Source: an uncultured virus (IMG/VR IMGVR_UViG_3300001041_000018)
Taxonomy: Duplodnaviria > Heunggongvirae > Uroviricota > Caudoviricetes
IMG/VR virus record: IMGVR_UViG_3300001041_000018
Reading direction: 5' to 3' (one strand)
DNA: 64,000 nucleotides
The notes under the pieces are model-generated. The model searched no databases. It was given only the letters and a program-made list of their open reading frames with translations, and was not told where the DNA came from. The position numbers and the translations under genes are program-made. Below, piece by piece: positions 1 through 64,000 of this stretch. Every line of letters starts with the position of its first letter. Position 1 is the stretch's first letter.

Positions 1-274
1 TGTCGAAGCTGCGAAGGAGTATCTGAAGAATCCTTCGGTGGCGTATGCGGCGAGGGCGGCGTATGCGGCGAGGGCGGCGGCGTATGCGGCGGCGTATGCG
101 GCGAGGGCGGCGGCGTATGCGGCGAGGGCGGCGGCGTATGCGGCGTATGCGGCGTATGCGGCGAGGGCGGCGTATGCGGCGAGGGCGGCGGCGTATGCGG
201 CGGCGTATGCTCCTGAGATTGACTTCGGGAAACTGGCGGATGAAGCCGTGAAGATGGTAATGGGAAGAAAGTGA
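1..274 (+). CDS. Partial (5' end outside window) Ala/Tyr/Arg-repeat protein, loosely Imm5-like
   Basis: Frame is open from base 2 (VEAAKEYLKNPS...), followed by AYA/ARA repeats; stop at 274 is followed by the intergenic motif and RBS. Confidence 0.7.
   Translation, partial: VEAAKEYLKNPSVAYAARAAYAARAAAYAAAYAARAAAYAARAAAYAAYAAYAARAAYAARAAAYAAAYAPEIDFGKLADEAVKMVMGRK
41..211 (+). repeat. In-frame low-complexity tandem repeat (GCGTATGCG / GCGAGGGCG units)
   Basis: Directly visible repeated 9-nt units encoding AYA and ARA. Confidence 0.95.
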
Positions 275-301
275 ATTCTCACATTTAAAGGAGAACTAAA
301 A

Positions 302-442
302 ATGAAAAATAAACAAGTTTTCGTCGCAGGAACCGGATGTGGAACCTGCCTTGAAGAATTGGCGGATATGGTTTTGGTGCAGTTTAACGATGGATTGGCT
401 TGGGTCGATCTTCGTAGCGAGAGAGTGGAGGTGGTTTCGTGA
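302..442 (+). CDS. Hypothetical protein (46 aa)
   Basis: AAGGAG RBS, ATG, translated by hand; below ORF-track length cutoff. Confidence 0.6.
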   Translation: MKNKQVFVAGTGCGTCLEELADMVLVQFNDGLAWVDLRSERVEVVS

Positions 443-579
443 ACTACGTTTCTCACACCGTTTTAAAACAACGTGCCGAACTCGCAGCCAAAAGAGACGA
501 AGAAACTATCATTGGACAGATCCTGGTTTTGATGGTTGTGATTAGCGGGTTGGTTTTGTGTAGCTGGATGTTTAGGTAG
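439..579 (+). CDS. Small membrane protein (46 aa)
   Basis: GGAGG RBS, GTGA overlap with previous stop, hydrophobic C-terminus. Confidence 0.55.
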   Translation: MNYVSHTVLKQRAELAAKRDEETIIGQILVLMVVISGLVLCSWMFR

Positions 580-616
580 GAAAAGTGAGATTTCACATTT
601 TTTAAGGGGAGGCATT

Positions 617-1000
617 ATGAACCGCAAAGACTTCGCCACCAGATTAAAAGACTACCGTAGAGCCATCGACTACGTAAATCCCGAGGACAAGCATTTCTGG
701 CCCAATACCTACATCATCTGGCTTGATACCGGCTGCTATGTCTCGGCTGGATTCCTGATTCACGGGAGCTCAGATCTCAGCGCCTGTCATGACGCCATAG
801 CCGACTACTGCAAAGACAAGGGCTACAAAGGCTACTTCGCAGATCCGGAGTACATCGAGGAACTCAGGAGGGACGCTCTGGAGCAGGGATTTGAAGAGGA
901 CGATTTCGTGGAGGAAAAGTATTCATCCGCAGGGAATGAAGGGGATTACTTCGCAAATATTCTGGTGGTCGATGAATTGACTGAGCGAACCAAAAAGTGA
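617..1000 (+). CDS. Hypothetical acidic early protein
   Basis: GGAGG RBS; ORF fills the space between two motif copies. Confidence 0.8.
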   Translation: MNRKDFATRLKDYRRAIDYVNPEDKHFWPNTYIIWLDTGCYVSAGFLIHGSSDLSACHDAIADYCKDKGYKGYFADPEYIEELRRDALEQGFEEDDFVEEKYSSAGNEGDYFANILVVDELTERTKK

Positions 1001-1026
1001 AATCTCACATTTAAGGAGGAAATAAA

Positions 1027-1461
1027 ATGTCCAAAGTAATCGAAGCAATCAACCGCTGCAACCCGCTCATCAAAAAGACCTTCTACAGCTTCTGCGAAGA
1101 GTTGCAGGACTTGGGCAAGATGTACCACTTCGAGGACGATCCGTTCGATGTAGTGGACATCAAGACCGGCGAGCGGATTTTCACCGATGAAGAGGCCGAG
1201 GCAATGAAGGAATTTATTGGCCGCGTTAATCAATCCTTCCCTGAAGTAGGAGACCCGATGGAGGCTGCTTTGTTGGCCTCGGACCCTTACATGAGACACT
1301 ACGGTCAACTCATGGGCAAGCGGGTTGTCCGGATTGTTAAGGACGACGGAGCTGATGACTTTGGAGGGGATGTTTTCTACGCCCTCGTGTTCGACGACGG
1401 CACCACCGCATGGATACTCCAGGACGAAGAAGGGAATGGCCCTGGATTTCTCGACATTTAA
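1027..1461 (+). CDS. Hypothetical early protein
   Basis: AAGGAGG RBS; C-terminal DEEGNGPGFL motif typical of small phage proteins. Confidence 0.8.
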   Translation: MSKVIEAINRCNPLIKKTFYSFCEELQDLGKMYHFEDDPFDVVDIKTGERIFTDEEAEAMKEFIGRVNQSFPEVGDPMEAALLASDPYMRHYGQLMGKRVVRIVKDDGADDFGGDVFYALVFDDGTTAWILQDEEGNGPGFLDI

Positions 1462-1475
1462 AAGGAGGAAATAAA

Positions 1476-1655
1476 ATGACTCAATTCCGCCTAACACGTC
1501 CCGATTGCTACGATCCCGGATGCCCCGGACACAAAGATCCCTCAGCAAGACAAGGCTACTACATCGACGCTGCTTCAGAGGAAGAGGCAGTTCAAAAAAT
1601 GAAGCAGAGGTTCCCGGAGGACAAGCAATTTACCATCCAAGTTTGGAAGGTATGA
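1476..1655 (+). CDS. Hypothetical protein
   Basis: AGGAGG RBS before ATG 1476. Confidence 0.7.
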   Translation: MTQFRLTRPDCYDPGCPGHKDPSARQGYYIDAASEEEAVQKMKQRFPEDKQFTIQVWKV

Positions 1656-1694
1656 ATTCAGAAGTGAATATTCACATTTTAAGGGAGGCACGAA

Positions 1695-2327
1695 ATGCCC
1701 AGAGAAATAACAAAATTGGCCTACCAGTTCGACGAGCTTTCCGAATCAGCAAAGGAGAAGGCACGGGATTGGTGGAGGGAACTAATCGACCAGAACGATT
1801 ATGACTACGTAATCGAAGACGCGGTTCGTGTAGGGGAGATCCTCGGCATCGAGTTTTCCACCCACTCCGTGCAACTCTACGGAGGAGGCACCAGGCAGGA
1901 GCCTAACATCTGGTGGTCCGGATTCTACTCGCAGGGAGATGGCGCTTGCTTCGAAGGCTACTACAACTACAAGAAAGGAGCGTTGAAGGAGCTGAAAGCC
2001 TACGCTCCTGTGGACGAGAATCTACATCGGATCGTGGCCCGACTGCAGGAAGTCCAGAAGGCTAACTTTTACCAACTTCACGCTACGGTGAAACACACAG
2101 GCCACTACAGCCATTCACGCAGCACGACCATCGAGGTAAGCCGCCTCGATTACAAAGACGTGTCTGAGTCCGCTGAAGAGGAGGTGGCATCTTGCCTCCG
2201 GGATTTCATGGACTGGATTTATAAACAACTCAGCACCGAGAACGACTACCTGAACTCCGACGAGCAGCTTGACGATGCAATCAGGGCCAACGAGTACGAG
2301 TTCTACGAAAACGGCGAGCGGGTTTAA
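1695..2327 (+). CDS. Conserved hypothetical phage/plasmid protein (YxFDELSxxAKEKA...EYEFxExG family)
   Basis: Recognisable N- and C-terminal motifs and WSGFYSQGDGACF; RBS. Confidence 0.8.
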   Translation: MPREITKLAYQFDELSESAKEKARDWWRELIDQNDYDYVIEDAVRVGEILGIEFSTHSVQLYGGGTRQEPNIWWSGFYSQGDGACFEGYYNYKKGALKELKAYAPVDENLHRIVARLQEVQKANFYQLHATVKHTGHYSHSRSTTIEVSRLDYKDVSESAEEEVASCLRDFMDWIYKQLSTENDYLNSDEQLDDAIRANEYEFYENGERV

Positions 2328-2359
2328 GTGAAATCTCACATTTTTGAAGGAGAAATAAA

Positions 2360-2632
2360 ATGAACATCCCATCAATCAAAACGATCAAAACCCGGCTGAC
2401 CTGGCTCAATAAGGTAGGTGATCCGGATGTGCTGGCGAAGCAGATCAGGAAGGAACTGGAGTGGTTCCGCGACAACTCAGGAGGCCGGGAAGCACACGTT
2501 AGGGCACTCATGAATAATTTGAACCTCCTCTTGAACACACATGGTGTCGAGTACATCAGGCACAAGGATGACGACCTGCAGAGGATTTGGGAGGAAGAAA
2601 CGAACGAGGATGCCCTACAAAGGCCAAACTAA
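2360..2632 (+). CDS. Hypothetical protein (HGVEYI motif, possibly truncated)
   Basis: AAGGAG RBS. Confidence 0.65.
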   Translation: MNIPSIKTIKTRLTWLNKVGDPDVLAKQIRKELEWFRDNSGGREAHVRALMNNLNLLLNTHGVEYIRHKDDDLQRIWEEETNEDALQRPN

Positions 2633-2721
2633 AATTCACGTATACATTCCCATTCACTTGTGCTATAAGTGCCATTTAAAGTGGTGTAGCGCTCGAAATT
2701 CAGGTAAAAGGAGAGGACGAG

Positions 2722-2913
2722 ATGACCGACCATTATGCTTACGTAGAAATACTCGGAGATCCCGGTAAGTACAACCAGTTCCCATTCAAAGGGGAGTTTC
2801 ACATTGCGAGCATCTCGCAAATCAAGTCCTCCATGATAGGGCTGGCTGAGGCTGACTGGCTCGAAAACTATCAAGTCGTGATCGACGGCGAGGTTTACGC
2901 ACGAAAGGAGTAA
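2722..2913 (+). CDS. Hypothetical protein
   Basis: RBS and tight packing. Confidence 0.65.
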   Translation: MTDHYAYVEILGDPGKYNQFPFKGEFHIASISQIKSSMIGLAEADWLENYQVVIDGEVYARKE

Positions 2914-2917
2914 TAAA

Positions 2918-3163
2918 ATGAGTCAGACAAACTGGAAACCCGTTAATGAACCGCCTGAACTACGTCAGGAATGGGATGGGCCATTACGAAGCTACCCTGT
3001 GCTTGTCTACAGAAAGTCGGGAAGCATCTGCGTGGCATACTGCGAAGTGTGGCCTGGCTGCGAATCAGCGTGGACCATCACCGACTCCGAAGGTTGGTGC
3101 ATCACCAACGAGGTCACTCACTGGATGCCCCTTCCTGATCCGCCGAAGGAGGTCTCCGAATGA
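2918..3163 (+). CDS. DUF551-like protein
   Basis: W..V...P N-terminus and VTHWMPLPDPP C-terminus. Confidence 0.8.
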   Translation: MSQTNWKPVNEPPELRQEWDGPLRSYPVLVYRKSGSICVAYCEVWPGCESAWTITDSEGWCITNEVTHWMPLPDPPKEVSE

Positions 3164-3311
3164 ACCTCGATCCCGAACAACTCAGAATTTTGGTTGAACT
3201 CTTGCAGGCTTGCCTGCTCAACTAGGAGACCTAAAAATGAAAAATTTACCTAAAGGTGTATTCACTTTTCTGGATGTATCCACAGAGAATGCGGAAAAGG
3301 AGATTTGAAAG

Positions 3312-3506
3312 ATGACCAAAAGAGAAGCAGCAATCGTTTCAGCCTACACCGGATTCCTACTCGGTAGCTTCGCAGCCATGCACGCTTACGCCGAGGAGCT
3401 TTTCGGTCGGCCCGTCTGGACCCATGAGTTCGGGACGAAGGAAGTGGCTGACAAGTTGAAGGAGTTATCCAGGCCGGATTTCATCGGCCTAAATGTGACG
3501 GGATAA
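3312..3506 (+). CDS. Conserved small phage protein
   Basis: MTKREAAIVSAYTG...GRPVWTHEF pattern; RBS. Confidence 0.75.
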   Translation: MTKREAAIVSAYTGFLLGSFAAMHAYAEELFGRPVWTHEFGTKEVADKLKELSRPDFIGLNVTG

Positions 3507-3534
3507 ATCCAGGGAAATAATTGTACACCAAATC

Positions 3535-3575
3535 AGTAGGGTTTAGTAGAGAGCAAATCCTCGCTAAACCCTACT
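3535..3575. terminator. 12-bp perfect inverted repeat (AGTAGGGTTTAG/CTAAACCCTACT)
   Basis: Arms at 3535-3546 and 3564-3575. Confidence 0.6.
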
Positions 3576-3625
3576 CAACTACTAGGGGTATAAACTATAA
3601 TCTTCTTTTGCCTTCGGCGATTTTA

Positions 3626-3653
3626 AGTGTACCACACTTTTGGGATTTGTCAA
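3626..3653 (-). promoter_or_regulatory. Antisense sigma70-like promoter 1 (TTGACA-16-TACACT, extended -10 TG)
   Basis: Reverse complement reads TTGACA AATCCCAAAAGTGTGG TACACT. Confidence 0.65.
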
Positions 3654-3696
3654 GTGGCAAATTAAATTATTTTTCTCTAATAATTGGAGGTAGGAA

Positions 3697-3990
3697 ATGA
3701 GCAAGCACACGAAGAGGCCTTGGGAGATAACAGGGCATGGAAATCAATACGCTACGATATGGGGAGCAGGGCGGGGAGTGGCGGTGGTGCGCAACTTGTC
3801 CTACCTTGTCCTTGGAGAAACCGAGGCCAACGCCCTCCTAATCTCCCAGGCTCCTGCTCTCTTGGATGCTCTGAAGGATCTTCACGCCAGGCTTTTGGGG
3901 ATGGAGGCTTTCGGCCCGATGAGCACCAACGATATTTCGGACCTGCTGGTTATCGCCGAGCAGGCTATCAAAAAAGCTGAGGAGGCATAA
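3697..3990 (+). CDS. Hypothetical phage protein (KHTxxPW...ANAxLIxxAPxLL family)
   Basis: Characteristic motifs; GGAGG RBS. Confidence 0.8.
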   Translation: MSKHTKRPWEITGHGNQYATIWGAGRGVAVVRNLSYLVLGETEANALLISQAPALLDALKDLHARLLGMEAFGPMSTNDISDLLVIAEQAIKKAEEA

Positions 3991-3992
3991 AA

Positions 3993-4178
3993 ATGAACTG
4001 GCAACCAATCGAGACGGCTCCGAAGGACTGCCACATCCTCGGCTATGATCCTCACCTGAAGAGGCCTTTCGTGATGATCTGGAACATCCCGGATCAGTGC
4101 TTCGAGGTCCACGGTAGCGTTTTCTACGACGAGACACCTACACATTGGATACCGCTTCCTGCGGTTCCTGGACGATAA
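3993..4178 (+). CDS. DUF551-like protein
   Basis: WQPIETAPKD...PTHWIPLP. Confidence 0.8.
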   Translation: MNWQPIETAPKDCHILGYDPHLKRPFVMIWNIPDQCFEVHGSVFYDETPTHWIPLPAVPGR

Positions 4179-4190
4179 CCGATTAAAATA

Positions 4191-4535
4191 ATGAACGCAA
4201 CTCAAATCCAAAACATAGAAAATACCTTCACCGAAATCATGGAAAAATTCGACTTCGAAAAGGTGAGAGCCCTAATGCTGATTACTAGGTGGACCTGGGT
4301 GAATCAGGGACCCAACGGAGAATCTCAGGTTCCTACGACCGGCGCGATGCGCTCCTCTTGCTGCTCGATGTTCTCCAGGCTGAAGGAGATCCTCCAGGCT
4401 CCAAATCATCTGGTGTACAACCGGCTAGGAATCGGAGGATTCCAACTCAAGTTCTGGACCTGGGAGAATGGAGCGATGGAACTCGAATTAACCTTCAACT
4501 GGGAATCGGTTTGCTACTCGGTAGCGAGGGATTAA
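4191..4535 (+). CDS. Hypothetical phage protein
   Basis: FDFEKV...W.W...VPT...GGF pattern. Confidence 0.75.
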   Translation: MNATQIQNIENTFTEIMEKFDFEKVRALMLITRWTWVNQGPNGESQVPTTGAMRSSCCSMFSRLKEILQAPNHLVYNRLGIGGFQLKFWTWENGAMELELTFNWESVCYSVARD

Positions 4536-4640
4536 TTCTTTATCGAATTAGTCAAGTACTATTCTGGTAAAAGGCTCGCTAATCCCTACCCAGTTACTAG
4601 GGGTATAAACCTATAACTTCATCGGCTAGCGCCGGTTTAT

Positions 4641-4670
4641 AAAATACCACGGTTTCTAATAGTTTGTCAA
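4641..4670 (-). promoter_or_regulatory. Antisense sigma70-like promoter 2 (TTGACA-18-TATTTT, extended -10 TG)
   Basis: Reverse complement reads TTGACA AACTATTAGAAACCGTGG TATTTT. Confidence 0.55.
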
Positions 4671-4747
4671 GTCTTTTTTTATTATAATTCTTTAATGTTC
4701 TGAAATGTGAATTCTCACACTAGAACCTAAACAAAACAGGGGGTTGT

Positions 4748-4921
4748 ATGAAGTGCTCTAACTGCGGCAACGAGATTTCTTGGTACTCCATTAATAAAAA
4801 CCTGGTCCTTGCCTCAGATTGCTCCTTCATTTCGGCGGATCAGGACTGCCCGGAGTGTGGGGAGGAGCTGGAAATCCTCTTCGTTCTGAACGAAGATGCT
4901 GGGAGGAACTGGGATTTTTAG
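4748..4921 (+). CDS. Small zinc-finger protein (57 aa)
   Basis: Translated by hand: CSNC...CPEC. Confidence 0.6.
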   Translation: MKCSNCGNEISWYSINKNLVLASDCSFISADQDCPECGEELEILFVLNEDAGRNWDF

Positions 4922-4922
4922 C

Positions 4923-4951
4923 TTGACAAAAATTCAGAAGTGAATTAAAAT
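4923..4951 (+). promoter_or_regulatory. Sigma70-like promoter TTGACA-17-TAAAAT with the palindrome in its spacer
   Basis: -35 at 4923-4928, -10 at 4946-4951, ATTCAGAAGTGAAT at 4932-4945. Confidence 0.85.
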
Positions 4952-4983
4952 CCACGTTAATCTAAGAAAAGGAGGCCCAAAAA

Positions 4984-5262
4984 ATGGCCGAATTCATGAA
5001 CCAGAAGAGAACCCAGCCCCTTGATTCGTTTGCAAATATAGGCAGACCTGTCCCTATGGTGCGCAGACAAGTAGCCTACGAGCATTGCCGGGAGATGGGC
5101 TGCGATAGTCCTGAGTCTTGGGAGTGCGTGAATGGGATGGCTGAAATGTTGGAGAGGGACAACCCTTACGAAGCTATGGCTGCTGGGATGGTCTACCTGG
5201 ATCTCACTGGTACCTACAGGATTATGGCGGCCCTTCTTACAGGCCCTACTACCGACAAATAG
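4984..5262 (+). CDS. Hypothetical protein
   Basis: AGGAGG RBS after promoter. Confidence 0.75.
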   Translation: MAEFMNQKRTQPLDSFANIGRPVPMVRRQVAYEHCREMGCDSPESWECVNGMAEMLERDNPYEAMAAGMVYLDLTGTYRIMAALLTGPTTDK

Positions 5263-5272
5263 GAGGAATAAA

Positions 5273-5386
5273 ATGTTCGAGCCATTCAAGCCGCCCCGTT
5301 GCCAGCACTGCAAAACGCTGCTGGTTTATAACGAGAACGCAGGTTTTTACGAGTGCCCTAACTGCGACTTCAAAATCCGATACTAA
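5273..5386 (+). CDS. Small zinc-ribbon protein
   Basis: AGGAGG RBS; CQHC...CPNC. Confidence 0.6.
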   Translation: MFEPFKPPRCQHCKTLLVYNENAGFYECPNCDFKIRY

Positions 5387-5399
5387 AGGAGACCCTAAA

Positions 5400-5588
5400 A
5401 TGCCCAACCCTAAGCTGACCGAAAAAGCCAATGCCATCTACCACAGCATCGAAGAGGAGCCGAAGAAGGAATGGTCGCCTCCTAATCCCGAGTACTACCC
5501 GTTTTCCGGGTACAGCGAATATGGCCTGTTCGGGATTCCCTTCGCGATTCTTCTGTTCATGCTAGTGATCCCGCTGCACAGCCTATAA
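5400..5588 (+). CDS. Small membrane protein
   Basis: RBS; hydrophobic C-terminus. Confidence 0.65.
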   Translation: MPNPKLTEKANAIYHSIEEEPKKEWSPPNPEYYPFSGYSEYGLFGIPFAILLFMLVIPLHSL

Positions 5589-5601
5589 AGGAGGCCCTAA
5601 A

Positions 5602-6300
5602 ATGACCGAACTCCAAGAACGTGCACTCCGAATGTGTAAGCCCAAAATTAAATACGCTCTGCTTTCAACCGCCCAGAAGAAAGCAGAGCAATCCTCAACA
5701 AAATCTGGGGAGAAGATCGAGCCCTACAAATGTGAAATCTGTGGGAGTTACCACATCGGCCACCCGAAGGAGTACGACTTGGAAGCGAAGCCAATCAGTG
5801 AATTGATCCTGGCTAAAGTTAGAGATCCTCTAGGCAACCATTACATCTTCTCATTAGCCGATTCTGAAGCCCTGAATGGGTCTACAGAGGACATTTATTC
5901 GAAGGGTGTACTCGTGGCCTACAAGAAAGGCAAAGACCCCTTCAAGGAGCGAGGAGGCGCTCGCTCTGCTCATTGGCGGATCTTCCAGTCGTTGTTCCCT
6001 AGATTTGTTATCGAAAGTGCCACAATGGAATTCCTGGAGGTGATTCAGACCAAAATGCAGGAGATGGGAGTCATCGGAGTAAAGGATTTGGGAGAACCTG
6101 TGACTGCAACGGATCTGCTACCAGAAGAACCTAAATCTGCTACTGGAGTGGAGAAAGAGGTAAGCCCAGAGGAGATGGCTGGGCTGACCTTGGAAGAAAT
6201 TTTGTTCAAATTCAAGGAGATGTCATCGCCCCATAATGGGATCTCAGGCGACTATTTTAAAGGATTTGTTCACGGAGTTTTGACTAGGGGAATTAAGTAG
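5602..6300 (+). CDS. Hypothetical protein with N-terminal zinc-ribbon motif
   Basis: YKCEICGSYHIGH; RBS. Confidence 0.75.
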   Translation: MTELQERALRMCKPKIKYALLSTAQKKAEQSSTKSGEKIEPYKCEICGSYHIGHPKEYDLEAKPISELILAKVRDPLGNHYIFSLADSEALNGSTEDIYSKGVLVAYKKGKDPFKERGGARSAHWRIFQSLFPRFVIESATMEFLEVIQTKMQEMGVIGVKDLGEPVTATDLLPEEPKSATGVEKEVSPEEMAGLTLEEILFKFKEMSSPHNGISGDYFKGFVHGVLTRGIK

Positions 6301-6332
6301 CGACTTAATCTGTCGCAAGGAGGGTTTATAAA

Positions 6333-6917
6333 ATGAAAACAGAGGAAGAGGAAATGAAGGCTCAGGGATTCATCATTGACGAGACTTGCTACTCTGGGGT
6401 CGCCTACAAAGTTGGCTGGTGTGGGCATCATGGGTATCAAAATATAAATGAGGAAAAGGGCTGTCCAGAGTGCCGCGCAGAAGCCGCCGAGTCCAAACTC
6501 GCTTCAGCCAGAAAAGCGATCACGATGTTCGACGTTACTCGAACGGATGCCTTGACCGCCGAAGAGCGCCAGAACATAACCCTCGCTATCATGCCTGCAC
6601 TACTGGATGAAAACAGGAGCAACCTCTGTTTATTATTGGCGAGGTATGAGCAGGCGGTGGTTGAGGTAGAAGCTGACCTCAAGCAAGCAAGGGAGGAGCT
6701 TTTAGCTTCCGAGATGGCTAAGAATAGTATCCTAGGCAGCTATGAAAGGTTCAAAACCCGCGCCGAAGCCGCCGAGCAGCGCGAGAAGGTGCTGCAAGAG
6801 CTTCTTGAAGAATCCAAGCAGTTTTGTCTCAAAATAGACTGTGACGGAGACAACTTGAACATCGAGTTAGCGCGAAGGATTCATGCGGTACTCGCTGCGG
6901 AGAGGGTCACCAAATGA
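6333..6917 (+). CDS. Hypothetical coiled-coil protein
   Basis: RAEAAE repeats; RBS. Confidence 0.7.
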   Translation: MKTEEEEMKAQGFIIDETCYSGVAYKVGWCGHHGYQNINEEKGCPECRAEAAESKLASARKAITMFDVTRTDALTAEERQNITLAIMPALLDENRSNLCLLLARYEQAVVEVEADLKQAREELLASEMAKNSILGSYERFKTRAEAAEQREKVLQELLEESKQFCLKIDCDGDNLNIELARRIHAVLAAERVTK

Positions 6918-7084
6918 CCCACTACTGCCCTAACTGTAGAACCGGCACGCTTCACAGAAAATTACCCAAGACCGGATTCTTCACTCAATTAGCCGCTTCT
7001 CTGATCTCGTTTGCCGTTATTCGGGAAGGAGTTGATCTGAGAGAACCTGAATACGAATGCCTGAAATGTGGGAGGGAGAAATAA
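6914..7084 (+). CDS. Small zinc-finger protein (56 aa)
   Basis: ATGA overlap; CPNC...CLKCG, translated by hand. Confidence 0.6.
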   Translation: MTHYCPNCRTGTLHRKLPKTGFFTQLAASLISFAVIREGVDLREPEYECLKCGREK

Positions 7085-7087
7085 AAA

Positions 7088-7456
7088 ATGGACTTTAACC
7101 AGTGGTTTGCTGTCCACGCTGAGATGTCGGAATTGGGGGCCAGTAAGTATGTGGAGAGGCACCCCGAGACACTGAAAGCTTTCAACGCCGCCCTTGCTAT
7201 AGGCGAGGCAAGAGGGCTGGAGCGGGCTGCAGCACTTTGTGCCGATGACTTCGAGGTGGGCTGTGAGGGCTCTGCTTGGGCTAGGCTCAGCCGCCAAGCC
7301 ATAACCAACCCCGATCAATTTGTCGGCGCCGACAAATTGATCCACAAACAAATCGCCTGCGACTTCTTCCGCTGGTGGTACAACCAGCCTGGAAGCAACA
7401 CGGAGCAGGGCTTTGATGATTGGTGGGAGAATCAACAGAAGGAGGCCCAAAAGTGA
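7088..7456 (+). CDS. Hypothetical protein
   Basis: RBS and packing. Confidence 0.7.
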   Translation: MDFNQWFAVHAEMSELGASKYVERHPETLKAFNAALAIGEARGLERAAALCADDFEVGCEGSAWARLSRQAITNPDQFVGADKLIHKQIACDFFRWWYNQPGSNTEQGFDDWWENQQKEAQK

Positions 7457-7647
7457 ACCTAACTTCCTGCGGTAATTGCGGCATAGTTCTAGACCGAGAC
7501 AGGATACCTGAGCCAGATATCTGGGACGAAGAAGACGGCAGCGTCAAGTCAGGAGTTGCTGCTTGGGATGGAGATGACTGGGTGCCCACCATTGAGTGCC
7601 CTGCGTGCTCCTCCAGAATACTTTATCGAGATGGGAATATAAGTTAG
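7453..7647 (+). CDS. Small zinc-finger protein
   Basis: GGAGG + GTG start; CGNC...CPAC. Confidence 0.7.
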   Translation: MNLTSCGNCGIVLDRDRIPEPDIWDEEDGSVKSGVAAWDGDDWVPTIECPACSSRILYRDGNIS

Positions 7648-7657
7648 GAGGTCTAAA

Positions 7658-8335
7658 ATGGAACGGTGCATTTTCTACAGCCGTGTCTCAACCAAAGGAC
7701 AGTCAGAGCGACACGGACTCGACGCTCAGCGAGCCATAGTTGCTGATTACGCAACCCGTCACAATCTCGAAGTCATCAAGGAGTACACCGAGGTAGAATC
7801 TGGCTCCAACAAGGAAAGACCGGTTCTCAAGGAGGCCCTGAACTACTGCGAGTTGACCGGCTGCAGGCTGATCACAGCAAGACTTGACAGACTTTCGAGG
7901 AGCCTCTCGTTCCTCACCGTGATCCTGGATTCCGGAGTCGAGATCATCATCTGCGACTTCCCCAACACAAGCAGGTTCGTACTGAACGTGCTCGGCTGCG
8001 TAGCTGAGTACGAGTTGGAGAGGATCAGGGAGCGGACCAAGAACGGCCTGAAGGCGGCTAAGGCCAAGGGAGTTCAACTGGGCAAGGCGTGCCACTTGAA
8101 CAGAGATGAAGCCAAATTTGGAGATGGCAGAATCCAAGGCTCTCTCAAGAACCGGACCAAAGCGGATCTTCGCGCCGAGAAATTGAAACCTGAAATAATC
8201 AAATTCCAGAACCAAGGAATCACCTCTTTAACCGCCTTGGCTCAGCAATTGACTGAAGCAGGAATCCAGACTCCCAGGAAGAAAAAGGTCTGGACTTCAC
8301 AGGGCGTCAAGAATCTGCTGGTGAGGATTGGGTAG
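7658..8335 (+). CDS. Serine recombinase (resolvase/invertase family)
   Basis: YSRVST catalytic motif, ESGS...RP, RLDRLSR, ERERIRERT-like helix E, C-terminal DNA-binding region. Confidence 0.95.
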   Translation: MERCIFYSRVSTKGQSERHGLDAQRAIVADYATRHNLEVIKEYTEVESGSNKERPVLKEALNYCELTGCRLITARLDRLSRSLSFLTVILDSGVEIIICDFPNTSRFVLNVLGCVAEYELERIRERTKNGLKAAKAKGVQLGKACHLNRDEAKFGDGRIQGSLKNRTKADLRAEKLKPEIIKFQNQGITSLTALAQQLTEAGIQTPRKKKVWTSQGVKNLLVRIG

Positions 8336-8634
8336 GATTAATTAGATTTTTTAGGTATACTTCGGTAATTAAATAGTATTTAAAATTTAATATTGATCAC
8401 CATTTTAGTAGTAATTAACTTGGCTCAGGGGTAAGCCCAAGAAATTATTGGTTCTTTAAGTTTAAACTAAGAAAATTGACACGAAACTAAGATTTCTCTT
8501 GCCTTTTTACCTGAAAAGTAATACGCTTCTGAATAGGTACTGAGCAAGCAGAACCGTTTGACCTTTCATTGATTTTTGATAATTTTGCGTTGTGGTATAA
8601 CGACCACAAATTCAATGCACTAGGAGAGATTTTA

Positions 8635-8793
8635 ATGCCCCACTTGCCTACCTGTGAAAATTGTCCTCGCCACCTCAACCAACTCCAAGCCGTAGCAGAA
8701 ATGCTCACGGACGATCACAAGGACTCGCTGCAAGAGACTTTGTGCGATGATCACGAAGATGGCTCTTGCCCTAACAACCCCTGGAGCGTGTAG
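8635..8793 (+). CDS. Small Cys-rich protein
   Basis: AGGAG RBS before ATG 8635. Confidence 0.6.
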   Translation: MPHLPTCENCPRHLNQLQAVAEMLTDDHKDSLQETLCDDHEDGSCPNNPWSV

Positions 8794-8838
8794 CATTTTT
8801 GTTTGAGCAGGACCACAATTGAATATCCAATCTTCCTG

Positions 8839-8862
8839 AAGGGCCTCTTAATCGAGGCCCTT
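8839..8862 (+). terminator. GC-rich hairpin
   Basis: AAGGGCCTC-ttaatc-GAGGCCCTT. Confidence 0.6.
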
Positions 8863-8877
8863 GCTATTCTGAGATAA

Positions 8878-8938
8878 ATTCACAAGTGCATTTTTATCTT
8901 GACTTATTGTTAGAGATGGTATATACTCACATCTGAAT
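8878..8938 (+). promoter_or_regulatory. Sigma70-like promoter TTGACT-17-TATACT flanked by two near-palindromes
   Basis: -35 at 8899-8904, -10 at 8922-8927; sites at 8878 and 8925. Confidence 0.8.
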
Positions 8939-8967
8939 TAAAAATCATTTTAAACGGGAGCAAAATT

Positions 8968-9150
8968 ATGTCGGTAAGCTACACCCTTATCGGAGCAATC
9001 ACAGCGATCATTGGCTACCACATCCACCAGAGCGTCTTCTTCACAATCATGGATTTCTTGTTCTGGGGTATCGTCTGGATCAAATGGCTGATCTTCCACG
9101 AAGTCACGCTGAGCATCATCAAGTCCGCTTTCGCGTGGTTCTTCGTCTAA
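8968..9150 (+). CDS. Small membrane protein
   Basis: Highly hydrophobic 60 aa; RBS. Confidence 0.75.
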   Translation: MSVSYTLIGAITAIIGYHIHQSVFFTIMDFLFWGIVWIKWLIFHEVTLSIIKSAFAWFFV

Positions 9151-9191
9151 CAAATTCATATCTGAATTTAAAAGGAGGTGATTTAAAAGTG

Positions 9192-9347
9192 ATGGTCAAG
9201 CATTGCATCGCTCTCGACGAGGACACTACGAAAAAACTGGATGAACTCGTTAGGCTAGGCACAGGGAAATCCAACAAATCCCTGATCCTCAGAGAGTTGA
9301 TTGACAAGGAGTACGTTTTGAGAAAAGGAGTTTTGAATGAGGCTTAA
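9192..9347 (+). CDS. Ribbon-helix-helix (CopG/Arc-like) DNA-binding protein
   Basis: AGGAGG RBS; beta-strand HCIAL then DEDTTKKLDEL...NKSLILRELID. Confidence 0.65.
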   Translation: MVKHCIALDEDTTKKLDELVRLGTGKSNKSLILRELIDKEYVLRKGVLNEA

Positions 9348-9942
9348 AATCCGGGTGGCTCACCTGGCCCAGATCGGAGTTCTGCTGGTGATTTTAACTG
9401 CAGCAGCAACGGCGGTCGCAACCAAGGCGCTCTTGGATGTTAGGAAGGTGGATCAAAAAGCCCAAGTTTTGCTTGAAGGGAGGAAGCATGAAGTTGATGC
9501 TACGACTCAAAGGCTGAAGCTTTGGTACATGGAGAAGAACGAAAGGCTTTGGTCCGAGCTTGCTGAGTACCAGGCAGCAGCTACGATCAAAGCCGCAAGA
9601 GAGCAGCATCTTGACCTGAGTTTATTAGTCGGGACAATCACTGCCGAATCTGAGGGGTACCCATTTGCAAGAAGCAGGACCGGCGCTAAAGGCTCGGGGC
9701 AAGTAGATTTCAAAGCTCATGCCGATAGGTTCCCCCTAATTACGAAGGAGTCTGAAAAGTATGATCCCGAGGTTAACATCAGGTGCTCTGCTGTACTTTT
9801 AAAAGAGTACACGATGAAGTACGGGGTCCGGAACGGCCTGCAGGTCTACAACTTAGGCACTGGGTCATTTGAGAGGGGCAGGCGGAACCCGAAGTATTCA
9901 CGAAAAGTGTTGAAATTGGCTAGGGAATATCGACATTTTTAA
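9337..9942 (+). CDS. Lytic transglycosylase (SLT domain) with N-terminal membrane anchor
   Basis: AES catalytic motif, GAKGSGQV, YNLG. Confidence 0.85.
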   Translation: MRLKIRVAHLAQIGVLLVILTAAATAVATKALLDVRKVDQKAQVLLEGRKHEVDATTQRLKLWYMEKNERLWSELAEYQAAATIKAAREQHLDLSLLVGTITAESEGYPFARSRTGAKGSGQVDFKAHADRFPLITKESEKYDPEVNIRCSAVLLKEYTMKYGVRNGLQVYNLGTGSFERGRRNPKYSRKVLKLAREYRHF

Positions 9943-9975
9943 ATGGAATTCACATCTGAATCTAGGAGGAAGTAA

Positions 9976-10260
9976 ATGCACATCGAAGTGTGGAGATTTG
10001 CAGACGAGATAAAAAAGTTGATCAAGTACGAAGACACCCACTGGGAAATCAGATTGTATGGGCCTTCGCTGGTGGAACAGGCGAAGAAGCCATTCAACAC
10101 CCAGCACCCGGTACAAATAGGCCAGCGGATTTTGATGCACCACTTCGGAGAAATCCTCGCAGCACGATTCAAGAAGTGGATTGACATGAACTACGAAATC
10201 GGCTCGGATGATCGTGAGTGGAGTTCGACGGGAGTTGTGGTAGAGGAGATGGCTGCATGA
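9976..10260 (+). CDS. Hypothetical protein
   Basis: AGGAGG RBS. Confidence 0.7.
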   Translation: MHIEVWRFADEIKKLIKYEDTHWEIRLYGPSLVEQAKKPFNTQHPVQIGQRILMHHFGEILAARFKKWIDMNYEIGSDDREWSSTGVVVEEMAA

Positions 10261-10958
10261 TCGAGCAAGTAAAACCTGAGGTGGTCCTGGTGACCTGCAC
10301 CGAGGACCGGATGGTTCCTGCTAAAGCCGCTAGACTCTGCACCTCGACCAAAACTGTGGCTGAAATCTTAGAGCCCTTTGATGGCGACGAGGCGATTATG
10401 GATCAGGTCATGGGCTACGGGCACCAGTCAATCGCGGAGCACTTCTCGGTGACCTTCGGAGTTTCTGGGATCAGCCGCGTGACTGAGACTCAGATGGTGA
10501 GGCACAAAGTTGGAACTTCATATTCAGTCAAATCCGGGAGGTACACGAAGGTCGGAGAGAATTTCAAGGTGGTGGTTCCTGAGAAGATCAAGGGGCGGCG
10601 GGTGAATATCAGGATACCATTTCCGATAAGCGTAGAGAAGATTCTGGACTACGCCCACCGCGCCTACCTCGACCTACTGGACCAAGGAGTTCCTCCCGAA
10701 GACGCCCGCTACATCCTACCACAAGCTACAGCGACCCAACTGCTGGTGACGATGAATGCAAGACAGTTGCTTCACTTCTTCGGAGAGCGCTGCTGCTCTA
10801 AAGCTCAGTGGGAGATTCGAGAGGTAGCAAATCAGATGCTTCAGATTTGCCTGGAGGTGCACCCAGTTTTATTCAAGGGTGCTGGTCCCAAATGTCTGGC
10901 GCTTGGGTTTTGCCCCGAGAAGAATTCGTGCGGGCTGCGCCCTCCCAAGCAAGCGTAG
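10257..10958 (+). CDS. thyX: FAD-dependent thymidylate synthase
   Basis: GHQSIAEH, RHK...SYSVKSGRY, EDARYILP, AQWEIR; start taken at the ATGA overlap. Confidence 0.95.
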   Translation: MIEQVKPEVVLVTCTEDRMVPAKAARLCTSTKTVAEILEPFDGDEAIMDQVMGYGHQSIAEHFSVTFGVSGISRVTETQMVRHKVGTSYSVKSGRYTKVGENFKVVVPEKIKGRRVNIRIPFPISVEKILDYAHRAYLDLLDQGVPPEDARYILPQATATQLLVTMNARQLLHFFGERCCSKAQWEIREVANQMLQICLEVHPVLFKGAGPKCLALGFCPEKNSCGLRPPKQA

Positions 10959-11001
10959 GACATTTCGAACCTCCTTGTTTTGAAAATCTGAATGAAACCA
11001 C

Positions 11002-11045
11002 TTGACACCTCCGAAGCAGATGTGTATTCTTAATCACAAATGGAT
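11002..11045 (+). promoter_or_regulatory. Sigma70-like promoter TTGACA-17-TATTCT with degenerate palindromes
   Basis: -35 at 11002-11007, TG + -10 at 11025-11030; AATCACAAATGGAT at 11032. Confidence 0.75.
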
Positions 11046-11067
11046 GGATACCAAAAGCGGAGGCGAA

Positions 11068-11418
11068 ATGACTCTCGACCCTGATCATGCGGAGCAGTTC
11101 CAGGAGTTGGTCAAGGAGAGAATCAAGGGCATTTCGCCAGCATTTGCGGCCTTATTTCTGCTAGTGGCTGAAAACGAGGGCATTACGATCTCGGAACTTA
11201 AGGACCTTTCTCGAATTGGCAGATGTACCCTGACCAAGATGCTGCGGTTATTGGGTCCTGCTTATGTAGGCCACAACGGGGCAGGAAAGGCCATAAAAAT
11301 GGGATTTGGGTTGATTCGCCTGCAGGTCAGTTTGGGGAATCGACGGGAGCGCGTAGTGGTTCTATCCGTCAAGGGTAAAAAGATTTTCAAGGAGCTGATG
11401 GCTAAAACCTCAGCCTAA
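11068..11418 (+). CDS. MarR-like winged-helix protein 1
   Basis: LFLLVAENEGITISEL...RRERVVVLSVKGKK; start moved to GGAGG+ATG 11068. Confidence 0.8.
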   Translation: MTLDPDHAEQFQELVKERIKGISPAFAALFLLVAENEGITISELKDLSRIGRCTLTKMLRLLGPAYVGHNGAGKAIKMGFGLIRLQVSLGNRRERVVVLSVKGKKIFKELMAKTSA

Positions 11419-11509
11419 AAATTTTTAAGCTAGGCAATTCACAATCGAATGCAAATTCTAATTTGAATTGCTAACTTAAAAATACCAAATAAACAAGGAG
11501 GTAAACGAA

Positions 11510-11866
11510 ATGGCTGGCTTAACTAAGGGTCTCATGAAATTCAAGAAGTCGCAGCATGTGCTGGAGCAAATTTTCGCTGAACTTCCGCTGCAGCACGTCA
11601 TGCTGCTCTTAGCGATAGCTGAGGAGGATGGGATCACCCAGCCGAAAATAGCGGATAAACTTGGGTGGCCGCAAGGCACCGTTTCTCGAAACGTGAAAAA
11701 ACTTTCGGTCTACCTGGTGGAATCCGAGACGGGAGCTAAGAGGAAAGCGGGTTACGAGTTGGTCGAACAGCGCCCCGATACCTTCGACCGGAAGGCGAAC
11801 GCGGTTTACCTGACTCCTAAAGGTAAGAAGGTTCTGAAGGAGATCTCGGACATTATTGAGGGTTGA
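11510..11866 (+). CDS. MarR-like winged-helix protein 2
   Basis: LLLAIAEEDGITQPKIADKLG...TVSRNV...DRKANAVYLTPKGK. Confidence 0.9.
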   Translation: MAGLTKGLMKFKKSQHVLEQIFAELPLQHVMLLLAIAEEDGITQPKIADKLGWPQGTVSRNVKKLSVYLVESETGAKRKAGYELVEQRPDTFDRKANAVYLTPKGKKVLKEISDIIEG

Positions 11867-11870
11867 TTGG

Positions 11871-11903
11871 AAGGGAGCGGTTCTTTGTGGGCCGCTTCCT
11901 TTT
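11871..11903 (+). terminator. Rho-independent terminator
   Basis: AAGGGAGCGGTT/GGCCGCTTCCTT stem plus T run. Confidence 0.7.
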
Positions 11904-11942
11904 GGAGTAGGAATTCAGAAGTGAATTTTAAAGGAGGAGAAA

Positions 11943-13955
11943 ATGAGCAAGCTCAACAGGTTGTTCTCGACGGTTCCACTGGAGGAAATTGAGCAGTCTG
12001 CTCAGCAGCAGATTTTTGATGTACTGGAATTGGATTGCCTGAAGAAGCTGGCGATCATGCCGGATGTCCATGCAGGTTACGACCTGCCGATTGGAGGAGT
12101 CGCTCTTTTAGAGGGGATGATCTCTCCTTCTTTCGTCGGATACGATATCGGGTGCCTTGATAAGGACACTGAGTTTTTGTCTCCTAGTGGTTGGGTTAAA
12201 ATTTCAGAATACGGGGGTGGCGAGGTACTTCAGTACAACCCGACTACCGATGAAGCATCGTTTGTAGTACCCCAGCGTTATGTGGTGCAACCATCAGAGG
12301 GCTTCTACCATCTGTGGCACAAGGATGGCATGGATCAAATGCTGTCTTCGGGTCACAAGGTGCTGTTCTGGCATGGATACAAGTCGCGGGGGTATAAGCC
12401 CAAAGTGTATGCAACTAAAGAACTAGTGGAAAAGCACAGGTCTCTAGGTAAAGGACTACAAGGCGGAATAAAAACCACGTTCAAATTAAGTAATCCTGAT
12501 TTGGATATGACTGATGCTATCCTCAGGGTAATTGTCATGGTGAGTGCGGATGGGCACATAAGAAAGCAAGGCACCACTGAACTACACTTCAGAAAAGAGA
12601 GGAAAATAATTAGAGCCCAGGAACTGCTTAACCAGGCGGGAATAAATTACGAGTTAACCGTAGGTGTGGATGGCAGCACCTACATATACTTCAGGGACTA
12701 TCGAGTCACTAAGGACCTGTCTATTTTCTGGGCAAGTAGCGAAGCGCAACTCAGAATTATTGCAGAAGAATGTTTGCATTGGGATGGTACAGTGGGTGAG
12801 CACGAAGCTTTTTCCGCTACTTGCAAGCAAAATGCGGATTTAATTCAGTATGCCTTTACGGTGGCGGGGGCCAGAACTGGCATACACTGCCACTCTTACG
12901 AGGGGAAAGATTGGAACTCAACTTGGTGGGTTTACAAAACCAAAAACGAGTATGTGGGACTAACCAAAAACGAGGCGATTAACTTCGTGTCGTCTCAAGA
13001 CGGTAAAGAATATTGCTTCACGGTTCCTTCGGGATATTTCGTAGCTAGGCGCAACAACAAGATTTTTATCACTGGAAACTGTGGAATGTGCTCGTTAGAC
13101 ACAGGCATCAAGGCTGCGAGCGTGACTACCCTCCGAGGCATCTACAACGACATCCTGAAGGTGATTCCTACGGGGTTCTCCTCACATACAAAGGACCAAG
13201 GCTACGATTGGGTGCTGTTTTCAGACGTGATGGATGTTAACACGCACCAGCGAGTCCAGGCTAAAGTTGGCACCCAACTCGGAACGCTAGGTGGCGGAAA
13301 TCATTTCATAGAGCTTGGCGAGAACCAGAAGGGCAACCTCTGCGTCACGATTCACTCGGGGTCCAGGAACGTAGGCCATACAATCGGCGGTTGGTACATG
13401 AAGAAGGGCCGGTTGTTCCCTCTGGAGTCTGAGCTTGGACAGGCTTATCTTCAGGACATGAATTTCGCTCTGGAGTGGGCACTGGAGAATCGGCTGCGGA
13501 TGATGACCCAAGTGCTACAATGCCTAGGGCTGCACCCTAACCAGTTAGCGAACCGCGTCATCAACGAGAACCACAATCACGCCGTCGTAACTCCTGAGGG
13601 CGTCCTGCACCGCAAAGGAGCGACTCCTGCGGACCTGGGGCAGCTTGGTGTGATCCCAGCCAACATGCGAGATGGCGTGTACATCACGGAAGGCTTGGGC
13701 GAGTCCTATTATCTCTCCTCGGCATCTCACGGCTGCGGTAGGGTCATGGGAAGGAACCAAGCGAAGAAGACGCTGGATTATCAGGAGTTCAAGGACGGGA
13801 TGCAAGGCATCATCTGCTCCACCAACCGCTCAATCCTGGATGAGGCGCCCGCCGCCTACAAGGACATCAATTACGTGCTGGCAAAGCAGGAGGGAGTCAC
13901 CGTGAGTGTGATCGACCACATCAGGCCGCTGCTGAATATTAAAGCGGCGGAATAA
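11943..13955 (+). CDS. rtcB: RtcB RNA 3'-phosphate/5'-OH ligase containing an intein
   Basis: MPDVHAG, VGYDIG|CGM split by an insertion, GTLGGGNHFIE, HSGSR, HNH, HRKGAT, SHGCGR, DEAPAAYK. Confidence 0.95.
   Translation: MSKLNRLFSTVPLEEIEQSAQQQIFDVLELDCLKKLAIMPDVHAGYDLPIGGVALLEGMISPSFVGYDIGCLDKDTEFLSPSGWVKISEYGGGEVLQYNPTTDEASFVVPQRYVVQPSEGFYHLWHKDGMDQMLSSGHKVLFWHGYKSRGYKPKVYATKELVEKHRSLGKGLQGGIKTTFKLSNPDLDMTDAILRVIVMVSADGHIRKQGTTELHFRKERKIIRAQELLNQAGINYELTVGVDGSTYIYFRDYRVTKDLSIFWASSEAQLRIIAEECLHWDGTVGEHEAFSATCKQNADLIQYAFTVAGARTGIHCHSYEGKDWNSTWWVYKTKNEYVGLTKNEAINFVSSQDGKEYCFTVPSGYFVARRNNKIFITGNCGMCSLDTGIKAASVTTLRGIYNDILKVIPTGFSSHTKDQGYDWVLFSDVMDVNTHQRVQAKVGTQLGTLGGGNHFIELGENQKGNLCVTIHSGSRNVGHTIGGWYMKKGRLFPLESELGQAYLQDMNFALEWALENRLRMMTQVLQCLGLHPNQLANRVINENHNHAVVTPEGVLHRKGATPADLGQLGVIPANMRDGVYITEGLGESYYLSSASHGCGRVMGRNQAKKTLDYQEFKDGMQGIICSTNRSILDEAPAAYKDINYVLAKQEGVTVSVIDHIRPLLNIKAAE
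12153..13079 (+). mobile_element. Intein (309 aa) with LAGLIDADG-type endonuclease domain
   Basis: Starts CLDKDTEF, ends YCFTVPSGYFVARRNNKIFITGN before the +1 Cys; internal VMVSADG and LHWDG motifs; visibly AT-richer codons. Confidence 0.9.
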
Positions 13956-13965
13956 GGAGGAGAAG

Positions 13966-14259
13966 ATGAGAATTTTCGCAGCAGCTTTTATAATCTGGTG
14001 CCTCGGCACTGGAGTTGCTCAGGCAGGGACTGAGGTTCGTCGAGTAGGTGACGAAAGAGGAGGCACACAAGCTACAATTTTCGTTAGGCCGTTCTGCAAA
14101 TTCGGCTTACAATTTCTGGCGGTCACTAGTAGAGTCGATAACGGTAATTACGGCTTCGAGGACAACGTGACCGGGATTCAGGTGATGCGAGAGGGACAAT
14201 CTTTAATACCGATGAAGTGTCAAGAGGATGCTGCAGAACCAGTCGTGAGGTACAAATAA
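13966..14259 (+). CDS. Secreted hypothetical protein
   Basis: Signal peptide ending AQA; RBS. Confidence 0.75.
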   Translation: MRIFAAAFIIWCLGTGVAQAGTEVRRVGDERGGTQATIFVRPFCKFGLQFLAVTSRVDNGNYGFEDNVTGIQVMREGQSLIPMKCQEDAAEPVVRYK

Positions 14260-14336
14260 GGAGCCAACAATGGCAATTAAATTTGAAAAGATCCAACCTG
14301 GATGGTGAAATACGAGATTCGAAGGGAGGAATAAAA

Positions 14337-14645
14337 ATGAAACCAGATAAAATTGGAGTCCACACAACTCACTGCTGCACCCGCCATGGCTGCAAGTACG
14401 GTGACAAGGATTGCCCGGTGGTTACAGGCCAGGTGAAGCAGGAATACCTCTGCGAGGAATGTGGGGATGTCCCGCTGCTCCGCGATCAGGAGTACGTCTA
14501 CCTCCGCTGCACCAGATGTGGTGAAAGGATTAAGCTTGGGAGGAACGCAGGAGGAGGCTGGTGGGGTGGGTTTCCAGGAATGACGGACTTCCTACTGGAG
14601 CACTCTGGCTGCGGGACTCAAGACATCAAGTTGGAATGGGAGTAG
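14337..14645 (+). CDS. Cys/His-rich hypothetical protein
   Basis: GGAGG RBS; HCCTRHGCKYGD...C. Confidence 0.75.
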   Translation: MKPDKIGVHTTHCCTRHGCKYGDKDCPVVTGQVKQEYLCEECGDVPLLRDQEYVYLRCTRCGERIKLGRNAGGGWWGGFPGMTDFLLEHSGCGTQDIKLEWE

Positions 14646-14648
14646 GCG

Positions 14649-14792
14649 ATGTTTCTGTTGAACACCAAAATAGTTGAAGCTTTTAACCGAGCAGATTTGT
14701 TGATGGCAATGAACTCAGGCGAGTTCTGGCGTTACCTAGAACTCAAAAAGGACATCCTCAAGGACGACTTCAGGGAAGACCTTTTACTTTAA
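14649..14792 (+). CDS. Hypothetical protein (47 aa)
   Basis: Translated by hand; fills gap. Confidence 0.5.
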   Translation: MFLLNTKIVEAFNRADLLMAMNSGEFWRYLELKKDILKDDFREDLLL

Positions 14793-14825
14793 CAAATTCA
14801 CATCTGAATAGAAATGGAGGTTTGA

Positions 14826-15077
14826 ATGCCGGTTTATTTAATTTGCTTGCTAATAATCATCGGGATGATTCCGGTCGGGCTGCTGCTCCGCTATGCAGCG
14901 GAAAAGACACTCGGGCGCGGGTTTAACTGGGTGCAAGAAGGCAAGGAGGCGATGGTCCTAGTCGGGAAGAAAAATGTTTTTCTATGGCTGCTTCTGGCTC
15001 TTGAGGGCATCATCTCAAACTTTGCGCTCCTGGGTTTCATCGTAGGAATCCCGCTTTATTTTTGGAAGGGGATCTGA
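14826..15077 (+). CDS. Two-TM membrane protein
   Basis: Two hydrophobic segments; RBS. Confidence 0.7.
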   Translation: MPVYLICLLIIIGMIPVGLLLRYAAEKTLGRGFNWVQEGKEAMVLVGKKNVFLWLLLALEGIISNFALLGFIVGIPLYFWKGI

Positions 15078-15079
15078 TT

Positions 15080-15472
15080 GTGACCAAAACAAGCAGAACC
15101 ATCTTCCCTCTCTGTGGGATCACCTACGCCGACTGTGTGAGTGTGGCTGGGGTGAACCAGAGGGAAGCGGCTAGGAAACTAGGGATTGCCGAGGACCATT
15201 TTCGTAGGGTAATCAATATGTTAGGTATGGGGCACTGGTACCCAGATGTCAGACCCCGCCCAAGGTGTGTTTCCAAAGAGGATGTTATTCAGGTGGCTTC
15301 TGAGAAATTCACTAGAAGGGACGCTGCTCATATTTTAGGAATCAGTTACGGTTATTTGCGAGACCTGATCCAAGAATGGGATTTGGGTGGGCATTTCATC
15401 AGTGGGAACGAAGCTAGAAGCGTGGCCCGGAAAGGCTACTGCAGCCACAACTTGGTTCAATCAATGAGGTAA
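15080..15472 (+). CDS. Tandem helix-turn-helix protein
   Basis: NQREAARKLGI and TRRDAAHILGIS. Confidence 0.7.
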   Translation: MTKTSRTIFPLCGITYADCVSVAGVNQREAARKLGIAEDHFRRVINMLGMGHWYPDVRPRPRCVSKEDVIQVASEKFTRRDAAHILGISYGYLRDLIQEWDLGGHFISGNEARSVARKGYCSHNLVQSMR

Positions 15473-15510
15473 ACCAAAGCCCTACCAGGGCTAAATCAAA
15501 GGAGAGTAAA

Positions 15511-16323
15511 ATGAGAAAATTGTTTTTCGCAGTCGCAGCACTTCTGATCTTCAGCACGTCGGCTTACGCTGAAGCCACCTTCGACCAGATCCAAGGGCTC
15601 ATCAAGAAACAAGACTACGCCGCTGCAGTCCAAGGTCTGACTGTCATCATCCAGAACCATCCGAAGTCGGCTAAGGCCTACTACGCGATGGCTCAGGCGC
15701 AGGCAGGCGCCGGGAATCAGGACAAGGCAAGTCTCGCACTGGATATGGCGAAGGGCCTCGATCCGAGCCTCAGCTTCGCGTCATCAGGCAACGTCGAGAA
15801 CCTCCAAGAGGCCCTCCTGCCCCAAACCAAGAAGATCGAGGCAATCGAGGGCCACTTCCTCAGGAACTTCCTGATCTTCCTGCTTATTGCTGGTGGAGGT
15901 GTCGGAGCGTTCTTCTACTTCAGGAGGAAGAAAGCGTCAGTGCAGCGCCCTCTTGCCGCTCCTGTGGCCCGCGAGTATCGACCGGCGTACCAACCGAGGG
16001 CTGCTTACGTCCCTTCTGTTTCTACTCCTGCCCCTGTCGCGGGTTACGTAGCTCCTAGCCACACCACCGTAGTGAACAACGGCGGTAGTCACGATCTTTT
16101 GACTGGAGTGGTGCTCGGCTCGATGCTGTCCAACTCCCATGACCACGCTCACAAGGTGGTCGAAGAGAAGCACATCGTTCAAGAGAGGGTCGTTGAGCGT
16201 GAACCGGAGGTCTCTTCTTGGGAGGATAAATCTTCTGCGGCTAAATCTTCGTGGGAAGACAGCGCTCCTTCGGTTTCCAGCTCCCCTTCTGACTCTGGCT
16301 CCAGCAGCTCGTCGTGGGATTAG
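15511..16323 (+). CDS. Exported TPR protein with TM segment and low-complexity tail
   Basis: Signal peptide, HPKSAKAYYAMAQA TPR, TM helix, Ser-rich tail. Confidence 0.85.
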   Translation: MRKLFFAVAALLIFSTSAYAEATFDQIQGLIKKQDYAAAVQGLTVIIQNHPKSAKAYYAMAQAQAGAGNQDKASLALDMAKGLDPSLSFASSGNVENLQEALLPQTKKIEAIEGHFLRNFLIFLLIAGGGVGAFFYFRRKKASVQRPLAAPVAREYRPAYQPRAAYVPSVSTPAPVAGYVAPSHTTVVNNGGSHDLLTGVVLGSMLSNSHDHAHKVVEEKHIVQERVVEREPEVSSWEDKSSAAKSSWEDSAPSVSSSPSDSGSSSSSWD

Positions 16324-16425
16324 ACATATGGAAAGCGTGGTCGCTTGTATATTGGCCCTGGGGCTCCTGATTGGTGGCTTCGCCGGATATCAGGTTGGAA
16401 AATTTAGGTTTAAGGGGAAGTAGAA

Positions 16426-17028
16426 ATGAAACCTACAAGTTTTAAAGGACAGAACATAATTTTAGGCAAGGATCAGCCCGAGTACCTGGATCTGCCTGCG
16501 CTCAGGTGCGACGATGAAGCAGGAACAACTTGGTCGTGCTGGGAATTGGACGACGCTGATCTTGCGGACATGATCAAGCACCGGAAGATCTGGGTTGGGC
16601 AGCTTACTTTCGGGCGCCCGTTTTCTCCTCAGATGATCACCACGTCGATGCCGCTTGAGGTCTCGGTCGCTGCTTACAAGGAAAGGGAGGAGCCACACGT
16701 CTTGTTGTTTGACTGCCCAGTAGATTGTGTTGGATCGGGGTACGGCCAGGATGGTCACACATACTACGGCGTTCTTCGCTACGCGGAAGGGAGTTGGATA
16801 CCTGCAGATGGAAAACCTGACCTTGCGTTTGTGGGGTTCACTATTGGAGGGGCTCCTGTTTTCTACGGAGTGGATATCCAGGGCGAAGTTGCGAGCAACC
16901 ACCCCAATCGAGTCGCATACAATTCTGCGGCGTCTGTATGCTCCGCTAGAAGCGGATGCGGTACAGGCAGGGTCGTGGCACGTGAAGTAGCAAAGGCCGA
17001 AAAAATCTCCAAAGTGACCACCTACTAA
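16426..17028 (+). CDS. Hypothetical protein
   Basis: KDQPEYLDLPA...SCWEL N-terminal pattern of a small conserved family. Confidence 0.75.
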   Translation: MKPTSFKGQNIILGKDQPEYLDLPALRCDDEAGTTWSCWELDDADLADMIKHRKIWVGQLTFGRPFSPQMITTSMPLEVSVAAYKEREEPHVLLFDCPVDCVGSGYGQDGHTYYGVLRYAEGSWIPADGKPDLAFVGFTIGGAPVFYGVDIQGEVASNHPNRVAYNSAASVCSARSGCGTGRVVAREVAKAEKISKVTTY

Positions 17029-18377
17029 TGCCCATCCTGATAAGAAATTTGGCCCGAGTTGAACTTCAGGATTTTCACAAGCTAGAAGTCCTGAAAATGT
17101 ACAGTCATGAAAATCGAAACGGGGAGGTGATCCAAAATTATATTTATCGGGATGGAGTTGCTTACCTCCCGTTGAATGCTACCAAGCTTGGGCTTGTGTC
17201 GGTATTGACTGGGCAGGAACTGGTGGATGAGCGAAGTAAAGGGGGCGGGCTGAAGGAACCTTTTTGTTTGAATCCTGCGTTCAAATTCCGCGAGCACCAG
17301 GTTGAGGCAGCGCCCAAACTTCTGTCCTTCACTCAGAAGAACCAGTACTCGCTTTTGAGAGCTGCCTGCTCGACCGGAAAAACAGTAGTAATGACGTGGG
17401 TTTCCGGGCGTCTAGGGAAAAGGGTTCTGGTCCTGGTGGACCAAGGCAATCTAGCGGATCAGTGGAAGGAGGCCTTCGAGTTGGTCTGGGGTAGGGAGGC
17501 GACGATCCTCAGGAAGGAGGAAGATCTCGGCGCAGACGTGCTGATTTGCACCTTCCAGCTTTTAAATAAGCACAAGGACTGGCTCCCGAAAATCAAGGAC
17601 GCCTTTGGCACCTGCCTACTCGACGAGTTCCACGGAGACGCAGCCAAGACATACCGCATGATCCTCTTCGGACTGAATAACTTCTACCGCATCGGGACCA
17701 CAGCTACCTTGATGCGAAAGGGGTTTTCTGAGGAGGTGCTGACGGACCTCGTAGCGGATGTCTCGGTGGAGATGGTGGACCAGAAGGCGTTGATCCCGGA
17801 GATCCGGTTCATCCCGACTGATGTTGGCTGGTGCTCGAATAACCCCGACGACTTCTCCAAGATCTTGACGGAGCTTTCTCAGAACGACAAGCGGAACGAG
17901 CGGATTATCAACCTGATCCGGGAGCAGGTTAGTTTGGGAAGGAAGGTCCTTTTCGTTGGGGCGCGAACCGAGTCTCTGGCGTACCTCCACAGCAAAGCCA
18001 GCGAGTTCTGCTCAGCCGTCTTGTACGTAGGCTCGACTACGCAGAAGCAGGATCTTGCGTTGAGGGAAGGGCTGGCTTCGGGAGTCACCCAGGTCATCTT
18101 CGCAGATAAGAAGATAGAAAAAGGTGTTGATTTACCTGCACTTAACGTTCTTATTTTAGCAAAGCCAGTCAACAATGAAGCGGCTGTCACCCAGTTGGTT
18201 GGCCGCATAGTTAGACCGCTGGAAGGCAAACCAACCCCAATTGTCTACGATCTCTACGACCGAGGCAGTTTATCCTGGAGGTTCGCAGGCAATCGGCTGA
18301 GGCGGTACCGAGGACTTGGATACAAAATTATTGGCAACCCTGATTTTTCTCTTGACACGCCGTTTGGCTCGTGCTAA
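17028..18377 (+). CDS. Superfamily 2 helicase (T5 D10/UvsW-like)
   Basis: STGKT, DEFH, TAT, KGVDLP, QLVGRIVR. Confidence 0.92.
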   Translation: MPILIRNLARVELQDFHKLEVLKMYSHENRNGEVIQNYIYRDGVAYLPLNATKLGLVSVLTGQELVDERSKGGGLKEPFCLNPAFKFREHQVEAAPKLLSFTQKNQYSLLRAACSTGKTVVMTWVSGRLGKRVLVLVDQGNLADQWKEAFELVWGREATILRKEEDLGADVLICTFQLLNKHKDWLPKIKDAFGTCLLDEFHGDAAKTYRMILFGLNNFYRIGTTATLMRKGFSEEVLTDLVADVSVEMVDQKALIPEIRFIPTDVGWCSNNPDDFSKILTELSQNDKRNERIINLIREQVSLGRKVLFVGARTESLAYLHSKASEFCSAVLYVGSTTQKQDLALREGLASGVTQVIFADKKIEKGVDLPALNVLILAKPVNNEAAVTQLVGRIVRPLEGKPTPIVYDLYDRGSLSWRFAGNRLRRYRGLGYKIIGNPDFSLDTPFGSC

Positions 18378-18396
18378 GTTGAATTCAGGTGTGAAT
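18352..18396 (+). promoter_or_regulatory. Sigma70-like promoter TTGACA-17-TAAGTT followed by the palindrome over the start site
   Basis: -35 at 18352-18357, TG + -10 at 18375-18380, site at 18383-18396. Confidence 0.75.
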
Positions 18397-18425
18397 TAAA
18401 AATGATGAAGTGAATTGGAGGCAGG

Positions 18426-18623
18426 ATGAAATTTAAGGTTGGAGATCGGGTAGTTATCGTTAAGGGCTCTGAAGAACATGGGATTCCTGTGGGTACCATC
18501 TGCGAGGTGTTTGACGCTGAAGACAGCCACGAGTTCCCCTACGAACTTCTGAACTTGTGCAACAGTAAGGTTTACAGCGAGAGCGTAACCGAATACGAAA
18601 TCGAATTTGCTACGGAGGACTAG
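18426..18623 (+). CDS. Small SH3/KOW-like protein
   Basis: MKFKVGDRV pattern; RBS. Confidence 0.7.
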   Translation: MKFKVGDRVVIVKGSEEHGIPVGTICEVFDAEDSHEFPYELLNLCNSKVYSESVTEYEIEFATED

Positions 18624-19583
18624 ATGGAAGAAAAAGCGCTGGACGCGCACTACGATTACGAGTTCAAGGGGATCAGGCTAGACCCCTACCGCATCATGCA
18701 GGTCTACAACAAGATCACCCACCCGGCCCACCAGCACGCCTTCAAGAAGCTGCTTCGGGCTGGTGAATCAGTCAAGCCACTCAAGCAGGACATCCGCGAA
18801 GTTATCATGACGCTGGAGCGCTGGCTGGGGATGATCGAGGAAGAGGAGGGGGTTGAGAAGCAGGTGAACTTTTCACAGGAATCACTTTTGGATTGGATTA
18901 CCCGTGATGCAACAAAAGGGGGATGGACTCCTTCACCCGATCAAGTTCTAACAGGCACTGGAGGTCACGTAGGGACAATCCCCAGAGGTGGCGGAATGAG
19001 ACTAGGAACTGAGCTTGGTGGAATCGCCTACTGCTCCGATTCCACCAGGAATGATCCTAGTAAGTCCGACTCCTCCGTACTTACTACGCAAGATCCTGAG
19101 GATAATCTGGATCGTGAGATCAGGAACTTGGAGCAGGAGGAGAAGGAAAAGGCTGGGGTGTGGGACATAAAGGAATTAATTAAAACCCTCAACAGCCGGA
19201 TTCAAGAGGCTGAGGAACCTGGCGCCTACTACCACGCGGACGTGTCCAAAATTATCAAGGATATCGCCGACTTCGGGAGTTACGCGCTAGGCAACTACGA
19301 AGGGCTCAACCTCGCTGAATCGAACCTGGACCTCGGTGCAACAAACCGCTTGAAACCTGTGGAGGATAAGGCTGAAATTCAGGACGACTCTAAATTGGAC
19401 CCGGCAGAGTATGGAGTCACTTGGAACTTTTCAGGCGGACGGGTGAAACCTGCGGAAGCCTGCATCAAGCAGTCGATCAAAACTCTCGAAGACGCCTACG
19501 ACACTCCGGAGGTGAAGGACGAAGAAGTCGCTCAGGTAAAGGGCTGTTTCAACACTGGCGCCAGAACTTTCAGGGCTTACTAA
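18624..19583 (+). CDS. Hypothetical protein with DUF3310-like N-terminus
   Basis: LDPYRI...HAFKKLLRAG...QDIRE. Confidence 0.75.
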   Translation: MEEKALDAHYDYEFKGIRLDPYRIMQVYNKITHPAHQHAFKKLLRAGESVKPLKQDIREVIMTLERWLGMIEEEEGVEKQVNFSQESLLDWITRDATKGGWTPSPDQVLTGTGGHVGTIPRGGGMRLGTELGGIAYCSDSTRNDPSKSDSSVLTTQDPEDNLDREIRNLEQEEKEKAGVWDIKELIKTLNSRIQEAEEPGAYYHADVSKIIKDIADFGSYALGNYEGLNLAESNLDLGATNRLKPVEDKAEIQDDSKLDPAEYGVTWNFSGGRVKPAEACIKQSIKTLEDAYDTPEVKDEEVAQVKGCFNTGARTFRAY

Positions 19584-20927
19584 ATGAGCGCCTCGGTTCA
19601 ACTGGAACTCAACGCGCTCAAGAAGGTGCTCCAAGACAAAAATCCGGAATTGCTGGTCAGGCTTTCCCCGAGGCACTTCGGCAACGAGGAGCTTGCCAAG
19701 CTTTTCTCTCTAGTTAAGAGATTCTTCGTAGACACGGGCCAGTTCATCGGCTGGGATGTTCTCAGGAGCAATGTAGCCTCCAAGTGCTCGACAGCGGACA
19801 AGCAGCGGTACCTGATGGCTCTCCTAGATCAGATCCAAGAAAGGGACATCGCTGGCTTGACCGACGATATGCTCATGGCCGAGTTGACGGACCAAGTTAA
19901 GATGCGACATTTGCTTCTGGGTCTCCAAGATATCGCCCACGCCGCTGAAGCAAGGGACACAGAGAAGGCCTTCGCGCTTTTTAGCGGGTTGCAGGAGCAG
20001 ATCCTTCTGACGGGCGATAACGAGATTTTGAATTCCGACATGCTCGCCCTTGCGGGCGCAGACGTTAGCTTCGAGTGGCGCACAACCGGAGTTCCGGATA
20101 TCGACCGCAGGAATGGGATTTCTCTTGGTTCGTTGGTTCTGATTTGTGGCGACACCGGGACGGGGAAATCGACCCGAGCCCATTCCATCGGCATCCACCA
20201 GTACAACAAGTACCGCGAGGGCGTTGCCTACTGGAGTTGGGAGCAGGGCAAGAAAGAGATCATGGCGAGGATCTGGTCGCACGAATCTGATGTGGATCTC
20301 GGCAACATTATTTCTGACGAATTGACGAGGGAAGAGCGGGGGAAGCTTAGGGTTGCGAAGTTGAAATTCCTCTTCATCAATTCAGATGTGAATTTTGTGG
20401 AGGAGAGCCTTGAGTCTGGTTTATCAGAGGAAGAATTCATCCGGGAAGCGGCTCTGCGATTCGAGCGGAAACCGGAAGGATTTTATATTTACGACCACGC
20501 TCCGAACTTCGATGACCTACTGGTGGAGATGGAACTGCTGAGGAGCACGAAGGGCGTCCGGATTTATATTTGTGACTACATAACTATCATCCCGGCAGGT
20601 GCAGGGCACCGAGGACTTCAAAGCTGGGAGCGCTATCTTGAAATGTCAAAGGCCCTTAAGACCTTCGCCAGGAGGGGAAACTGCATCGTCATCACGCCCC
20701 TGCAGTTCGACTCCAAAGAAGGCAAGATCCGCTTTTCCCAAAACATTATCAACGACGCGGACTTGGCGCTGTTCATGAGCCAAGACAAAGAGGACCTTGA
20801 ACTCGGGACCGTTACCAACAAGTTCGCTAAATTTAGGAATTACCGGACGATCCCAGGAGAGCCCTTGTCCAACTTCAAGCAGCTACGGGCTTTTGATCGG
20901 GCGAAATTTTTAGACATAAGTTTTTAA
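19584..20927 (+). CDS. dnaB: DnaB-like replicative helicase
   Basis: GDTGTGKS, SWEQ, ICDYIT, ITPLQ, NDAD, KFRN. Confidence 0.9.
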   Translation: MSASVQLELNALKKVLQDKNPELLVRLSPRHFGNEELAKLFSLVKRFFVDTGQFIGWDVLRSNVASKCSTADKQRYLMALLDQIQERDIAGLTDDMLMAELTDQVKMRHLLLGLQDIAHAAEARDTEKAFALFSGLQEQILLTGDNEILNSDMLALAGADVSFEWRTTGVPDIDRRNGISLGSLVLICGDTGTGKSTRAHSIGIHQYNKYREGVAYWSWEQGKKEIMARIWSHESDVDLGNIISDELTREERGKLRVAKLKFLFINSDVNFVEESLESGLSEEEFIREAALRFERKPEGFYIYDHAPNFDDLLVEMELLRSTKGVRIYICDYITIIPAGAGHRGLQSWERYLEMSKALKTFARRGNCIVITPLQFDSKEGKIRFSQNIINDADLALFMSQDKEDLELGTVTNKFAKFRNYRTIPGEPLSNFKQLRAFDRAKFLDISF

Positions 20928-20936
20928 GGAGGAATC

Positions 20937-21101
20937 TTGAAAGTCTACACCGAGCACGTCTGGTGCTGCTACAACTGCCCTAATCGGCAAAAAGGTTACG
21001 GCGCGGATTACTGCTCTAATAGCGGGAAGGACATTCACAACACGAATGAGATCTCCTGGCACTGCCCCCTCCCCAACTCGGAGGAGACCCAATGCAAATG
21101 A
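20937..21101 (+). CDS. Small Cys-rich protein
   Basis: AGGAGG + TTG; translated by hand; ends WHCPLP. Confidence 0.55.
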   Translation: MKVYTEHVWCCYNCPNRQKGYGADYCSNSGKDIHNTNEISWHCPLPNSEETQCK

Positions 21102-21313
21102 GATGCCCTCTCCTGAAATGTGGAGGGACCAAGGATGCGACCGTCTGCGTCTACATGTGCAAGACGGGCACGAAATCGAAGTGCCCTGAATATTCAAGGA
21201 AGTACCAGGAACTTCTAAAATTTCAGCCTGAGGAAAAAATTACGGAGAAGTATGGGGCACCTGAATTGGTGCTGCCACTATCGCTGAGGAAAAAGAGGAG
21301 GAAGCGTGTTTAG
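21092..21313 (+). CDS. Small Cys-rich basic protein
   Basis: GGAGGAG RBS. Confidence 0.65.
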   Translation: MQMRCPLLKCGGTKDATVCVYMCKTGTKSKCPEYSRKYQELLKFQPEEKITEKYGAPELVLPLSLRKKRRKRV

Positions 21314-21593
21314 GTTGGGATTGGCTGCTGAGGATAAGCCCACAGCAGACTTGCACAAGTCAGTAAATCGAGGAGGCGACCTGCGACCTTTTATCAAGGA
21401 GGAGATCGCACTGTGCGCTAGGTGTGGAGGCACGGGAGAAATCCAGCGCGAGGAGTTGGCTGACTACCATCACCGCGAGTACAACCGCTGGTTAGAGCCC
21501 TGCGACGAATGCAACTCGACCGGAAGGATCTACAAGCAAACCCTGAGTCTGACAGGATTCAGGCCATTTAAGGAGGCAGGAGATGGAAATTAA
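21306..21593 (+). CDS. DnaJ-type zinc-finger protein
   Basis: CARCGGTG and CDECNSTG. Confidence 0.7.
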   Translation: MFRLGLAAEDKPTADLHKSVNRGGDLRPFIKEEIALCARCGGTGEIQREELADYHHREYNRWLEPCDECNSTGRIYKQTLSLTGFRPFKEAGDGN

Positions 21594-21858
21594 AGCTGGA
21601 GACAAAGTTAGGATCAAGAGTTGGGAGAAGCTGCTTGAGGAGAACGCAGAATTCTATGCAGAGGCCTACGTGGAAATTGATCGCGGACCCGCGTTTGTTG
21701 AGGAGATGCAGGAGTTTTGTGGGAAAGACCTGATCGTGGCTAATACCTGGGACCACGAAGAGGAAGATGAGCAAACCTATACTTGGTTCGAGCAAGAGGG
21801 CGGTGGCTATACTTTCTCCTCCTGGATGGTCGAGGAGGTTATCTCGAATGAAATATAA
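21583..21858 (+). CDS. Hypothetical protein (KOW/SH3-like)
   Basis: KAGDKVRIKSW...M..FCGK. Confidence 0.7.
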   Translation: MEIKAGDKVRIKSWEKLLEENAEFYAEAYVEIDRGPAFVEEMQEFCGKDLIVANTWDHEEEDEQTYTWFEQEGGGYTFSSWMVEEVISNEI

Positions 21859-22075
21859 TTTTTTCTGCAGGCATTGTGGATTCTCCATCCTCTCCAACGA
21901 CAAAGCTGAAATAAAATTCGCCAAGCAGATGCACAAGGCCAGAGTAATCAAGGACCTGCAGGGATTCAAGCGGGTCATCCCGAAGTGCATCCTGGTTCCC
22001 GTAGGTGATTCCGGGACGGTCGCTCGTCCTGGCTTGGCACACATTCTGGAAGCGCGGAGGGGCTATGTTGGGTAA
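21848..22075 (+). CDS. Hypothetical protein
   Basis: GGAGG RBS before ATG 21848. Confidence 0.6.
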   Translation: MKYNFFCRHCGFSILSNDKAEIKFAKQMHKARVIKDLQGFKRVIPKCILVPVGDSGTVARPGLAHILEARRGYVG

Positions 22076-22217
22076 GATCGAGAAATTCGTTAGCGAACTC
22101 GTAGTCTCGCTGATAGCAGCCTGCATCCTCTATGGAATCGCAGGGCTTTGCCTCGGGCTAGGCGCTCTTGGGCTGGATTACTTCCGCGCTTCGGTGCGAG
22201 TAAATTTTGGAGGTTAA
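22065..22217 (+). CDS. Small membrane protein
   Basis: GGAGG RBS; hydrophobic. Confidence 0.6.
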   Translation: MLGKIEKFVSELVVSLIAACILYGIAGLCLGLGALGLDYFRASVRVNFGG

Positions 22218-22219
22218 AG

Positions 22220-22501
22220 ATGAGCGTTGATTGGTATGCGTGTGAAAGGTGTGGCGAGACATTTCCGGATTGTGGGGATTACGTCCGTTGCGCCTGCTGC
22301 ATGAAGTGGTGCTCCGATGAGTGCGCCGAGAAGGACGGTTTCGTGTGTCCCGATGTAGTAGACGAAGATTCCGACGAGGAATCCTCCTGCAAGTTCTGCC
22401 GAGGGGAAGACGTGGACAACGACACTCTCCTGAAGCACTGCCTCAAGATGCTAGACATCTCCCGAGAGGACGCTGTGGCGAACTACTTTGGCAGAGGCTA
22501 G
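22220..22501 (+). CDS. Cys-rich hypothetical protein
   Basis: MSVDWYACERCGETFPDCG; RBS. Confidence 0.75.
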   Translation: MSVDWYACERCGETFPDCGDYVRCACCMKWCSDECAEKDGFVCPDVVDEDSDEESSCKFCRGEDVDNDTLLKHCLKMLDISREDAVANYFGRG

Positions 22502-23255
22502 TTACAACAAATCCCCAATCGAGCCGCTGGGTTACCTAGGCTGGAAACAACATTCAACCTTCAAGCACCACCTCAGAATCCCGCTGCCTTATCTCAAGGT
22601 AGTGGTAAAAAATTACCGGGACCTCACTGAGGTCCCAATTTTATTGCCTGGTTTGATCGAGAAAATCGACCAGCACCTTTGGAGCACCATGCAAGAATTA
22701 GAGTTTTTCGAGAAGAAGCTGAAAGCCTCCGGAGTCCCGGTCCCGTACATCCGGAATAATGAAACGCCGGTCGCGGGAGTCAAGACCGTGAACGCCTACG
22801 ATTTGATTCTGGGTGACATAAATAAAATCCTTGGAAAGCCGTTGGTCCTCTACTTCCACTCGGGGTTTGAGTCCGCTGCTCTTCAGGCCGCGTCGAACGT
22901 GATTAAGGCAGCGATAAAATCCGGAGTCGATGCCAAGATGACTAGTTTTGGGAAGCTCATGGAGGAAGTCAAAAAGTGGGACCAGAATAATTACGTGGCG
23001 ACCTCAGCCGATAAAGCTGAAATCCTTTGTCTGTACATGGTTGGCACGGAGTACACCACCGAGTTTAGTCAGTCGGTACTGCGAATGCTGATCCAGCACC
23101 GCAGGACGGAAGGCAAGCCAACGTTAGTTTGTTCACATTTGGACCCTGTGGAGTTCAAAAAGAGGTACTTCGAACTGACAGGGGTTGCTATGAAATGGGA
23201 AGACCCTGGGATGGTAGTGACGGTCGATGAGTTGGTTAAGTATTTGAAGTCTTAG
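22488..23255 (+). CDS. Degenerate DnaC/IstB-like protein
   Basis: C-terminal ILCLYMVGTE...LIQHRRTEGKPTLVCSHL matches the DnaC/IstB layout; no Walker A. Confidence 0.6.
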   Translation: MAEASYNKSPIEPLGYLGWKQHSTFKHHLRIPLPYLKVVVKNYRDLTEVPILLPGLIEKIDQHLWSTMQELEFFEKKLKASGVPVPYIRNNETPVAGVKTVNAYDLILGDINKILGKPLVLYFHSGFESAALQAASNVIKAAIKSGVDAKMTSFGKLMEEVKKWDQNNYVATSADKAEILCLYMVGTEYTTEFSQSVLRMLIQHRRTEGKPTLVCSHLDPVEFKKRYFELTGVAMKWEDPGMVVTVDELVKYLKS

Positions 23256-23301
23256 GCGCTTTTGCGCCTAAACAAATTCAGAAGTGAATAGGAGAAGTAA
23301 A

Positions 23302-23544
23302 ATGATGATTTTGGGAATGAAGTACAAGGACAAGATTACCGGGTTCACCGGCATTGCTACTGGGCATTGCGAGTACATCAGCGGCTGCAACCAAACACTG
23401 CTTGCACCTGCTGTCAGCGAGGCTGGGGATTTCAAGGAAGGCCGCTGGTTCGACGATCAGCGCCTCGACACAGTAGGCAACTCGGTGATCCTGCTCGACA
23501 ACAGCGAGACCCCTGGCTGCGACATCGCGGCTCCGGTGAGGTAG
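23302..23544 (+). CDS. Conserved small phage protein
   Basis: LGxKYKDKITGFTGIATG...YISGC...WFDxQRL. Confidence 0.8.
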   Translation: MMILGMKYKDKITGFTGIATGHCEYISGCNQTLLAPAVSEAGDFKEGRWFDDQRLDTVGNSVILLDNSETPGCDIAAPVR

Positions 23545-23582
23545 TTTTGGTCGAACAAATTCAGATATGAATAGGAGGGGAA

Positions 23583-24986
23583 ATGGCTTATACCGCAGTA
23601 ATTTCGAAGTTGGAAAATGTGAGGAAGCACTCGAACGCTGATCGCCTGAACGTGGCTACGTGCCTCGGCTACCAGGTGATCGTAGGCCTTGAGGCCAAGG
23701 AAGGCGAAGTCGTGGTGCTGTTCCCGGATGACGGGCAGATCTCCGAGGTGTTCGCTAAGGCCAACGATTTGGTTGGCTACACGGACCCAGAGACCGGAGA
23801 GAGGAAAGGCGGCTACTTCGATGCGAGTCGCAGGGTCCGTGCTCAGAAGTTTCGTGGCGAGAAGTCGGAGGCTTTCGTGATCGGGCTGCACTCACTGGCC
23901 TTCACGGGTTACGACCTGAAGAAGCTGGAAGTCGGGACCAAGTTCGTAGAACTGGGTGGAATCTCGATCTGCAACAAGTTCGTGACCGAGGCTACCAAGA
24001 GAGCAGCCGCAGCAAACAAGCCGAAAACACCCAAGCTGAACGAGTCATTGAAGAGGATGTTCCCTGAGCACCTCGAAACCGACCAACTCAGGCACGCAAG
24101 GCCTGACGAGTTGATGGGCCTGGTGACGCTGACGGCTAAATTACACGGCACCTCGGGCAGAAGTTCGAAGCTGAGGGTCAAAGAAGAGCGCCCGCTGAAA
24201 TGGCGTGAGGAACTTTACTTCGCATTCGCTGACGCATTCTTCGGTCCCGAGAAGCACCTCTTCAACTTCTTCCTGTCGGACCTGAAGAAGGAGCAACTTC
24301 GTGAAAGGCCTTCCTACGAAATCTGGAAGTCGGTCTACGGCACGCGGAGGGTGATCAAGGGCGAGGTCCGAGGCGAAGTCAATGAGGTCGATAAGGACTT
24401 CCGCGAGAAGTGCCACCAACGGCTTGCGCCTCACCTCAAGCAGAATGAGGTCTGGTACTACGAGATCGTAGGCTTCGAGGAATCAGGCAGGCCGATCATG
24501 AGCACCGTCGATTGCTTGAAGATGGGTAAGGATTTCGTGAAGCGCTTTGGTAAGACCATGACCTACAAGTACGGCTGCTTGCCTGCCGAGTGCGAGATCT
24601 ACGTCTACCGGATCGCCCTGATGGGTGAAGACGGCGGGATGCTGGAGATGCCTTGGGGAGTTGTGAAGGAGCGCTGCAGGAAAGCTGGGGTGAAACATGT
24701 GCCTGAGGTAAAAGCGGCGGATTGGTGTCGAACCCGACTGGTCCGAACTGAGGATAACGTGGTTGCCTTGAAGGATTGGGTGGAAATTTTGACTGACAAA
24801 GTGGACATCGCAGATCCTATCGACCAGAGCCATATCAGAGAAGGCGTGTGCGTCCGAGTCGATAATCTCGAAACCGGCTCCATGAAAATCTTCAAGAACA
24901 AGACGCTAGATTTCAAGATTTTAGAGGGCATCGTAAAGGACACCGGAGTGGTTGATACAGAGGAAGTAGAAGCGGAGGCCACATGA
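23583..24986 (+). CDS. ATP-dependent RNA ligase (Rnl2/DRB0094-like) with N-terminal OB-like domain
   Basis: HSNADRL N-terminus, motif I KLHGTS, YYEIVG, EGVCVR, FKNK. Confidence 0.85.
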   Translation: MAYTAVISKLENVRKHSNADRLNVATCLGYQVIVGLEAKEGEVVVLFPDDGQISEVFAKANDLVGYTDPETGERKGGYFDASRRVRAQKFRGEKSEAFVIGLHSLAFTGYDLKKLEVGTKFVELGGISICNKFVTEATKRAAAANKPKTPKLNESLKRMFPEHLETDQLRHARPDELMGLVTLTAKLHGTSGRSSKLRVKEERPLKWREELYFAFADAFFGPEKHLFNFFLSDLKKEQLRERPSYEIWKSVYGTRRVIKGEVRGEVNEVDKDFREKCHQRLAPHLKQNEVWYYEIVGFEESGRPIMSTVDCLKMGKDFVKRFGKTMTYKYGCLPAECEIYVYRIALMGEDGGMLEMPWGVVKERCRKAGVKHVPEVKAADWCRTRLVRTEDNVVALKDWVEILTDKVDIADPIDQSHIREGVCVRVDNLETGSMKIFKNKTLDFKILEGIVKDTGVVDTEEVEAEAT

Positions 24987-25183
24987 ACCCAATAAAGCAA
25001 CTCATGATCCACGCGGTGATGGGTAGGGCATTTCTAAACTGTGCTGACGCAAGCCAAATGGAGAACAAAGGATTCGCTAAGTTCTCCGGGAACCAGCACA
25101 ACGAGTCTTGGGCTTGGAACAAGGAAGCCCTTGGGAAACTGAGTACCGAGGAATTAGTGGATTTGTATAAAAGGGAGGTTTAG
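24983..25183 (+). CDS. Hypothetical protein
   Basis: ATGA overlap; RBS. Confidence 0.65.
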   Translation: MNPIKQLMIHAVMGRAFLNCADASQMENKGFAKFSGNQHNESWAWNKEALGKLSTEELVDLYKREV

Positions 25184-25187
25184 CCGG

Positions 25188-25682
25188 ATGAAGCACCATT
25201 TCCTCAACCTGACCAACGGAATCCAAGCCATTCAGGACTACGGCTTGGAGGACGTTAGGTTCATCCGAATCCAGTCTACGGCCTGCGAGCAGAAGCGCTG
25301 GGAAGACATTTTGATGACTCTCTCCGACGACTTCCTGATGTCCGCTGTGCTAGGACACGAGTGTGTGGTCTACGACTACGGCGCCAACAAGGACGTTCCG
25401 CGTGCTGTTTGGCAGGGGCTTGAGTGGGTGAAGTACGTCCTGTCGCGCAGGTGGCACGGAGAAATTTACCGCCCTGTGGGTAGGGCGAAGGCCTGCCAAA
25501 ATTACTTCGCGGTCCAATACTCCGGATTAAGCAGCCGCGCTAAAAGCAGGCTCGATTACTTCGCCCGGTACCTGAACGGCCCCCTTCGGATTAGCGCGAT
25601 CACGGGCGCAACCGACAAAGACGGCAAGACCGAGTGGTACGCGGGGATCGTTAAGGGCTGGACCTTGGCTGAGGCTGCGTGA
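25188..25682 (+). CDS. Conserved hypothetical protein
   Basis: FLNLTNG, FIRIQSTACEQ, PRAVWQGL motifs; RBS. Confidence 0.75.
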   Translation: MKHHFLNLTNGIQAIQDYGLEDVRFIRIQSTACEQKRWEDILMTLSDDFLMSAVLGHECVVYDYGANKDVPRAVWQGLEWVKYVLSRRWHGEIYRPVGRAKACQNYFAVQYSGLSSRAKSRLDYFARYLNGPLRISAITGATDKDGKTEWYAGIVKGWTLAEAA

Positions 25683-26719
25683 TGGAAATCCTTGAACTCC
25701 TAGAAAGCAAGGGCATCGACTACGAGCACAAGGGCGGGGATGAAGTGGCCGTAGTTTGCCCCCATCAGCACCTGCATTCTGGTGGCGTGGATAATAAGCC
25801 CAGCCTAGGAATTAACGTCGAAAAAAGGGTGGCCCATTGCTTCGCATGTGGGTTCTCTTTGAACGAAGCAGGACTCCACCGGTGGCTCCTCGGTGAAGAA
25901 CTAGATGAAATGCAGGAGCTTGGGCTTGGGCTAAGAGGGATTCTGTCCAGAATGAGCAAGACCGAATCCCTCCCAGTTGTCGAGGAGGAGCAGTCGGTAT
26001 TTTTTCCGAGTGGGGAAATTTGGGACGAGGACGGATACCGAGGCATCAGCTTGGAGACCTACAGGCGGGTTGGGGCGATACGTTGTAGTCGAGGTCGTTA
26101 TGCTGGAAGAATCGTCTTCCCCGTTTATTTGAATGGGGAATTAATCGGAGTGGATGCTAGGGCTCTTGGTGATGAGCAACCCAAGTGGATTCGTAATAAA
26201 GGGCTGCTCGTAAAATCAAAATGGATTGCGTGTCACGACATTATCAAGGCGATGAAGCCTGACTTAATTTTACTAGGGGAAGGCCACTTTCATGCGATCA
26301 ACGGGATCGACAAAGGCTACGCAGCCACTTGTGCCTTCGGAGTAAATAATTGGTCAAAAAACAAGGTCATGCTCTTGCTGTCGATGGGGGCAACGGAAGT
26401 CTGCTTCTTCCCAGATTGTGACAAACCTGGATACCAAGCGACTCAGCGAATTTGTGCTTCGCTGATGCCCTGGTTCAAGGTCACCTGCGCCGACGCTTCG
26501 ATCTACTACGGAACCGGGAAGGATATGGGCGATCTGACTCAGGAGGAGATGGACCTGGCTGTTGAGCGAAGAGGCTCCATCAAGCTCCCCACCTGTCTCC
26601 TCGAAAATTGGGAGTTTAAAATCGAGTTTGGTGCCGAGTGCAAAAAATGGAAATGCCCTTTCAACGCGAAGGGGAAATGCGGGAACGAGTTGTACGAACC
26701 GGAAATTAGGAGGGAGTAA
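25679..26719 (+). CDS. DNA primase (zinc-binding + TOPRIM)
   Basis: CPH...H...CFAC, RIVFP, GEG, PDCDKPG. Confidence 0.88.
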   Translation: MMEILELLESKGIDYEHKGGDEVAVVCPHQHLHSGGVDNKPSLGINVEKRVAHCFACGFSLNEAGLHRWLLGEELDEMQELGLGLRGILSRMSKTESLPVVEEEQSVFFPSGEIWDEDGYRGISLETYRRVGAIRCSRGRYAGRIVFPVYLNGELIGVDARALGDEQPKWIRNKGLLVKSKWIACHDIIKAMKPDLILLGEGHFHAINGIDKGYAATCAFGVNNWSKNKVMLLLSMGATEVCFFPDCDKPGYQATQRICASLMPWFKVTCADASIYYGTGKDMGDLTQEEMDLAVERRGSIKLPTCLLENWEFKIEFGAECKKWKCPFNAKGKCGNELYEPEIRRE

Positions 26720-26722
26720 ATT

Positions 26723-27139
26723 TTGGATCATTACGAAAAATTTTGTTGCGCGGTCGATTTACTGGTTGAGGCAAATGAGCAATTCAGGGAGCGGTTTAAG
26801 GATGACAAGTGGTTCAGTGCGCTAGGGCCTGTGGGTTATGCGATGGAACTAGCTACGGTAACTGCGAACCCTAACCGGCGAGCAGGTAAAACCGAGTACA
26901 TCAAATCCAGAGCGCAGGCGGGTGACCTGATTGTGGTACATGATCCCACACTGATCTGCTTCTACTCGGACGTTGCTGAGACGGTTACTGAGTTCCAGTC
27001 AAGGAGGTGTGTGGAACGCTACAGCCGAATTTACGTAGACGAACCCCGGCTTGTGTTTAAGAATGAGCGGGTGAGGGATTTCTACGCATCCCTCTGCAAA
27101 GACGCGGACCAGACTTTCATCTTCCTCGGGAGGAACTAA
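26723..27139 (+). CDS. Small P-loop-like protein
   Basis: RRAGKT and IYVDEP resemble Walker A/B. Confidence 0.6.
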   Translation: MDHYEKFCCAVDLLVEANEQFRERFKDDKWFSALGPVGYAMELATVTANPNRRAGKTEYIKSRAQAGDLIVVHDPTLICFYSDVAETVTEFQSRRCVERYSRIYVDEPRLVFKNERVRDFYASLCKDADQTFIFLGRN

Positions 27140-27140
27140 A

Positions 27141-27500
27141 ATGCTCAACATCGTAGAAGCAACGGAGGACGCGAGGTACTCCTCGATCCTCCAAGAGGTC
27201 ATCGAAGAATTAAAGGGGATCGAGATTCTGCGCCTCGATTATGAGTCCGACTACCAAGGGCACGTAGACATCGACGTGCTGCTGGCTGACGGCAGGGTCT
27301 TCTCCTACAGGTACTGGTACGGCTCCTGCTCTGGTTGCGACGAGTGGGAGGACCGGAACCTGACTTGCGCGGAGATTAAGGACGTGATGAGTCAGGAGGC
27401 CACATTTTTCGGCGGGCTTGAATCTTACCAGACTTGGTGTGGGATGCGAGGACAATTCGCTCGCACCAACGACGACTTCAAGCTGACTGATCTGGGCTAA
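27141..27500 (+). CDS. Hypothetical phage protein
   Basis: DYQG...YGSCSGCD pattern. Confidence 0.75.
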   Translation: MLNIVEATEDARYSSILQEVIEELKGIEILRLDYESDYQGHVDIDVLLADGRVFSYRYWYGSCSGCDEWEDRNLTCAEIKDVMSQEATFFGGLESYQTWCGMRGQFARTNDDFKLTDLG

Positions 27501-27510
27501 AGGAGACAAA

Positions 27511-27804
27511 ATGAGAAAATACGAAACGCGGCCTAGAACCGGCGTCGAGACCTACTTGGAAGAAACCACCTGCGACCTTTGCGGTGCTGTAGCCAAGCGC
27601 GGTAATTGGGATTCTTCTTCCTGGGAGGTGAATGAAGTCGAGGTCGAGGTGACGGCTCGCCAGAAGGATGGCTCCAGTTACCCGGAGGGAGGTTGGGGCA
27701 CCGAGTTGACGGTGGACATCTGCCCGAAGTGCTTCAAGGATGTGCTGATTCCTTTCCTGAGGAAGAAAGGCGCCAAGATCGAAGAGCGGGAGTGGGATTT
27801 TTAG
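27511..27804 (+). CDS. Zinc-finger protein
   Basis: TCDLCG...DICPKC. Confidence 0.75.
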   Translation: MRKYETRPRTGVETYLEETTCDLCGAVAKRGNWDSSSWEVNEVEVEVTARQKDGSSYPEGGWGTELTVDICPKCFKDVLIPFLRKKGAKIEEREWDF

Positions 27805-27826
27805 GACCAAACAAAAGGAGAAAAAT

Positions 27827-28126
27827 ATGAAAGCAATTGGATATTTGGTTTTGAGTGTTTTGATTATCGGGCTGTCCTGCCTCTGGTCTGGGTACGCGCT
27901 GAGCATACTCTGGGGCTGGTTTGTGGTGGGTACGTTCGGACTGTCACAGTTGACCATCAACTCAGCAATAGGACTGTCGCTGCTCGTCTCCTACATGACG
28001 CAACCCTATGACAACAAAAAGAACGACAGAAGCCCAGAAGAAGCACTGATGCACGTTGCTTGCAAAGGGGTGGTGAAGCCTGCGGTTGCGCTTGGCCTTG
28101 GGTGGCTCGTTCGCCTGTTCGCGTAG
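27827..28126 (+). CDS. Membrane protein
   Basis: Three hydrophobic segments; RBS. Confidence 0.75.
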   Translation: MKAIGYLVLSVLIIGLSCLWSGYALSILWGWFVVGTFGLSQLTINSAIGLSLLVSYMTQPYDNKKNDRSPEEALMHVACKGVVKPAVALGLGWLVRLFA

Positions 28127-28172
28127 GGCTGACCCGCGACTAATCAAATTCACATCTGAATGGGAGGTAGAA

Positions 28173-28466
28173 ATGAAATGGTGGGAAAATCCTGAGATCA
28201 GGAAAATGTACGCGGTTGGGCAACACGTAAATGGTATCGCTGACGATGGGCAGGTAAACGGCTGGATGCTGGAAGGGCTCTTCGAGACCGAGGAAGAGGC
28301 CGTCGAGCATTGCACCGAGAATTACCTTTTCATAGTGCCTATCCCGGTCGGGATGATGACCGGGATCAAGGTACCAGACGGGCTGTGGTGGCCTCGCTTG
28401 CAGACGAAGGAAGAAGGTCAGGCGCGCTTGGATGAGGCCCGTAGGTCTGGGGAGTTAGAAATTTAG
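28173..28466 (+). CDS. Hypothetical protein
   Basis: Start supplied by the first repeat. Confidence 0.75.
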   Translation: MKWWENPEIRKMYAVGQHVNGIADDGQVNGWMLEGLFETEEEAVEHCTENYLFIVPIPVGMMTGIKVPDGLWWPRLQTKEEGQARLDEARRSGELEI

Positions 28467-28500
28467 CCTAATCAAATTCACAGCTGAATGGGAGGTAGAA

Positions 28501-28983
28501 ATGGGATTATCTGCGCACCAAAGCGCCAAAATGAAAAACGACGAGTGGCTTACTCCACCCGAAATACTGGCCCCACTAGGTACCTTTGACCTGGACCCTT
28601 GTGCTCCGATTGTTAGACCGTGGCCTACCGCTTCGCGACATTATACAGTCGAGCAAGAGGGGCTGAATCAAGAGTGGCAGGGCCGAATATGGCTGAATCC
28701 ACCGTTCGGTAGGGAAGCAGTGAAGTGGCTCAGAAAGATGGCCCAGCACAACAACGGCATCGCTTTAATTCCTGCTAGAACTGAGACAGCGATGTTTTAC
28801 GAGACAATTTGGGGCAAAGCGACAGGTGTGCTGTTCATCAAGGGGCGCCCGCATTTCCACTACGTAGACGGTAAGAGGGCTCCGTTTAATTCTGGAGCAC
28901 CAATCTGCTTGGTCGCTTACGGAGAAAACAATCTCGATGTCCTGAGAGCCAGTGGGCTAGGTGTTGTGGTAACGGCTCTCTAA
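28501..28983 (+). CDS. DNA N6-adenine methyltransferase (phage Dam-type)
   Basis: DEWLTP, FDLDPCA, WLNPPF, LIPARTET. Confidence 0.9.
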   Translation: MGLSAHQSAKMKNDEWLTPPEILAPLGTFDLDPCAPIVRPWPTASRHYTVEQEGLNQEWQGRIWLNPPFGREAVKWLRKMAQHNNGIALIPARTETAMFYETIWGKATGVLFIKGRPHFHYVDGKRAPFNSGAPICLVAYGENNLDVLRASGLGVVVTAL

Positions 28984-29011
28984 CAAATTCACATCTGAAT
29001 GGGAGGTAGAA

Positions 29012-29227
29012 ATGGCAGGAGGATTTTCTAACGTCTGCGCGGTTTGCAACCAGCCGTTCAAGGAGCAGGACAAAGCAATTGTGAGGGCGCTTGTGGTCGT
29101 CACAGGTGGGCACTCGAATCGGAGTAAGTGTGGGGAAGTTATTTCAGGGAAAGTGGTGGTGAGATTTCGGGTCGGGTCGAAGAGACAGTTGGTTCACGCA
29201 AGTTGCTGGGAGGATGAAGAGGTTTGA
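29012..29227 (+). CDS. Small zinc-binding protein
   Basis: CAVC...HASC; start supplied by the third repeat. Confidence 0.7.
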   Translation: MAGGFSNVCAVCNQPFKEQDKAIVRALVVVTGGHSNRSKCGEVISGKVVVRFRVGSKRQLVHASCWEDEEV

Positions 29228-32031
29228 TCTACGCAAGAATAGGTGAAAGCAAGAAGGTCCTGATCGTCTTCGACAACGCCCAACACAAGGACTGGATCAA
29301 AGACGGGAAGGTTTCACAAAAAGGCATCGAGCCCCTCCTCAAGAAATTTATTGACGCGGGGCTCGACTTTTCAGAGGTCTCGGCTTTGTGCCTGGCGGAC
29401 ACGCAGGACTCGAAGCCGAAGGCTACTGAGTACAAATACAAGGCGCCCTACGTTGATGAGTTAATCGAGACCTACGGCTTCAACGTCTGCATCCCGGTAG
29501 GAGCTGGCGCCTTCGAGAAGATCACAGGAAGGAAGGGCGCTGCCAAGTATTTCGGTAAGACGTTGATCTCGGAGAAGTACGCGGGTCTGAAAGTTCTCCC
29601 CTGCCCGAACCCAGCGCAAGCGAAGCATGACCCCGGAATTATGAACGTGATTGCTTCGGTCGTCAAGCAAGCAGTGGTCGAGAAGGAGTTCCCGGAGATC
29701 AGGGAAGCGGACAAGTTGGAGACGCACTACACGATCCTGGATTCAATCCCCAAGCTTCAAGGATTCTTCCAGCATTACACCTCTCCACTGGTCCGGGAGG
29801 TCGCTTATGACACCGAGACGACCGGGCTCTACTTCAACATCGACAGCATCACGACGATCCAGTTCTCGCATAAGCCGGGGTACAGCTACCTGATTCCCTG
29901 CAACGGGCCTGAATGTCCCGCTGTACTGAACCTGTGGAGTGAGGAAGAGTGGGCTTGGATCAAGGCCCAGATCACCCTGATTTTCACGGACCCGAACAAG
30001 CTGATTATCGGACACAACAAGAAGTTCGATGACAAATTCATCAACCATCACTGGGGAGTCCCACTTCAGAAGGGGCGCTCCTTCGACACGATGATAGCCA
30101 GTTTCTTGTGCGACGAGAATACGCCGAACGGCCTGAAAGACCTTACCTGCCAACTCACCGACATGGGCGACTACGAGTTGGAACTGGAGCGCTTCAAGGA
30201 CGAGTATTGCAAGAAGCACAAGATCCTGAAAAAGCCCTCGACGAAGAACCCCGGCAAGCCGGTTTTCTCCTACGGGATGATTCCGTTCGAGACGCTGGCG
30301 CAATACGCCCTCTGCGATTCGGACGCTACCTTCCGTCTTTACCTCCACTTCAAGGAGGAGTTGAAAAAGGAGGAGCAGGAGAAAACCTTCGAGTTGGTCA
30401 TGAGGATCAACTGGCTGCTGACTCGGTTCGAACTGAATGGCTGGCCGATCAACGTGGAATACGGCAGGGAACTTCAGAAGAAGTTTGAAAAAGAAATCGC
30501 TGAGATGGAAGTGGAGTTGCTGGCCGCGCCCAACATAACTAAGGCAGTTGAGGTCCTGACTCAGAACAAGCTGAAGAAGGAAACCGAGACCAAAAATAAG
30601 AAGGCCCTGGAGAAGCTGAAAGAGCTTCGCGGTGAGTTCGCGATGCTTGAAAAGCCCTATGAAGGGATCGACCCGAAGTTCCTCAAGCAGATGGAGAAGG
30701 AGCGTGTCTCCCTCCAGAAAAAAATCGACAAGGCCACTGCCGACAGCACGGTGCGGATCACCGAACTGAAGCAGCCCATCGTGTTCAAACTAGGCTCGGT
30801 TCCTCAGAAGCAGGTCCTCTTCTTCGACGTGATGAAGATGGATGTCGTGAAGCGCACCAAGAAGGGTGCTCCTGCGACGGACAAAGAAGCGATGTCGATC
30901 TGGATGCGAAGCGAACCCAGGCACAAGGAGTTCCTGCAGAAGATCCAGCACTACTCGGAAATGTGCAAGTTCTTGAGCACTTACGTGATCGGGGTTTTAA
31001 GCAAGACGGTGAATGGGAGGGTCCACGGGACGTACAACGCTTGCGGGGCCAAAACCGGAAGATCCAGTTCACGCGACCCGAACCTCCAAAACCTCCCGGC
31101 TCGCGGCGATGAGCGGAAGATGAAGTTGGTCAAAGCGATTAAGAAGATGTTCGAAGCTCCGGAAGGCAGAGTTCTTCTGGGTGCCGACCTCTCTGCAATC
31201 GAAATGCGGTGGGCTGCGATTGTCTCGGGCGACGAGAAGCTGATCGAGATTTTCAAACAGGGCATCGACATCCACGGCGCAATCGCGAAAGAGTTGTTCG
31301 ATTACATCACCTGCCCACCTAACGATGTGAAGAAGCAGTACGAGTTCGAAAGAAACAGTGTTTCCAAAACCGTACAATTTCTCTCCATTTACGGTGGAGG
31401 TCCTGATGCCCTCGCCAAGAAGGTCAACGAGTCCATCATCGAGCGACAAGAACTTGCGAAGTCCAAGGGGGAAACCCTTGATCTCCAGGAGTACACGAAG
31501 GACATGGCGCAGCAGATCCTCGATGAGTACTTCGCCAAGTACAAGGGCGTGGACCAGTACATCAAGGATATGACGATTTCGACTCTGGAAAAAGGCTATG
31601 CCCTCTCATACTACGGGTACAAGCGGCGGGTCCCGGCGATTAACTCGGATGACGAAGGCATCAAGGCCCAGGCAGTACGCCAGGCCATAAATGCCACGAT
31701 CCAGAATCCGGCTTCGGTCAGTCTGCTGCTTTCGATCTGTAACCTGCAGGAGGAGATTGATGAGTCTGGAAGTGACGTACTTCTTATTGGGAGTTGTCAC
31801 GACGCGAATTACTCGGAAGTGTCCCGAGACGGGCTGGTAGAGGCTAGGGACCGTCTACTTTACCACATGACCCAGCCCCCAATGGAAAACTGTCCAATTC
31901 CTATGGCTGCTGAAGCAGAGTGGGGCAAGAACTGGGCTGAATTTAGTGAGGACTTCGGAACTGCCTTGGTAGATGAAGAGGAACTTGACGAGGAAGAAGA
32001 CGAGGACATGGAGGAGTTGGAAGCGGCATGA
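29224..32031 (+). CDS. polA: Family A DNA polymerase with 3'-5' exonuclease and N-terminal UDG-like domain
   Basis: DTETTG, HNKKFD, YALCD, TGRSSSRDPNLQN, DLSAIE, KTVQFLSIYG, HDA. Confidence 0.95.
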   Translation: MIYARIGESKKVLIVFDNAQHKDWIKDGKVSQKGIEPLLKKFIDAGLDFSEVSALCLADTQDSKPKATEYKYKAPYVDELIETYGFNVCIPVGAGAFEKITGRKGAAKYFGKTLISEKYAGLKVLPCPNPAQAKHDPGIMNVIASVVKQAVVEKEFPEIREADKLETHYTILDSIPKLQGFFQHYTSPLVREVAYDTETTGLYFNIDSITTIQFSHKPGYSYLIPCNGPECPAVLNLWSEEEWAWIKAQITLIFTDPNKLIIGHNKKFDDKFINHHWGVPLQKGRSFDTMIASFLCDENTPNGLKDLTCQLTDMGDYELELERFKDEYCKKHKILKKPSTKNPGKPVFSYGMIPFETLAQYALCDSDATFRLYLHFKEELKKEEQEKTFELVMRINWLLTRFELNGWPINVEYGRELQKKFEKEIAEMEVELLAAPNITKAVEVLTQNKLKKETETKNKKALEKLKELRGEFAMLEKPYEGIDPKFLKQMEKERVSLQKKIDKATADSTVRITELKQPIVFKLGSVPQKQVLFFDVMKMDVVKRTKKGAPATDKEAMSIWMRSEPRHKEFLQKIQHYSEMCKFLSTYVIGVLSKTVNGRVHGTYNACGAKTGRSSSRDPNLQNLPARGDERKMKLVKAIKKMFEAPEGRVLLGADLSAIEMRWAAIVSGDEKLIEIFKQGIDIHGAIAKELFDYITCPPNDVKKQYEFERNSVSKTVQFLSIYGGGPDALAKKVNESIIERQELAKSKGETLDLQEYTKDMAQQILDEYFAKYKGVDQYIKDMTISTLEKGYALSYYGYKRRVPAINSDDEGIKAQAVRQAINATIQNPASVSLLLSICNLQEEIDESGSDVLLIGSCHDANYSEVSRDGLVEARDRLLYHMTQPPMENCPIPMAAEAEWGKNWAEFSEDFGTALVDEEELDEEEDEDMEELEAA

Positions 32032-32573
32032 AGAATAAATACGAAATAAAGAATGGAGTGGTCACAATCCACATCCACCGACTCAACGGGCAGAAATTTG
32101 AGGCGCTTGTTTCTGAGGAAGATTTTGTAGCGGTGAATATCTCGGATATTTCATGGTGCATAGATGACAAGACTAAGCGGAGAGGCGGTTATTACGCTTA
32201 CTGCAGAGCCCCTCGTAATTACCCGCAGCAAAATCTGTCAATGCACCGCCTGCTCGCGCACGCTAAGGAAGGCGAACTGGTGGACCGCATCAATGGAAAT
32301 ACTTTGGATAACCGCCGCGAGAACCTGCGAATTGCCGACCACACCCAGAATAACCACAACCGCACCCGGCGCAACCGTAACAACACCAGTGGGGCCAAGG
32401 GAGTAGCGCGACACACTCAGAGTAAGAAGTGGCGAGCCTACATCATGCTTGACTACAAGCAGAAGCACCTCGGGCTCTTCGACACAGTGGAAGAAGCGGC
32501 TGAGGCGGTGAGAAAGGCGAAGGTTAAATTCATGCCTTATTCACCCGAGGCTCAGGAGGCAGCGTGCGCCTGA
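32028..32573 (+). CDS. HNH-AP2 homing endonuclease, probably inactive
   Basis: MHRL...VDRINGNTLDNRRENLR...N; AP2 domain GAKGV...KWRAYI...HLGLF. Confidence 0.85.
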   Translation: MKNKYEIKNGVVTIHIHRLNGQKFEALVSEEDFVAVNISDISWCIDDKTKRRGGYYAYCRAPRNYPQQNLSMHRLLAHAKEGELVDRINGNTLDNRRENLRIADHTQNNHNRTRRNRNNTSGAKGVARHTQSKKWRAYIMLDYKQKHLGLFDTVEEAAEAVRKAKVKFMPYSPEAQEAACA

Positions 32574-32604
32574 AAGAATTCAGAAGTGAATTTGAGGAAG
32601 CAGC

Positions 32605-32748
32605 ATGACCGAGTTCATCTGTGATTGCTGCGACGCAATGTGCGTCCTGGACGTAGACGACGACAATCCCGAACTTCCAATCTGTTGCCCCTACACCGGA
32701 CAAGCGGTGTTCTGGGAGAGGATTATGGAAGAGGGCGGGGAATGCTAA
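32605..32748 (+). CDS. Small Cys-rich protein
   Basis: GAGG RBS; translated by hand. Confidence 0.55.
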   Translation: MTEFICDCCDAMCVLDVDDDNPELPICCPYTGQAVFWERIMEEGGEC

Positions 32749-32761
32749 AGGAGAAAGGGAA

Positions 32762-32920
32762 ATGAATCAAATTAAAGAAGCGGATTACTACGAGATTTGG
32801 AAGAACCCGTTCGGGGATAAGATTTCTTTCATCATGTGGGACAGCAACGACAAGCTCAATCGGCTGACCTTTGAGATGGCGGTGGCTGAACTGAGGCAGA
32901 TTCTTGAGGAGAACTACTGA
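32762..32920 (+). CDS. Hypothetical protein (52 aa)
   Basis: AAGGAG RBS; translated by hand. Confidence 0.55.
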   Translation: MNQIKEADYYEIWKNPFGDKISFIMWDSNDKLNRLTFEMAVAELRQILEENY

Positions 32921-33105
32921 TGATTAAGAAAATTGGGTTGATGGCCTGCATCCTGGGAGCAGGGGCCTTGGTCAGTTTCGGGTTTAGTCTGGGTGCTGAC
33001 ACAGTTACCGGTGAGTCAGTTCAGCGTGGCTTGCAAGTATGGGCCGGAATAACCGCAGCGTTCAGTATGGTAGGGGCTATGTGCGTACTTTTGGAGGCCA
33101 ATTGA
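32920..33105 (+). CDS. Small membrane protein
   Basis: Two hydrophobic segments. Confidence 0.6.
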   Translation: MIKKIGLMACILGAGALVSFGFSLGADTVTGESVQRGLQVWAGITAAFSMVGAMCVLLEAN

Positions 33106-34499
33106 AAGAGTTTGAAGTTTTTCAACAAATCCAAGAAACTGCTTCAAGAAACGAGAAGATCGAGATTTTAAAAAGGAACGATTCTCCGAATCTCAGGAAG
33201 CTCTTGAGCTTGACCTACAATAAGTTTATCACGTACCGGATCAAGCAGATCGAGTTCCCCTCAACTTACAACGAGGTCCAGCCCGACATCACACAGGACT
33301 TGGAAGAGCTGCTCCTTCTGCTTGCGAAGCACGAAACCGGCTCGACCGCTGCGAAAAACATGGTCAGAAATCTGATGAAAAGATGTACCGAAGAGGGAGC
33401 GTCCTGGGTCGCAAAAATAGTTACTCGCGATCTGAAAGCCGGAATCGACGAGTCCACGATTAACGCCGCGTTTCCCAAACTGATTCCGACGTTCGACGTG
33501 ATGCTCGCCCAGCCGATCTACAAAGGGGGCAAGACGCCGAAGAATCTCTGGCCCACTTTGAAATATCCCGTTTTAGTGGAGGAGAAGCTCGATGGGCTCC
33601 GGTGCATCGCGGTCTGCAAAGATGGCAAGGTGACATTCTTTTCGAGAGAGGGGCATGAATTCGATGAGCGCGGAGTGATCGCTGCGGAGATCCTGAAGTT
33701 GAGACCAGAAACGGATTTTGTTCTCGACGGGGAAATTCTCGCTAAAAGATTCAACCCGGACAACAAAACTTTCTTGAAGTGCAAGGATGGGAACTGGGTT
33801 TATGAAGGAGGCAAGGCCCTAATCCGAGCAGAATCAACTACTTCGGACGAAGTGAGGGAGTACCTCGGTTATTACTGCTGGGATTTGTTGCCCATCGAAA
33901 CTTTCTTCGAGCAGAAGAAATCAGCCCCGTTGTCCGACAGAAAGCTCGAACTCGCAGCTCTCTTCGAGCGTCAGGAGAAGTCCTTCAATAACCTGATCCT
34001 GCTGCCGAACGCCTTAGCGAACAACGAAGCAGAAGTGAAGGAGCTTTTTCACCGCGTCAGGACGAAAGGTGGGGAGAAGTATTCAGTTCTGAATTCGAAG
34101 GGGAAGGAGGTGGAGTATCGGTTAAATCCAGGCGAAGGTGTCATGGTCAAGCTCCTTGACTCCGAGTACGAGTTCAAGAGGAGCAGCAAGCTCTTAAAAG
34201 TAAAAGAGTTTTTTACTATGGACCTCAGAATAGTAGGTGCCTATGAAGGTGAGGGTAAGTACCAAGGAATGCTCGGCGGGGTGGAGATGGCGTCGGACTG
34301 CGGGACCATCAAGACCGACTGCGGGACTGGATTTGATGATGCTCAACGCTATGAAATGTGGGTGGAGCATTTGTGTGGGAGGCTCGTCGGGCTCATCGGT
34401 GAGGTCTCAGGCCAGGAAGTCACGGCTGACGGCTCTTTAAGATTCCCTGTGTGGCAGCGGCTGCGGGATGACAAGACTTGTACCAACGTGGAGGGCTAG
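33102..34499 (+). CDS. ATP-dependent DNA ligase
   Basis: EEKLDGLR, FSREG, LDGEI, WDLL, EGVMVK, LKVK, GTGF, LRFP; GGAGG + TTG start at 33102. Confidence 0.95.
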   Translation: MKEFEVFQQIQETASRNEKIEILKRNDSPNLRKLLSLTYNKFITYRIKQIEFPSTYNEVQPDITQDLEELLLLLAKHETGSTAAKNMVRNLMKRCTEEGASWVAKIVTRDLKAGIDESTINAAFPKLIPTFDVMLAQPIYKGGKTPKNLWPTLKYPVLVEEKLDGLRCIAVCKDGKVTFFSREGHEFDERGVIAAEILKLRPETDFVLDGEILAKRFNPDNKTFLKCKDGNWVYEGGKALIRAESTTSDEVREYLGYYCWDLLPIETFFEQKKSAPLSDRKLELAALFERQEKSFNNLILLPNALANNEAEVKELFHRVRTKGGEKYSVLNSKGKEVEYRLNPGEGVMVKLLDSEYEFKRSSKLLKVKEFFTMDLRIVGAYEGEGKYQGMLGGVEMASDCGTIKTDCGTGFDDAQRYEMWVEHLCGRLVGLIGEVSGQEVTADGSLRFPVWQRLRDDKTCTNVEG

Positions 34500-34502
34500 G
34501 AA

Positions 34503-34856
34503 ATGAATCTCTGCAGAATTGGAATCCACGATTGGGAGGAGGTGAGTGACAGAGTTCTGCTCTGGGAAAAGGTCAAGGAATTTTTGACAAGCTTGGGGTT
34601 CACTACTGAGACTGGGCTTATTGGAGATTTATGGCTTCGAGGTGAACTTTCAATCCCCGAATATGCCTGGTGCGGTGACCTCGACTATCAAATCCCAGTT
34701 AATCCTATCTCTAAAGTCTGCCTCCGCTGCGGGAAGGTCCACAAGAATTACTCGGAGGCAAAGGTGATCAGCAAGGTCCACGACTTGGTACTGGAGAAGG
34801 AGGCTGAGTTGAGTAGAAGGAAGAAGGCTGAGGAGATGCTGGGGAGGTCGAAATGA
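34503..34856 (+). CDS. Hypothetical protein
   Basis: LCRIGIHDW...CLRCG. Confidence 0.7.
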   Translation: MNLCRIGIHDWEEVSDRVLLWEKVKEFLTSLGFTTETGLIGDLWLRGELSIPEYAWCGDLDYQIPVNPISKVCLRCGKVHKNYSEAKVISKVHDLVLEKEAELSRRKKAEEMLGRSK

Positions 34857-35098
34857 CTACAGAAGAAATAATGAGGCGGCGAAAACTTTATGAAGAATCT
34901 CCTGAGCTTTTGCTGGAACTTATCGGAGGAACCAAAGATACCTTCGATTTTTCAGAGTTGATCGTCATGATCACGGTGGCTGCTGAGATGGCTGTAGAAA
35001 AGGTGCTGGAGGATATGTTCAGTCGAGGGCTGACCTCTGAAGATTTTAGCTACCTGTACTCAGGCAAAATCAGGGTAGTCAGGGAGGAGTCCGCTTGA
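34853..35098 (+). CDS. Hypothetical protein
   Basis: ATGA overlap; RBS. Confidence 0.65.
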   Translation: MTTEEIMRRRKLYEESPELLLELIGGTKDTFDFSELIVMITVAAEMAVEKVLEDMFSRGLTSEDFSYLYSGKIRVVREESA

Positions 35099-36078
35099 AA
35101 AAACGAATCCTCCTAGTGGACTTCGCCAACTCTTTCTTCAGCCAGTATCATTTCAAAGAGCCTGACAAAGCATGGAAATTCCTCAGCGACATCAAAAAGA
35201 TCGTCGAGCAGTTCAAGGTCCACAAAGTTGTGTTCGCGTGCGAGGGCGGGAAATCCAAGTACCGCCTTGGCATCTACGAAGGCTACAAGGCGAACCGAGA
35301 GGAAACCAGGAAGAAATGGGACGCTGCTGAACTCGCACGCTACGCACGATTCAGAAATGAGGAGATGCCTGACTGCGTTGACCTCGCGAGAAAAGTTGGG
35401 ATTCCCTGCCTCTCGGTCAAAGGGGTCGAGGCCGACGATGTGATCAGCTTCGTGGTTCGCCATGTTGATCTCGAAGAATTCGACGTGATGGTGCTGTCCA
35501 CCGACGCCGACATGCTACAACTCCTCCGTCCCGGAGTGGCACAAGCGGGCTATGCAAAGCCCATGATTATGCCCTTGAGCCAAGGCGAGAAGATCCCGCC
35601 CAAACTCTGGCTGAACCTGAAGGCGTTCCAGGAGCAGTACGAGATCGAGCCTTGGCAGTTCGCCCACGTCAAGGGGCTCTGCGGTGATACCTCGGATGGC
35701 TACTGGACCGTGAAAGGCCTCGGTGAAACCTTCGCCCTGAAGATGATCCGCCAATGTGGGACCATGCAGGAAGTCGAGAAGCAATTGGACTCGCTTCAAA
35801 TTTCGAGGATGCCTGAGAAGGTCCGGGTTGGGCTCAGGGAGAATTTTGAGACGGCCTACAGGAACCTGAAGCTGGCTGACCTTCACCACACGCCCGAAGT
35901 TGAACTGGAGATTTTCGGAGTCGATGGGATCTCGTACCTGAAGGAGAATCTGGAGAACTTCGGGAATCCGAATTCTCCAGATGTTCACGAAGTCAAAGAA
36001 TGGCTCCTCGAATGTGGCAAGGTAGCAGTCGCAGAAAAAGCTTCGTTTTGGCTCCAGCCCTTCGCAGGGAGGTTCTAG
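35095..36078 (+). CDS. 5'-3' exonuclease / flap endonuclease (T5 D15-like)
   Basis: LLVD, YKANR, EADD, STDADM, GDTSDG...GLG. Confidence 0.93.
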   Translation: MKKRILLVDFANSFFSQYHFKEPDKAWKFLSDIKKIVEQFKVHKVVFACEGGKSKYRLGIYEGYKANREETRKKWDAAELARYARFRNEEMPDCVDLARKVGIPCLSVKGVEADDVISFVVRHVDLEEFDVMVLSTDADMLQLLRPGVAQAGYAKPMIMPLSQGEKIPPKLWLNLKAFQEQYEIEPWQFAHVKGLCGDTSDGYWTVKGLGETFALKMIRQCGTMQEVEKQLDSLQISRMPEKVRVGLRENFETAYRNLKLADLHHTPEVELEIFGVDGISYLKENLENFGNPNSPDVHEVKEWLLECGKVAVAEKASFWLQPFAGRF

Positions 36079-37173
36079 TTGGCACAAATAACCCTAACCG
36101 ACGAGCAAGCTGGCGCTGTCAAAGCGATTAAAGATTGGTTCAACTCAATCGACTCGACAATCAAAACCACCTTCGTTTTAGGTGGCTACGCAGGCACCGG
36201 CAAGACGACCATCGTGAATTTCATCGTCGATGATCTGAAATTAGAAGAGCAGGACATAAAATATGTCGCCTACACAGGCAAAGCGGCGATGGTCCTCAGG
36301 AAGAAGGGGCTCCCAGCTACGACGATCCACGGGTTGATCTACCGGCCCCGAATTGATGACCAAGGGAAGGTCACGTTTTGCAGAAGGGCTTTCGTGGAAC
36401 TTGAAAAGGTCAAGCTGATCATCTGCGACGAATCCTCAATGGTGAGCGGCACGATCAAGTTGGATCTGGAAAGCTACGGGATTCCGGTACTTTACATCGG
36501 GGATCATTTTCAGCTTCCCCCTGTGTCCAAGGATCAGGCGAACCTGATGCTCAACCCGGATTATCGCCTAGAGACGATCCACCGCCAGGCGATGGACAAC
36601 CCGATTATTCGCCTGGCTCATTCGATCCGGATTGGGGAGGACATCGGGTACGGGAGGCATGGTGATACGTGCTTCGTAATCCCGTGGTTCCGCGTTGCTG
36701 ATGAATTTTTGCTTAGTGCTGACCAAGTGATCTGCGGGTTCAACAATACTAGGAGGAAATTAAACGAGGAAATCAGGGGATTACTCGGATTTAAAGGTGA
36801 TCTCCCTGCACCCGGCGACAAGCTCATCTGCCTGAAAAATAATAACGAGATGGGACTCGTGAATGGGATGCTCGGGACATGCGGGTCCTACGACTCGATT
36901 GGAAAATATCTGGACTTCACGAACGACGATGGAATTCACTACGAGTGCCTGGACATCGACGATCAGGTTTTCTTGGGTGGGCAGGTTTATTACCAGCGAG
37001 GCATTGAGCAATTCGACTTCGGCTACGCTTTAACGTGCCACAAATTTCAGGGCTCAGAGGCGCCGAAGATTATGGTCTTCGAGGAACTTTTCGGGAACGA
37101 TGAGGAGATGCACAGGCGCTGGCGCTATACGGCCTATACCCGTGCTTCAGAAAAACTGATGATCGTCAAATAA
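36079..37173 (+). CDS. Superfamily 1B helicase (Dda/RecD-like)
   Basis: GYAGTGKT, TIH, DESSM, GDHFQLPPV, HRQ, YALTCHKFQGSE, YTAYTRA. Confidence 0.93.
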   Translation: MAQITLTDEQAGAVKAIKDWFNSIDSTIKTTFVLGGYAGTGKTTIVNFIVDDLKLEEQDIKYVAYTGKAAMVLRKKGLPATTIHGLIYRPRIDDQGKVTFCRRAFVELEKVKLIICDESSMVSGTIKLDLESYGIPVLYIGDHFQLPPVSKDQANLMLNPDYRLETIHRQAMDNPIIRLAHSIRIGEDIGYGRHGDTCFVIPWFRVADEFLLSADQVICGFNNTRRKLNEEIRGLLGFKGDLPAPGDKLICLKNNNEMGLVNGMLGTCGSYDSIGKYLDFTNDDGIHYECLDIDDQVFLGGQVYYQRGIEQFDFGYALTCHKFQGSEAPKIMVFEELFGNDEEMHRRWRYTAYTRASEKLMIVK

Positions 37174-37175
37174 AT

Positions 37176-37226
37176 ATTCAGATGTGAATTTTTTATCTTG
37201 ACATTTAGGCCGAAGTAGATTATTGT
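37176..37226 (+). promoter_or_regulatory. Palindrome plus promoter TTGACA-17-TATTGT
   Basis: -35 at 37198-37203, -10 at 37221-37226. Confidence 0.7.
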
Positions 37227-37238
37227 CAGAACTGTGGT

Positions 37239-37270
37239 TGAGGGGCCTTCTTCGGGAGGCTCCTCTTTTC
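37239..37270 (+). terminator. Rho-independent terminator
   Basis: GAGGGGCCTTC-TTCG-GGAGGCTCCTC-TTTT. Confidence 0.85.
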
Positions 37271-37280
37271 ACCAGAAAGT

Positions 37281-37342
37281 ATTCACAAGTGAATTTTTAT
37301 CTTGACAAAAAGTCAGAAATGAATTAGAATTCAAATATGGAT
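37281..37342 (+). promoter_or_regulatory. Promoter TTGACA-17-TAGAAT with three palindrome copies
   Basis: -35 at 37302-37307, -10 at 37325-37330; sites at 37281, 37311, 37329. Confidence 0.85.
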
Positions 37343-37367
37343 TGAAGACAAAACAAAGGAGGTTCAG

Positions 37368-39377
37368 ATGTTCAACGATTTCAAGGTAGCGGTTCAAAAG
37401 CAGTTCGATTTGATGAAGCAGCACGAGCTTTTTCGCGCCGAGGTTTCCAAGGATCTTCTCTGGGAGACCTACCTCAGCAGCTTCCCGGAGGGCACTAACC
37501 CGATCTACAAAGAACGCACGGAGCACGATTGCACCTGCTGTAGATCCTTTATCAGAGCGGTTGGCGACGTAGTTGCCATCATCGACGGGAAAGTGGTCAG
37601 CATCTGGGACGCGCAGCCGGGTGGCTTCTATCAGGTCGTGGCGGATGCGCTGTCCAATCTGGTCAAGTCCAGTGAAATCAGCAACATCTTCCTCCACCCC
37701 GAGTCCGTAGCTGGGGTTGACAAAAATTTCCAGCAGGCAGATTCGGGAGAAATGCTTACCTGGGAACACTTCTACATCAAGGTCCCGACCGACCGAGTGG
37801 TCAAAGGGCTCGACATCGGCTCCAGACTGTCCGAGTCCAGGAGCACCAAGGACGTTTTCCTGAGGAGCCTCAAGGAAATATCGATGGATTCCATCGACAC
37901 GGTACTGGAGTTGATCGCTCAGAATTCGCTGTACCGTGGCGAGGAGCACAAGTTCGCTGTGGAGAGCTTCTTGAAGCTGAAGAAGGAATTCTCCAAGCTT
38001 CCGTCTTCGCAGCACGACATCTTCTGCTGGTCAAAGCTGAAGAGCGTTCCGCAGTCCGTCTCCAAGATTCGTGGCACGGTCATCGGGACTTTGCTGGTGG
38101 ACCTCTCCGAAGGCAAGGACTTGGAGCCGTCTGTGGGTTCGTTCGAGGCAAAGGTGGCGCCCAGCAACTACAAGCGCCCAACTGCTCTGATCACCAAAGG
38201 CATGATCGAGAAGGCACAGAGGACAATCGAGGAACTCGGGTTAACCTCTGCCCTCCAACGCAGGTACGCGGTCACCGAGGACATCACCGTGAACAACATC
38301 CTGTTCGCGAACCGTGAATCCAAGCAGCGGATGAACGTCTTCGAGGAACTGGCTAGTGCGGTTCCCGAGAACATGAAAAGTTTCGACCGAGTTGAAGAAA
38401 TCGGGATCACAGAATTCATCTCCAATGTTCTACCGAAGGTGGAGTCACTGGAGATCCTGCTTGAGAACAAGCACGCCGGGAACATGGTCAGCCTGATCGC
38501 ACCCATCGAAGCAGATGCCAAGGGCATGTTCAAGTGGCCGAACAACTTCTCGTGGTCGTACACAGGGGATGTGGCGGACTCGATCAAGGAGCGCGTCAAG
38601 AAGGCTGGTGGGAAGGTCGATGGGGCTCTCTGCTGCAGGCTGGCGTGGAACAACACCGACGACCTCGATTTCCACATGGTTGAGCCCAACGGGCAGAGAA
38701 TCTACTACTCGAATCGTCGCAAGCTATCTCCGAACGGTGGGCGCCTCGACCTGGACGCAAACGGTGCAGACGGGATGAGGACCGATCCTGCTGAGAACAT
38801 CTACTACGCCGACAAGCGCCGGATGCGCGAGGGCGGTTACACGCTGCAGGTCAACCAGTACCAGTCGAGAAATAGCAGCGACGTTGGGTTCGAGGTGGAG
38901 ATCGAGTTCGGCGGAACCACCCACAACTTCGTCTACCCCAAGGCGATGCGCTCAGGCGAATACGTTGAGGTCGCCCAGATCAAGTACAGCCACAAGGACG
39001 GCTTCGAGATCATCAAGTCGTTGCCTTCTTCGCAGACCTCGAAAGTCGTCTGGGGCCTCCCGACACAGACCTTTCACAAGGTCAACGTCCTGATGCACTC
39101 CCCGAACCACTGGGACGGGCACGGCGTAGGCAACAAGCACTTCTTCTTCATGCTCGACCAGTGTGTGAACGAGGGCAAGGCCAGGGGCTTCTACAACGAG
39201 TTCCTGAACGAGGAATTGAACGCGCACCGGAAGGTCTTCGAGGTCGTCGGTTCCAAGATGAAGGTCGAGGAATCCGAGAACCAACTCAGTGGCATCGGGT
39301 TCTCCTCAACGCAGCGCAGCAGCGTACTTTGCAGAGTCAAGGGTAGCTTCACTCGCACCCTCAAAATCAACTTCTAG
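37368..39377 (+). CDS. Large hypothetical phage protein with YfaP/DUF2135-like C-terminal motifs
   Basis: HDCTCC; DDLDFHMVEP...GGRLDLDAN...PAENIY; HWD...GNKHFFF; strong RBS. Confidence 0.85.
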   Translation: MFNDFKVAVQKQFDLMKQHELFRAEVSKDLLWETYLSSFPEGTNPIYKERTEHDCTCCRSFIRAVGDVVAIIDGKVVSIWDAQPGGFYQVVADALSNLVKSSEISNIFLHPESVAGVDKNFQQADSGEMLTWEHFYIKVPTDRVVKGLDIGSRLSESRSTKDVFLRSLKEISMDSIDTVLELIAQNSLYRGEEHKFAVESFLKLKKEFSKLPSSQHDIFCWSKLKSVPQSVSKIRGTVIGTLLVDLSEGKDLEPSVGSFEAKVAPSNYKRPTALITKGMIEKAQRTIEELGLTSALQRRYAVTEDITVNNILFANRESKQRMNVFEELASAVPENMKSFDRVEEIGITEFISNVLPKVESLEILLENKHAGNMVSLIAPIEADAKGMFKWPNNFSWSYTGDVADSIKERVKKAGGKVDGALCCRLAWNNTDDLDFHMVEPNGQRIYYSNRRKLSPNGGRLDLDANGADGMRTDPAENIYYADKRRMREGGYTLQVNQYQSRNSSDVGFEVEIEFGGTTHNFVYPKAMRSGEYVEVAQIKYSHKDGFEIIKSLPSSQTSKVVWGLPTQTFHKVNVLMHSPNHWDGHGVGNKHFFFMLDQCVNEGKARGFYNEFLNEELNAHRKVFEVVGSKMKVEESENQLSGIGFSSTQRSSVLCRVKGSFTRTLKINF

Positions 39378-39388
39378 GAGGAAGAAAA

Positions 39389-39778
39389 ATGTTCGAAAAA
39401 GCCAGCAGGATGAAAATTCGCTTCGAGTCTCCCAAGGGCAACCTCAGCACCGAGGACCTATGGGATCTCCCACTCACCGCAGTCAACAACGGCGCCTGCC
39501 TAGACAATATTGCCAAGGACCTACACCGCAAGCTGAAGGACAGCGACACCGAGAGCTTCGTCGTCAAGAGCAAGAATCTCGACGCCGTACTCCAACTCAA
39601 GTTCGAGGTCATCAAGCGGGTCATCGAAGTCAGGCTGAACGAGGCCGAGGCTGCTGAGAGGATCAAGGAGTCCAAGGAGAAGAAGCAGAAACTCATGTCG
39701 ATCATCGCCCAGAAGGAAGACGAGAAGCTCCTGGGTGCATCCCTTGAGCAGCTTAGGGCGATGGTAGACGCGCTGTAG
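39389..39778 (+). CDS. Hypothetical coiled-coil protein, partner of the 669-aa gene
   Basis: MFEKASR...GNLSTEDLWDLPL; RBS. Confidence 0.85.
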   Translation: MFEKASRMKIRFESPKGNLSTEDLWDLPLTAVNNGACLDNIAKDLHRKLKDSDTESFVVKSKNLDAVLQLKFEVIKRVIEVRLNEAEAAERIKESKEKKQKLMSIIAQKEDEKLLGASLEQLRAMVDAL

Positions 39779-39786
39779 TTTTGATT

Positions 39787-39814
39787 GGAGCCCTCTTCGG
39801 AGGGCTCCTCTTTT
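39787..39814 (+). terminator. Rho-independent terminator
   Basis: GGAGCCCTC-TTCG-GAGGGCTCC-TCTTTT. Confidence 0.9.
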
Positions 39815-39893
39815 CCACCAACAATTCACAAATGAATTTCAAAAATCAGGGAGGGAACCCAACTATCTCAAATTATTTAAGGAAAATCTCAAA

Positions 39894-40823
39894 ATGGCAA
39901 AAGCAACTGAAAAAACTAACGCAGCAGCATCTGTAAATCTGGCAGACCTTTTTGAAGGAATGACTCCTGACGAAATCCGGGAAATACTTGGTGCGACCGG
40001 ACAGGCCACCAACGCTTCGTTCGATAAGACCCCGACGCTCAAGATCAACAAGTTCCCGATTAAAGACGCCAAAGGCAACACCGTTCCGATGGGGAACTTC
40101 GTGTACAACCAGATCACCAAGCAGGACGGGAAAAACACGATTGTTGAAGACATCGGCATCGACTGCGGGGCTAACCCGGAGATCACCGTGGTCAAATTCG
40201 GGACCAAGTTTTCTTTCTTCCCGGATGGCACCAAAGTCAAGGACGTGAAGAAGCATATTTGTCAGAGCCAGCTCGTGCTCGATCCCGGCGAGAAAGCCGC
40301 AGGCGACAATCTCGGCTTCGAGTGCATGTCCGGGAAATGCCCACGCCGTGCGAAGGACGTTGACAAGGCGGAAAAATGCACTTGCCAGTATCAGGTCTTC
40401 GTCGAGGTGAAGATCGGTGAGGAAACAAAAGGCGCGATCATGTACTTCAAGGGCACCAGCTTCCTGCCCTTCAAACAGTACCTGGATTCGGCTGGGAAGT
40501 TCCCGCTGTACTTCTTCCCGACCCTCCTGACCACCGAGCAGCAGGTCAACGGCACGAACGTCTACTGGATCATAACCCCAATCCTCCAGAAGGATCGCCC
40601 GTATCCCCTCGAAGAGCGCAAGCTGCTGACCGAGACCGTTAAGGCGGTTGACGAGTCCGTGAGGGGCTTCGAGACTCAGCGCAAGCTGATCTCGGCTACC
40701 CGCAAGGAAGAAGCGCAGAAAGCTCTGCCTGCCGGAATGAGTATCGAGGGCAAAGGGGCTGGCAATTCTGGTGGCTTGGGTGCAGGAGCACAAGACGCCG
40801 AATTCGACAACATCGTTTTCTAA
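39894..40823 (+). CDS. Putative single-stranded DNA-binding/recombination protein
   Basis: Position, size, Cys cluster, flexible tail ending EFDNIVF. Confidence 0.6.
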   Translation: MAKATEKTNAAASVNLADLFEGMTPDEIREILGATGQATNASFDKTPTLKINKFPIKDAKGNTVPMGNFVYNQITKQDGKNTIVEDIGIDCGANPEITVVKFGTKFSFFPDGTKVKDVKKHICQSQLVLDPGEKAAGDNLGFECMSGKCPRRAKDVDKAEKCTCQYQVFVEVKIGEETKGAIMYFKGTSFLPFKQYLDSAGKFPLYFFPTLLTTEQQVNGTNVYWIITPILQKDRPYPLEERKLLTETVKAVDESVRGFETQRKLISATRKEEAQKALPAGMSIEGKGAGNSGGLGAGAQDAEFDNIVF

Positions 40824-40828
40824 AAAGT

Positions 40829-40875
40829 GAACAACTCCGCAGGCCTTTCCCTCCTCTGAGCCTGCGGAGTTGTTC
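40829..40875 (+). other. 16-bp perfect hairpin with pyrimidine-rich loop
   Basis: GAACAACTCCGCAGGC/GCCTGCGGAGTTGTTC, loop CTTTCCCTCCTCTGA. Confidence 0.85.
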
Positions 40876-40892
40876 TGGGAGAGGTAAAAATT

Positions 40893-41057
40893 TTGAAACA
40901 AGAAACCAAAGATTTACTCGTAGCGGGTTGGGTAGTGGTTACGCAGGTTGTGGCAATCATGTCTGGGATCGCAGGACTTGTGGCGCTGATCCAAGGGGAT
41001 TACTCTCAAGCAACTTTCAACATGCTCATGATGCACATACTGAGCACCAGGAACTAA
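40893..41057 (+). CDS. Small membrane protein (54 aa)
   Basis: GAGG + TTG; translated by hand. Confidence 0.5.
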   Translation: MKQETKDLLVAGWVVVTQVVAIMSGIAGLVALIQGDYSQATFNMLMMHILSTRN

Positions 41058-41085
41058 AACCAAAAATTAAAAAGGAGACCAAAAA

Positions 41086-41469
41086 ATGAACAAACTCGTA
41101 ATTTTCGCGCTGATCGTGGTAGCTGCATTTTCCGCAGGCTGCAAAAAGTCCGCTGATGAAAAAGTCGCAGCGACCGTAGCCAACGTCCATGCACTGACCG
41201 CAGAGGAGCGCACGCTGGCTGAAATCAACGCCAAGAGGTACTTCGAGAAGGAATGGCCTGTTCAGCGCAAGGAAGCGGATGGCAACATCGTGCTGACGAA
41301 AGAGCGTGGCGCCCTCGTCAACGTGAGGCCCTCCGACAGCAACTTCAATGGCCTCGTCACCTCCGTAGGCATGGTCCCGCAGCAGAATGGTGGCTTCAGG
41401 GAAGTCAAGGTTTTCTGTGGATACAAGCCGGAACTCGTGGGCTGCTCCGATGAGGACACCGTGAAATGA
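41086..41469 (+). CDS. Lipoprotein
   Basis: Signal peptide with SAGC lipobox. Confidence 0.8.
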   Translation: MNKLVIFALIVVAAFSAGCKKSADEKVAATVANVHALTAEERTLAEINAKRYFEKEWPVQRKEADGNIVLTKERGALVNVRPSDSNFNGLVTSVGMVPQQNGGFREVKVFCGYKPELVGCSDEDTVK

Positions 41470-41591
41470 GTGTGCTGGTGGATGTAAGCACATTCGTGAT
41501 CGGGTGTTTGATTATTGGCTCAGGTGGCTTCGCTTGCGGAGTAGTTGTAGCTTGGAGATGGATTAAAAAATAACCAGGAAAGGAGAATAAA

Positions 41592-41801
41592 TTGTTCCTC
41601 AAAAGTAAAACCATCGACGAAATTATGGGTACCTTCCAGAAGGCTGTCAAGGAACTCGAACTTCATTCCTCGAAGCACGACGCTATCGCAGATGGTATCG
41701 AAACCAAGATTTCAGATCTGATGAATGATCGCGAGAAGCACCTTGGTGAAAGTCTGGAAGCAACCAGGCTCGCTGAGAAAATGAAGCAGGCCTTTCTGTA
41801 G
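41592..41801 (+). CDS. Small coiled-coil protein
   Basis: AAGGAG + TTG. Confidence 0.65.
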   Translation: MFLKSKTIDEIMGTFQKAVKELELHSSKHDAIADGIETKISDLMNDREKHLGESLEATRLAEKMKQAFL

Positions 41802-42105
41802 GAACGAGATCACCCCGCCGATCCTCTCCCTCGGAACATGAGGTGCAAGCAGCGCGGACAAGTAGCACGTCATTGAGGGCATGGCCTAATTTGGCTAAGG
41901 CTGGTAGCTGGTACAACCGGATTTGGAGCGCAAGCCTCTGAGGTTCTCAGCTGCTGAGAGCTTGAAGCTCAAACCTGTGCTCTACGGTAGTTGTACCCAA
42001 GCCTAACATGAGTGACCTGAGCGTGTGAAAGGGGAGGAGCCTGTACTCTACGGTAGTTATTCAGGCAGCGCTGGCAGACCGCGTGGAAGTCTGCCGCCTA
42101 ATTTA
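41802..42105 (+). ncRNA. Candidate structured non-coding RNA
   Basis: Gene-free 300 nt with at least five nested long-range helices and several hairpins; strand assumed from flanking genes. Confidence 0.5.
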
Positions 42106-42117
42106 AGGAGATCCAAA

Positions 42118-42354
42118 ATGAACGAAGAATTCAAAATTTATCATCTCGCAATCGACCCGGAGCGGCTCAAAGAGGCTCGGGCCTACGTCCTCGACCGGCT
42201 ATGTGGCCTTCGCAATTTCGACGAGATCGACACCGATGCTCTCGAAGAGATTGATTCGATCCTGGGCGACATTGCCTGCGAAGCCAATGAGGAGTACGGG
42301 ATGGACACCTTGTTCGGCTGTGACAAGGATCTGCCGGAAGACGAGGTGGCTTAA
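42118..42354 (+). CDS. Hypothetical acidic protein
   Basis: AAGGAG RBS before ATG 42118. Confidence 0.7.
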   Translation: MNEEFKIYHLAIDPERLKEARAYVLDRLCGLRNFDEIDTDALEEIDSILGDIACEANEEYGMDTLFGCDKDLPEDEVA

Positions 42355-42765
42355 ATGAGATTCATCGCAGAAGCAGCATCAACCGCAGTAGATCTCAAAG
42401 GAGACAGGTTTGCGCCTGAAGCTCTCTACCAGATGGCTGAGGCCGTACAAGGGAAGGAGATTCCGATTCTTGATGGTTTCAACCAGCACGTCAAGGTTGG
42501 CTTCGTGGACTCAGCGAAGGTCTTGGACAACAAGCTGATCATCGAAGGCGAGCTTCTTGTTGGGCTTTTGGAGAAGGCGGAAGGATTTGTGGTTCCTGGT
42601 TATCAGGTTATGCGTGGAGGCCTCGTAGATGAAGTCTGGGTCGAAACCGACGTGAGGCTGAACTGCTTCGGGCTTACCAGCCTTCCTTGTGATCCCACGT
42701 TGAAGCCGTTGCAGGAAATGGAGTTCAAAAAATGTGCGATGGGAGTGGGGAGGTCGGGTGGCTAG
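42355..42765 (+). CDS. Degenerate HK97-type prohead protease-like protein
   Basis: ASTAVDLKGDRFAPEAL...IPIL...VG...GY...LTSLPCDP follows the family layout. Confidence 0.55.
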   Translation: MRFIAEAASTAVDLKGDRFAPEALYQMAEAVQGKEIPILDGFNQHVKVGFVDSAKVLDNKLIIEGELLVGLLEKAEGFVVPGYQVMRGGLVDEVWVETDVRLNCFGLTSLPCDPTLKPLQEMEFKKCAMGVGRSGG

Positions 42766-43756
42766 AAAATTTCTTTGCAGCGGGGATTGGCACATTTGGC
42801 TTCGCAAAGAGGCTCCCTTCGCTTGGCAGATCGACCGCTACATGCAACTCTTCGAGTTCCTGATCGAGGCCTGCCTGCACAACCACGCGGAGTTGATCAT
42901 AGCAGGGGATCTTTGGGAGAAATGTGAGCCCGAGCTTGAGGAGCAAGAGCTTGCTTTTATCTTCTTCAGGATGTGTCGTGAGGCCGGTATCGAAGTCTAC
43001 TTGATCTCTGGAAATCACGAACAGATCGGGCCAGGCAAGGACACTTTCCAGTACCTGGACATGGGCAAGGACAAGACGATCAAGCTGAATTACCAAGCGA
43101 AGCCTTGGGTTCATCACCTGCCTGACGAAAATTGCACGCTGCACTTTGTAAATCATTGTTCCTTGGGCACCTATTCTGGACCCACAGTGACTGGCACCAA
43201 GCTGAACATTTTGATCTCTCACTTCCGATGCAACTACAACCAGTTCGTCAAGGAGGAAATTGATGTCGATCATTTGCTGGAGCCTTTCGATTTGGCTATT
43301 TGTTCAGATATTCACGCCCCCTACTCAGTAGGCAAGCTCGTCTACACGAACCACCCGGTCAACAAGGAGTTTCAAACCTCGGTCGATACCGGAGTTGTCC
43401 TCCTGACCCTTGACAAGGGCACCGCGAAGTACGAGCGAATAGCCACAAATTTGCCCTCACTAATTCAGATCCGAATTCGAGCGGATGAGGAATTTCCTGC
43501 TTTAAACGAAACCGACTTCTACCGGATCGAGGTCACCGGCACCGTGCCTGAGTTGAAGACCATTTCAGCGCCTCAATCCAACGTCAAGTTGGTGAAGGTG
43601 CCTGAGGCTTTGCAGGTTTTGGTTCAGGATTCAGGAGAGCAAGAAGAAATCATCAACGCCTCGCTCGACGAGGAACTGGCTTCCTATCTGAAGGAACTTG
43701 GGTACGACGAAAATAAAATCGACCGGATGATGATGGTCTACAAGGAGGCAGCTTGA
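42758..43756 (+). CDS. sbcD: SbcD/Mre11-like nuclease
   Basis: GDWH, AGDL, GNHE, SH, DIH. Confidence 0.88.
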   Translation: MARKFLCSGDWHIWLRKEAPFAWQIDRYMQLFEFLIEACLHNHAELIIAGDLWEKCEPELEEQELAFIFFRMCREAGIEVYLISGNHEQIGPGKDTFQYLDMGKDKTIKLNYQAKPWVHHLPDENCTLHFVNHCSLGTYSGPTVTGTKLNILISHFRCNYNQFVKEEIDVDHLLEPFDLAICSDIHAPYSVGKLVYTNHPVNKEFQTSVDTGVVLLTLDKGTAKYERIATNLPSLIQIRIRADEEFPALNETDFYRIEVTGTVPELKTISAPQSNVKLVKVPEALQVLVQDSGEQEEIINASLDEELASYLKELGYDENKIDRMMMVYKEAA

Positions 43757-44127
43757 TAATCGCAGTTGATTTCGACGGTACCTGCGTAACGCACGAGTAC
43801 CCGAAGATTGGGAGAGAAATCGGAGCGCAGCCCGTTCTTAAAAAGCTCACTGGCGAAGGCCACCAACTCATCCTCTACACGATGCGGAGTGGCAAAGAAT
43901 TGGAAGACGCTGTGGCTTGGTTCAAGGAAAACGAAATTGAACTCTGGAGCATCAACGAGAATCCGGGGCAGAAACGCTGGACCCAAAGCCCCAAAATCTA
44001 CGCACACCTCTACATCGACGACGCGGCTTTAGGGGTTCCCCTTTGCAAAGGGCTTGATGAATTCGAACGTCCTTTCGTGGACTGGGATTCAGTTGAGAAG
44101 TTGCTCTTCTCAGGGGAGGTGGTGTGA
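43753..44127 (+). CDS. HAD-family phosphatase (BT0820-like)
   Basis: IAVDFDGT, YTMR, K...YIDD. Confidence 0.88.
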   Translation: MIIAVDFDGTCVTHEYPKIGREIGAQPVLKKLTGEGHQLILYTMRSGKELEDAVAWFKENEIELWSINENPGQKRWTQSPKIYAHLYIDDAALGVPLCKGLDEFERPFVDWDSVEKLLFSGEVV

Positions 44128-44405
44128 GGCCCACAGAAGAAACAAATTTTTGCCGCGTGTTCGAACTTCCCCTCGAATACCCGGAGGGGTTCTGCTTCGA
44201 CGGAAGTAAGCCTGTGGTTATGCAGATGGTTGATTGGTTCAATCCGTGGCCTTCTTACTACGACACTGACGAACCAGAAACTTGGGAAGAAGTTGTCGTG
44301 CTCCTGCGCCTGTGGCTAGAGGAGAAGTGTTACGTGCGCCCTGGTAGGACTTACATCTTGATTACCGATTTCGGGGAGTCGTTTGTGTTCGGAGGACTAA
44401 AATGA
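44124..44405 (+). CDS. Hypothetical protein
   Basis: GTGA overlap; RBS. Confidence 0.65.
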   Translation: MRPTEETNFCRVFELPLEYPEGFCFDGSKPVVMQMVDWFNPWPSYYDTDEPETWEEVVVLLRLWLEEKCYVRPGRTYILITDFGESFVFGGLK

Positions 44406-44659
44406 AATTCTCAGATTTATTTGAAATCGAAGGTTCCCTGAACGAGCCCAACAGGACCGTAGCTCTCAGGTTAAGGCTCTTCGGAATCGACTTCGAGTTT
44501 TCCGCGATGGGCTACCTGGACGACATGATTTTCCCCTTCCTCTTCATTCCGTCGTTGAGGGGGTTCGCCTTCCAAGTCCTTTTCCTTGGCCTCTTCGTGG
44601 GCAGGGTCGTTAAGGAGAAATCCTACACGATTCCTCAGGAGGAAGAGGAGTGGGACTAG
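44402..44659 (+). CDS. Hypothetical protein
   Basis: GGAGG RBS. Confidence 0.65.
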   Translation: MKFSDLFEIEGSLNEPNRTVALRLRLFGIDFEFSAMGYLDDMIFPFLFIPSLRGFAFQVLFLGLFVGRVVKEKSYTIPQEEEEWD

Positions 44660-44835
44660 GGGTCTGTGATAATTGTGGTGCTGGGCCAGAAGAAATAATT
44701 TTTAAAATCCAGAGACAATCAGCTCCTGGTGCCACTTACAAATTGTGCGCGGAGTGTTTGCTTGGAATTGAAGACATCGCTCAATTTGAATGCACTGAAT
44801 CCATTAAGCTTAAAAAGGAGGAAGAGGAGTGGTAG
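44650..44835 (+). CDS. Small zinc-finger protein
   Basis: CDNC...LCAEC. Confidence 0.6.
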   Translation: MGLGVCDNCGAGPEEIIFKIQRQSAPGATYKLCAECLLGIEDIAQFECTESIKLKKEEEEW

Positions 44836-47063
44836 TCGAGTTCACCCGAGTAGTGGCCCGAGACTGCTTCGCCTACAAGTACCTCGACTTCACGTTCGAG
44901 AATGGAATTCACTCGGTCATCGGCAACAACGGCGCCAGCAAGACGAGCCTTTTCCTGACGCTGATCCAGGGCCTGTTCAACAAGAACCCGAAGGGCACCA
45001 AAGTAGACGACGTGAATAACGAGATCACAGGCCAGCCTTATGAGATCGAAATCTGGTTCACCAAGGGCGCTTCCGAGTGGTATGTCAAGAACTCGAAGAA
45101 GACCGGTGAGATCGAGATTTACGAAGAGGTCAACGGAGCGAAGCACAAGCGGCACCTGAAGCGAATCCCGGACAACCTGAAGTTCCTCGAAGAGGTCCTC
45201 GAAACCGACTATTCAACTTTCGTGGATCTCGTTTACCAGAGCCCGAAAAGCTCCTTGAATCTCCTCGAATCCTCCTCCGATGGCGAGAGGAAAAAGTTCA
45301 TCTCCAGAGTCAATCGCCTGGATGAACTCGACGCTGAATTCGACCGGATGAAGGAGAAGGAAAAGGCTCTCGCAGGAAAGCATGGCAAGATCCTGATGCT
45401 CCAGAAGCAGATCGAGTTGATGGAGCAGGGCGTGGTTCATCCTCAGCCTGAACTTGAGGAAGTCGAGGTTGCTGAGCTTGAATCCAGACTGAAGAATCTT
45501 TGGGTTGAAGTTGATAACTTGAAAGCTCAGCAACTGGAACTCTCCAGAGATCGAAGCGATCTCACAGAGCTATTGAAAAAAGCCGAGGCGAACCAAGCGA
45601 CACAAGAGAAGATTCAGGAGTTAGAAGACGAGATTAAAACCTTCGAACTCCCCTCTTTATCGAAGGAAGACGCACAAAGCAGAGCAACTAAGCTTCAGGA
45701 AGAACTCAGGTTCACCGAATCCAAGCTTCAAGAGGCTCAAGGGGTTCTCGCTAGGTACGAAAAGGCCAAGCCTCAGATCGAGCGGCTGCTTCCATTGAGG
45801 GAAGAACTTTCCAAATTGGAAACTCCTGAAGTTGAAGCAGAGTTCGCTGAGGAGCAACTGAGGAAGATCGAGAACCTCAAGACGAAGACGCAGGTTGCCC
45901 GAAGTCAGAAGGGATCGGAGCGCCTGAGCCTTGAGAATTCCGCGAAGTCCTGTGCCTGCCCTACCTGCGGACATTCGGTTGACTCGACGCAGTTTGAAGG
46001 GCAGATCGAAGAGCTTTCTGCTCAGATCGAAGCCGACAATGCTCTCATCGAAAAATGCGAGTCCTCCCTCTCAAAGTACCGCCTCATCCAGAAGGCTTGG
46101 CAGGAAATCACCAGGAAAACTCAGGAGCTTGAAAAGCTCGAAGCCAACCCGGATACCAAGATCGACGGGAATCAAGCTCAGCTTGATGTGAGTTGCTTCG
46201 AGGATCGCAAGCGTCGGATTCAATTGAACTTGCAGGAAGCGGTATTAATCGGGATGGAGCACCTGCAGTTCGAGCAGAGGCAGTTCGAGTTGAACCGGTT
46301 GAAAGCTGAAGTTGGTCCTGCGGTTGAGGTTGATCCTCTGGTTTTGATGGCTATTGATTTGAAGTTGGGCGAATTGGTTTCTAAGTTGATTTCAGTAAAA
46401 AACGAGGTTTCCCAAATTGATACTGAAGTAACCAAGGCCAAGGACCACAACGCTTTATCGAGAGCCCGAAAAGAACTTAATCGTCAGGTCGAGGAAAACA
46501 ACCGGGATTTATTGCTCCGATTGGACGCTTCCAGAAATGAGTTGTTTCAGGCAGAAAGTACCTTGGAGGACATCAGGAATTGGTTGGGAATCCTCGGGCC
46601 GAAGGGTTACCGAGTCAGGAAAATCGACAGGTTCCTGAGGAGCTTCAACATCCTGATCCGGAAATATTCGGAGATGATCACCTCGGGAAGAATCGCGTGC
46701 GTCTTCTATCTCGATGAAGATGGTGAGGTCCAATTCACGGTCACCGACAGCCACAAGACGGTCAAGTGGGCGAACTGGTCGGAGGGTGAGAAGGCGAGGG
46801 TCAAGATGTCCTGCCTCTTCGCTACGTTGGAAATTTTGGAAGCCACAGGCTCCTCTTCGTTCAACGTGCTTTGCCTCGATGAAATCTTCGGGTCGTTGGA
46901 TGAAGAGGGGAAGGCTGGACTTTTTGAGGTGCTGGGCTACCTGAAGGAGCAGGGCCGCTGCATCGCCATTATCGCTCACTCCGAACTGGCGCTGCCGATG
47001 ACCTACACGAGCATAATCAGAGCTACTAAACACGAGGACGGAACGACATCAATTCAGCAATGA
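44829..47063 (+). CDS. sbcC: SbcC/Rad50-like ATPase
   Basis: GNNGASKT, coiled coil with CPTCG hook, WSEGE signature, LDEIFGSLD, IAH. Confidence 0.92.
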   Translation: MVVEFTRVVARDCFAYKYLDFTFENGIHSVIGNNGASKTSLFLTLIQGLFNKNPKGTKVDDVNNEITGQPYEIEIWFTKGASEWYVKNSKKTGEIEIYEEVNGAKHKRHLKRIPDNLKFLEEVLETDYSTFVDLVYQSPKSSLNLLESSSDGERKKFISRVNRLDELDAEFDRMKEKEKALAGKHGKILMLQKQIELMEQGVVHPQPELEEVEVAELESRLKNLWVEVDNLKAQQLELSRDRSDLTELLKKAEANQATQEKIQELEDEIKTFELPSLSKEDAQSRATKLQEELRFTESKLQEAQGVLARYEKAKPQIERLLPLREELSKLETPEVEAEFAEEQLRKIENLKTKTQVARSQKGSERLSLENSAKSCACPTCGHSVDSTQFEGQIEELSAQIEADNALIEKCESSLSKYRLIQKAWQEITRKTQELEKLEANPDTKIDGNQAQLDVSCFEDRKRRIQLNLQEAVLIGMEHLQFEQRQFELNRLKAEVGPAVEVDPLVLMAIDLKLGELVSKLISVKNEVSQIDTEVTKAKDHNALSRARKELNRQVEENNRDLLLRLDASRNELFQAESTLEDIRNWLGILGPKGYRVRKIDRFLRSFNILIRKYSEMITSGRIACVFYLDEDGEVQFTVTDSHKTVKWANWSEGEKARVKMSCLFATLEILEATGSSSFNVLCLDEIFGSLDEEGKAGLFEVLGYLKEQGRCIAIIAHSELALPMTYTSIIRATKHEDGTTSIQQ

Positions 47064-48595
47064 AAATCGAACTTTCCAACATCGAAGAAGTTTTGAACTT
47101 CAGGAATTCCTTGGTTGAACTCAGGTCACCTAAGGAAAAACGGAGGCAATTCGCTGAGGGGGTTCTGAAGCTTCCAGAGGAATCCGAATGGCTCCTCACT
47201 TTCGCCTGCTGGTTCTGCATGTTGAATTTTCGGTTCAAGGCCATCGACGACTCCAGGTACCACTCAGTCCCGGAACTAGAAATTTCTGAGGCATCATTCG
47301 GTGGATTTCTGGAAGTCGTCAGGTTCTTCAACCGGAAAACTGTGACTCGCACGAGGGAGTCAGAGTTAATTCGATTTCTAGCGAAGACCAGCAGGATCGA
47401 CCGCGAGTTTTACCTCTCGCTAGTTTCAAAAAGTTTTACCAAAGGATTGCCCGTCATGGAGATTCAGACCTCGCTCGACCTTGGTGTGGTTAACACCTTC
47501 GAAATTTATAAGGCACCTGAGGCCCTCCAGACAAGCTTCGCCGCGTTGAACTACCCGGTCGCCATCTCCGCTGTTATGGCCCCCGACATGAGGCTGGGGG
47601 TGGTTTCCAAGGAGCCCAGATCAACTAGGTCATTTGAGTGTGAAGCAGGAAAATTAGTTGGAATTAAGCCATTACTTCCCGTGGATATGCAGTACATCGG
47701 AACTCCACGATTTACCCTGACGGGGTACGCGGGGCGGTTGAATTCAGGAAGGACCGTGTTTCACCCAGTCGATTACTTCGACAATCTGAAGGAGTTTGCC
47801 TTGACCCTCAATGGCAAGCCCACGACCCCGTTTCCCGAGCGAGTAGAGAAGCTGCGCAGGTTTCAAGACAACAACCTCTTGACACAGATCACGCCCAATT
47901 ATGTGGGCCTCGCATTTCGGGAAGAGGAAGTTTTGGGCGAAGTCGTCAAGGTCATGGAGCACTCGGATTGCGAGTACCTCACGCTGACCGACCAGGATAC
48001 CGCCAGAACCGGGGAATCTCATGTGGTTGAGGTCAGGGTGACCGTGGGAATCGTAGAACGATTCTGGCACGTAGGCGGGAACGCCAAAGGGTTTTTAGTT
48101 TGGTTCAACGGGGATCTCTTCCGAGTAGCTTTCAGCTTCGCGGGAAGGGACAACGCTCTCCTGAACAACATCAAGCCGGCGAAAGGCAAGCTCTTGGAAT
48201 TCCTCTACTTGAAAGTAGGCGGGACCAAGATCGGTGTTGGTAGGAAGATCCTCTGGGACAAGGCCCCTTGGCGAAGATACAGGCTGCATGGAAAACACAC
48301 CCGGCTGGAAAAATGCACCCTTTGTGGGGGCACAAATGCTCCTTCACATGGCGCCGGGATCTGTGCGATCTGCGACAAAAACATGAAGTATTATTTTGAG
48401 CACAATGGAGTTGGGAACTGGATCGTAGCCAAGGGTGTGATGAGCAAGAAACGGCGGAAATCGTCGTGGGAACCTGAAATGCTTGAGATGGTGCCTTATA
48501 AATACAAGGGGCACCGGATCGAAGCGAGAGAAGACGGATGCTGGCGATTTCTGCCAGTGGAAATTAAAGGAGATGAGGATAGCGAAGAGAATTAG
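47060..48595 (+). CDS. Inactive ATP-dependent DNA ligase paralogue with C-terminal zinc finger
   Basis: Colinear similarity to the 33102 ligase by eye, with catalytic residues replaced; CTLC...H...CAIC extension. Confidence 0.65.
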   Translation: MKIELSNIEEVLNFRNSLVELRSPKEKRRQFAEGVLKLPEESEWLLTFACWFCMLNFRFKAIDDSRYHSVPELEISEASFGGFLEVVRFFNRKTVTRTRESELIRFLAKTSRIDREFYLSLVSKSFTKGLPVMEIQTSLDLGVVNTFEIYKAPEALQTSFAALNYPVAISAVMAPDMRLGVVSKEPRSTRSFECEAGKLVGIKPLLPVDMQYIGTPRFTLTGYAGRLNSGRTVFHPVDYFDNLKEFALTLNGKPTTPFPERVEKLRRFQDNNLLTQITPNYVGLAFREEEVLGEVVKVMEHSDCEYLTLTDQDTARTGESHVVEVRVTVGIVERFWHVGGNAKGFLVWFNGDLFRVAFSFAGRDNALLNNIKPAKGKLLEFLYLKVGGTKIGVGRKILWDKAPWRRYRLHGKHTRLEKCTLCGGTNAPSHGAGICAICDKNMKYYFEHNGVGNWIVAKGVMSKKRRKSSWEPEMLEMVPYKYKGHRIEAREDGCWRFLPVEIKGDEDSEEN

Positions 48596-49151
48596 GAACC
48601 CTGGAGGGCAAGTAGGGCGACCAAGTAACACTGTAGAAAAATTCAAGACGTTGATCGAGCAAAGAGGGCCGGATGAATGCTGGCGGTGGAGAGGGACAAT
48701 TAATAGTAACGGGTATGGATTCTACAAACTTTGGGGAAAATACAGGCTTGCACACAGACTATCCGTTATTTTTCTGAAGGGTGAAGATCCTACGGGCAAA
48801 GTTGTTAGGCATACGTGCGACAACCCTCTTTGTGTTAACCCCGAACATCTTCTAATAGGGACAACTCAAGACAACGTGAACGACAGAGTTACTAGAAATA
48901 GGAGTGCTACCGGCGAGAGAAACTTCAACACCAAACTAACCTTGGAGCAAGTGCTGATAATTAAAAAATCAGATTTCTCCATCAACGGAACCGGCAGGGA
49001 TCTAGCTAAACAATTTGGGGTAACCCAAACCACAATTAGTAGAATCAAGCTGGGCAAGGCGTACAAGTATGTATCAACTGATATTACCACTAACGGTGAC
49101 CATCCCAAGGAAGACGAAGCCAGGGAAGAAGTATTCGCTCGGACTAAATAA
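48573..49151 (+). CDS. HNH homing endonuclease with C-terminal HTH
   Basis: CWRWRG, GYG, AHR, VRHTCDNPLCVNPEHL, DN. Confidence 0.9.
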   Translation: MRIAKRIRNPGGQVGRPSNTVEKFKTLIEQRGPDECWRWRGTINSNGYGFYKLWGKYRLAHRLSVIFLKGEDPTGKVVRHTCDNPLCVNPEHLLIGTTQDNVNDRVTRNRSATGERNFNTKLTLEQVLIIKKSDFSINGTGRDLAKQFGVTQTTISRIKLGKAYKYVSTDITTNGDHPKEDEAREEVFARTK

Positions 49152-49494
49152 TTACCGCAACTGGCAGCACCACGAGAGCAACGCGCTGAAGATCTTGTAC
49201 AAGGAAATCGTAGCGAAGGCAGTCGAGAAGGCTGAGGGCAAGCTAGGCAAGCCTCCGTACAAATTCACCTACACGATTTTCTACTCGACGAAGCGACTGT
49301 TCGATCTGGCAAACATCGGAGCGGTGGTACAGAAATTCGCAGATGACGCGCTGATTGAACTGAAGCTCCTGGAGGACGATAACTACACGTTCATCCCGGA
49401 GATCGAGTACAAGTTCGGCGGAATCGACAAGGAAAACCCAAGGGCGGAACTTATTATTTCTGAATTTCGCCCAGATGAATTCACATCTGAATAG
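49069..49494 (+). CDS. RusA-like Holliday junction resolvase
   Basis: RLFDLAN...KFADDAL...EDDN...NPRAEL. Confidence 0.8.
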   Translation: MYQLILPLTVTIPRKTKPGKKYSLGLNNYRNWQHHESNALKILYKEIVAKAVEKAEGKLGKPPYKFTYTIFYSTKRLFDLANIGAVVQKFADDALIELKLLEDDNYTFIPEIEYKFGGIDKENPRAELIISEFRPDEFTSE

Positions 49495-49502
49495 GAGCCA
49501 AA

Positions 49503-50507
49503 TTGAGTAGTTACACGAAAGAGTATCTTCTGGATCTGATCCAGCAGTACGAGGACAGACACGGAGCAATTCCCACCAGAAGGCAGATGCGGTCCGAGTT
49601 CAACGTGACCGAAGCTCCATACATGAGGGTTTTCGGGAGTTGGGAGGAAGCTAAGCGCTTGTACGAGGCTTCAAAAATTAACAGTGCAGACGCGCTAGTG
49701 CTGACGGACGACTACCTCAACGAGGATAAGTTGTACGGAAACATCATCCGCGCCCAGCAGTTCCAAGAGGAAATCGACAACATTCTCAGCAAGTACCAGA
49801 CGTTTGAAATTCTGGTGCTCTCTGACATTGAGATCCCTTATGCCAACACCGAGATGATCACGTTTGCGGTTCGTGAGGCTCAGAAGCGCGGCGTGAAGGT
49901 TGTGGTACTCAACGGAGATATCACGCACGGCGACTTCTTCTCCAAGCACGCCAAAAATGTCCACGTAGATCCTGAGATCGAGTACGGGCAACTCGTGAAA
50001 ATGATCCAGTGGTTCAGCAGCAACTTCGAGCAAGTGCTTCTTGTACGAGGTAATCACGATGACGTTGTAGAGCGCTATTGTCAGCGGAACCTGCAATACG
50101 AGTGCATGAAGTTCCTAATCAAGGCCGATCTGCTGGCTAACGTGTCGGAGCACTTTGAGAACGTACACTACGCCCACAACTGGTGGCTCAAGGTTAAGGA
50201 CACCATTTTCGCCCACCCGTCCCGCTTCACGGTAGTCCCGATGAGGACCGGAATTGGTGCTGCAGGGGCCATATCTAAGCAGGGGATCGACTTCAACGCC
50301 TTTGTGATCGGGCACTCACACCAGCTTGGCTCCTACGACAGCATGGGTGCAACGTACATCGAAACGGGTTGCTCGTGCATGGACCAGCCTTACTACCTGA
50401 ACAACAGAGCCACCGGGCTGAAATGGGTGCGCGGATTCGCGACCATCGGGTTCACACAGGGCAAATTCGACTACAACAAATCCAAATTGTGGAGGTGGGA
50501 CAAATGA
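49503..50507 (+). CDS. Calcineurin-like metallophosphoesterase with N-terminal helical repeat
   Basis: SDIE, NGD, GNHD, AH, GHSH. Confidence 0.85.
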   Translation: MSSYTKEYLLDLIQQYEDRHGAIPTRRQMRSEFNVTEAPYMRVFGSWEEAKRLYEASKINSADALVLTDDYLNEDKLYGNIIRAQQFQEEIDNILSKYQTFEILVLSDIEIPYANTEMITFAVREAQKRGVKVVVLNGDITHGDFFSKHAKNVHVDPEIEYGQLVKMIQWFSSNFEQVLLVRGNHDDVVERYCQRNLQYECMKFLIKADLLANVSEHFENVHYAHNWWLKVKDTIFAHPSRFTVVPMRTGIGAAGAISKQGIDFNAFVIGHSHQLGSYDSMGATYIETGCSCMDQPYYLNNRATGLKWVRGFATIGFTQGKFDYNKSKLWRWDK

Positions 50508-50788
50508 CCAAATATTTTCCCAAGGACGACATCATTGCCCTCGCAGGCCAGATCGTTCCGGAAGGGTATGAACTTCGGGAGCTTACGTTTTCGTGGGACC
50601 CCGAAGAACCCAAGGGCAAGGGCACCTATATCGTCTTCGGGCACGAAGGGAAGTTCTACCAAGTAGGCTGCTGGAATGGCGGCGAGAGGCCTAAAGGATT
50701 CCTCGTGAATTGGGAAGGAGACGTTCCTGGTTACGAGGTCTACTTGAACGAGGAAACGTTTCAGTGGGAGGCAGTAAATGAAAACTAG
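50504..50788 (+). CDS. Hypothetical protein
   Basis: ATGA overlap; resembles the next gene (IVF.HEGKFY / IIF.FEDKHY). Confidence 0.7.
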   Translation: MTKYFPKDDIIALAGQIVPEGYELRELTFSWDPEEPKGKGTYIVFGHEGKFYQVGCWNGGERPKGFLVNWEGDVPGYEVYLNEETFQWEAVNEN

Positions 50789-51065
50789 AAAATTCGCGAA
50801 AGACCTGATGCTCGCCATCACCAAAGAAGATGTTCCAGAAGGATTCGAGATCGTCGAAGAGGGTGAGTGGATTCAGGACTACAAGTACCAAGGCAGGGAA
50901 ATCATCTTCAAGTTCGAGGACAAACACTATTCCCTCTACGAGTCCAGGTCAGGGAGTTACCACTCCGACTGGTATTACTGCAGCGAGGACTGGAGTGAGG
51001 AAGTCGAAGTCACTGAAGTTGAGCCTGTCGAAGTCACGACAATCCAGTGGAGGGCAGTTCGCTAG
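50778..51065 (+). CDS. Conserved small phage protein
   Basis: W..D.KYQ...SRSGSYHSDWYY. Confidence 0.8.
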   Translation: MKTRKFAKDLMLAITKEDVPEGFEIVEEGEWIQDYKYQGREIIFKFEDKHYSLYESRSGSYHSDWYYCSEDWSEEVEVTEVEPVEVTTIQWRAVR

Positions 51066-51192
51066 ATGTGCTACTCGCATTGCCCGTACACAAGAATGGC
51101 CCCCGTCGATTACGGCGGGGGCGAATGCACACTGAATTTGGACCAGGTGATTCCTGAAGACGCCTGGTGTTGGGAAGGAGAGGAGGAAGAGG

Positions 51193-51411
51193 ATGCCACC
51201 GAAGAAGAAACCTGAATCTGGGATCGAATCCCTTCTGAATAAGAAGGTCCAGTTGATCGACAAGTACGGCTCCTTGGTCCCGCACGAAGGAGTCCTGAAA
51301 CAAGTAGAAGCGGGTTGGCTGACTCTCGAAACTGAATCAGGACGAACCACCTGCATCAACATTGATTTCCTCAGCGGAGTCGCTGAGGTGAGGGAGAAAG
51401 AGACAAATTGA
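51193..51411 (+). CDS. Possible Sm/Hfq-like fold protein
   Basis: LLNKKVQL...EGVLKQV...WLTL...INIDFLSGV. Confidence 0.5.
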   Translation: MPPKKKPESGIESLLNKKVQLIDKYGSLVPHEGVLKQVEAGWLTLETESGRTTCINIDFLSGVAEVREKETN

Positions 51412-52028
51412 GCGAAGAAATTATCGAATTAGTTGAAGCTGAACTGAAGCAAATCAAAAATCCGCTGATCCAGGATTTCGTGGCGTTCACACTTATGAAG
51501 GCGCCTACGTACCTGACTCAGGTAGCTAGCAGTTCGACCGGTAAATACCACCCACCACAGAGTAGGCTTGAGCCCTACGGCTTGGTCAACCACCTGAAAT
51601 CCACTGTCTCCTTCGGGATTCGTTTCGGGAGAGCCTACGGCTTCGAGAACGACGACATGGATGCGGTGATCGCAGCGTGCCTCCTCCACGACATCCTGAA
51701 ATACTCAGACTACGAGAAGGGCGTCGAGGTGAAGCAGAGGCACACCTCCAAGGATCACGATTTTTCTTCTGCCCTCTTCGTGCATAGAGCAGCGCGAGAG
51801 TTCCACGCAGAGAGGGGCGAGGAAGTCCCGATGCTTTCTGTCATCACAGGAAGCATCGCCTGGCACATGGGTAGGTGGTCGATCAGGAAGAATCCGGCGC
51901 ACGCAGTCAAAGCGTTCCCTGAAGAGTACTCACTCCACGAAATCGTCGTCCATCTCGCGGACATGGCATCGTCGAACCCGGATGTCCACATGCTTAACAT
52001 CGAACCCGCTGAAATCAGCGTAGCCTAA
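51408..52028 (+). CDS. HD-domain phosphohydrolase
   Basis: SSTGKYHP, GLVNH, LLHDILK, HMG, HLAD. Confidence 0.9.
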   Translation: MSEEIIELVEAELKQIKNPLIQDFVAFTLMKAPTYLTQVASSSTGKYHPPQSRLEPYGLVNHLKSTVSFGIRFGRAYGFENDDMDAVIAACLLHDILKYSDYEKGVEVKQRHTSKDHDFSSALFVHRAAREFHAERGEEVPMLSVITGSIAWHMGRWSIRKNPAHAVKAFPEEYSLHEIVVHLADMASSNPDVHMLNIEPAEISVA

Positions 52029-52042
52029 AGGAGCTTGTCAGA

Positions 52043-52321
52043 ATGACGTATTACTGCAGCAAATGCGAGTACCCGATAGCAGAACCAGTTGAATTCGAAG
52101 TTCCCGATGGCTTCATGTACGTCTGCCCTATCTGCACTGGGCCGGTCCTTTTCATTTCCCATGAAGAGGCCGAAGGCGATTGCCCTGGCTGCGAGCCTCT
52201 CTTTACTTCTGACGAGGCTCGCTACATGACCCACATCATCGACAAGCAGCTTGTGAAACTTCACAACGCAGCGGACCAACTTCTGAACATCAAAGAGAAA
52301 CTGGAGATTTTCAATGATTAA
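52043..52321 (+). CDS. Zinc-finger protein
   Basis: CSKC...CPIC. Confidence 0.7.
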   Translation: MTYYCSKCEYPIAEPVEFEVPDGFMYVCPICTGPVLFISHEEAEGDCPGCEPLFTSDEARYMTHIIDKQLVKLHNAADQLLNIKEKLEIFND

Positions 52322-52583
52322 GCACGAAGAACTCATCCCCTTCTACAGGGACATCGAAGCACAGGAAGCCAGGAAGAAGGACATTGGCGCGTACATCAAG
52401 GACGCCCTCACTGAATTCGCCAAGAAGTACGACGTGAGCGTGAAGTCGATCAAGGCCGACTACAAGAAGTGGAAGGAGTACCAGAAGAACTCCGACGAAT
52501 TCGTTGAGGTTGACCTCGAAGTCGATGCACTGACCCAGACATGGTGCAGGGAGTATCAAGATCGGGACAGGGAGGCAGCGTAG
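52314..52583 (+). CDS. Putative dsDNA-binding protein (T4 DsbA/GapR-like)
   Basis: Size and helix pattern KKDI...IKD...KKYDV..K. Confidence 0.5.
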   Translation: MIKHEELIPFYRDIEAQEARKKDIGAYIKDALTEFAKKYDVSVKSIKADYKKWKEYQKNSDEFVEVDLEVDALTQTWCREYQDRDREAA

Positions 52584-53021
52584 ATGCCTGTAACCGTTAA
52601 GGTTAAAAATCTGGCAGATTTCGGAGTACCTGTGTACGCCCGAATCGGGGATGCTGGTTGTGACGGGAGGGCTGCTATCGAAAAGCCTCTTACTCTCTGG
52701 CCCCGAGACAGGAAATTGGTCAGCCTCGGGATTAGTGTGGAAATCCCCGAAGGGTATGAAATACAGGTACGCCCGAGGTCGGGATTGGCGTTGAAGCATG
52801 GCATTTCGGTGCTTAATTCTCCGGGTACCATCGACGAATCGTATCGTGGAACCGTAGGTGCCATCCTGATCAACCACGGCACCGAGCCGTTCACCCTCAA
52901 TCCCGGCGACAGGATCTGCCAACTCGTGCTGAACAAGTTCGAGACGATCCAGTGGGAAGAGGTGGACGAACTGAGCGAATCGGAAAGAGGGCAGGGCGGC
53001 TTCGGCCATTCGGGAATTTAA
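52584..53021 (+). CDS. dut: Trimeric dUTPase
   Basis: AGCD, RPRSG, GTIDESYRG, RICQ, RGQGGFGHSG. Confidence 0.97.
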   Translation: MPVTVKVKNLADFGVPVYARIGDAGCDGRAAIEKPLTLWPRDRKLVSLGISVEIPEGYEIQVRPRSGLALKHGISVLNSPGTIDESYRGTVGAILINHGTEPFTLNPGDRICQLVLNKFETIQWEEVDELSESERGQGGFGHSGI

Positions 53022-53026
53022 TTTTA

Positions 53027-53060
53027 GAAAGGCTGGTGGAGAACTGCCAGCCTTTCATTT
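53027..53060 (+). terminator. Hairpin / probable terminator
   Basis: GAAAGGCTGG...CCAGCCTTTC-ATTT. Confidence 0.6.
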
Positions 53061-53087
53061 CAAACACCACAGGAGCACCAAGCATAA

Positions 53088-54986
53088 ATGAATATCTTCT
53101 TCAGTTACGACCCTCAGTTCGAAGAATTGATGGATCTCCTCAAATCCAAGTATCCACAAAAGCTTTTCGATATGGATGGGATCGGGAAGCAACTCGACCT
53201 CCCCAAGTTCTCCAAGGATTTCTTCGCAGCTAAAACTACGGCTGATGTCTCGATAGACGCCAACTCCAACTTGGGCGACATGAGCATCATCGTCTACAAC
53301 GCGGAGTTGCCCAAGCCATTCCTTAAGCTGAATTCCTACTACATGCTGTGGAAGCACTTCAAGAAGCTCTACGGGAAGGAGACATCTGACGAGGTTATCG
53401 AGATGCAGGTCTGCGGGGACATCTACGTGAATGACGTTCATGGTATCGGATCGTCCCAAGCCTACTGCTTCAACTACTCGACCTACGACGTGATGCTTCT
53501 CGGGCTCCCGATGATCAGCAAAATCACCTCGGTGCCTCCCAAGTACCTCTACAGCTTCAAGTCGCAACTGGAGCAGTTCGTCGTGCTCGCCAGCAATTCG
53601 ACGCTGGGAGCAGCAGGACTTGCGGATCTCCTGATCGTCATGAGCTACTACGTCAAGAACATCTTGGCAACCAAGATGGACGCTAACTTCAGCTTCGCGA
53701 GCGAAGAGGATTGCTGGCGTTATGTGAAGGAGAATCTCGTGTCCTTCATCTACACCGTCAATCAGCCGCTCAGGGCATCCCAGAGCCCCTTCACGAATGT
53801 CTCGGTTTACGACGAGGAATTCTTGGGGAGCCTCTGTCCGAACTACGTTTTCCCTGACGGCACCACTCCAGACATCGAGATCGTGAAAAAGCTGCAGATG
53901 CTTTTCCTCGATGTCATGAACACCGAAATGCGAAGAACCGCCATTACGTTCCCGGTAACGACTGCGTGCTTCGCAGTAGATGATTCAGGAGAAATCCACG
54001 ACGAGACCTTCCTCAACCAGGTCGCGGAGAGGAACCTCGAATTCGGCTTCATCAACATCTACACCGGGAAATCGTCAACGCTCAGTTCGTGCTGCCGCCT
54101 CCGCAGCGAGACCGACAACGAGTACTTCAACTCCTTCGGTTCTGGCTCCAGCAAAATCGGCTCGCTCGGTGTAGTCACCATCAACATGCCGAAGCTGGCC
54201 TTCCGGTATAAAAAGGACCCCGAGAAATTCTTCTCCGAGGTAGAGCGGTTAGTTGGGACGTGCTCCCGAATCAACAACACGAAAAGGCACATCGTCAAGA
54301 AGAGAATCGAGAACGGGAACCTCCCGCTTTACTCTCATGGGTTCATGGACCTCAACAAGCAATACTCGACCTGCGGGGTTAACGGCCTGAACGAAGCCTG
54401 TGAGATCATGGGCTATGACATAATGACCAGAGACGGGCAGGATTTCGTGCTGGCAATCCTGAACACGATCAACTCCGAGAACGACAGGTGGCAGAAGAAA
54501 CTCAAGTCGCCCCACAATTGCGAGCAGATCCCTGGAGAAAATGTTTCGGTGAAGCTCGCGGAGAAGGACCGGTTGCTGGGGTTCAATAGTCGCTACGACC
54601 TCTACAGCAACCAGTTTATCCCCCTTACGGTCGAGGCGGACCTGTTGGATCGCATAATGCTCCAAGGGCTTTTCGACAAGCACTTCTCTGGGGGCTCCAT
54701 CTGCCACCTGAACGTGGAGCAGAAGATCGAAGATCCCAAGCTGGTGGTGGATTTGATTAAGGCTGCAGCTAAAGCTGGGGTCATCTACTTCGCGATCAAC
54801 TTCCTACTGAACAAATGCGAGAACGGCCACATGACCGTGGGGATCTCGGAGACCTGCTCGGAATGCGGAGGAGAAATTGTGGACAAGCTGACCCGCGTTG
54901 TGGGTTTCCTGACCTCGGTTAAATCATGGCACAAAGTTAGGCGCGAGCAGGATTTCCCCCACAGGCAATTTTACTCAGGGATATAG
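53088..54986 (+). CDS. nrdD: Anaerobic (class III) ribonucleotide reductase, no ATP cone
   Basis: YC, QSPFTN, TFPV, SCCRL, C-terminal zinc site and TRVVGF glycyl-radical motif. Confidence 0.95.
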   Translation: MNIFFSYDPQFEELMDLLKSKYPQKLFDMDGIGKQLDLPKFSKDFFAAKTTADVSIDANSNLGDMSIIVYNAELPKPFLKLNSYYMLWKHFKKLYGKETSDEVIEMQVCGDIYVNDVHGIGSSQAYCFNYSTYDVMLLGLPMISKITSVPPKYLYSFKSQLEQFVVLASNSTLGAAGLADLLIVMSYYVKNILATKMDANFSFASEEDCWRYVKENLVSFIYTVNQPLRASQSPFTNVSVYDEEFLGSLCPNYVFPDGTTPDIEIVKKLQMLFLDVMNTEMRRTAITFPVTTACFAVDDSGEIHDETFLNQVAERNLEFGFINIYTGKSSTLSSCCRLRSETDNEYFNSFGSGSSKIGSLGVVTINMPKLAFRYKKDPEKFFSEVERLVGTCSRINNTKRHIVKKRIENGNLPLYSHGFMDLNKQYSTCGVNGLNEACEIMGYDIMTRDGQDFVLAILNTINSENDRWQKKLKSPHNCEQIPGENVSVKLAEKDRLLGFNSRYDLYSNQFIPLTVEADLLDRIMLQGLFDKHFSGGSICHLNVEQKIEDPKLVVDLIKAAAKAGVIYFAINFLLNKCENGHMTVGISETCSECGGEIVDKLTRVVGFLTSVKSWHKVRREQDFPHRQFYSGI

Positions 54987-54987
54987 A

Positions 54988-55440
54988 ATGAACGTCCTAA
55001 CAACTCAGTTCTCGTTGGAAACAAGAAGCCTAGATATTTACTTGGCTGGGTGCAAAGGCCCTCATTGTGAAAACTGCCACAATCCGGAAAGCTGGGATTT
55101 TAATCAGGGAGTTGACTGGAAGGAGTCCTTGCTGCAAATCAACGACAAGGTTGCTAGATTCCCGGATCTCATCGAGAACATCATGATCTTCGGAGGAGAA
55201 CCCTTCGATCAGGACCACGAAGAACTCGAAACCTTCCTGTGGTACCTAGACCGGCACTGCTTGGATATCTGGCTCTTCACCCGGTTGAAGCCTTTGGAAG
55301 TCCCAGAGTTCGCTAAGCGATATTTGGCCTACCTCAAGTGCGGTCGGTACGAGGAGAACCTGAGGGGCGAGAAAGAACAGTACGGGATTAAATTGGCTTC
55401 CACCAACCAACACATTTTCAAGAAGGGAGTTGACTTCTGA
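54988..55440 (+). CDS. nrdG: NrdD activating radical-SAM protein
   Basis: GC....C..CHNPESW, GGEP, LASTNQ. Confidence 0.92.
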   Translation: MNVLTTQFSLETRSLDIYLAGCKGPHCENCHNPESWDFNQGVDWKESLLQINDKVARFPDLIENIMIFGGEPFDQDHEELETFLWYLDRHCLDIWLFTRLKPLEVPEFAKRYLAYLKCGRYEENLRGEKEQYGIKLASTNQHIFKKGVDF

Positions 55441-55608
55441 ATGACAAAAGACCTCCAAAATCGCCAACTCATAATCACCAACCTCCGAAGAGGAAAAGAT
55501 ACAAGGCAAGGGATCATCTACGCGGATCTCAGAGACGCCGAGACAAACGAACTGCTAATTGCAGCGACCCTGGATTATATCCAGCAAGCAATCAACGAGA
55601 GGATGTAG
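55441..55608 (+). CDS. Hypothetical protein (55 aa)
   Basis: Translated by hand; fills gap before the terminator. Confidence 0.55.
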   Translation: MTKDLQNRQLIITNLRRGKDTRQGIIYADLRDAETNELLIAATLDYIQQAINERM

Positions 55609-55620
55609 AACGCTAAAACC

Positions 55621-55655
55621 AAAAGGGCTCCTGGTAACCAACCCAGGAGCCCTTT
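55621..55655. terminator. Bidirectional terminator at the convergence of the two arms
   Basis: AAAGGGCTCCTGG...CCAGGAGCCCTTT. Confidence 0.85.
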
Positions 55656-55682
55656 CTCGTTCCCCTTGGAGGAAGGAACTTT

Positions 55683-55868
55683 TTATTTCTTGTACAGCAG
55701 CCCTACCACAGAAACCCCAGCCGCAACTGCATACGGCTTCCAGTCTGCCATAGAACCACCCGACGCCTGATAATAACCAGAAGCACCCGCCAACGCAGCC
55801 CCGCCTACCACTCCCAAAATGGAGGACAACTTGTGCCCAACAATTCTCTTCTTCAATCCCGCTTTCAT
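55683..55868 (-). CDS. Putative holin
   Basis: 61 aa, two TM segments, basic ends, lysis context. Confidence 0.55.
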   Translation of the reverse strand: MKAGLKKRIVGHKLSSILGVVGGAALAGASGYYQASGGSMADWKPYAVAAGVSVVGLLYKK

Positions 55869-56440
55869 TTTAACTCCTTTAAAGCCTCAAGGTACGACTT
55901 CATAAAATGATCCTTGACTTGCAAATGCCTGTGGTCACCGTCTTTCAATACAAGAGGTTCCTGGGTGTGCCTGTAGAGGAACTTGGGAACTTCTGGAACC
56001 GGATCGTCGTCTCTTACTATCCTGATGTAATCCAATTTAGGCGCTTTTCCAAATCTCCAATAAACTCTTGGTGATCCAAAAGTAATTAATTTGCACCCTG
56101 TGTGCTCTGCTAGCAGAGTTGCCAGGGCGCCTCCAAGAGAATGCCCAGTTGCTATGACGGAAGGATTTTTGGTCGTAGGCATCCCACCCGAGCAGAGTTC
56201 TCGGTAGGCTTTTATGAACCCCTTGTGGGCTAGAAAACCACCACAAGACTTCGCGGGCAAAACATTCGCGTTCACGCCCCAATTCTCCAGATTGTCCGTT
56301 CCCCGGATGCAGATTATTTTTCCGTGCTCTGTTTCAAAAACCCCGTACCTTAAATCGTCCACAGTGACGAAATTTGGATTCACATCTGAATAGCTTTGGT
56401 CGCAGAGGACCGCACAGGTTTTTATAAGTTCGGGATTCAA
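55865..56440 (-). CDS. Class 3 lipase (alpha/beta hydrolase)
   Basis: IRGT, HKGF, TGHSLGGALA, TFGSPRV, DPVP, DH. Confidence 0.92.
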   Translation of the reverse strand: MNPELIKTCAVLCDQSYSDVNPNFVTVDDLRYGVFETEHGKIICIRGTDNLENWGVNANVLPAKSCGGFLAHKGFIKAYRELCSGGMPTTKNPSVIATGHSLGGALATLLAEHTGCKLITFGSPRVYWRFGKAPKLDYIRIVRDDDPVPEVPKFLYRHTQEPLVLKDGDHRHLQVKDHFMKSYLEALKELK

Positions 56441-56634
56441 CTAGACCTCCAAACATAACTCCCATCCGAGAGCTTCAAGCACTGCTCCCCACCAACCTCA
56501 ACTCCAACCGAATCTCTATCACAGACAGGAACGGGGTCGGGTACGAGAATGTCGAGGATTTCTACAGTGGTTTCTAGGGCAGCGCATCCAGGAAGCAGGA
56601 GGATGGAAGCCAGCACTAAAATTTTTAAGTTCAT
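56437..56634 (-). CDS. Small lipoprotein (possible spanin subunit)
   Basis: LLPGC lipobox; GGAGG RBS before ATG 56634. Confidence 0.7.
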   Translation of the reverse strand: MNLKILVLASILLLPGCAALETTVEILDILVPDPVPVCDRDSVGVEVGGEQCLKLSDGSYVWRSS

Positions 56635-56645
56635 TTTCTTACCTC

Positions 56646-56816
56646 CTACTTTCTGAGTTCCCAAAGTGCCTTGAGGGAAATCGTGTTGACCTTCGAGGGA
56701 ACATCGCCCACGTCGTGTCGGACTGAGGTTCCCGCTTCAAGGGCTATGGTTTTTGGAGTCGCTACTGAATTGAGGGAACAGGCTGTAAGAAGGGGAAGGA
56801 GTAAAAATAATTTCAT
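56646..56816 (-). CDS. Small lipoprotein (56 aa)
   Basis: Translated by hand: MKLFLLLPLLTAC... Confidence 0.65.
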   Translation of the reverse strand: MKLFLLLPLLTACSLNSVATPKTIALEAGTSVRHDVGDVPSKVNTISLKALWELRK

Positions 56817-56829
56817 ATATTCAAGGCTC

Positions 56830-57187
56830 CTAATTCCGCTGCAGTTCTCCCGAAGTACATCCGCTGAAATTGATGAAAGGAGTCGCCTTGTTCACAAATC
56901 TGGAGAGATTAACCCCAACAGGAGCCGTGAATTGAGGGTAAGATCCTTTCGCAGAAGTAGGCATCAGCCGGACCTTGCAAGCAGTAGGCGGATACAGTGA
57001 CCACCAGATCGAGTTAGTGCCATCAATGGTCGTGGAGTTGATAGTTAGGGTCTGCGAGAGAGTACCATTAGGCGCCCCTCCTTGGATGACAGCACTATTG
57101 AAGTCCCTTTCGAGGAACCCCCGGTGAAGCGGCAAAGGCTGCGGGGGCACCCAGAAGTGCTGCCAGAAGCAAAATAATCTTTTTCAT
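56830..57187 (-). pseudogene. Secreted protein split by a one-base frameshift at a G5 run
   Basis: Signal peptide MKKIILLLAALLGAPAAFA in one frame; the body FLERDFNS... in another. Confidence 0.7.
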
Positions 57188-57208
57188 TTTTATCTCCGTA
57201 ATATTTTA

Positions 57209-57655
57209 TTAAGCCTGAGTAGGCCACCTGTAACCAAGAACCTCGTAACTCCCAAGACCGAAACTAGAAATTTTCACCTGGTCCGACTGATTCCCGCCCA
57301 AAAGAAAAATCCTTCCTTCTTTTATCTCTTTGAAGAAAGCCACATGATTCCCTGAAGAACTTCCGGTTGCTTTGTCGTTGGACTTTTGTTTCTGTCTGAT
57401 GATTACGATGGCGCCTTCTTTGGGCTCTGTTGGGACACCCCAGTTCAACCACGAAATCGCAGCAGCCGAATTGGTGCCTTTGACACCTGCTTGGGTGACA
57501 CACCAATTTACGTAGGAACTACACCAGGCAATTTCGTCCTCCTTGGCTTTCAGCGAGGTGGATGAGTGGTACTTGATGATCCTTGGATTTTCGCCGCCCC
57601 TTTTTTCTTGCACCCCAATTTCTTTTTCTGCAATTTCCAGCCACTTGGGTTTCAT
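57209..57655 (-). CDS. Endolysin candidate, TIGR02594/NlpC-P60-like peptidase
   Basis: DEIAWCSSYVNW, HVAF, LGGNQSD. Confidence 0.88.
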   Translation of the reverse strand: MKPKWLEIAEKEIGVQEKRGGENPRIIKYHSSTSLKAKEDEIAWCSSYVNWCVTQAGVKGTNSAAAISWLNWGVPTEPKEGAIVIIRQKQKSNDKATGSSSGNHVAFFKEIKEGRIFLLGGNQSDQVKISSFGLGSYEVLGYRWPTQA

Positions 57656-57669
57656 TTATTACTCCTGAA

Positions 57670-57699
57670 AGAGCCGCTCTCTAATTCAAGAGCGGCTCT
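57670..57699 (-). terminator. Hairpin / probable terminator
   Basis: AGAGCCGCTCT...AGAGCGGCTCT. Confidence 0.6.
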
Positions 57700-57719
57700 A
57701 AATTCACATCTGAATTTGA

Positions 57720-58154
57720 TTAGGTCAGCGCAATGGCGTTAGCCGGGATGGTGAAGGTCATTGCACCACCAGCGGATGCCTGAGTGACGGTCATGGTGCA
57801 GATCGCCAGAACACGGCTGGAGTCCGTAGTGTCGTAGATACAACCGCAGTAGGTGCCGGTTGCGATGGTTCCTGCGCTGGTAACTACATCTGCGAAATCA
57901 AGCTGGTAGGCGTTGCCGCTCGCAGTGAGGTTGGCTGCAGTGAGCACGTAGCCGCCTGCGGTGTAGCCGGTGCCAGTCGAAGTCAGTTCGCCCGTAGTAC
58001 CATAAACCTGCGGGGTTGAGGGATCGGTAGTAGCATCCCAGGTGGTAGTGGTGCTGTGGATGGACATCTTGAGGGAACCTGCACCGATTTTGGTCACAAG
58101 CTCGTCCATCCACTTCTTCTTCTGATAACGGGTTACTCCGGCGTTGTATGCCAT
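57720..58154 (-). CDS. Putative virion structural protein
   Basis: E..GTGYTAGG...LDFAD pattern; Thr/Ala-rich. Confidence 0.75.
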   Translation of the reverse strand: MAYNAGVTRYQKKKWMDELVTKIGAGSLKMSIHSTTTTWDATTDPSTPQVYGTTGELTSTGTGYTAGGYVLTAANLTASGNAYQLDFADVVTSAGTIATGTYCGCIYDTTDSSRVLAICTMTVTQASAGGAMTFTIPANAIALT

Positions 58155-58165
58155 TTTTGAAACTC

Positions 58166-59911
58166 CTATAAATACTGCATGGTTATGGGTTGATTGTTGA
58201 CATCCCGAAGGTCGATGATCTGATTATTGGGGGCGCGGATTTGATTGATCGAACTTGCAGTCACTCCAGTGCCAGTCACGGATTCCACGCTGGTTTCTGC
58301 TGTGACTCCTGAAGCAGTACCTGCCCCCTCGATAATTGCTTGGCCTATCCCTTCTATTGAAGCTGTGGTTGCTGTAGTGGAAATTTCAGTGAGTTGTCCT
58401 AAGCCTATTGCAACTCCGCTTCCTGTTGCTGCCTCTGTGGTTGCATTGGTTGCTGTCCCGGAGAGGTTACCCGCCCCAAGGATTGCGCCTGTACCAATTA
58501 TTGTTGCTGCGGAAGCTGAGACTGAAGTGCTGGCGAGTGACCCAGTTCCTACTGTGATACCGGCCCCTGTAAGCACTCCTGTGCTTGTTCCGGTTGTAAC
58601 TCCTACGCAGGTACCAACTCCGGGCGGTGCATATTCAGTTGTGGCTAGGTATCCTGCATAGTCGAAGGTTATCGTGACACTGCCATCTGACAAAGGCGTC
58701 AGTACCCCATTGAAAACTTTGACACTTGTGGGGTTACTGCTATACCACAAACCGTCAGCGGTTATATCATGACCGTTTGCCGTAGCTTGTAATGTAAGTG
58801 AATCAACTACGTTAATTGTAATGTTTAAGCCCGCGTCAGCTTGCGTCTGTACATACTGTCCTTCGCTGCCTGAGGGGTCTTGGTAAAATCCGTGAATTAG
58901 TTTATTTTTGTACCTACCAAAATACGAATACCCCCCTGTGGCATCATTTAAGTTCGCTACGACCTGTGGTGCTGAAAAGGTTGCACCGTTATCAGTTGAC
59001 GTGAGAGCGTAACACTCCTGTTGACTGCCGGAGGTGCTATCCCATCTGTTTCCCCCATATCCCGAACCCCGTTCAGCAGCAGCAACATAGATAGTCCCGT
59101 CAAAATCTTTGAATATCTGCGGTGGGAACCCATTACATAAAAAAGAAGGACTTGACCAATTAAGGAAGTTCGAACTACGTGTAATAAATGTTCCCTTCTT
59201 TCCCCCTGTTGCGTTGCTTGATTCAACCCGCACTACTATGATTATTTCCCCAGAATTTGTTTCTACCCAGTCCGGTTCACTCATGTAACAGTTTGGGATT
59301 GGGCCTATGTCGGCGTAAGTAGTAAAGCAGTCATTTTGACCTATGCTTGATACGGGTGCTCTCCAAATACGTAACCTATTCCCGGTAGTCGCGTTGGGTA
59401 TGGCAGCTTCACGAATGGCTTGCGTAGGGTCCAACCATGATAACCAATAAACATAGTCACCTCTTATGATTGGAAGTGCGGCCAAACCTGCGGCAAAGAA
59501 GTAATTTCCGCCATTTGATAACGTAGGAGCAACCCTTCTGAAAAGAGTGTCGTCTATTGATGGTGTGTGTGTTTCCTGGAAATAGTAATACAACGCATTT
59601 TCAGCGTATAGTTGTGCATTGTTGTCTCTATAGCAATACCAACCCCAATAACCGGACCTACCATCAGGTAGATGGATTTTGCCACAATCTGGGGCGCGAT
59701 AATCAATGGACGTACCTCTAACTACGTCTTCCCAATCCAACAAGTTTAGTGATCGTACAACACGAGTGTAGGGGGAATTGTCTGCACCACCCTCTTCTTC
59801 TGTCGCATTTCCACCAAAAACGTAGAAATAGCCATCAGCAGCGTAACCTGTGCCGCAATAGAAAGGCTCCCAATCACCAACCCTTACGGGTTCTGACAGT
59901 TCAAGGGTCAT
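58166..59911 (-). CDS. Tail-associated protein: BNR/sialidase-like propeller, Ig-like domain, Gly/Thr repeats
   Basis: Asp-box-like SLNLLDW, SSNFLNW, STDNGATF; WYSSNPTSVKV..G; ATGA overlap start. Confidence 0.75.
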   Translation of the reverse strand: MTLELSEPVRVGDWEPFYCGTGYAADGYFYVFGGNATEEEGGADNSPYTRVVRSLNLLDWEDVVRGTSIDYRAPDCGKIHLPDGRSGYWGWYCYRDNNAQLYAENALYYYFQETHTPSIDDTLFRRVAPTLSNGGNYFFAAGLAALPIIRGDYVYWLSWLDPTQAIREAAIPNATTGNRLRIWRAPVSSIGQNDCFTTYADIGPIPNCYMSEPDWVETNSGEIIIVVRVESSNATGGKKGTFITRSSNFLNWSSPSFLCNGFPPQIFKDFDGTIYVAAAERGSGYGGNRWDSTSGSQQECYALTSTDNGATFSAPQVVANLNDATGGYSYFGRYKNKLIHGFYQDPSGSEGQYVQTQADAGLNITINVVDSLTLQATANGHDITADGLWYSSNPTSVKVFNGVLTPLSDGSVTITFDYAGYLATTEYAPPGVGTCVGVTTGTSTGVLTGAGITVGTGSLASTSVSASAATIIGTGAILGAGNLSGTATNATTEAATGSGVAIGLGQLTEISTTATTASIEGIGQAIIEGAGTASGVTAETSVESVTGTGVTASSINQIRAPNNQIIDLRDVNNQPITMQYL

Positions 59912-61863
59912 AGAGTGCCACCATACCAATTATCTAATGTTATAGGTATTGCGCCTGTAGCCGAGACATAGAAGCCAGGATTGCCTGTTGCTATAGGTGA
60001 CACGCTATCTGTAACGGAGTCAATTAACGTCCAATTCGTCCCGTTGTTAGTTGAATAGTATGCTGTTAACAATGAACCTGAAATTTCCAATTTAAGAGTG
60101 ATGTTTGCGTCCGGCCCACCTTCAATGTTAAGCAAGGAACCTATATAGGCACCCCCTACAATTTTTATGATGTCAAATACGTAGGTGTCGTACCAATAGC
60201 CATCGCTCTCCCTAGACTCCCAATATGTGCGTAGGGCATAATACGTTTTGCTCCCGTTATCTCTGACAGTCACCCCGTAAGCACTGCTATCTGAAATTGC
60301 TAGCGTATCAACAGTAATGCGTGAAAATTGATTTGAGCCGAAGCTGCCTGTCCATCGCTGTATTGCATTACCGTTCGATACTAACTTACCCCCTGTTTTT
60401 GTTGCGGTACCGGTATAGGGGTTAGCCCCCCAATTACTACCTAACGCGCCCTCTCCTGTAAAAGCATCATACAGAATAGCAGCAGCAGCAGCACTAGACG
60501 CGGCGGCTAGAGTGCCAAGCACTGTACCGTTTCTTCCACCTACTCTCACATAATAAGTTGTTCCCTGAGTAAGCATCCCATTAAGTACGTGCTGAACAGA
60601 CCCCGCAGGTATACCTGTAATATGTCCTGAGACAGCCGATTGCGGCGTAGCAGGGTAAGCAACTGTTGAGACGTAACCGGATAGCCCGTCTGTCGCCTCA
60701 TTGAGTCCTGAGTTGGTTGAATAGAACAGTTCGTAGCTCGTTTCTCCTGTAAGGTCTGTCCATACCGCCGTAATCTGCGCGGGGGAGTTAGAAACGGAGA
60801 AGCCCGAAGGTGCGAGGGGCGCGGATGCCGCACCAACCCCTCCGACGCTAGCCACAGATGATGTAACCGCCACTCCAGTAGCAGCCCCAATGCCAACTAC
60901 AACCCCAACTCCAGTCACAGTCCCACTGCTCGATGAAGTTGTAACTCCAGTCAGGGAGGCAATGCCGGGAATAGACACAACCTCACCTACTCCAGATATT
61001 TCAGCGACCACTGTGGATACAGTTACACTGGTCAAATCAGCGGCCCCAAGTGCTACACCGGTACCGGATATTTCAGCAACACTGGTTCCAGCACTCACAT
61101 CTGTTAGTTCGCCCGTTCCTAGAATGACTACTTCACCAGAACCACTAATTTCCTCTACGGAGGTTCCGACAACGACTTCAGCCAAAGCCCCAATCCCTAA
61201 GGAGATTCCTGCGCCAAGAAGTTCTGCCACGCTCAATGTAGCCAGGACTCCGGTAACCGACCCAATTCCCTCCCCAGCAGCAATGCCGATTCCTCCGAGA
61301 TCACTCATGGACGAAGCGGTTTGCACACCGGCAAGATTCCCGGTGCCTAGTGCTATGCCTGCCCCTGAAATCTCAGCAACACTGATTGCCCCGGAGATAC
61401 CCGTGAGAGAACCAAGGCCAATTGCTACACCAACGCCGGAAATTTCAGCAGCATCTGCCGAAACAAAAATACCCGCGAGAGAGCCTAGTCCTGCTAATCC
61501 ACCTACTCCAGAAATTTCAGCGACACTCGCTGCAGCAGAAACCCCGACAAAAGTGCCAAGACCCCCGACAGATGTACCCATGATGCGAATGTGTATTGCA
61601 TAGTCAGGCCAACCCGCAGTGCGTTTTTCTTCTATCAAAGCTAATGTCGGGGTATCAAAATCACCTGACTCAGCGAGGTAGCCGAGGATCTGAGTCACTT
61701 CACCGTTGGCAGCACGTTCAGAGGGAGACAAGGTGAGGGAGGAATAGCCGATCTTGTGGATGACACCACTACGCACGGAGACTAAGTAATCCCCGCTTTC
61801 AGGGCTCTCTTCAATAGGAGCCCCTTCTAAAACTGATTGTAATGAAATTGGTTGAACCGACAT
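59908..61863 (-). CDS. Tail-associated protein: ~20-aa Gly/Val/Ser repeats, FN3 domain, C-terminal lectin-like domain
   Basis: Repeated SVAEISGxG; W.D...ETSYEL.Y...TTYYVRV. Confidence 0.78.
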   Translation of the reverse strand: MSVQPISLQSVLEGAPIEESPESGDYLVSVRSGVIHKIGYSSLTLSPSERAANGEVTQILGYLAESGDFDTPTLALIEEKRTAGWPDYAIHIRIMGTSVGGLGTFVGVSAAASVAEISGVGGLAGLGSLAGIFVSADAAEISGVGVAIGLGSLTGISGAISVAEISGAGIALGTGNLAGVQTASSMSDLGGIGIAAGEGIGSVTGVLATLSVAELLGAGISLGIGALAEVVVGTSVEEISGSGEVVILGTGELTDVSAGTSVAEISGTGVALGAADLTSVTVSTVVAEISGVGEVVSIPGIASLTGVTTSSSSGTVTGVGVVVGIGAATGVAVTSSVASVGGVGAASAPLAPSGFSVSNSPAQITAVWTDLTGETSYELFYSTNSGLNEATDGLSGYVSTVAYPATPQSAVSGHITGIPAGSVQHVLNGMLTQGTTYYVRVGGRNGTVLGTLAAASSAAAAAILYDAFTGEGALGSNWGANPYTGTATKTGGKLVSNGNAIQRWTGSFGSNQFSRITVDTLAISDSSAYGVTVRDNGSKTYYALRTYWESRESDGYWYDTYVFDIIKIVGGAYIGSLLNIEGGPDANITLKLEISGSLLTAYYSTNNGTNWTLIDSVTDSVSPIATGNPGFYVSATGAIPITLDNWYGGTL

Positions 61864-61873
61864 TTCCACCTCA

Positions 61874-62101
61874 CTAAGCCATTAAAGGCGCTCCTGTAAC
61901 TGCGTCGTATAGAAACGCGCCGGTTGTTGCGTCGTAGAGGTTTCCCTCAGCGGTCACGGCAGGAGGCCTAGTTTGCACCAGCGAATGAATTTCTCTAGGC
62001 GCTCTTACACCCCAATAGATTTCCTCCGAGACCACCGACGCATGGATTAGCCCAGCTAAAATCAGCCCGAAGATGGCTCTAGCCGCGACCACGGCGATCA
62101 T
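61874..62101 (-). CDS. Small membrane/secreted protein
   Basis: TAATG coupling; hydrophobic N-terminus. Confidence 0.55.
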   Translation of the reverse strand: MIAVVAARAIFGLILAGLIHASVVSEEIYWGVRAPREIHSLVQTRPPAVTAEGNLYDATTGAFLYDAVTGAPLMA

Positions 62102-62433
62102 TAAAGCACCTGCCCGGTCTTCACCGTGATCTGCCCAGACAAAGCCCGGTCGGTGGTGATATCGTCAGCGTCGTCAAGATCCAAATTGTAGAGGTACTGC
62201 CTAGGCTCTAGTGAGGCTGTGGTAGCACGAGGCATGGTCCAAGCGATCTTGCCTTCTAACGCAGCCAAAACAGCGCACCCGAAATCTGCCACGTGCAGGC
62301 CATTCTGAGTCATGAGGGAGGCTCTGGGAGTCTTGTCAGTGAGGTTGATCGGTGTGGTTTTGCTTATGTCCGTGTAGAGGACCACCTCTCGATAGAAAGT
62401 GGCGCCCTGCTCAATTGTGTCGTTGTGGTTCAT
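62101..62433 (-). CDS. BppU-N-like tail/baseplate protein
   Basis: IEQGATF...PINLT...G.I...T..L...YLY.L...G.ITV. Confidence 0.7.
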   Translation of the reverse strand: MNHNDTIEQGATFYREVVLYTDISKTTPINLTDKTPRASLMTQNGLHVADFGCAVLAALEGKIAWTMPRATTASLEPRQYLYNLDLDDADDITTDRALSGQITVKTGQVL

Positions 62434-62465
62434 TCTGGCTCCTCCAAGGATTCACATCTGAATTC

Positions 62466-62621
62466 TTATTCTTGCTCCTCAACCTTCTTTTCAGCCAACT
62501 GAGCATTCGCCTGCTTCATGATCTTGTCGATCAGCCCAACGACTTCTTTGAAGGGCTTTTCTTGGAGAGAAGCTAAAATGTAGTTGATTTCATTTTCTGC
62601 GAGTTCGATCTGAAAGTTCAT
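62466..62621 (-). CDS. Small coiled-coil protein (51 aa), tail-fibre associated
   Basis: Translated by hand: EINYILASLQEKPFKEVVGLIDKI. Confidence 0.65.
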   Translation of the reverse strand: MNFQIELAENEINYILASLQEKPFKEVVGLIDKIMKQANAQLAEKKVEEQE

Positions 62622-62632
62622 TTTATTTCCTT

Positions 62633-62908
62633 TTATTGGTTGAGGTCTCGTGCTTCTCTAGCAGCGATTGTCTTCGCGTTCAGATGGTTGTAGACGAACA
62701 TGTCATCTTCATTCTCAGGGTCGAAGGTCAGGCAGAGGTTCCCGTTGGGCTTGGCAGAAACTTTCACGCCTTCAGCATCTACGGTGATTACTTCCTCAAC
62801 CGTCATTACGGAGGGCATCTGGCCGTAGGTGTTCTCAATCCTGATTGCACATGTGCGTTCCCAAGTGGTAGCGGAAACTGGCTTCTCGTTATAGTTGGGT
62901 GTGCCCAT
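62633..62908 (-). CDS. Putative tail fibre chaperone
   Basis: Position directly downstream of the fibre gene; RBS. Confidence 0.6.
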   Translation of the reverse strand: MGTPNYNEKPVSATTWERTCAIRIENTYGQMPSVMTVEEVITVDAEGVKVSAKPNGNLCLTFDPENEDDMFVYNHLNAKTIAAREARDLNQ

Positions 62909-62922
62909 TTTTATGGCTCCTT

Positions 62923-64000
62923 TTATGCGAGTGCTAGGGTGACAGAGCGGATAACACCATCAGACCCCCGCATCCCGAGCTGAATATGCGTGTTGTCAAC
63001 CATTACTATATGAAAATCATAGTTATCTGTAAGGGTTTGTCCTGCGGCTATGTTGCACCTAACGTTGCCCGCGAAAGTAACATTCCCATTCGCCTGTAAC
63101 ACCGCGCCAGAGCCATTGTCTGTAGTTGTGCCTACTAAGAGATTCCCACCATACGGTACGACAGAGAGTGTTGCATTCCACGTACCTCCCGCCTCTGAGC
63201 ACATAATCCGACCAATGCCGCCAGCGGTATCAATAGTAACTGCACTTGCTAATGGCGTTGACACAGCCGCACCACTGAATGTACCCGCGCCTGCAACCTG
63301 TAACACCGCGCCAGAGCCGTTTTCGGTGGTGGTGTTCACAAGTACAGTACCCGTACCCTTTATGCAAAGTGGTGTATTAATATTTGTGCTAGAAGTGCGC
63401 ATTCTGAACATTATTGATGCACTGGCACTGTCGTATGTTTGGTCGATGTATAGTGCTGTGTCTCCTGCTGCGGCATAGGTGAATTTACCTTGGTATGTGG
63501 GCGTGGTCCCGGCTATAAATGAGCCGTTATTAACGTCTCCTGCGTTTATAGAACCATTCACCTGCAACTTCGCACCAGAGCCGTTGTCTGTAGGGGTGTT
63601 GATGAGGAGGTTGCCTGTGTTTGTTAATCGCATATCCTCAACTATGGTTGTCCCGCCGTTGGTGGAATGACCGAACCTCAGCATCGGGAATGCTGCCTTA
63701 CTGTGGATGATCCCGCCGTCATTGTCTGAGACGAAGACAAGCCCCTTGGCTGCGTCAGAAAATGCGTTAAGGCTGAGTTTAGGAGAGGTTGCTGCTATCG
63801 TTACACCCGCAGCACTCAAAGCCCCCACACTAAACGCCTGCGCAGCCCCAGGCCCAGCCAAAGGAGATTTCCCCGCCAACGCATCGGTATAATCAGGAAT
63901 TGCCGCGTCCAACTTCCGGATGACCTCGTGGGTCAGGTGGAACGCGAATTCGGAATCCCCTGTCTCGATTTCTGCCAATCCTAAATTAGGCGTGAAGTCC
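62923..64000 (-). CDS. Tail fibre protein (start just outside window)
   Basis: Frame open to the window edge (DFTPNLGLAEI...); three NGSGAxLQ repeats. Confidence 0.8.
   Translation of the reverse strand, partial: DFTPNLGLAEIETGDSEFAFHLTHEVIRKLDAAIPDYTDALAGKSPLAGPGAAQAFSVGALSAAGVTIAATSPKLSLNAFSDAAKGLVFVSDNDGGIIHSKAAFPMLRFGHSTNGGTTIVEDMRLTNTGNLLINTPTDNGSGAKLQVNGSINAGDVNNGSFIAGTTPTYQGKFTYAAAGDTALYIDQTYDSASASIMFRMRTSSTNINTPLCIKGTGTVLVNTTTENGSGAVLQVAGAGTFSGAAVSTPLASAVTIDTAGGIGRIMCSEAGGTWNATLSVVPYGGNLLVGTTTDNGSGAVLQANGNVTFAGNVRCNIAAGQTLTDNYDFHIVMVDNTHIQLGMRGSDGVIRSVTLALA

Follow-up and report, generated by a model that had tools for sequence, protein, structure and literature searches.

A modular structured RNA candidate with conserved cores and a swappable arm at the tRNA slot of an uncultivated phage clade

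The window, by which we mean the whole analyzed stretch of 64,000 nucleotides, comes from an uncultured phage whose IMG/VR record runs to 102,669 bases and is estimated to be 91% complete. A gap at 41802-42117 lies within a long plus-strand block of replication and repair genes encoding a family A DNA polymerase, helicases, a DNA ligase, an SbcD-like nuclease, and an anaerobic ribonucleotide reductase. The block also holds genes for RtcB (with a 323-aa insertion) and for an RNA-ligase-like protein, both located 18 to 28 kb from the gap. The gap is flanked by a 69-aa gene ending at 41801 and by a 78-aa gene starting with the ATG at 42118, and the genes after it encode the 78-aa protein, a 136-aa protein, and the SbcD-like nuclease, in that order. 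Only short or unconserved frames are found inside the gap, and no promoter or terminator was predicted there. Cumulative GC skew, inspected for a replication origin, does not turn near 42 kb. A blastn search (word 11) with positions 41000-43000 against 50,697 phage records gave no match, and two neighboring proteins had no similarity to proteins of known phages. Public sequencing runs that contain the stretch are labeled as groundwater or sediment metagenomes, and none of the ten listed is an RNA run.

The genes around the gap vary between relatives. The 69-aa neighbor is not fixed, and a 35-aa or 67-aa gene is found 5' of the element in other phages of the clade. Further upstream, window positions 40879-41591 encode two products, a protein of 127 aa and a membrane-like peptide of 35 aa, and one relative (L004:1782-2017) has a 67-aa membrane-like ORF in their place. 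By this comparison, the neighborhood as a whole is a mosaic. The same relative carries, between its 136-aa and SbcD-like genes, a 179-aa endonuclease with HNH_3 and AP2 domains (L004:3469-4008, plus strand) that is absent from the window. Elsewhere in the window, a serine recombinase with a Resolvase N-terminal domain is encoded at 7658-8335 on the plus strand (E 1.6e-28), in a phage that is otherwise lytic-looking in its replication module. An in-frame stretch of about 323 aa (residues 51-373), without a match in Pfam, splits the RtcB gene (11943-13955, plus strand), and the two split parts match positions 5-50 and 49-425 of the RtcB model. This interruption could be an intein or another insertion.

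Relatives were sought by exact-word scans (18- to 22-mers) and by protein-guided scans of viral, metagenome, and prokaryote-genome contigs. The viral collection yielded three contigs: one identical to the window over the region, and two that are alike and stand for one relative, with an SbcD protein at 77% identity. A scan of metagenome contigs with a 19-mer gave further versions, and after removal of duplicates there were six distinct versions of the gap, namely those of the window, L004, L092, L093, L096, and L099. A seventh candidate from the metagenome scan, L095, had only 20 nt in common with the others and was treated as a chance match. Among 185,579 prokaryote genomes, one of two core words found no match and the other found one; this single match lacked the rest of the element, its surroundings read by eye as coding, and it was also put down to chance. 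An SbcD alignment scan returned 80 loci, three of which belong to the clade of the window (100% and 76% identity) and the others of which are 26-38% identical. An nhmmer search with the 3' core found no match in the 77 distant loci. The element is known from one narrow clade only.

Table 1. Features of the gap and its flanking genes, in window coordinates.
Feature	Position	Strand	Remarks
69-aa gene	41592..41801	+	phrog_2380, function not assigned in family; upstream neighbor of gap
Leader, "type A"	41802..41855	+	ACCCCG at 41812-41817, invariant in 6/6 versions
5' core, 24 nt	41856..41879	+	nearly invariant
Swappable arm, 131 nt	41880..42010	+	predicted helices; replaced in four versions by unrelated arms of 43-78 nt
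Arm helices (predicted)	41882-86/41893-97; 41898-902/42000-04; 41910-19/41985-97; 41924-32/41976-84; 41933-35/41967-69; 41941-50/41954-63	+	
Arm copy of 19-nt repeat	41974..41992	+	forms 3' strand of arm helices
3' core, 84 nt	42011..42094	+	nearly invariant; 84-85 nt across versions
Purine tract GGGGAGGAG	42031..42039	+	invariant; predicted pairing with leader pyrimidines in most versions
Hairpin H1 (CCTG...CAGG)	42040..42065	+	18-nt loop; pairing probability 0.4-0.97 in 5/6 versions
Perfect 8-nt palindrome CAGCGCTG	42066..42073	+	between H1 and H2; invariant in 6/6 versions
Terminal hairpin H2 (GGCAGAC, 9-nt loop, GTCTGCC)	42073..42095	+	pairing probability 0.6-0.99 in 5/6 versions
Tail	42096..42117	+	CTAATTTAAG at 42098-42107; ribosome-binding site AAGGAG at 42105-42110
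78-aa acidic protein gene	42118..42354	+	no family match; downstream of gap

Alignment of the six versions divides the element into a leader, a 5' core, an arm, and a 3' core (Table 1). From stop codon to core end it measures 207-299 nt. The leader exists in two forms. Type A, the form of the window, has a local hairpin (CCCTC 41828-32 / GAGG 41840-43) with a loop that varies among type A versions, and two relatives have a type B leader that is unrelated to it. The cores are nearly the same everywhere. In the 10 pairs formed by five versions, we counted 6 differences over 240 compared sites in the 5' core and 20 over 850 in the 3' core; L093 was omitted from this comparison because the start of its gene differs. 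Core divergence is thus 2.4-2.5%, about four times lower per site than the 9.9% (233 of 2,352 sites) of the adjacent 78-aa gene, a yardstick of local divergence that is itself under protein-level constraint. Part of the core invariance could be owed to recent recombination and not to function. The core is single copy in the window genome and in the records of two relatives.

Within the 3' core, hairpins H1 and H2 are predicted to fold, and H1 contains the core copy of a 19-nt repeat (42040-42058). Variation in the two hairpins across versions is confined to an outer G-C/G-U pair and one loop base; the outermost pair of H2 is G-C in the window and G-U in four relatives. No U-run follows H2 in the window. 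Because the cores are nearly invariant, their fold is beyond the reach of covariation. Hand-drawn helices that would join the two cores (GCACG/CGTGT and GTC/GAC) had ensemble probabilities of at most 0.17, and we do not claim them. The purine tract GGGGAGGAG is the same in all versions, and the leader sequence predicted to pair with it differs from version to version. The invariant stretches that are predicted to be unpaired, i.e., the purine tract, the H1 loop, and the palindrome CAGCGCTG, suggest sequence-specific recognition by a conserved partner. An antisense target in the phage's own genome was also sought: no complement of the 3' core exceeds 12 nt, a length equaled or surpassed by 59 of 200 shuffled queries. 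Extra 13-mer matches were not above chance once the two repeat copies were set aside.

The arm between the cores is variable in length and origin. It is 131 nt long in the window and 129 nt in L004, where it is homologous to that of the window. The other four versions have unrelated arms of 78, 60, 63, and 43 nt in its place, and between most versions no similarity of the arms is detectable. Arm replacement was also seen in contigs of independent public runs, in which position 41879 is joined to 42022 through 75 other letters; contigs from four DNA runs showed the known variants and no new ones. The window arm folds with -50.3 kcal/mol (z -2.67), and only 2 of 200 shuffles did as well; the L004 arm has a z of -2.08. 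For the arms of the other four versions stability was not significant (z -0.10 to -1.85).

The two homologous arms differ by 13 substitutions and two 1-nt indels. When the fold is predicted from the window alone, eight of the 13 substitutions are at paired positions of that fold and no pair is broken, a result matched by 8 of 20,000 random placements with the same numbers of transitions and transversions. In the hairpin 41941-50/41954-63, three pairs are changed on both sides; such both-side changes were absent from slid controls and appeared in 31 of 500 runs of the shuffle control, which is weak with two sequences only. By this pattern of substitution, selection acts on pairing in the arm (41880-42010) as it occurs in the window and L004. 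The A>G change at 41916 and the C>T change at 41980 turn A-U and G-C pairs into G-U pairs on the plus strand and into mismatches on the minus strand. We assigned the element to the plus strand because these two changes fit that strand only. The tRNAs of the relatives and all neighboring genes are also on the plus strand.

At its base, the arm can be closed by 3 to 5 pairs in all six versions with differing letters (CATG/CATG, CATGG/CCATG, GCCT/AGGC, CAC/GTG, and CAT/GTG). The clearest letter swap is GCCT/AGGC in L096; the ensemble probability of this closing stem is at most 0.21. The arm also contains the other copy of the 19-nt repeat. In L004, the 19 nt of this copy differ by two substitutions and have lost one nucleotide, and the helix is retained, so the repeat as such is not under selection. 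The repeat probably marks an origin of the arm by partial duplication of the core.

These results bear on the initial annotation of the gap, which had proposed a non-coding RNA folded into one rod or multibranch structure by nested complementary blocks. Every block and hairpin that it listed is present: TCCTCTCC 41822-29 with GGGGAGGA 42031-38, GTCATT 41869-74 with AGTGAC 42011-16, CATG 41880-83 with CATG 42007-10, AGGCT 41898-902 with AGCCT 42000-04, GGTACAAC 41910-17 with GTTGTACC 41990-97, and the hairpins CTCAG/CTGAG, GAGCT/AGCTC, GCCTG/CAGGC, and GGCAGAC/GTCTGCC. The 19-nt element that it described as a pair does occur exactly twice, at 41974 and 42040 (0.02 copies expected; 0 of 100 shuffles with at least two matches), and the non-coding status is borne out by 1-nt indels and by arm lengths that do not differ in threes. 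The single large fold is not. The whole 304 nt has a minimum free energy (MFE) of -103.4 kcal/mol, compared to a shuffle mean of -104.8 ± 5.6 (z +0.26), and 57 of 100 shuffles folded as well; on the minus strand, z is -0.26. MFE folds of the full element do not agree between versions. Structure is upheld for the inner 131 nt (41880-42010), where plus-strand helices are under selection. There the helices GGTACAAC/GTTGTACC, CTCAG/CTGAG, and AGGCT/AGCCT hold up, and relatives do not preserve the outer helices that were to join the far 5' blocks to the far 3' blocks. Pairing of TCCTCTCC with GGGGAGGA is possible only with a type A leader; L004 retains this helix by means of three G-U pairs, and type B leaders have only 4 or 5 other pairs in its place. 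The helix GTCATT/AGTGAC is perfect in the window only, and the other five versions read AGCGAC, which gives an A·C mismatch.

Of the more specific identities suggested for the RNA, a tRNA mimic, a 6S-like RNA, and a ribozyme found no backing in model searches; as for a substrate of the phage RNA ligases, the RtcB and RNA-ligase-like genes are present but 18 to 28 kb distant. A tRNA 5' strand and D arm had been seen in 41875-41901, yet ARAGORN gave no match there even at 75% thresholds, and there was no Rfam tRNA match at E ≤ 10. Neither a 6S RNA nor a ribozyme family of Rfam 15 matched at gathering score or at E ≤ 10. No known class reached its gathering score in the whole 64 kb, and between 41700 and 42200 the only Rfam 15 hits at E ≤ 10 were P26 (18.1 bits) and Atu_Ti4 (14.8 bits), both far under the cutoffs. 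When the window and relatives were searched for known self-cleaving ribozymes and riboswitches in Rfam 15, only true tRNAs and sub-threshold noise came back, and no riboswitch, T-box, or leader family matched. ARAGORN found no tRNA or tmRNA in the window and no tRNA in the whole 102,669-base genome.

The element sits at what is a tRNA slot in relatives of this phage. Four of the six versions have tRNA genes directly after the element on the same strand: Thr(TGT) in L004, Gln(TTG) in L092 and L096, and Thr together with Ser(TGA) in L099. The core-to-tRNA distance ranges from 13 to 234 nt, and the filler is unrelated. An 82.5-kb relative (73% complete) has exactly one tRNA, a tRNA-Thr, and it lies at this slot. 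The window and L093 have none there. The tail of the window element contains CTAATTTAAG, which forms the last 10 nt of the tRNA-Thr leader in L004 and L099 and which in the window is joined straight to the ribosome-binding site; TTAAG is found at both edges of the missing tRNA piece. In our reading, a deletion has secondarily removed the tRNA cassette from the window phage, which would have kept the RNA element. The element is not merely a tRNA leader, because it is retained in two of six versions that have no tRNA, including the window phage. RNase P cuts the precursor as a tRNA matures. Since tRNAs intervene in most versions and their maturation cuts the precursor, an action in cis on the next ORF is hardly possible.

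Other variation was seen at the same slot. In L004, a 234-nt add-on free of ORFs (2514-2747, plus strand) reaches from the 3' core to tRNA-Thr and has no Rfam match; its last 40 nt or so, a hairpin and CTAATTTAAG, are common to L099 and seem to be part of the tRNA-Thr cassette. In L092, which is on the minus strand of its contig, an extra ORF of about 80 aa found in this relative only lies between tRNA-Gln and the 78-aa gene, and from its position it is more cassette-type variation at the tRNA slot. The 78-nt arm of L099 has, at 1097-1148 on the plus strand, a D-arm-like hairpin and a canonical T-arm-like hairpin with no anticodon arm, and in this predicted form it looks like an imitation of the tRNA "elbow" or a tRNA remnant. 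Its scores are sub-threshold, at 14.7 bits (E 1.1; gathering score 29) for the tRNA model and 15.4 bits (E 0.72) for mascRNA. A T-loop-like GTTCRANNC motif is found in two of the six arms, that of the window not being one of them. ARAGORN detected no tRNA in any of the six elements at 95, 85, or 75% thresholds, and Rfam returned only noise for the L093 arm.

Several readings of the gap compete at this point. The element could be a cis-acting RNA, i.e., a leader or processing platform for the tRNA cassette and for the downstream 78-aa, 136-aa, and SbcD-like genes. It is placed directly 5' of tRNA genes in four of six versions, its slot holds the sole tRNA of the 82.5-kb relative, it lies within a plus-strand operon where neither a promoter nor a terminator is predicted for the element itself, and in the window H2 lies 10 nt upstream of the ribosome-binding site. 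However, the element is retained in a phage with zero tRNAs, the 13 to 234 nt between core and tRNA are unrelated filler, and there is no match to a riboswitch, T-box, or leader family. Where a tRNA is present, its excision would also part the element from the ribosome-binding site of the next ORF. We consider cis action unlikely, if still worth keeping in mind. The substitutions in the arm weigh on a different proposal, that the gap works at the level of DNA. Under this proposal, the cores would be recombination or homing-type junctions for cassette swaps, or else a protein-binding site, and any RNA fold would be a by-product. The selection for pairing seen in the arm is at odds with this proposal, as are the two G-U-type changes that fit a plus-strand transcript only. 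All mosaic breakpoints do fall at core edges, the cores contain the palindromes CAGCGCTG and CTAC-G-GTAG and are invariant without covariation, and one relative has an HNH/AP2 endonuclease gene 0.9 kb downstream. Yet there is one copy per genome and not a dispersed repeat, no recombinase is adjacent (the only resolvase-type gene is about 34 kb off), and GC skew makes no origin-like turn at the gap. A DNA-level role is, in our judgment, distinctly improbable.

The gap could also be a decayed tRNA array, made up of pseudo-tRNAs and spacers that have no present function. Against this, core conservation exceeds that of the coding neighbor about fourfold and the arm contains compensatory change, both of which would be surprising for junk. 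The slot is the tRNA locus of the clade, the L099 arm has weak partial D-arm and T-arm matches, two of six arms have the T-loop-like motif, and the window has a 10-nt remnant of the tRNA-Thr leader, all of which speak for such decay. With no ARAGORN call in any of the six elements at any of the three thresholds and no tRNA match to the window arm at E ≤ 10, we hold this origin to be very unlikely as an account of the gap. A small or decayed protein gene is more unlikely still, to the point that we give it almost no weight. A frame opened by the GTG at 42025 of the window does run into the 78-aa gene, and a 74-aa frame of L004 crosses the 3' core. Against these stand three 1-nt indels between the window and L004 (41918, 41984, and 42021), the last of which shifts the ATG at 42008 into a frame other than that of the conserved stretch. 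The arms share no homology, their length differences are not multiples of three, and variation of the synonymous type, which the flanking gene shows, is missing from the core. In L096 other letters flank the arm, so that it lacks both the plus-strand ATG and the antisense-frame ATG, and minus-strand frames overlap the real 69-aa gene.

On balance, we believe that the gap probably encodes a plus-strand structured non-coding RNA of an uncatalogued family, built of a handle and a swappable arm, that would be cut out and stand alone. Its conservation, its modularity, the selection on arm pairing, and its strand are read directly from the compared versions. For its expression, processing, partner, and function, we infer the following course. 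The handle would consist of the 24-nt 5' core and the 84-nt 3' core with its purine tract, H1, palindrome, and H2, and the arm would be inserted between them. The RNA would be transcribed together with the surrounding plus-strand operon and then excised. In relatives, RNase P cleavage at the following tRNA would create the 3' end of the RNA, which H2 would protect, and the excised RNA would act as a separate stable species. A conserved partner from the phage or host may read the near-invariant, partly unpaired core in a sequence-specific manner. The arm would be a stabilizing or specificity module that is exchanged between phages by recombination.

A bolder version of the structured-RNA reading, to which we give little credence, would make the element a "handle-and-arm" decoy RNA of a phage counter-defense island. 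In this version, the handle would dock on a conserved RNA-handling factor of the host or phage, e.g., a tRNA-processing or RNA-repair enzyme, and the RtcB and RNA-ligase-like genes of the phage can be cited as context. The arm would be exchanged by recombination in step with the tRNA cassettes (Thr, Gln, and Ser), and the RNA could thereby mimic or titrate the tRNA-directed nuclease deployed by whichever host the phage has at the time. If this were true, a single arms race would account for both the elbow-like arm of L099 and the mosaic breakpoints at the edges of the cores.

Whichever role the RNA may have, the element is small, has a sharply bounded invariant core, and occurs in natural arm-swap variants and in variants with and without tRNAs, which makes it a compact system for study. 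The constant part could serve to fish for a partner, and nature supplies ready-made mutants in the form of the variants. The immediate reach is limited to an orphan RNA candidate of one narrow clade of uncultivated groundwater phages. That tRNA loci of phages can carry stable RNAs is long-established (T4 rnaC/rnaD, GOLLD, and ROOL), and to our knowledge none of these has an assigned role.

We compared the element with these RNAs and with Y RNAs. T4 rnaC and rnaD are located in the tRNA gene region of T4 and are matured together with the tRNAs. They are phage non-coding RNAs of about 120-140 nt that are transcribed consecutively and whose function is described as not known in the pertinent part of the source (PMC12685909). 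The likeness is one of niche, in that an RNA without an assigned role is found where a phage has its tRNA genes. In sequence the two are not similar (blastn against the 50,697 phage records), and our element, unlike rnaC/rnaD, is about 210-300 nt long, lies 5' of the tRNAs, combines a constant core with a swappable arm, and survives in a tRNA-less phage. Models of GOLLD and ROOL are included in Rfam 15. According to the section of the source that deals with them, GOLLD and ROOL are often near tRNAs and in prophages, their function is not known, ROOL averages 581 nt, and GOLLD is longer (PMC5737381). Measured by those lengths, the window-type element is 2 to 4 times shorter; unlike them, it has no Rfam match and is restricted to one narrow clade. 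Both families are marked by lengths of roughly 580 nt or more and by many multistem junctions. Only the genomic niche is alike, beside tRNAs in a phage. Membership in T4 rnaC/rnaD, GOLLD, or ROOL was rejected because the sequence and model tests were negative.

YrlA-type Y RNAs are modular, one module imitates the D and T arms of tRNA, and some are phage encoded; by the definition in the source, YrlA shares its strand with a Ro60 (TROVE) gene no more than about 4 kb away, carries GNCGAAN0-1G close to its 5' end, and has T and D stem-loops that are conserved (PMC4201824). The weakly D-arm- and T-arm-like arm of L099 is the point of likeness to YrlA so described. Ro60/TROVE (PF05731) had no match in the 102,669-base record, which is 91% complete, and control genomes were positive. 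Five of the six elements, that of the window among them, lack the GNCGAAN0-1G motif, and the one match, in L004, falls in its strain-specific add-on. By the same description, the tRNA-like part of YrlA is the conserved part, whereas in the window-type element it is in the variable arm of one or two of six versions. With no TROVE gene, no such motif in the window element, and no Rfam match, we set aside a Y RNA identity as that source defines it. Taken together, the element is best read as an unclassified modular phage RNA candidate that stands apart from tRNA, 6S RNA, Y RNA, GOLLD, and ROOL.
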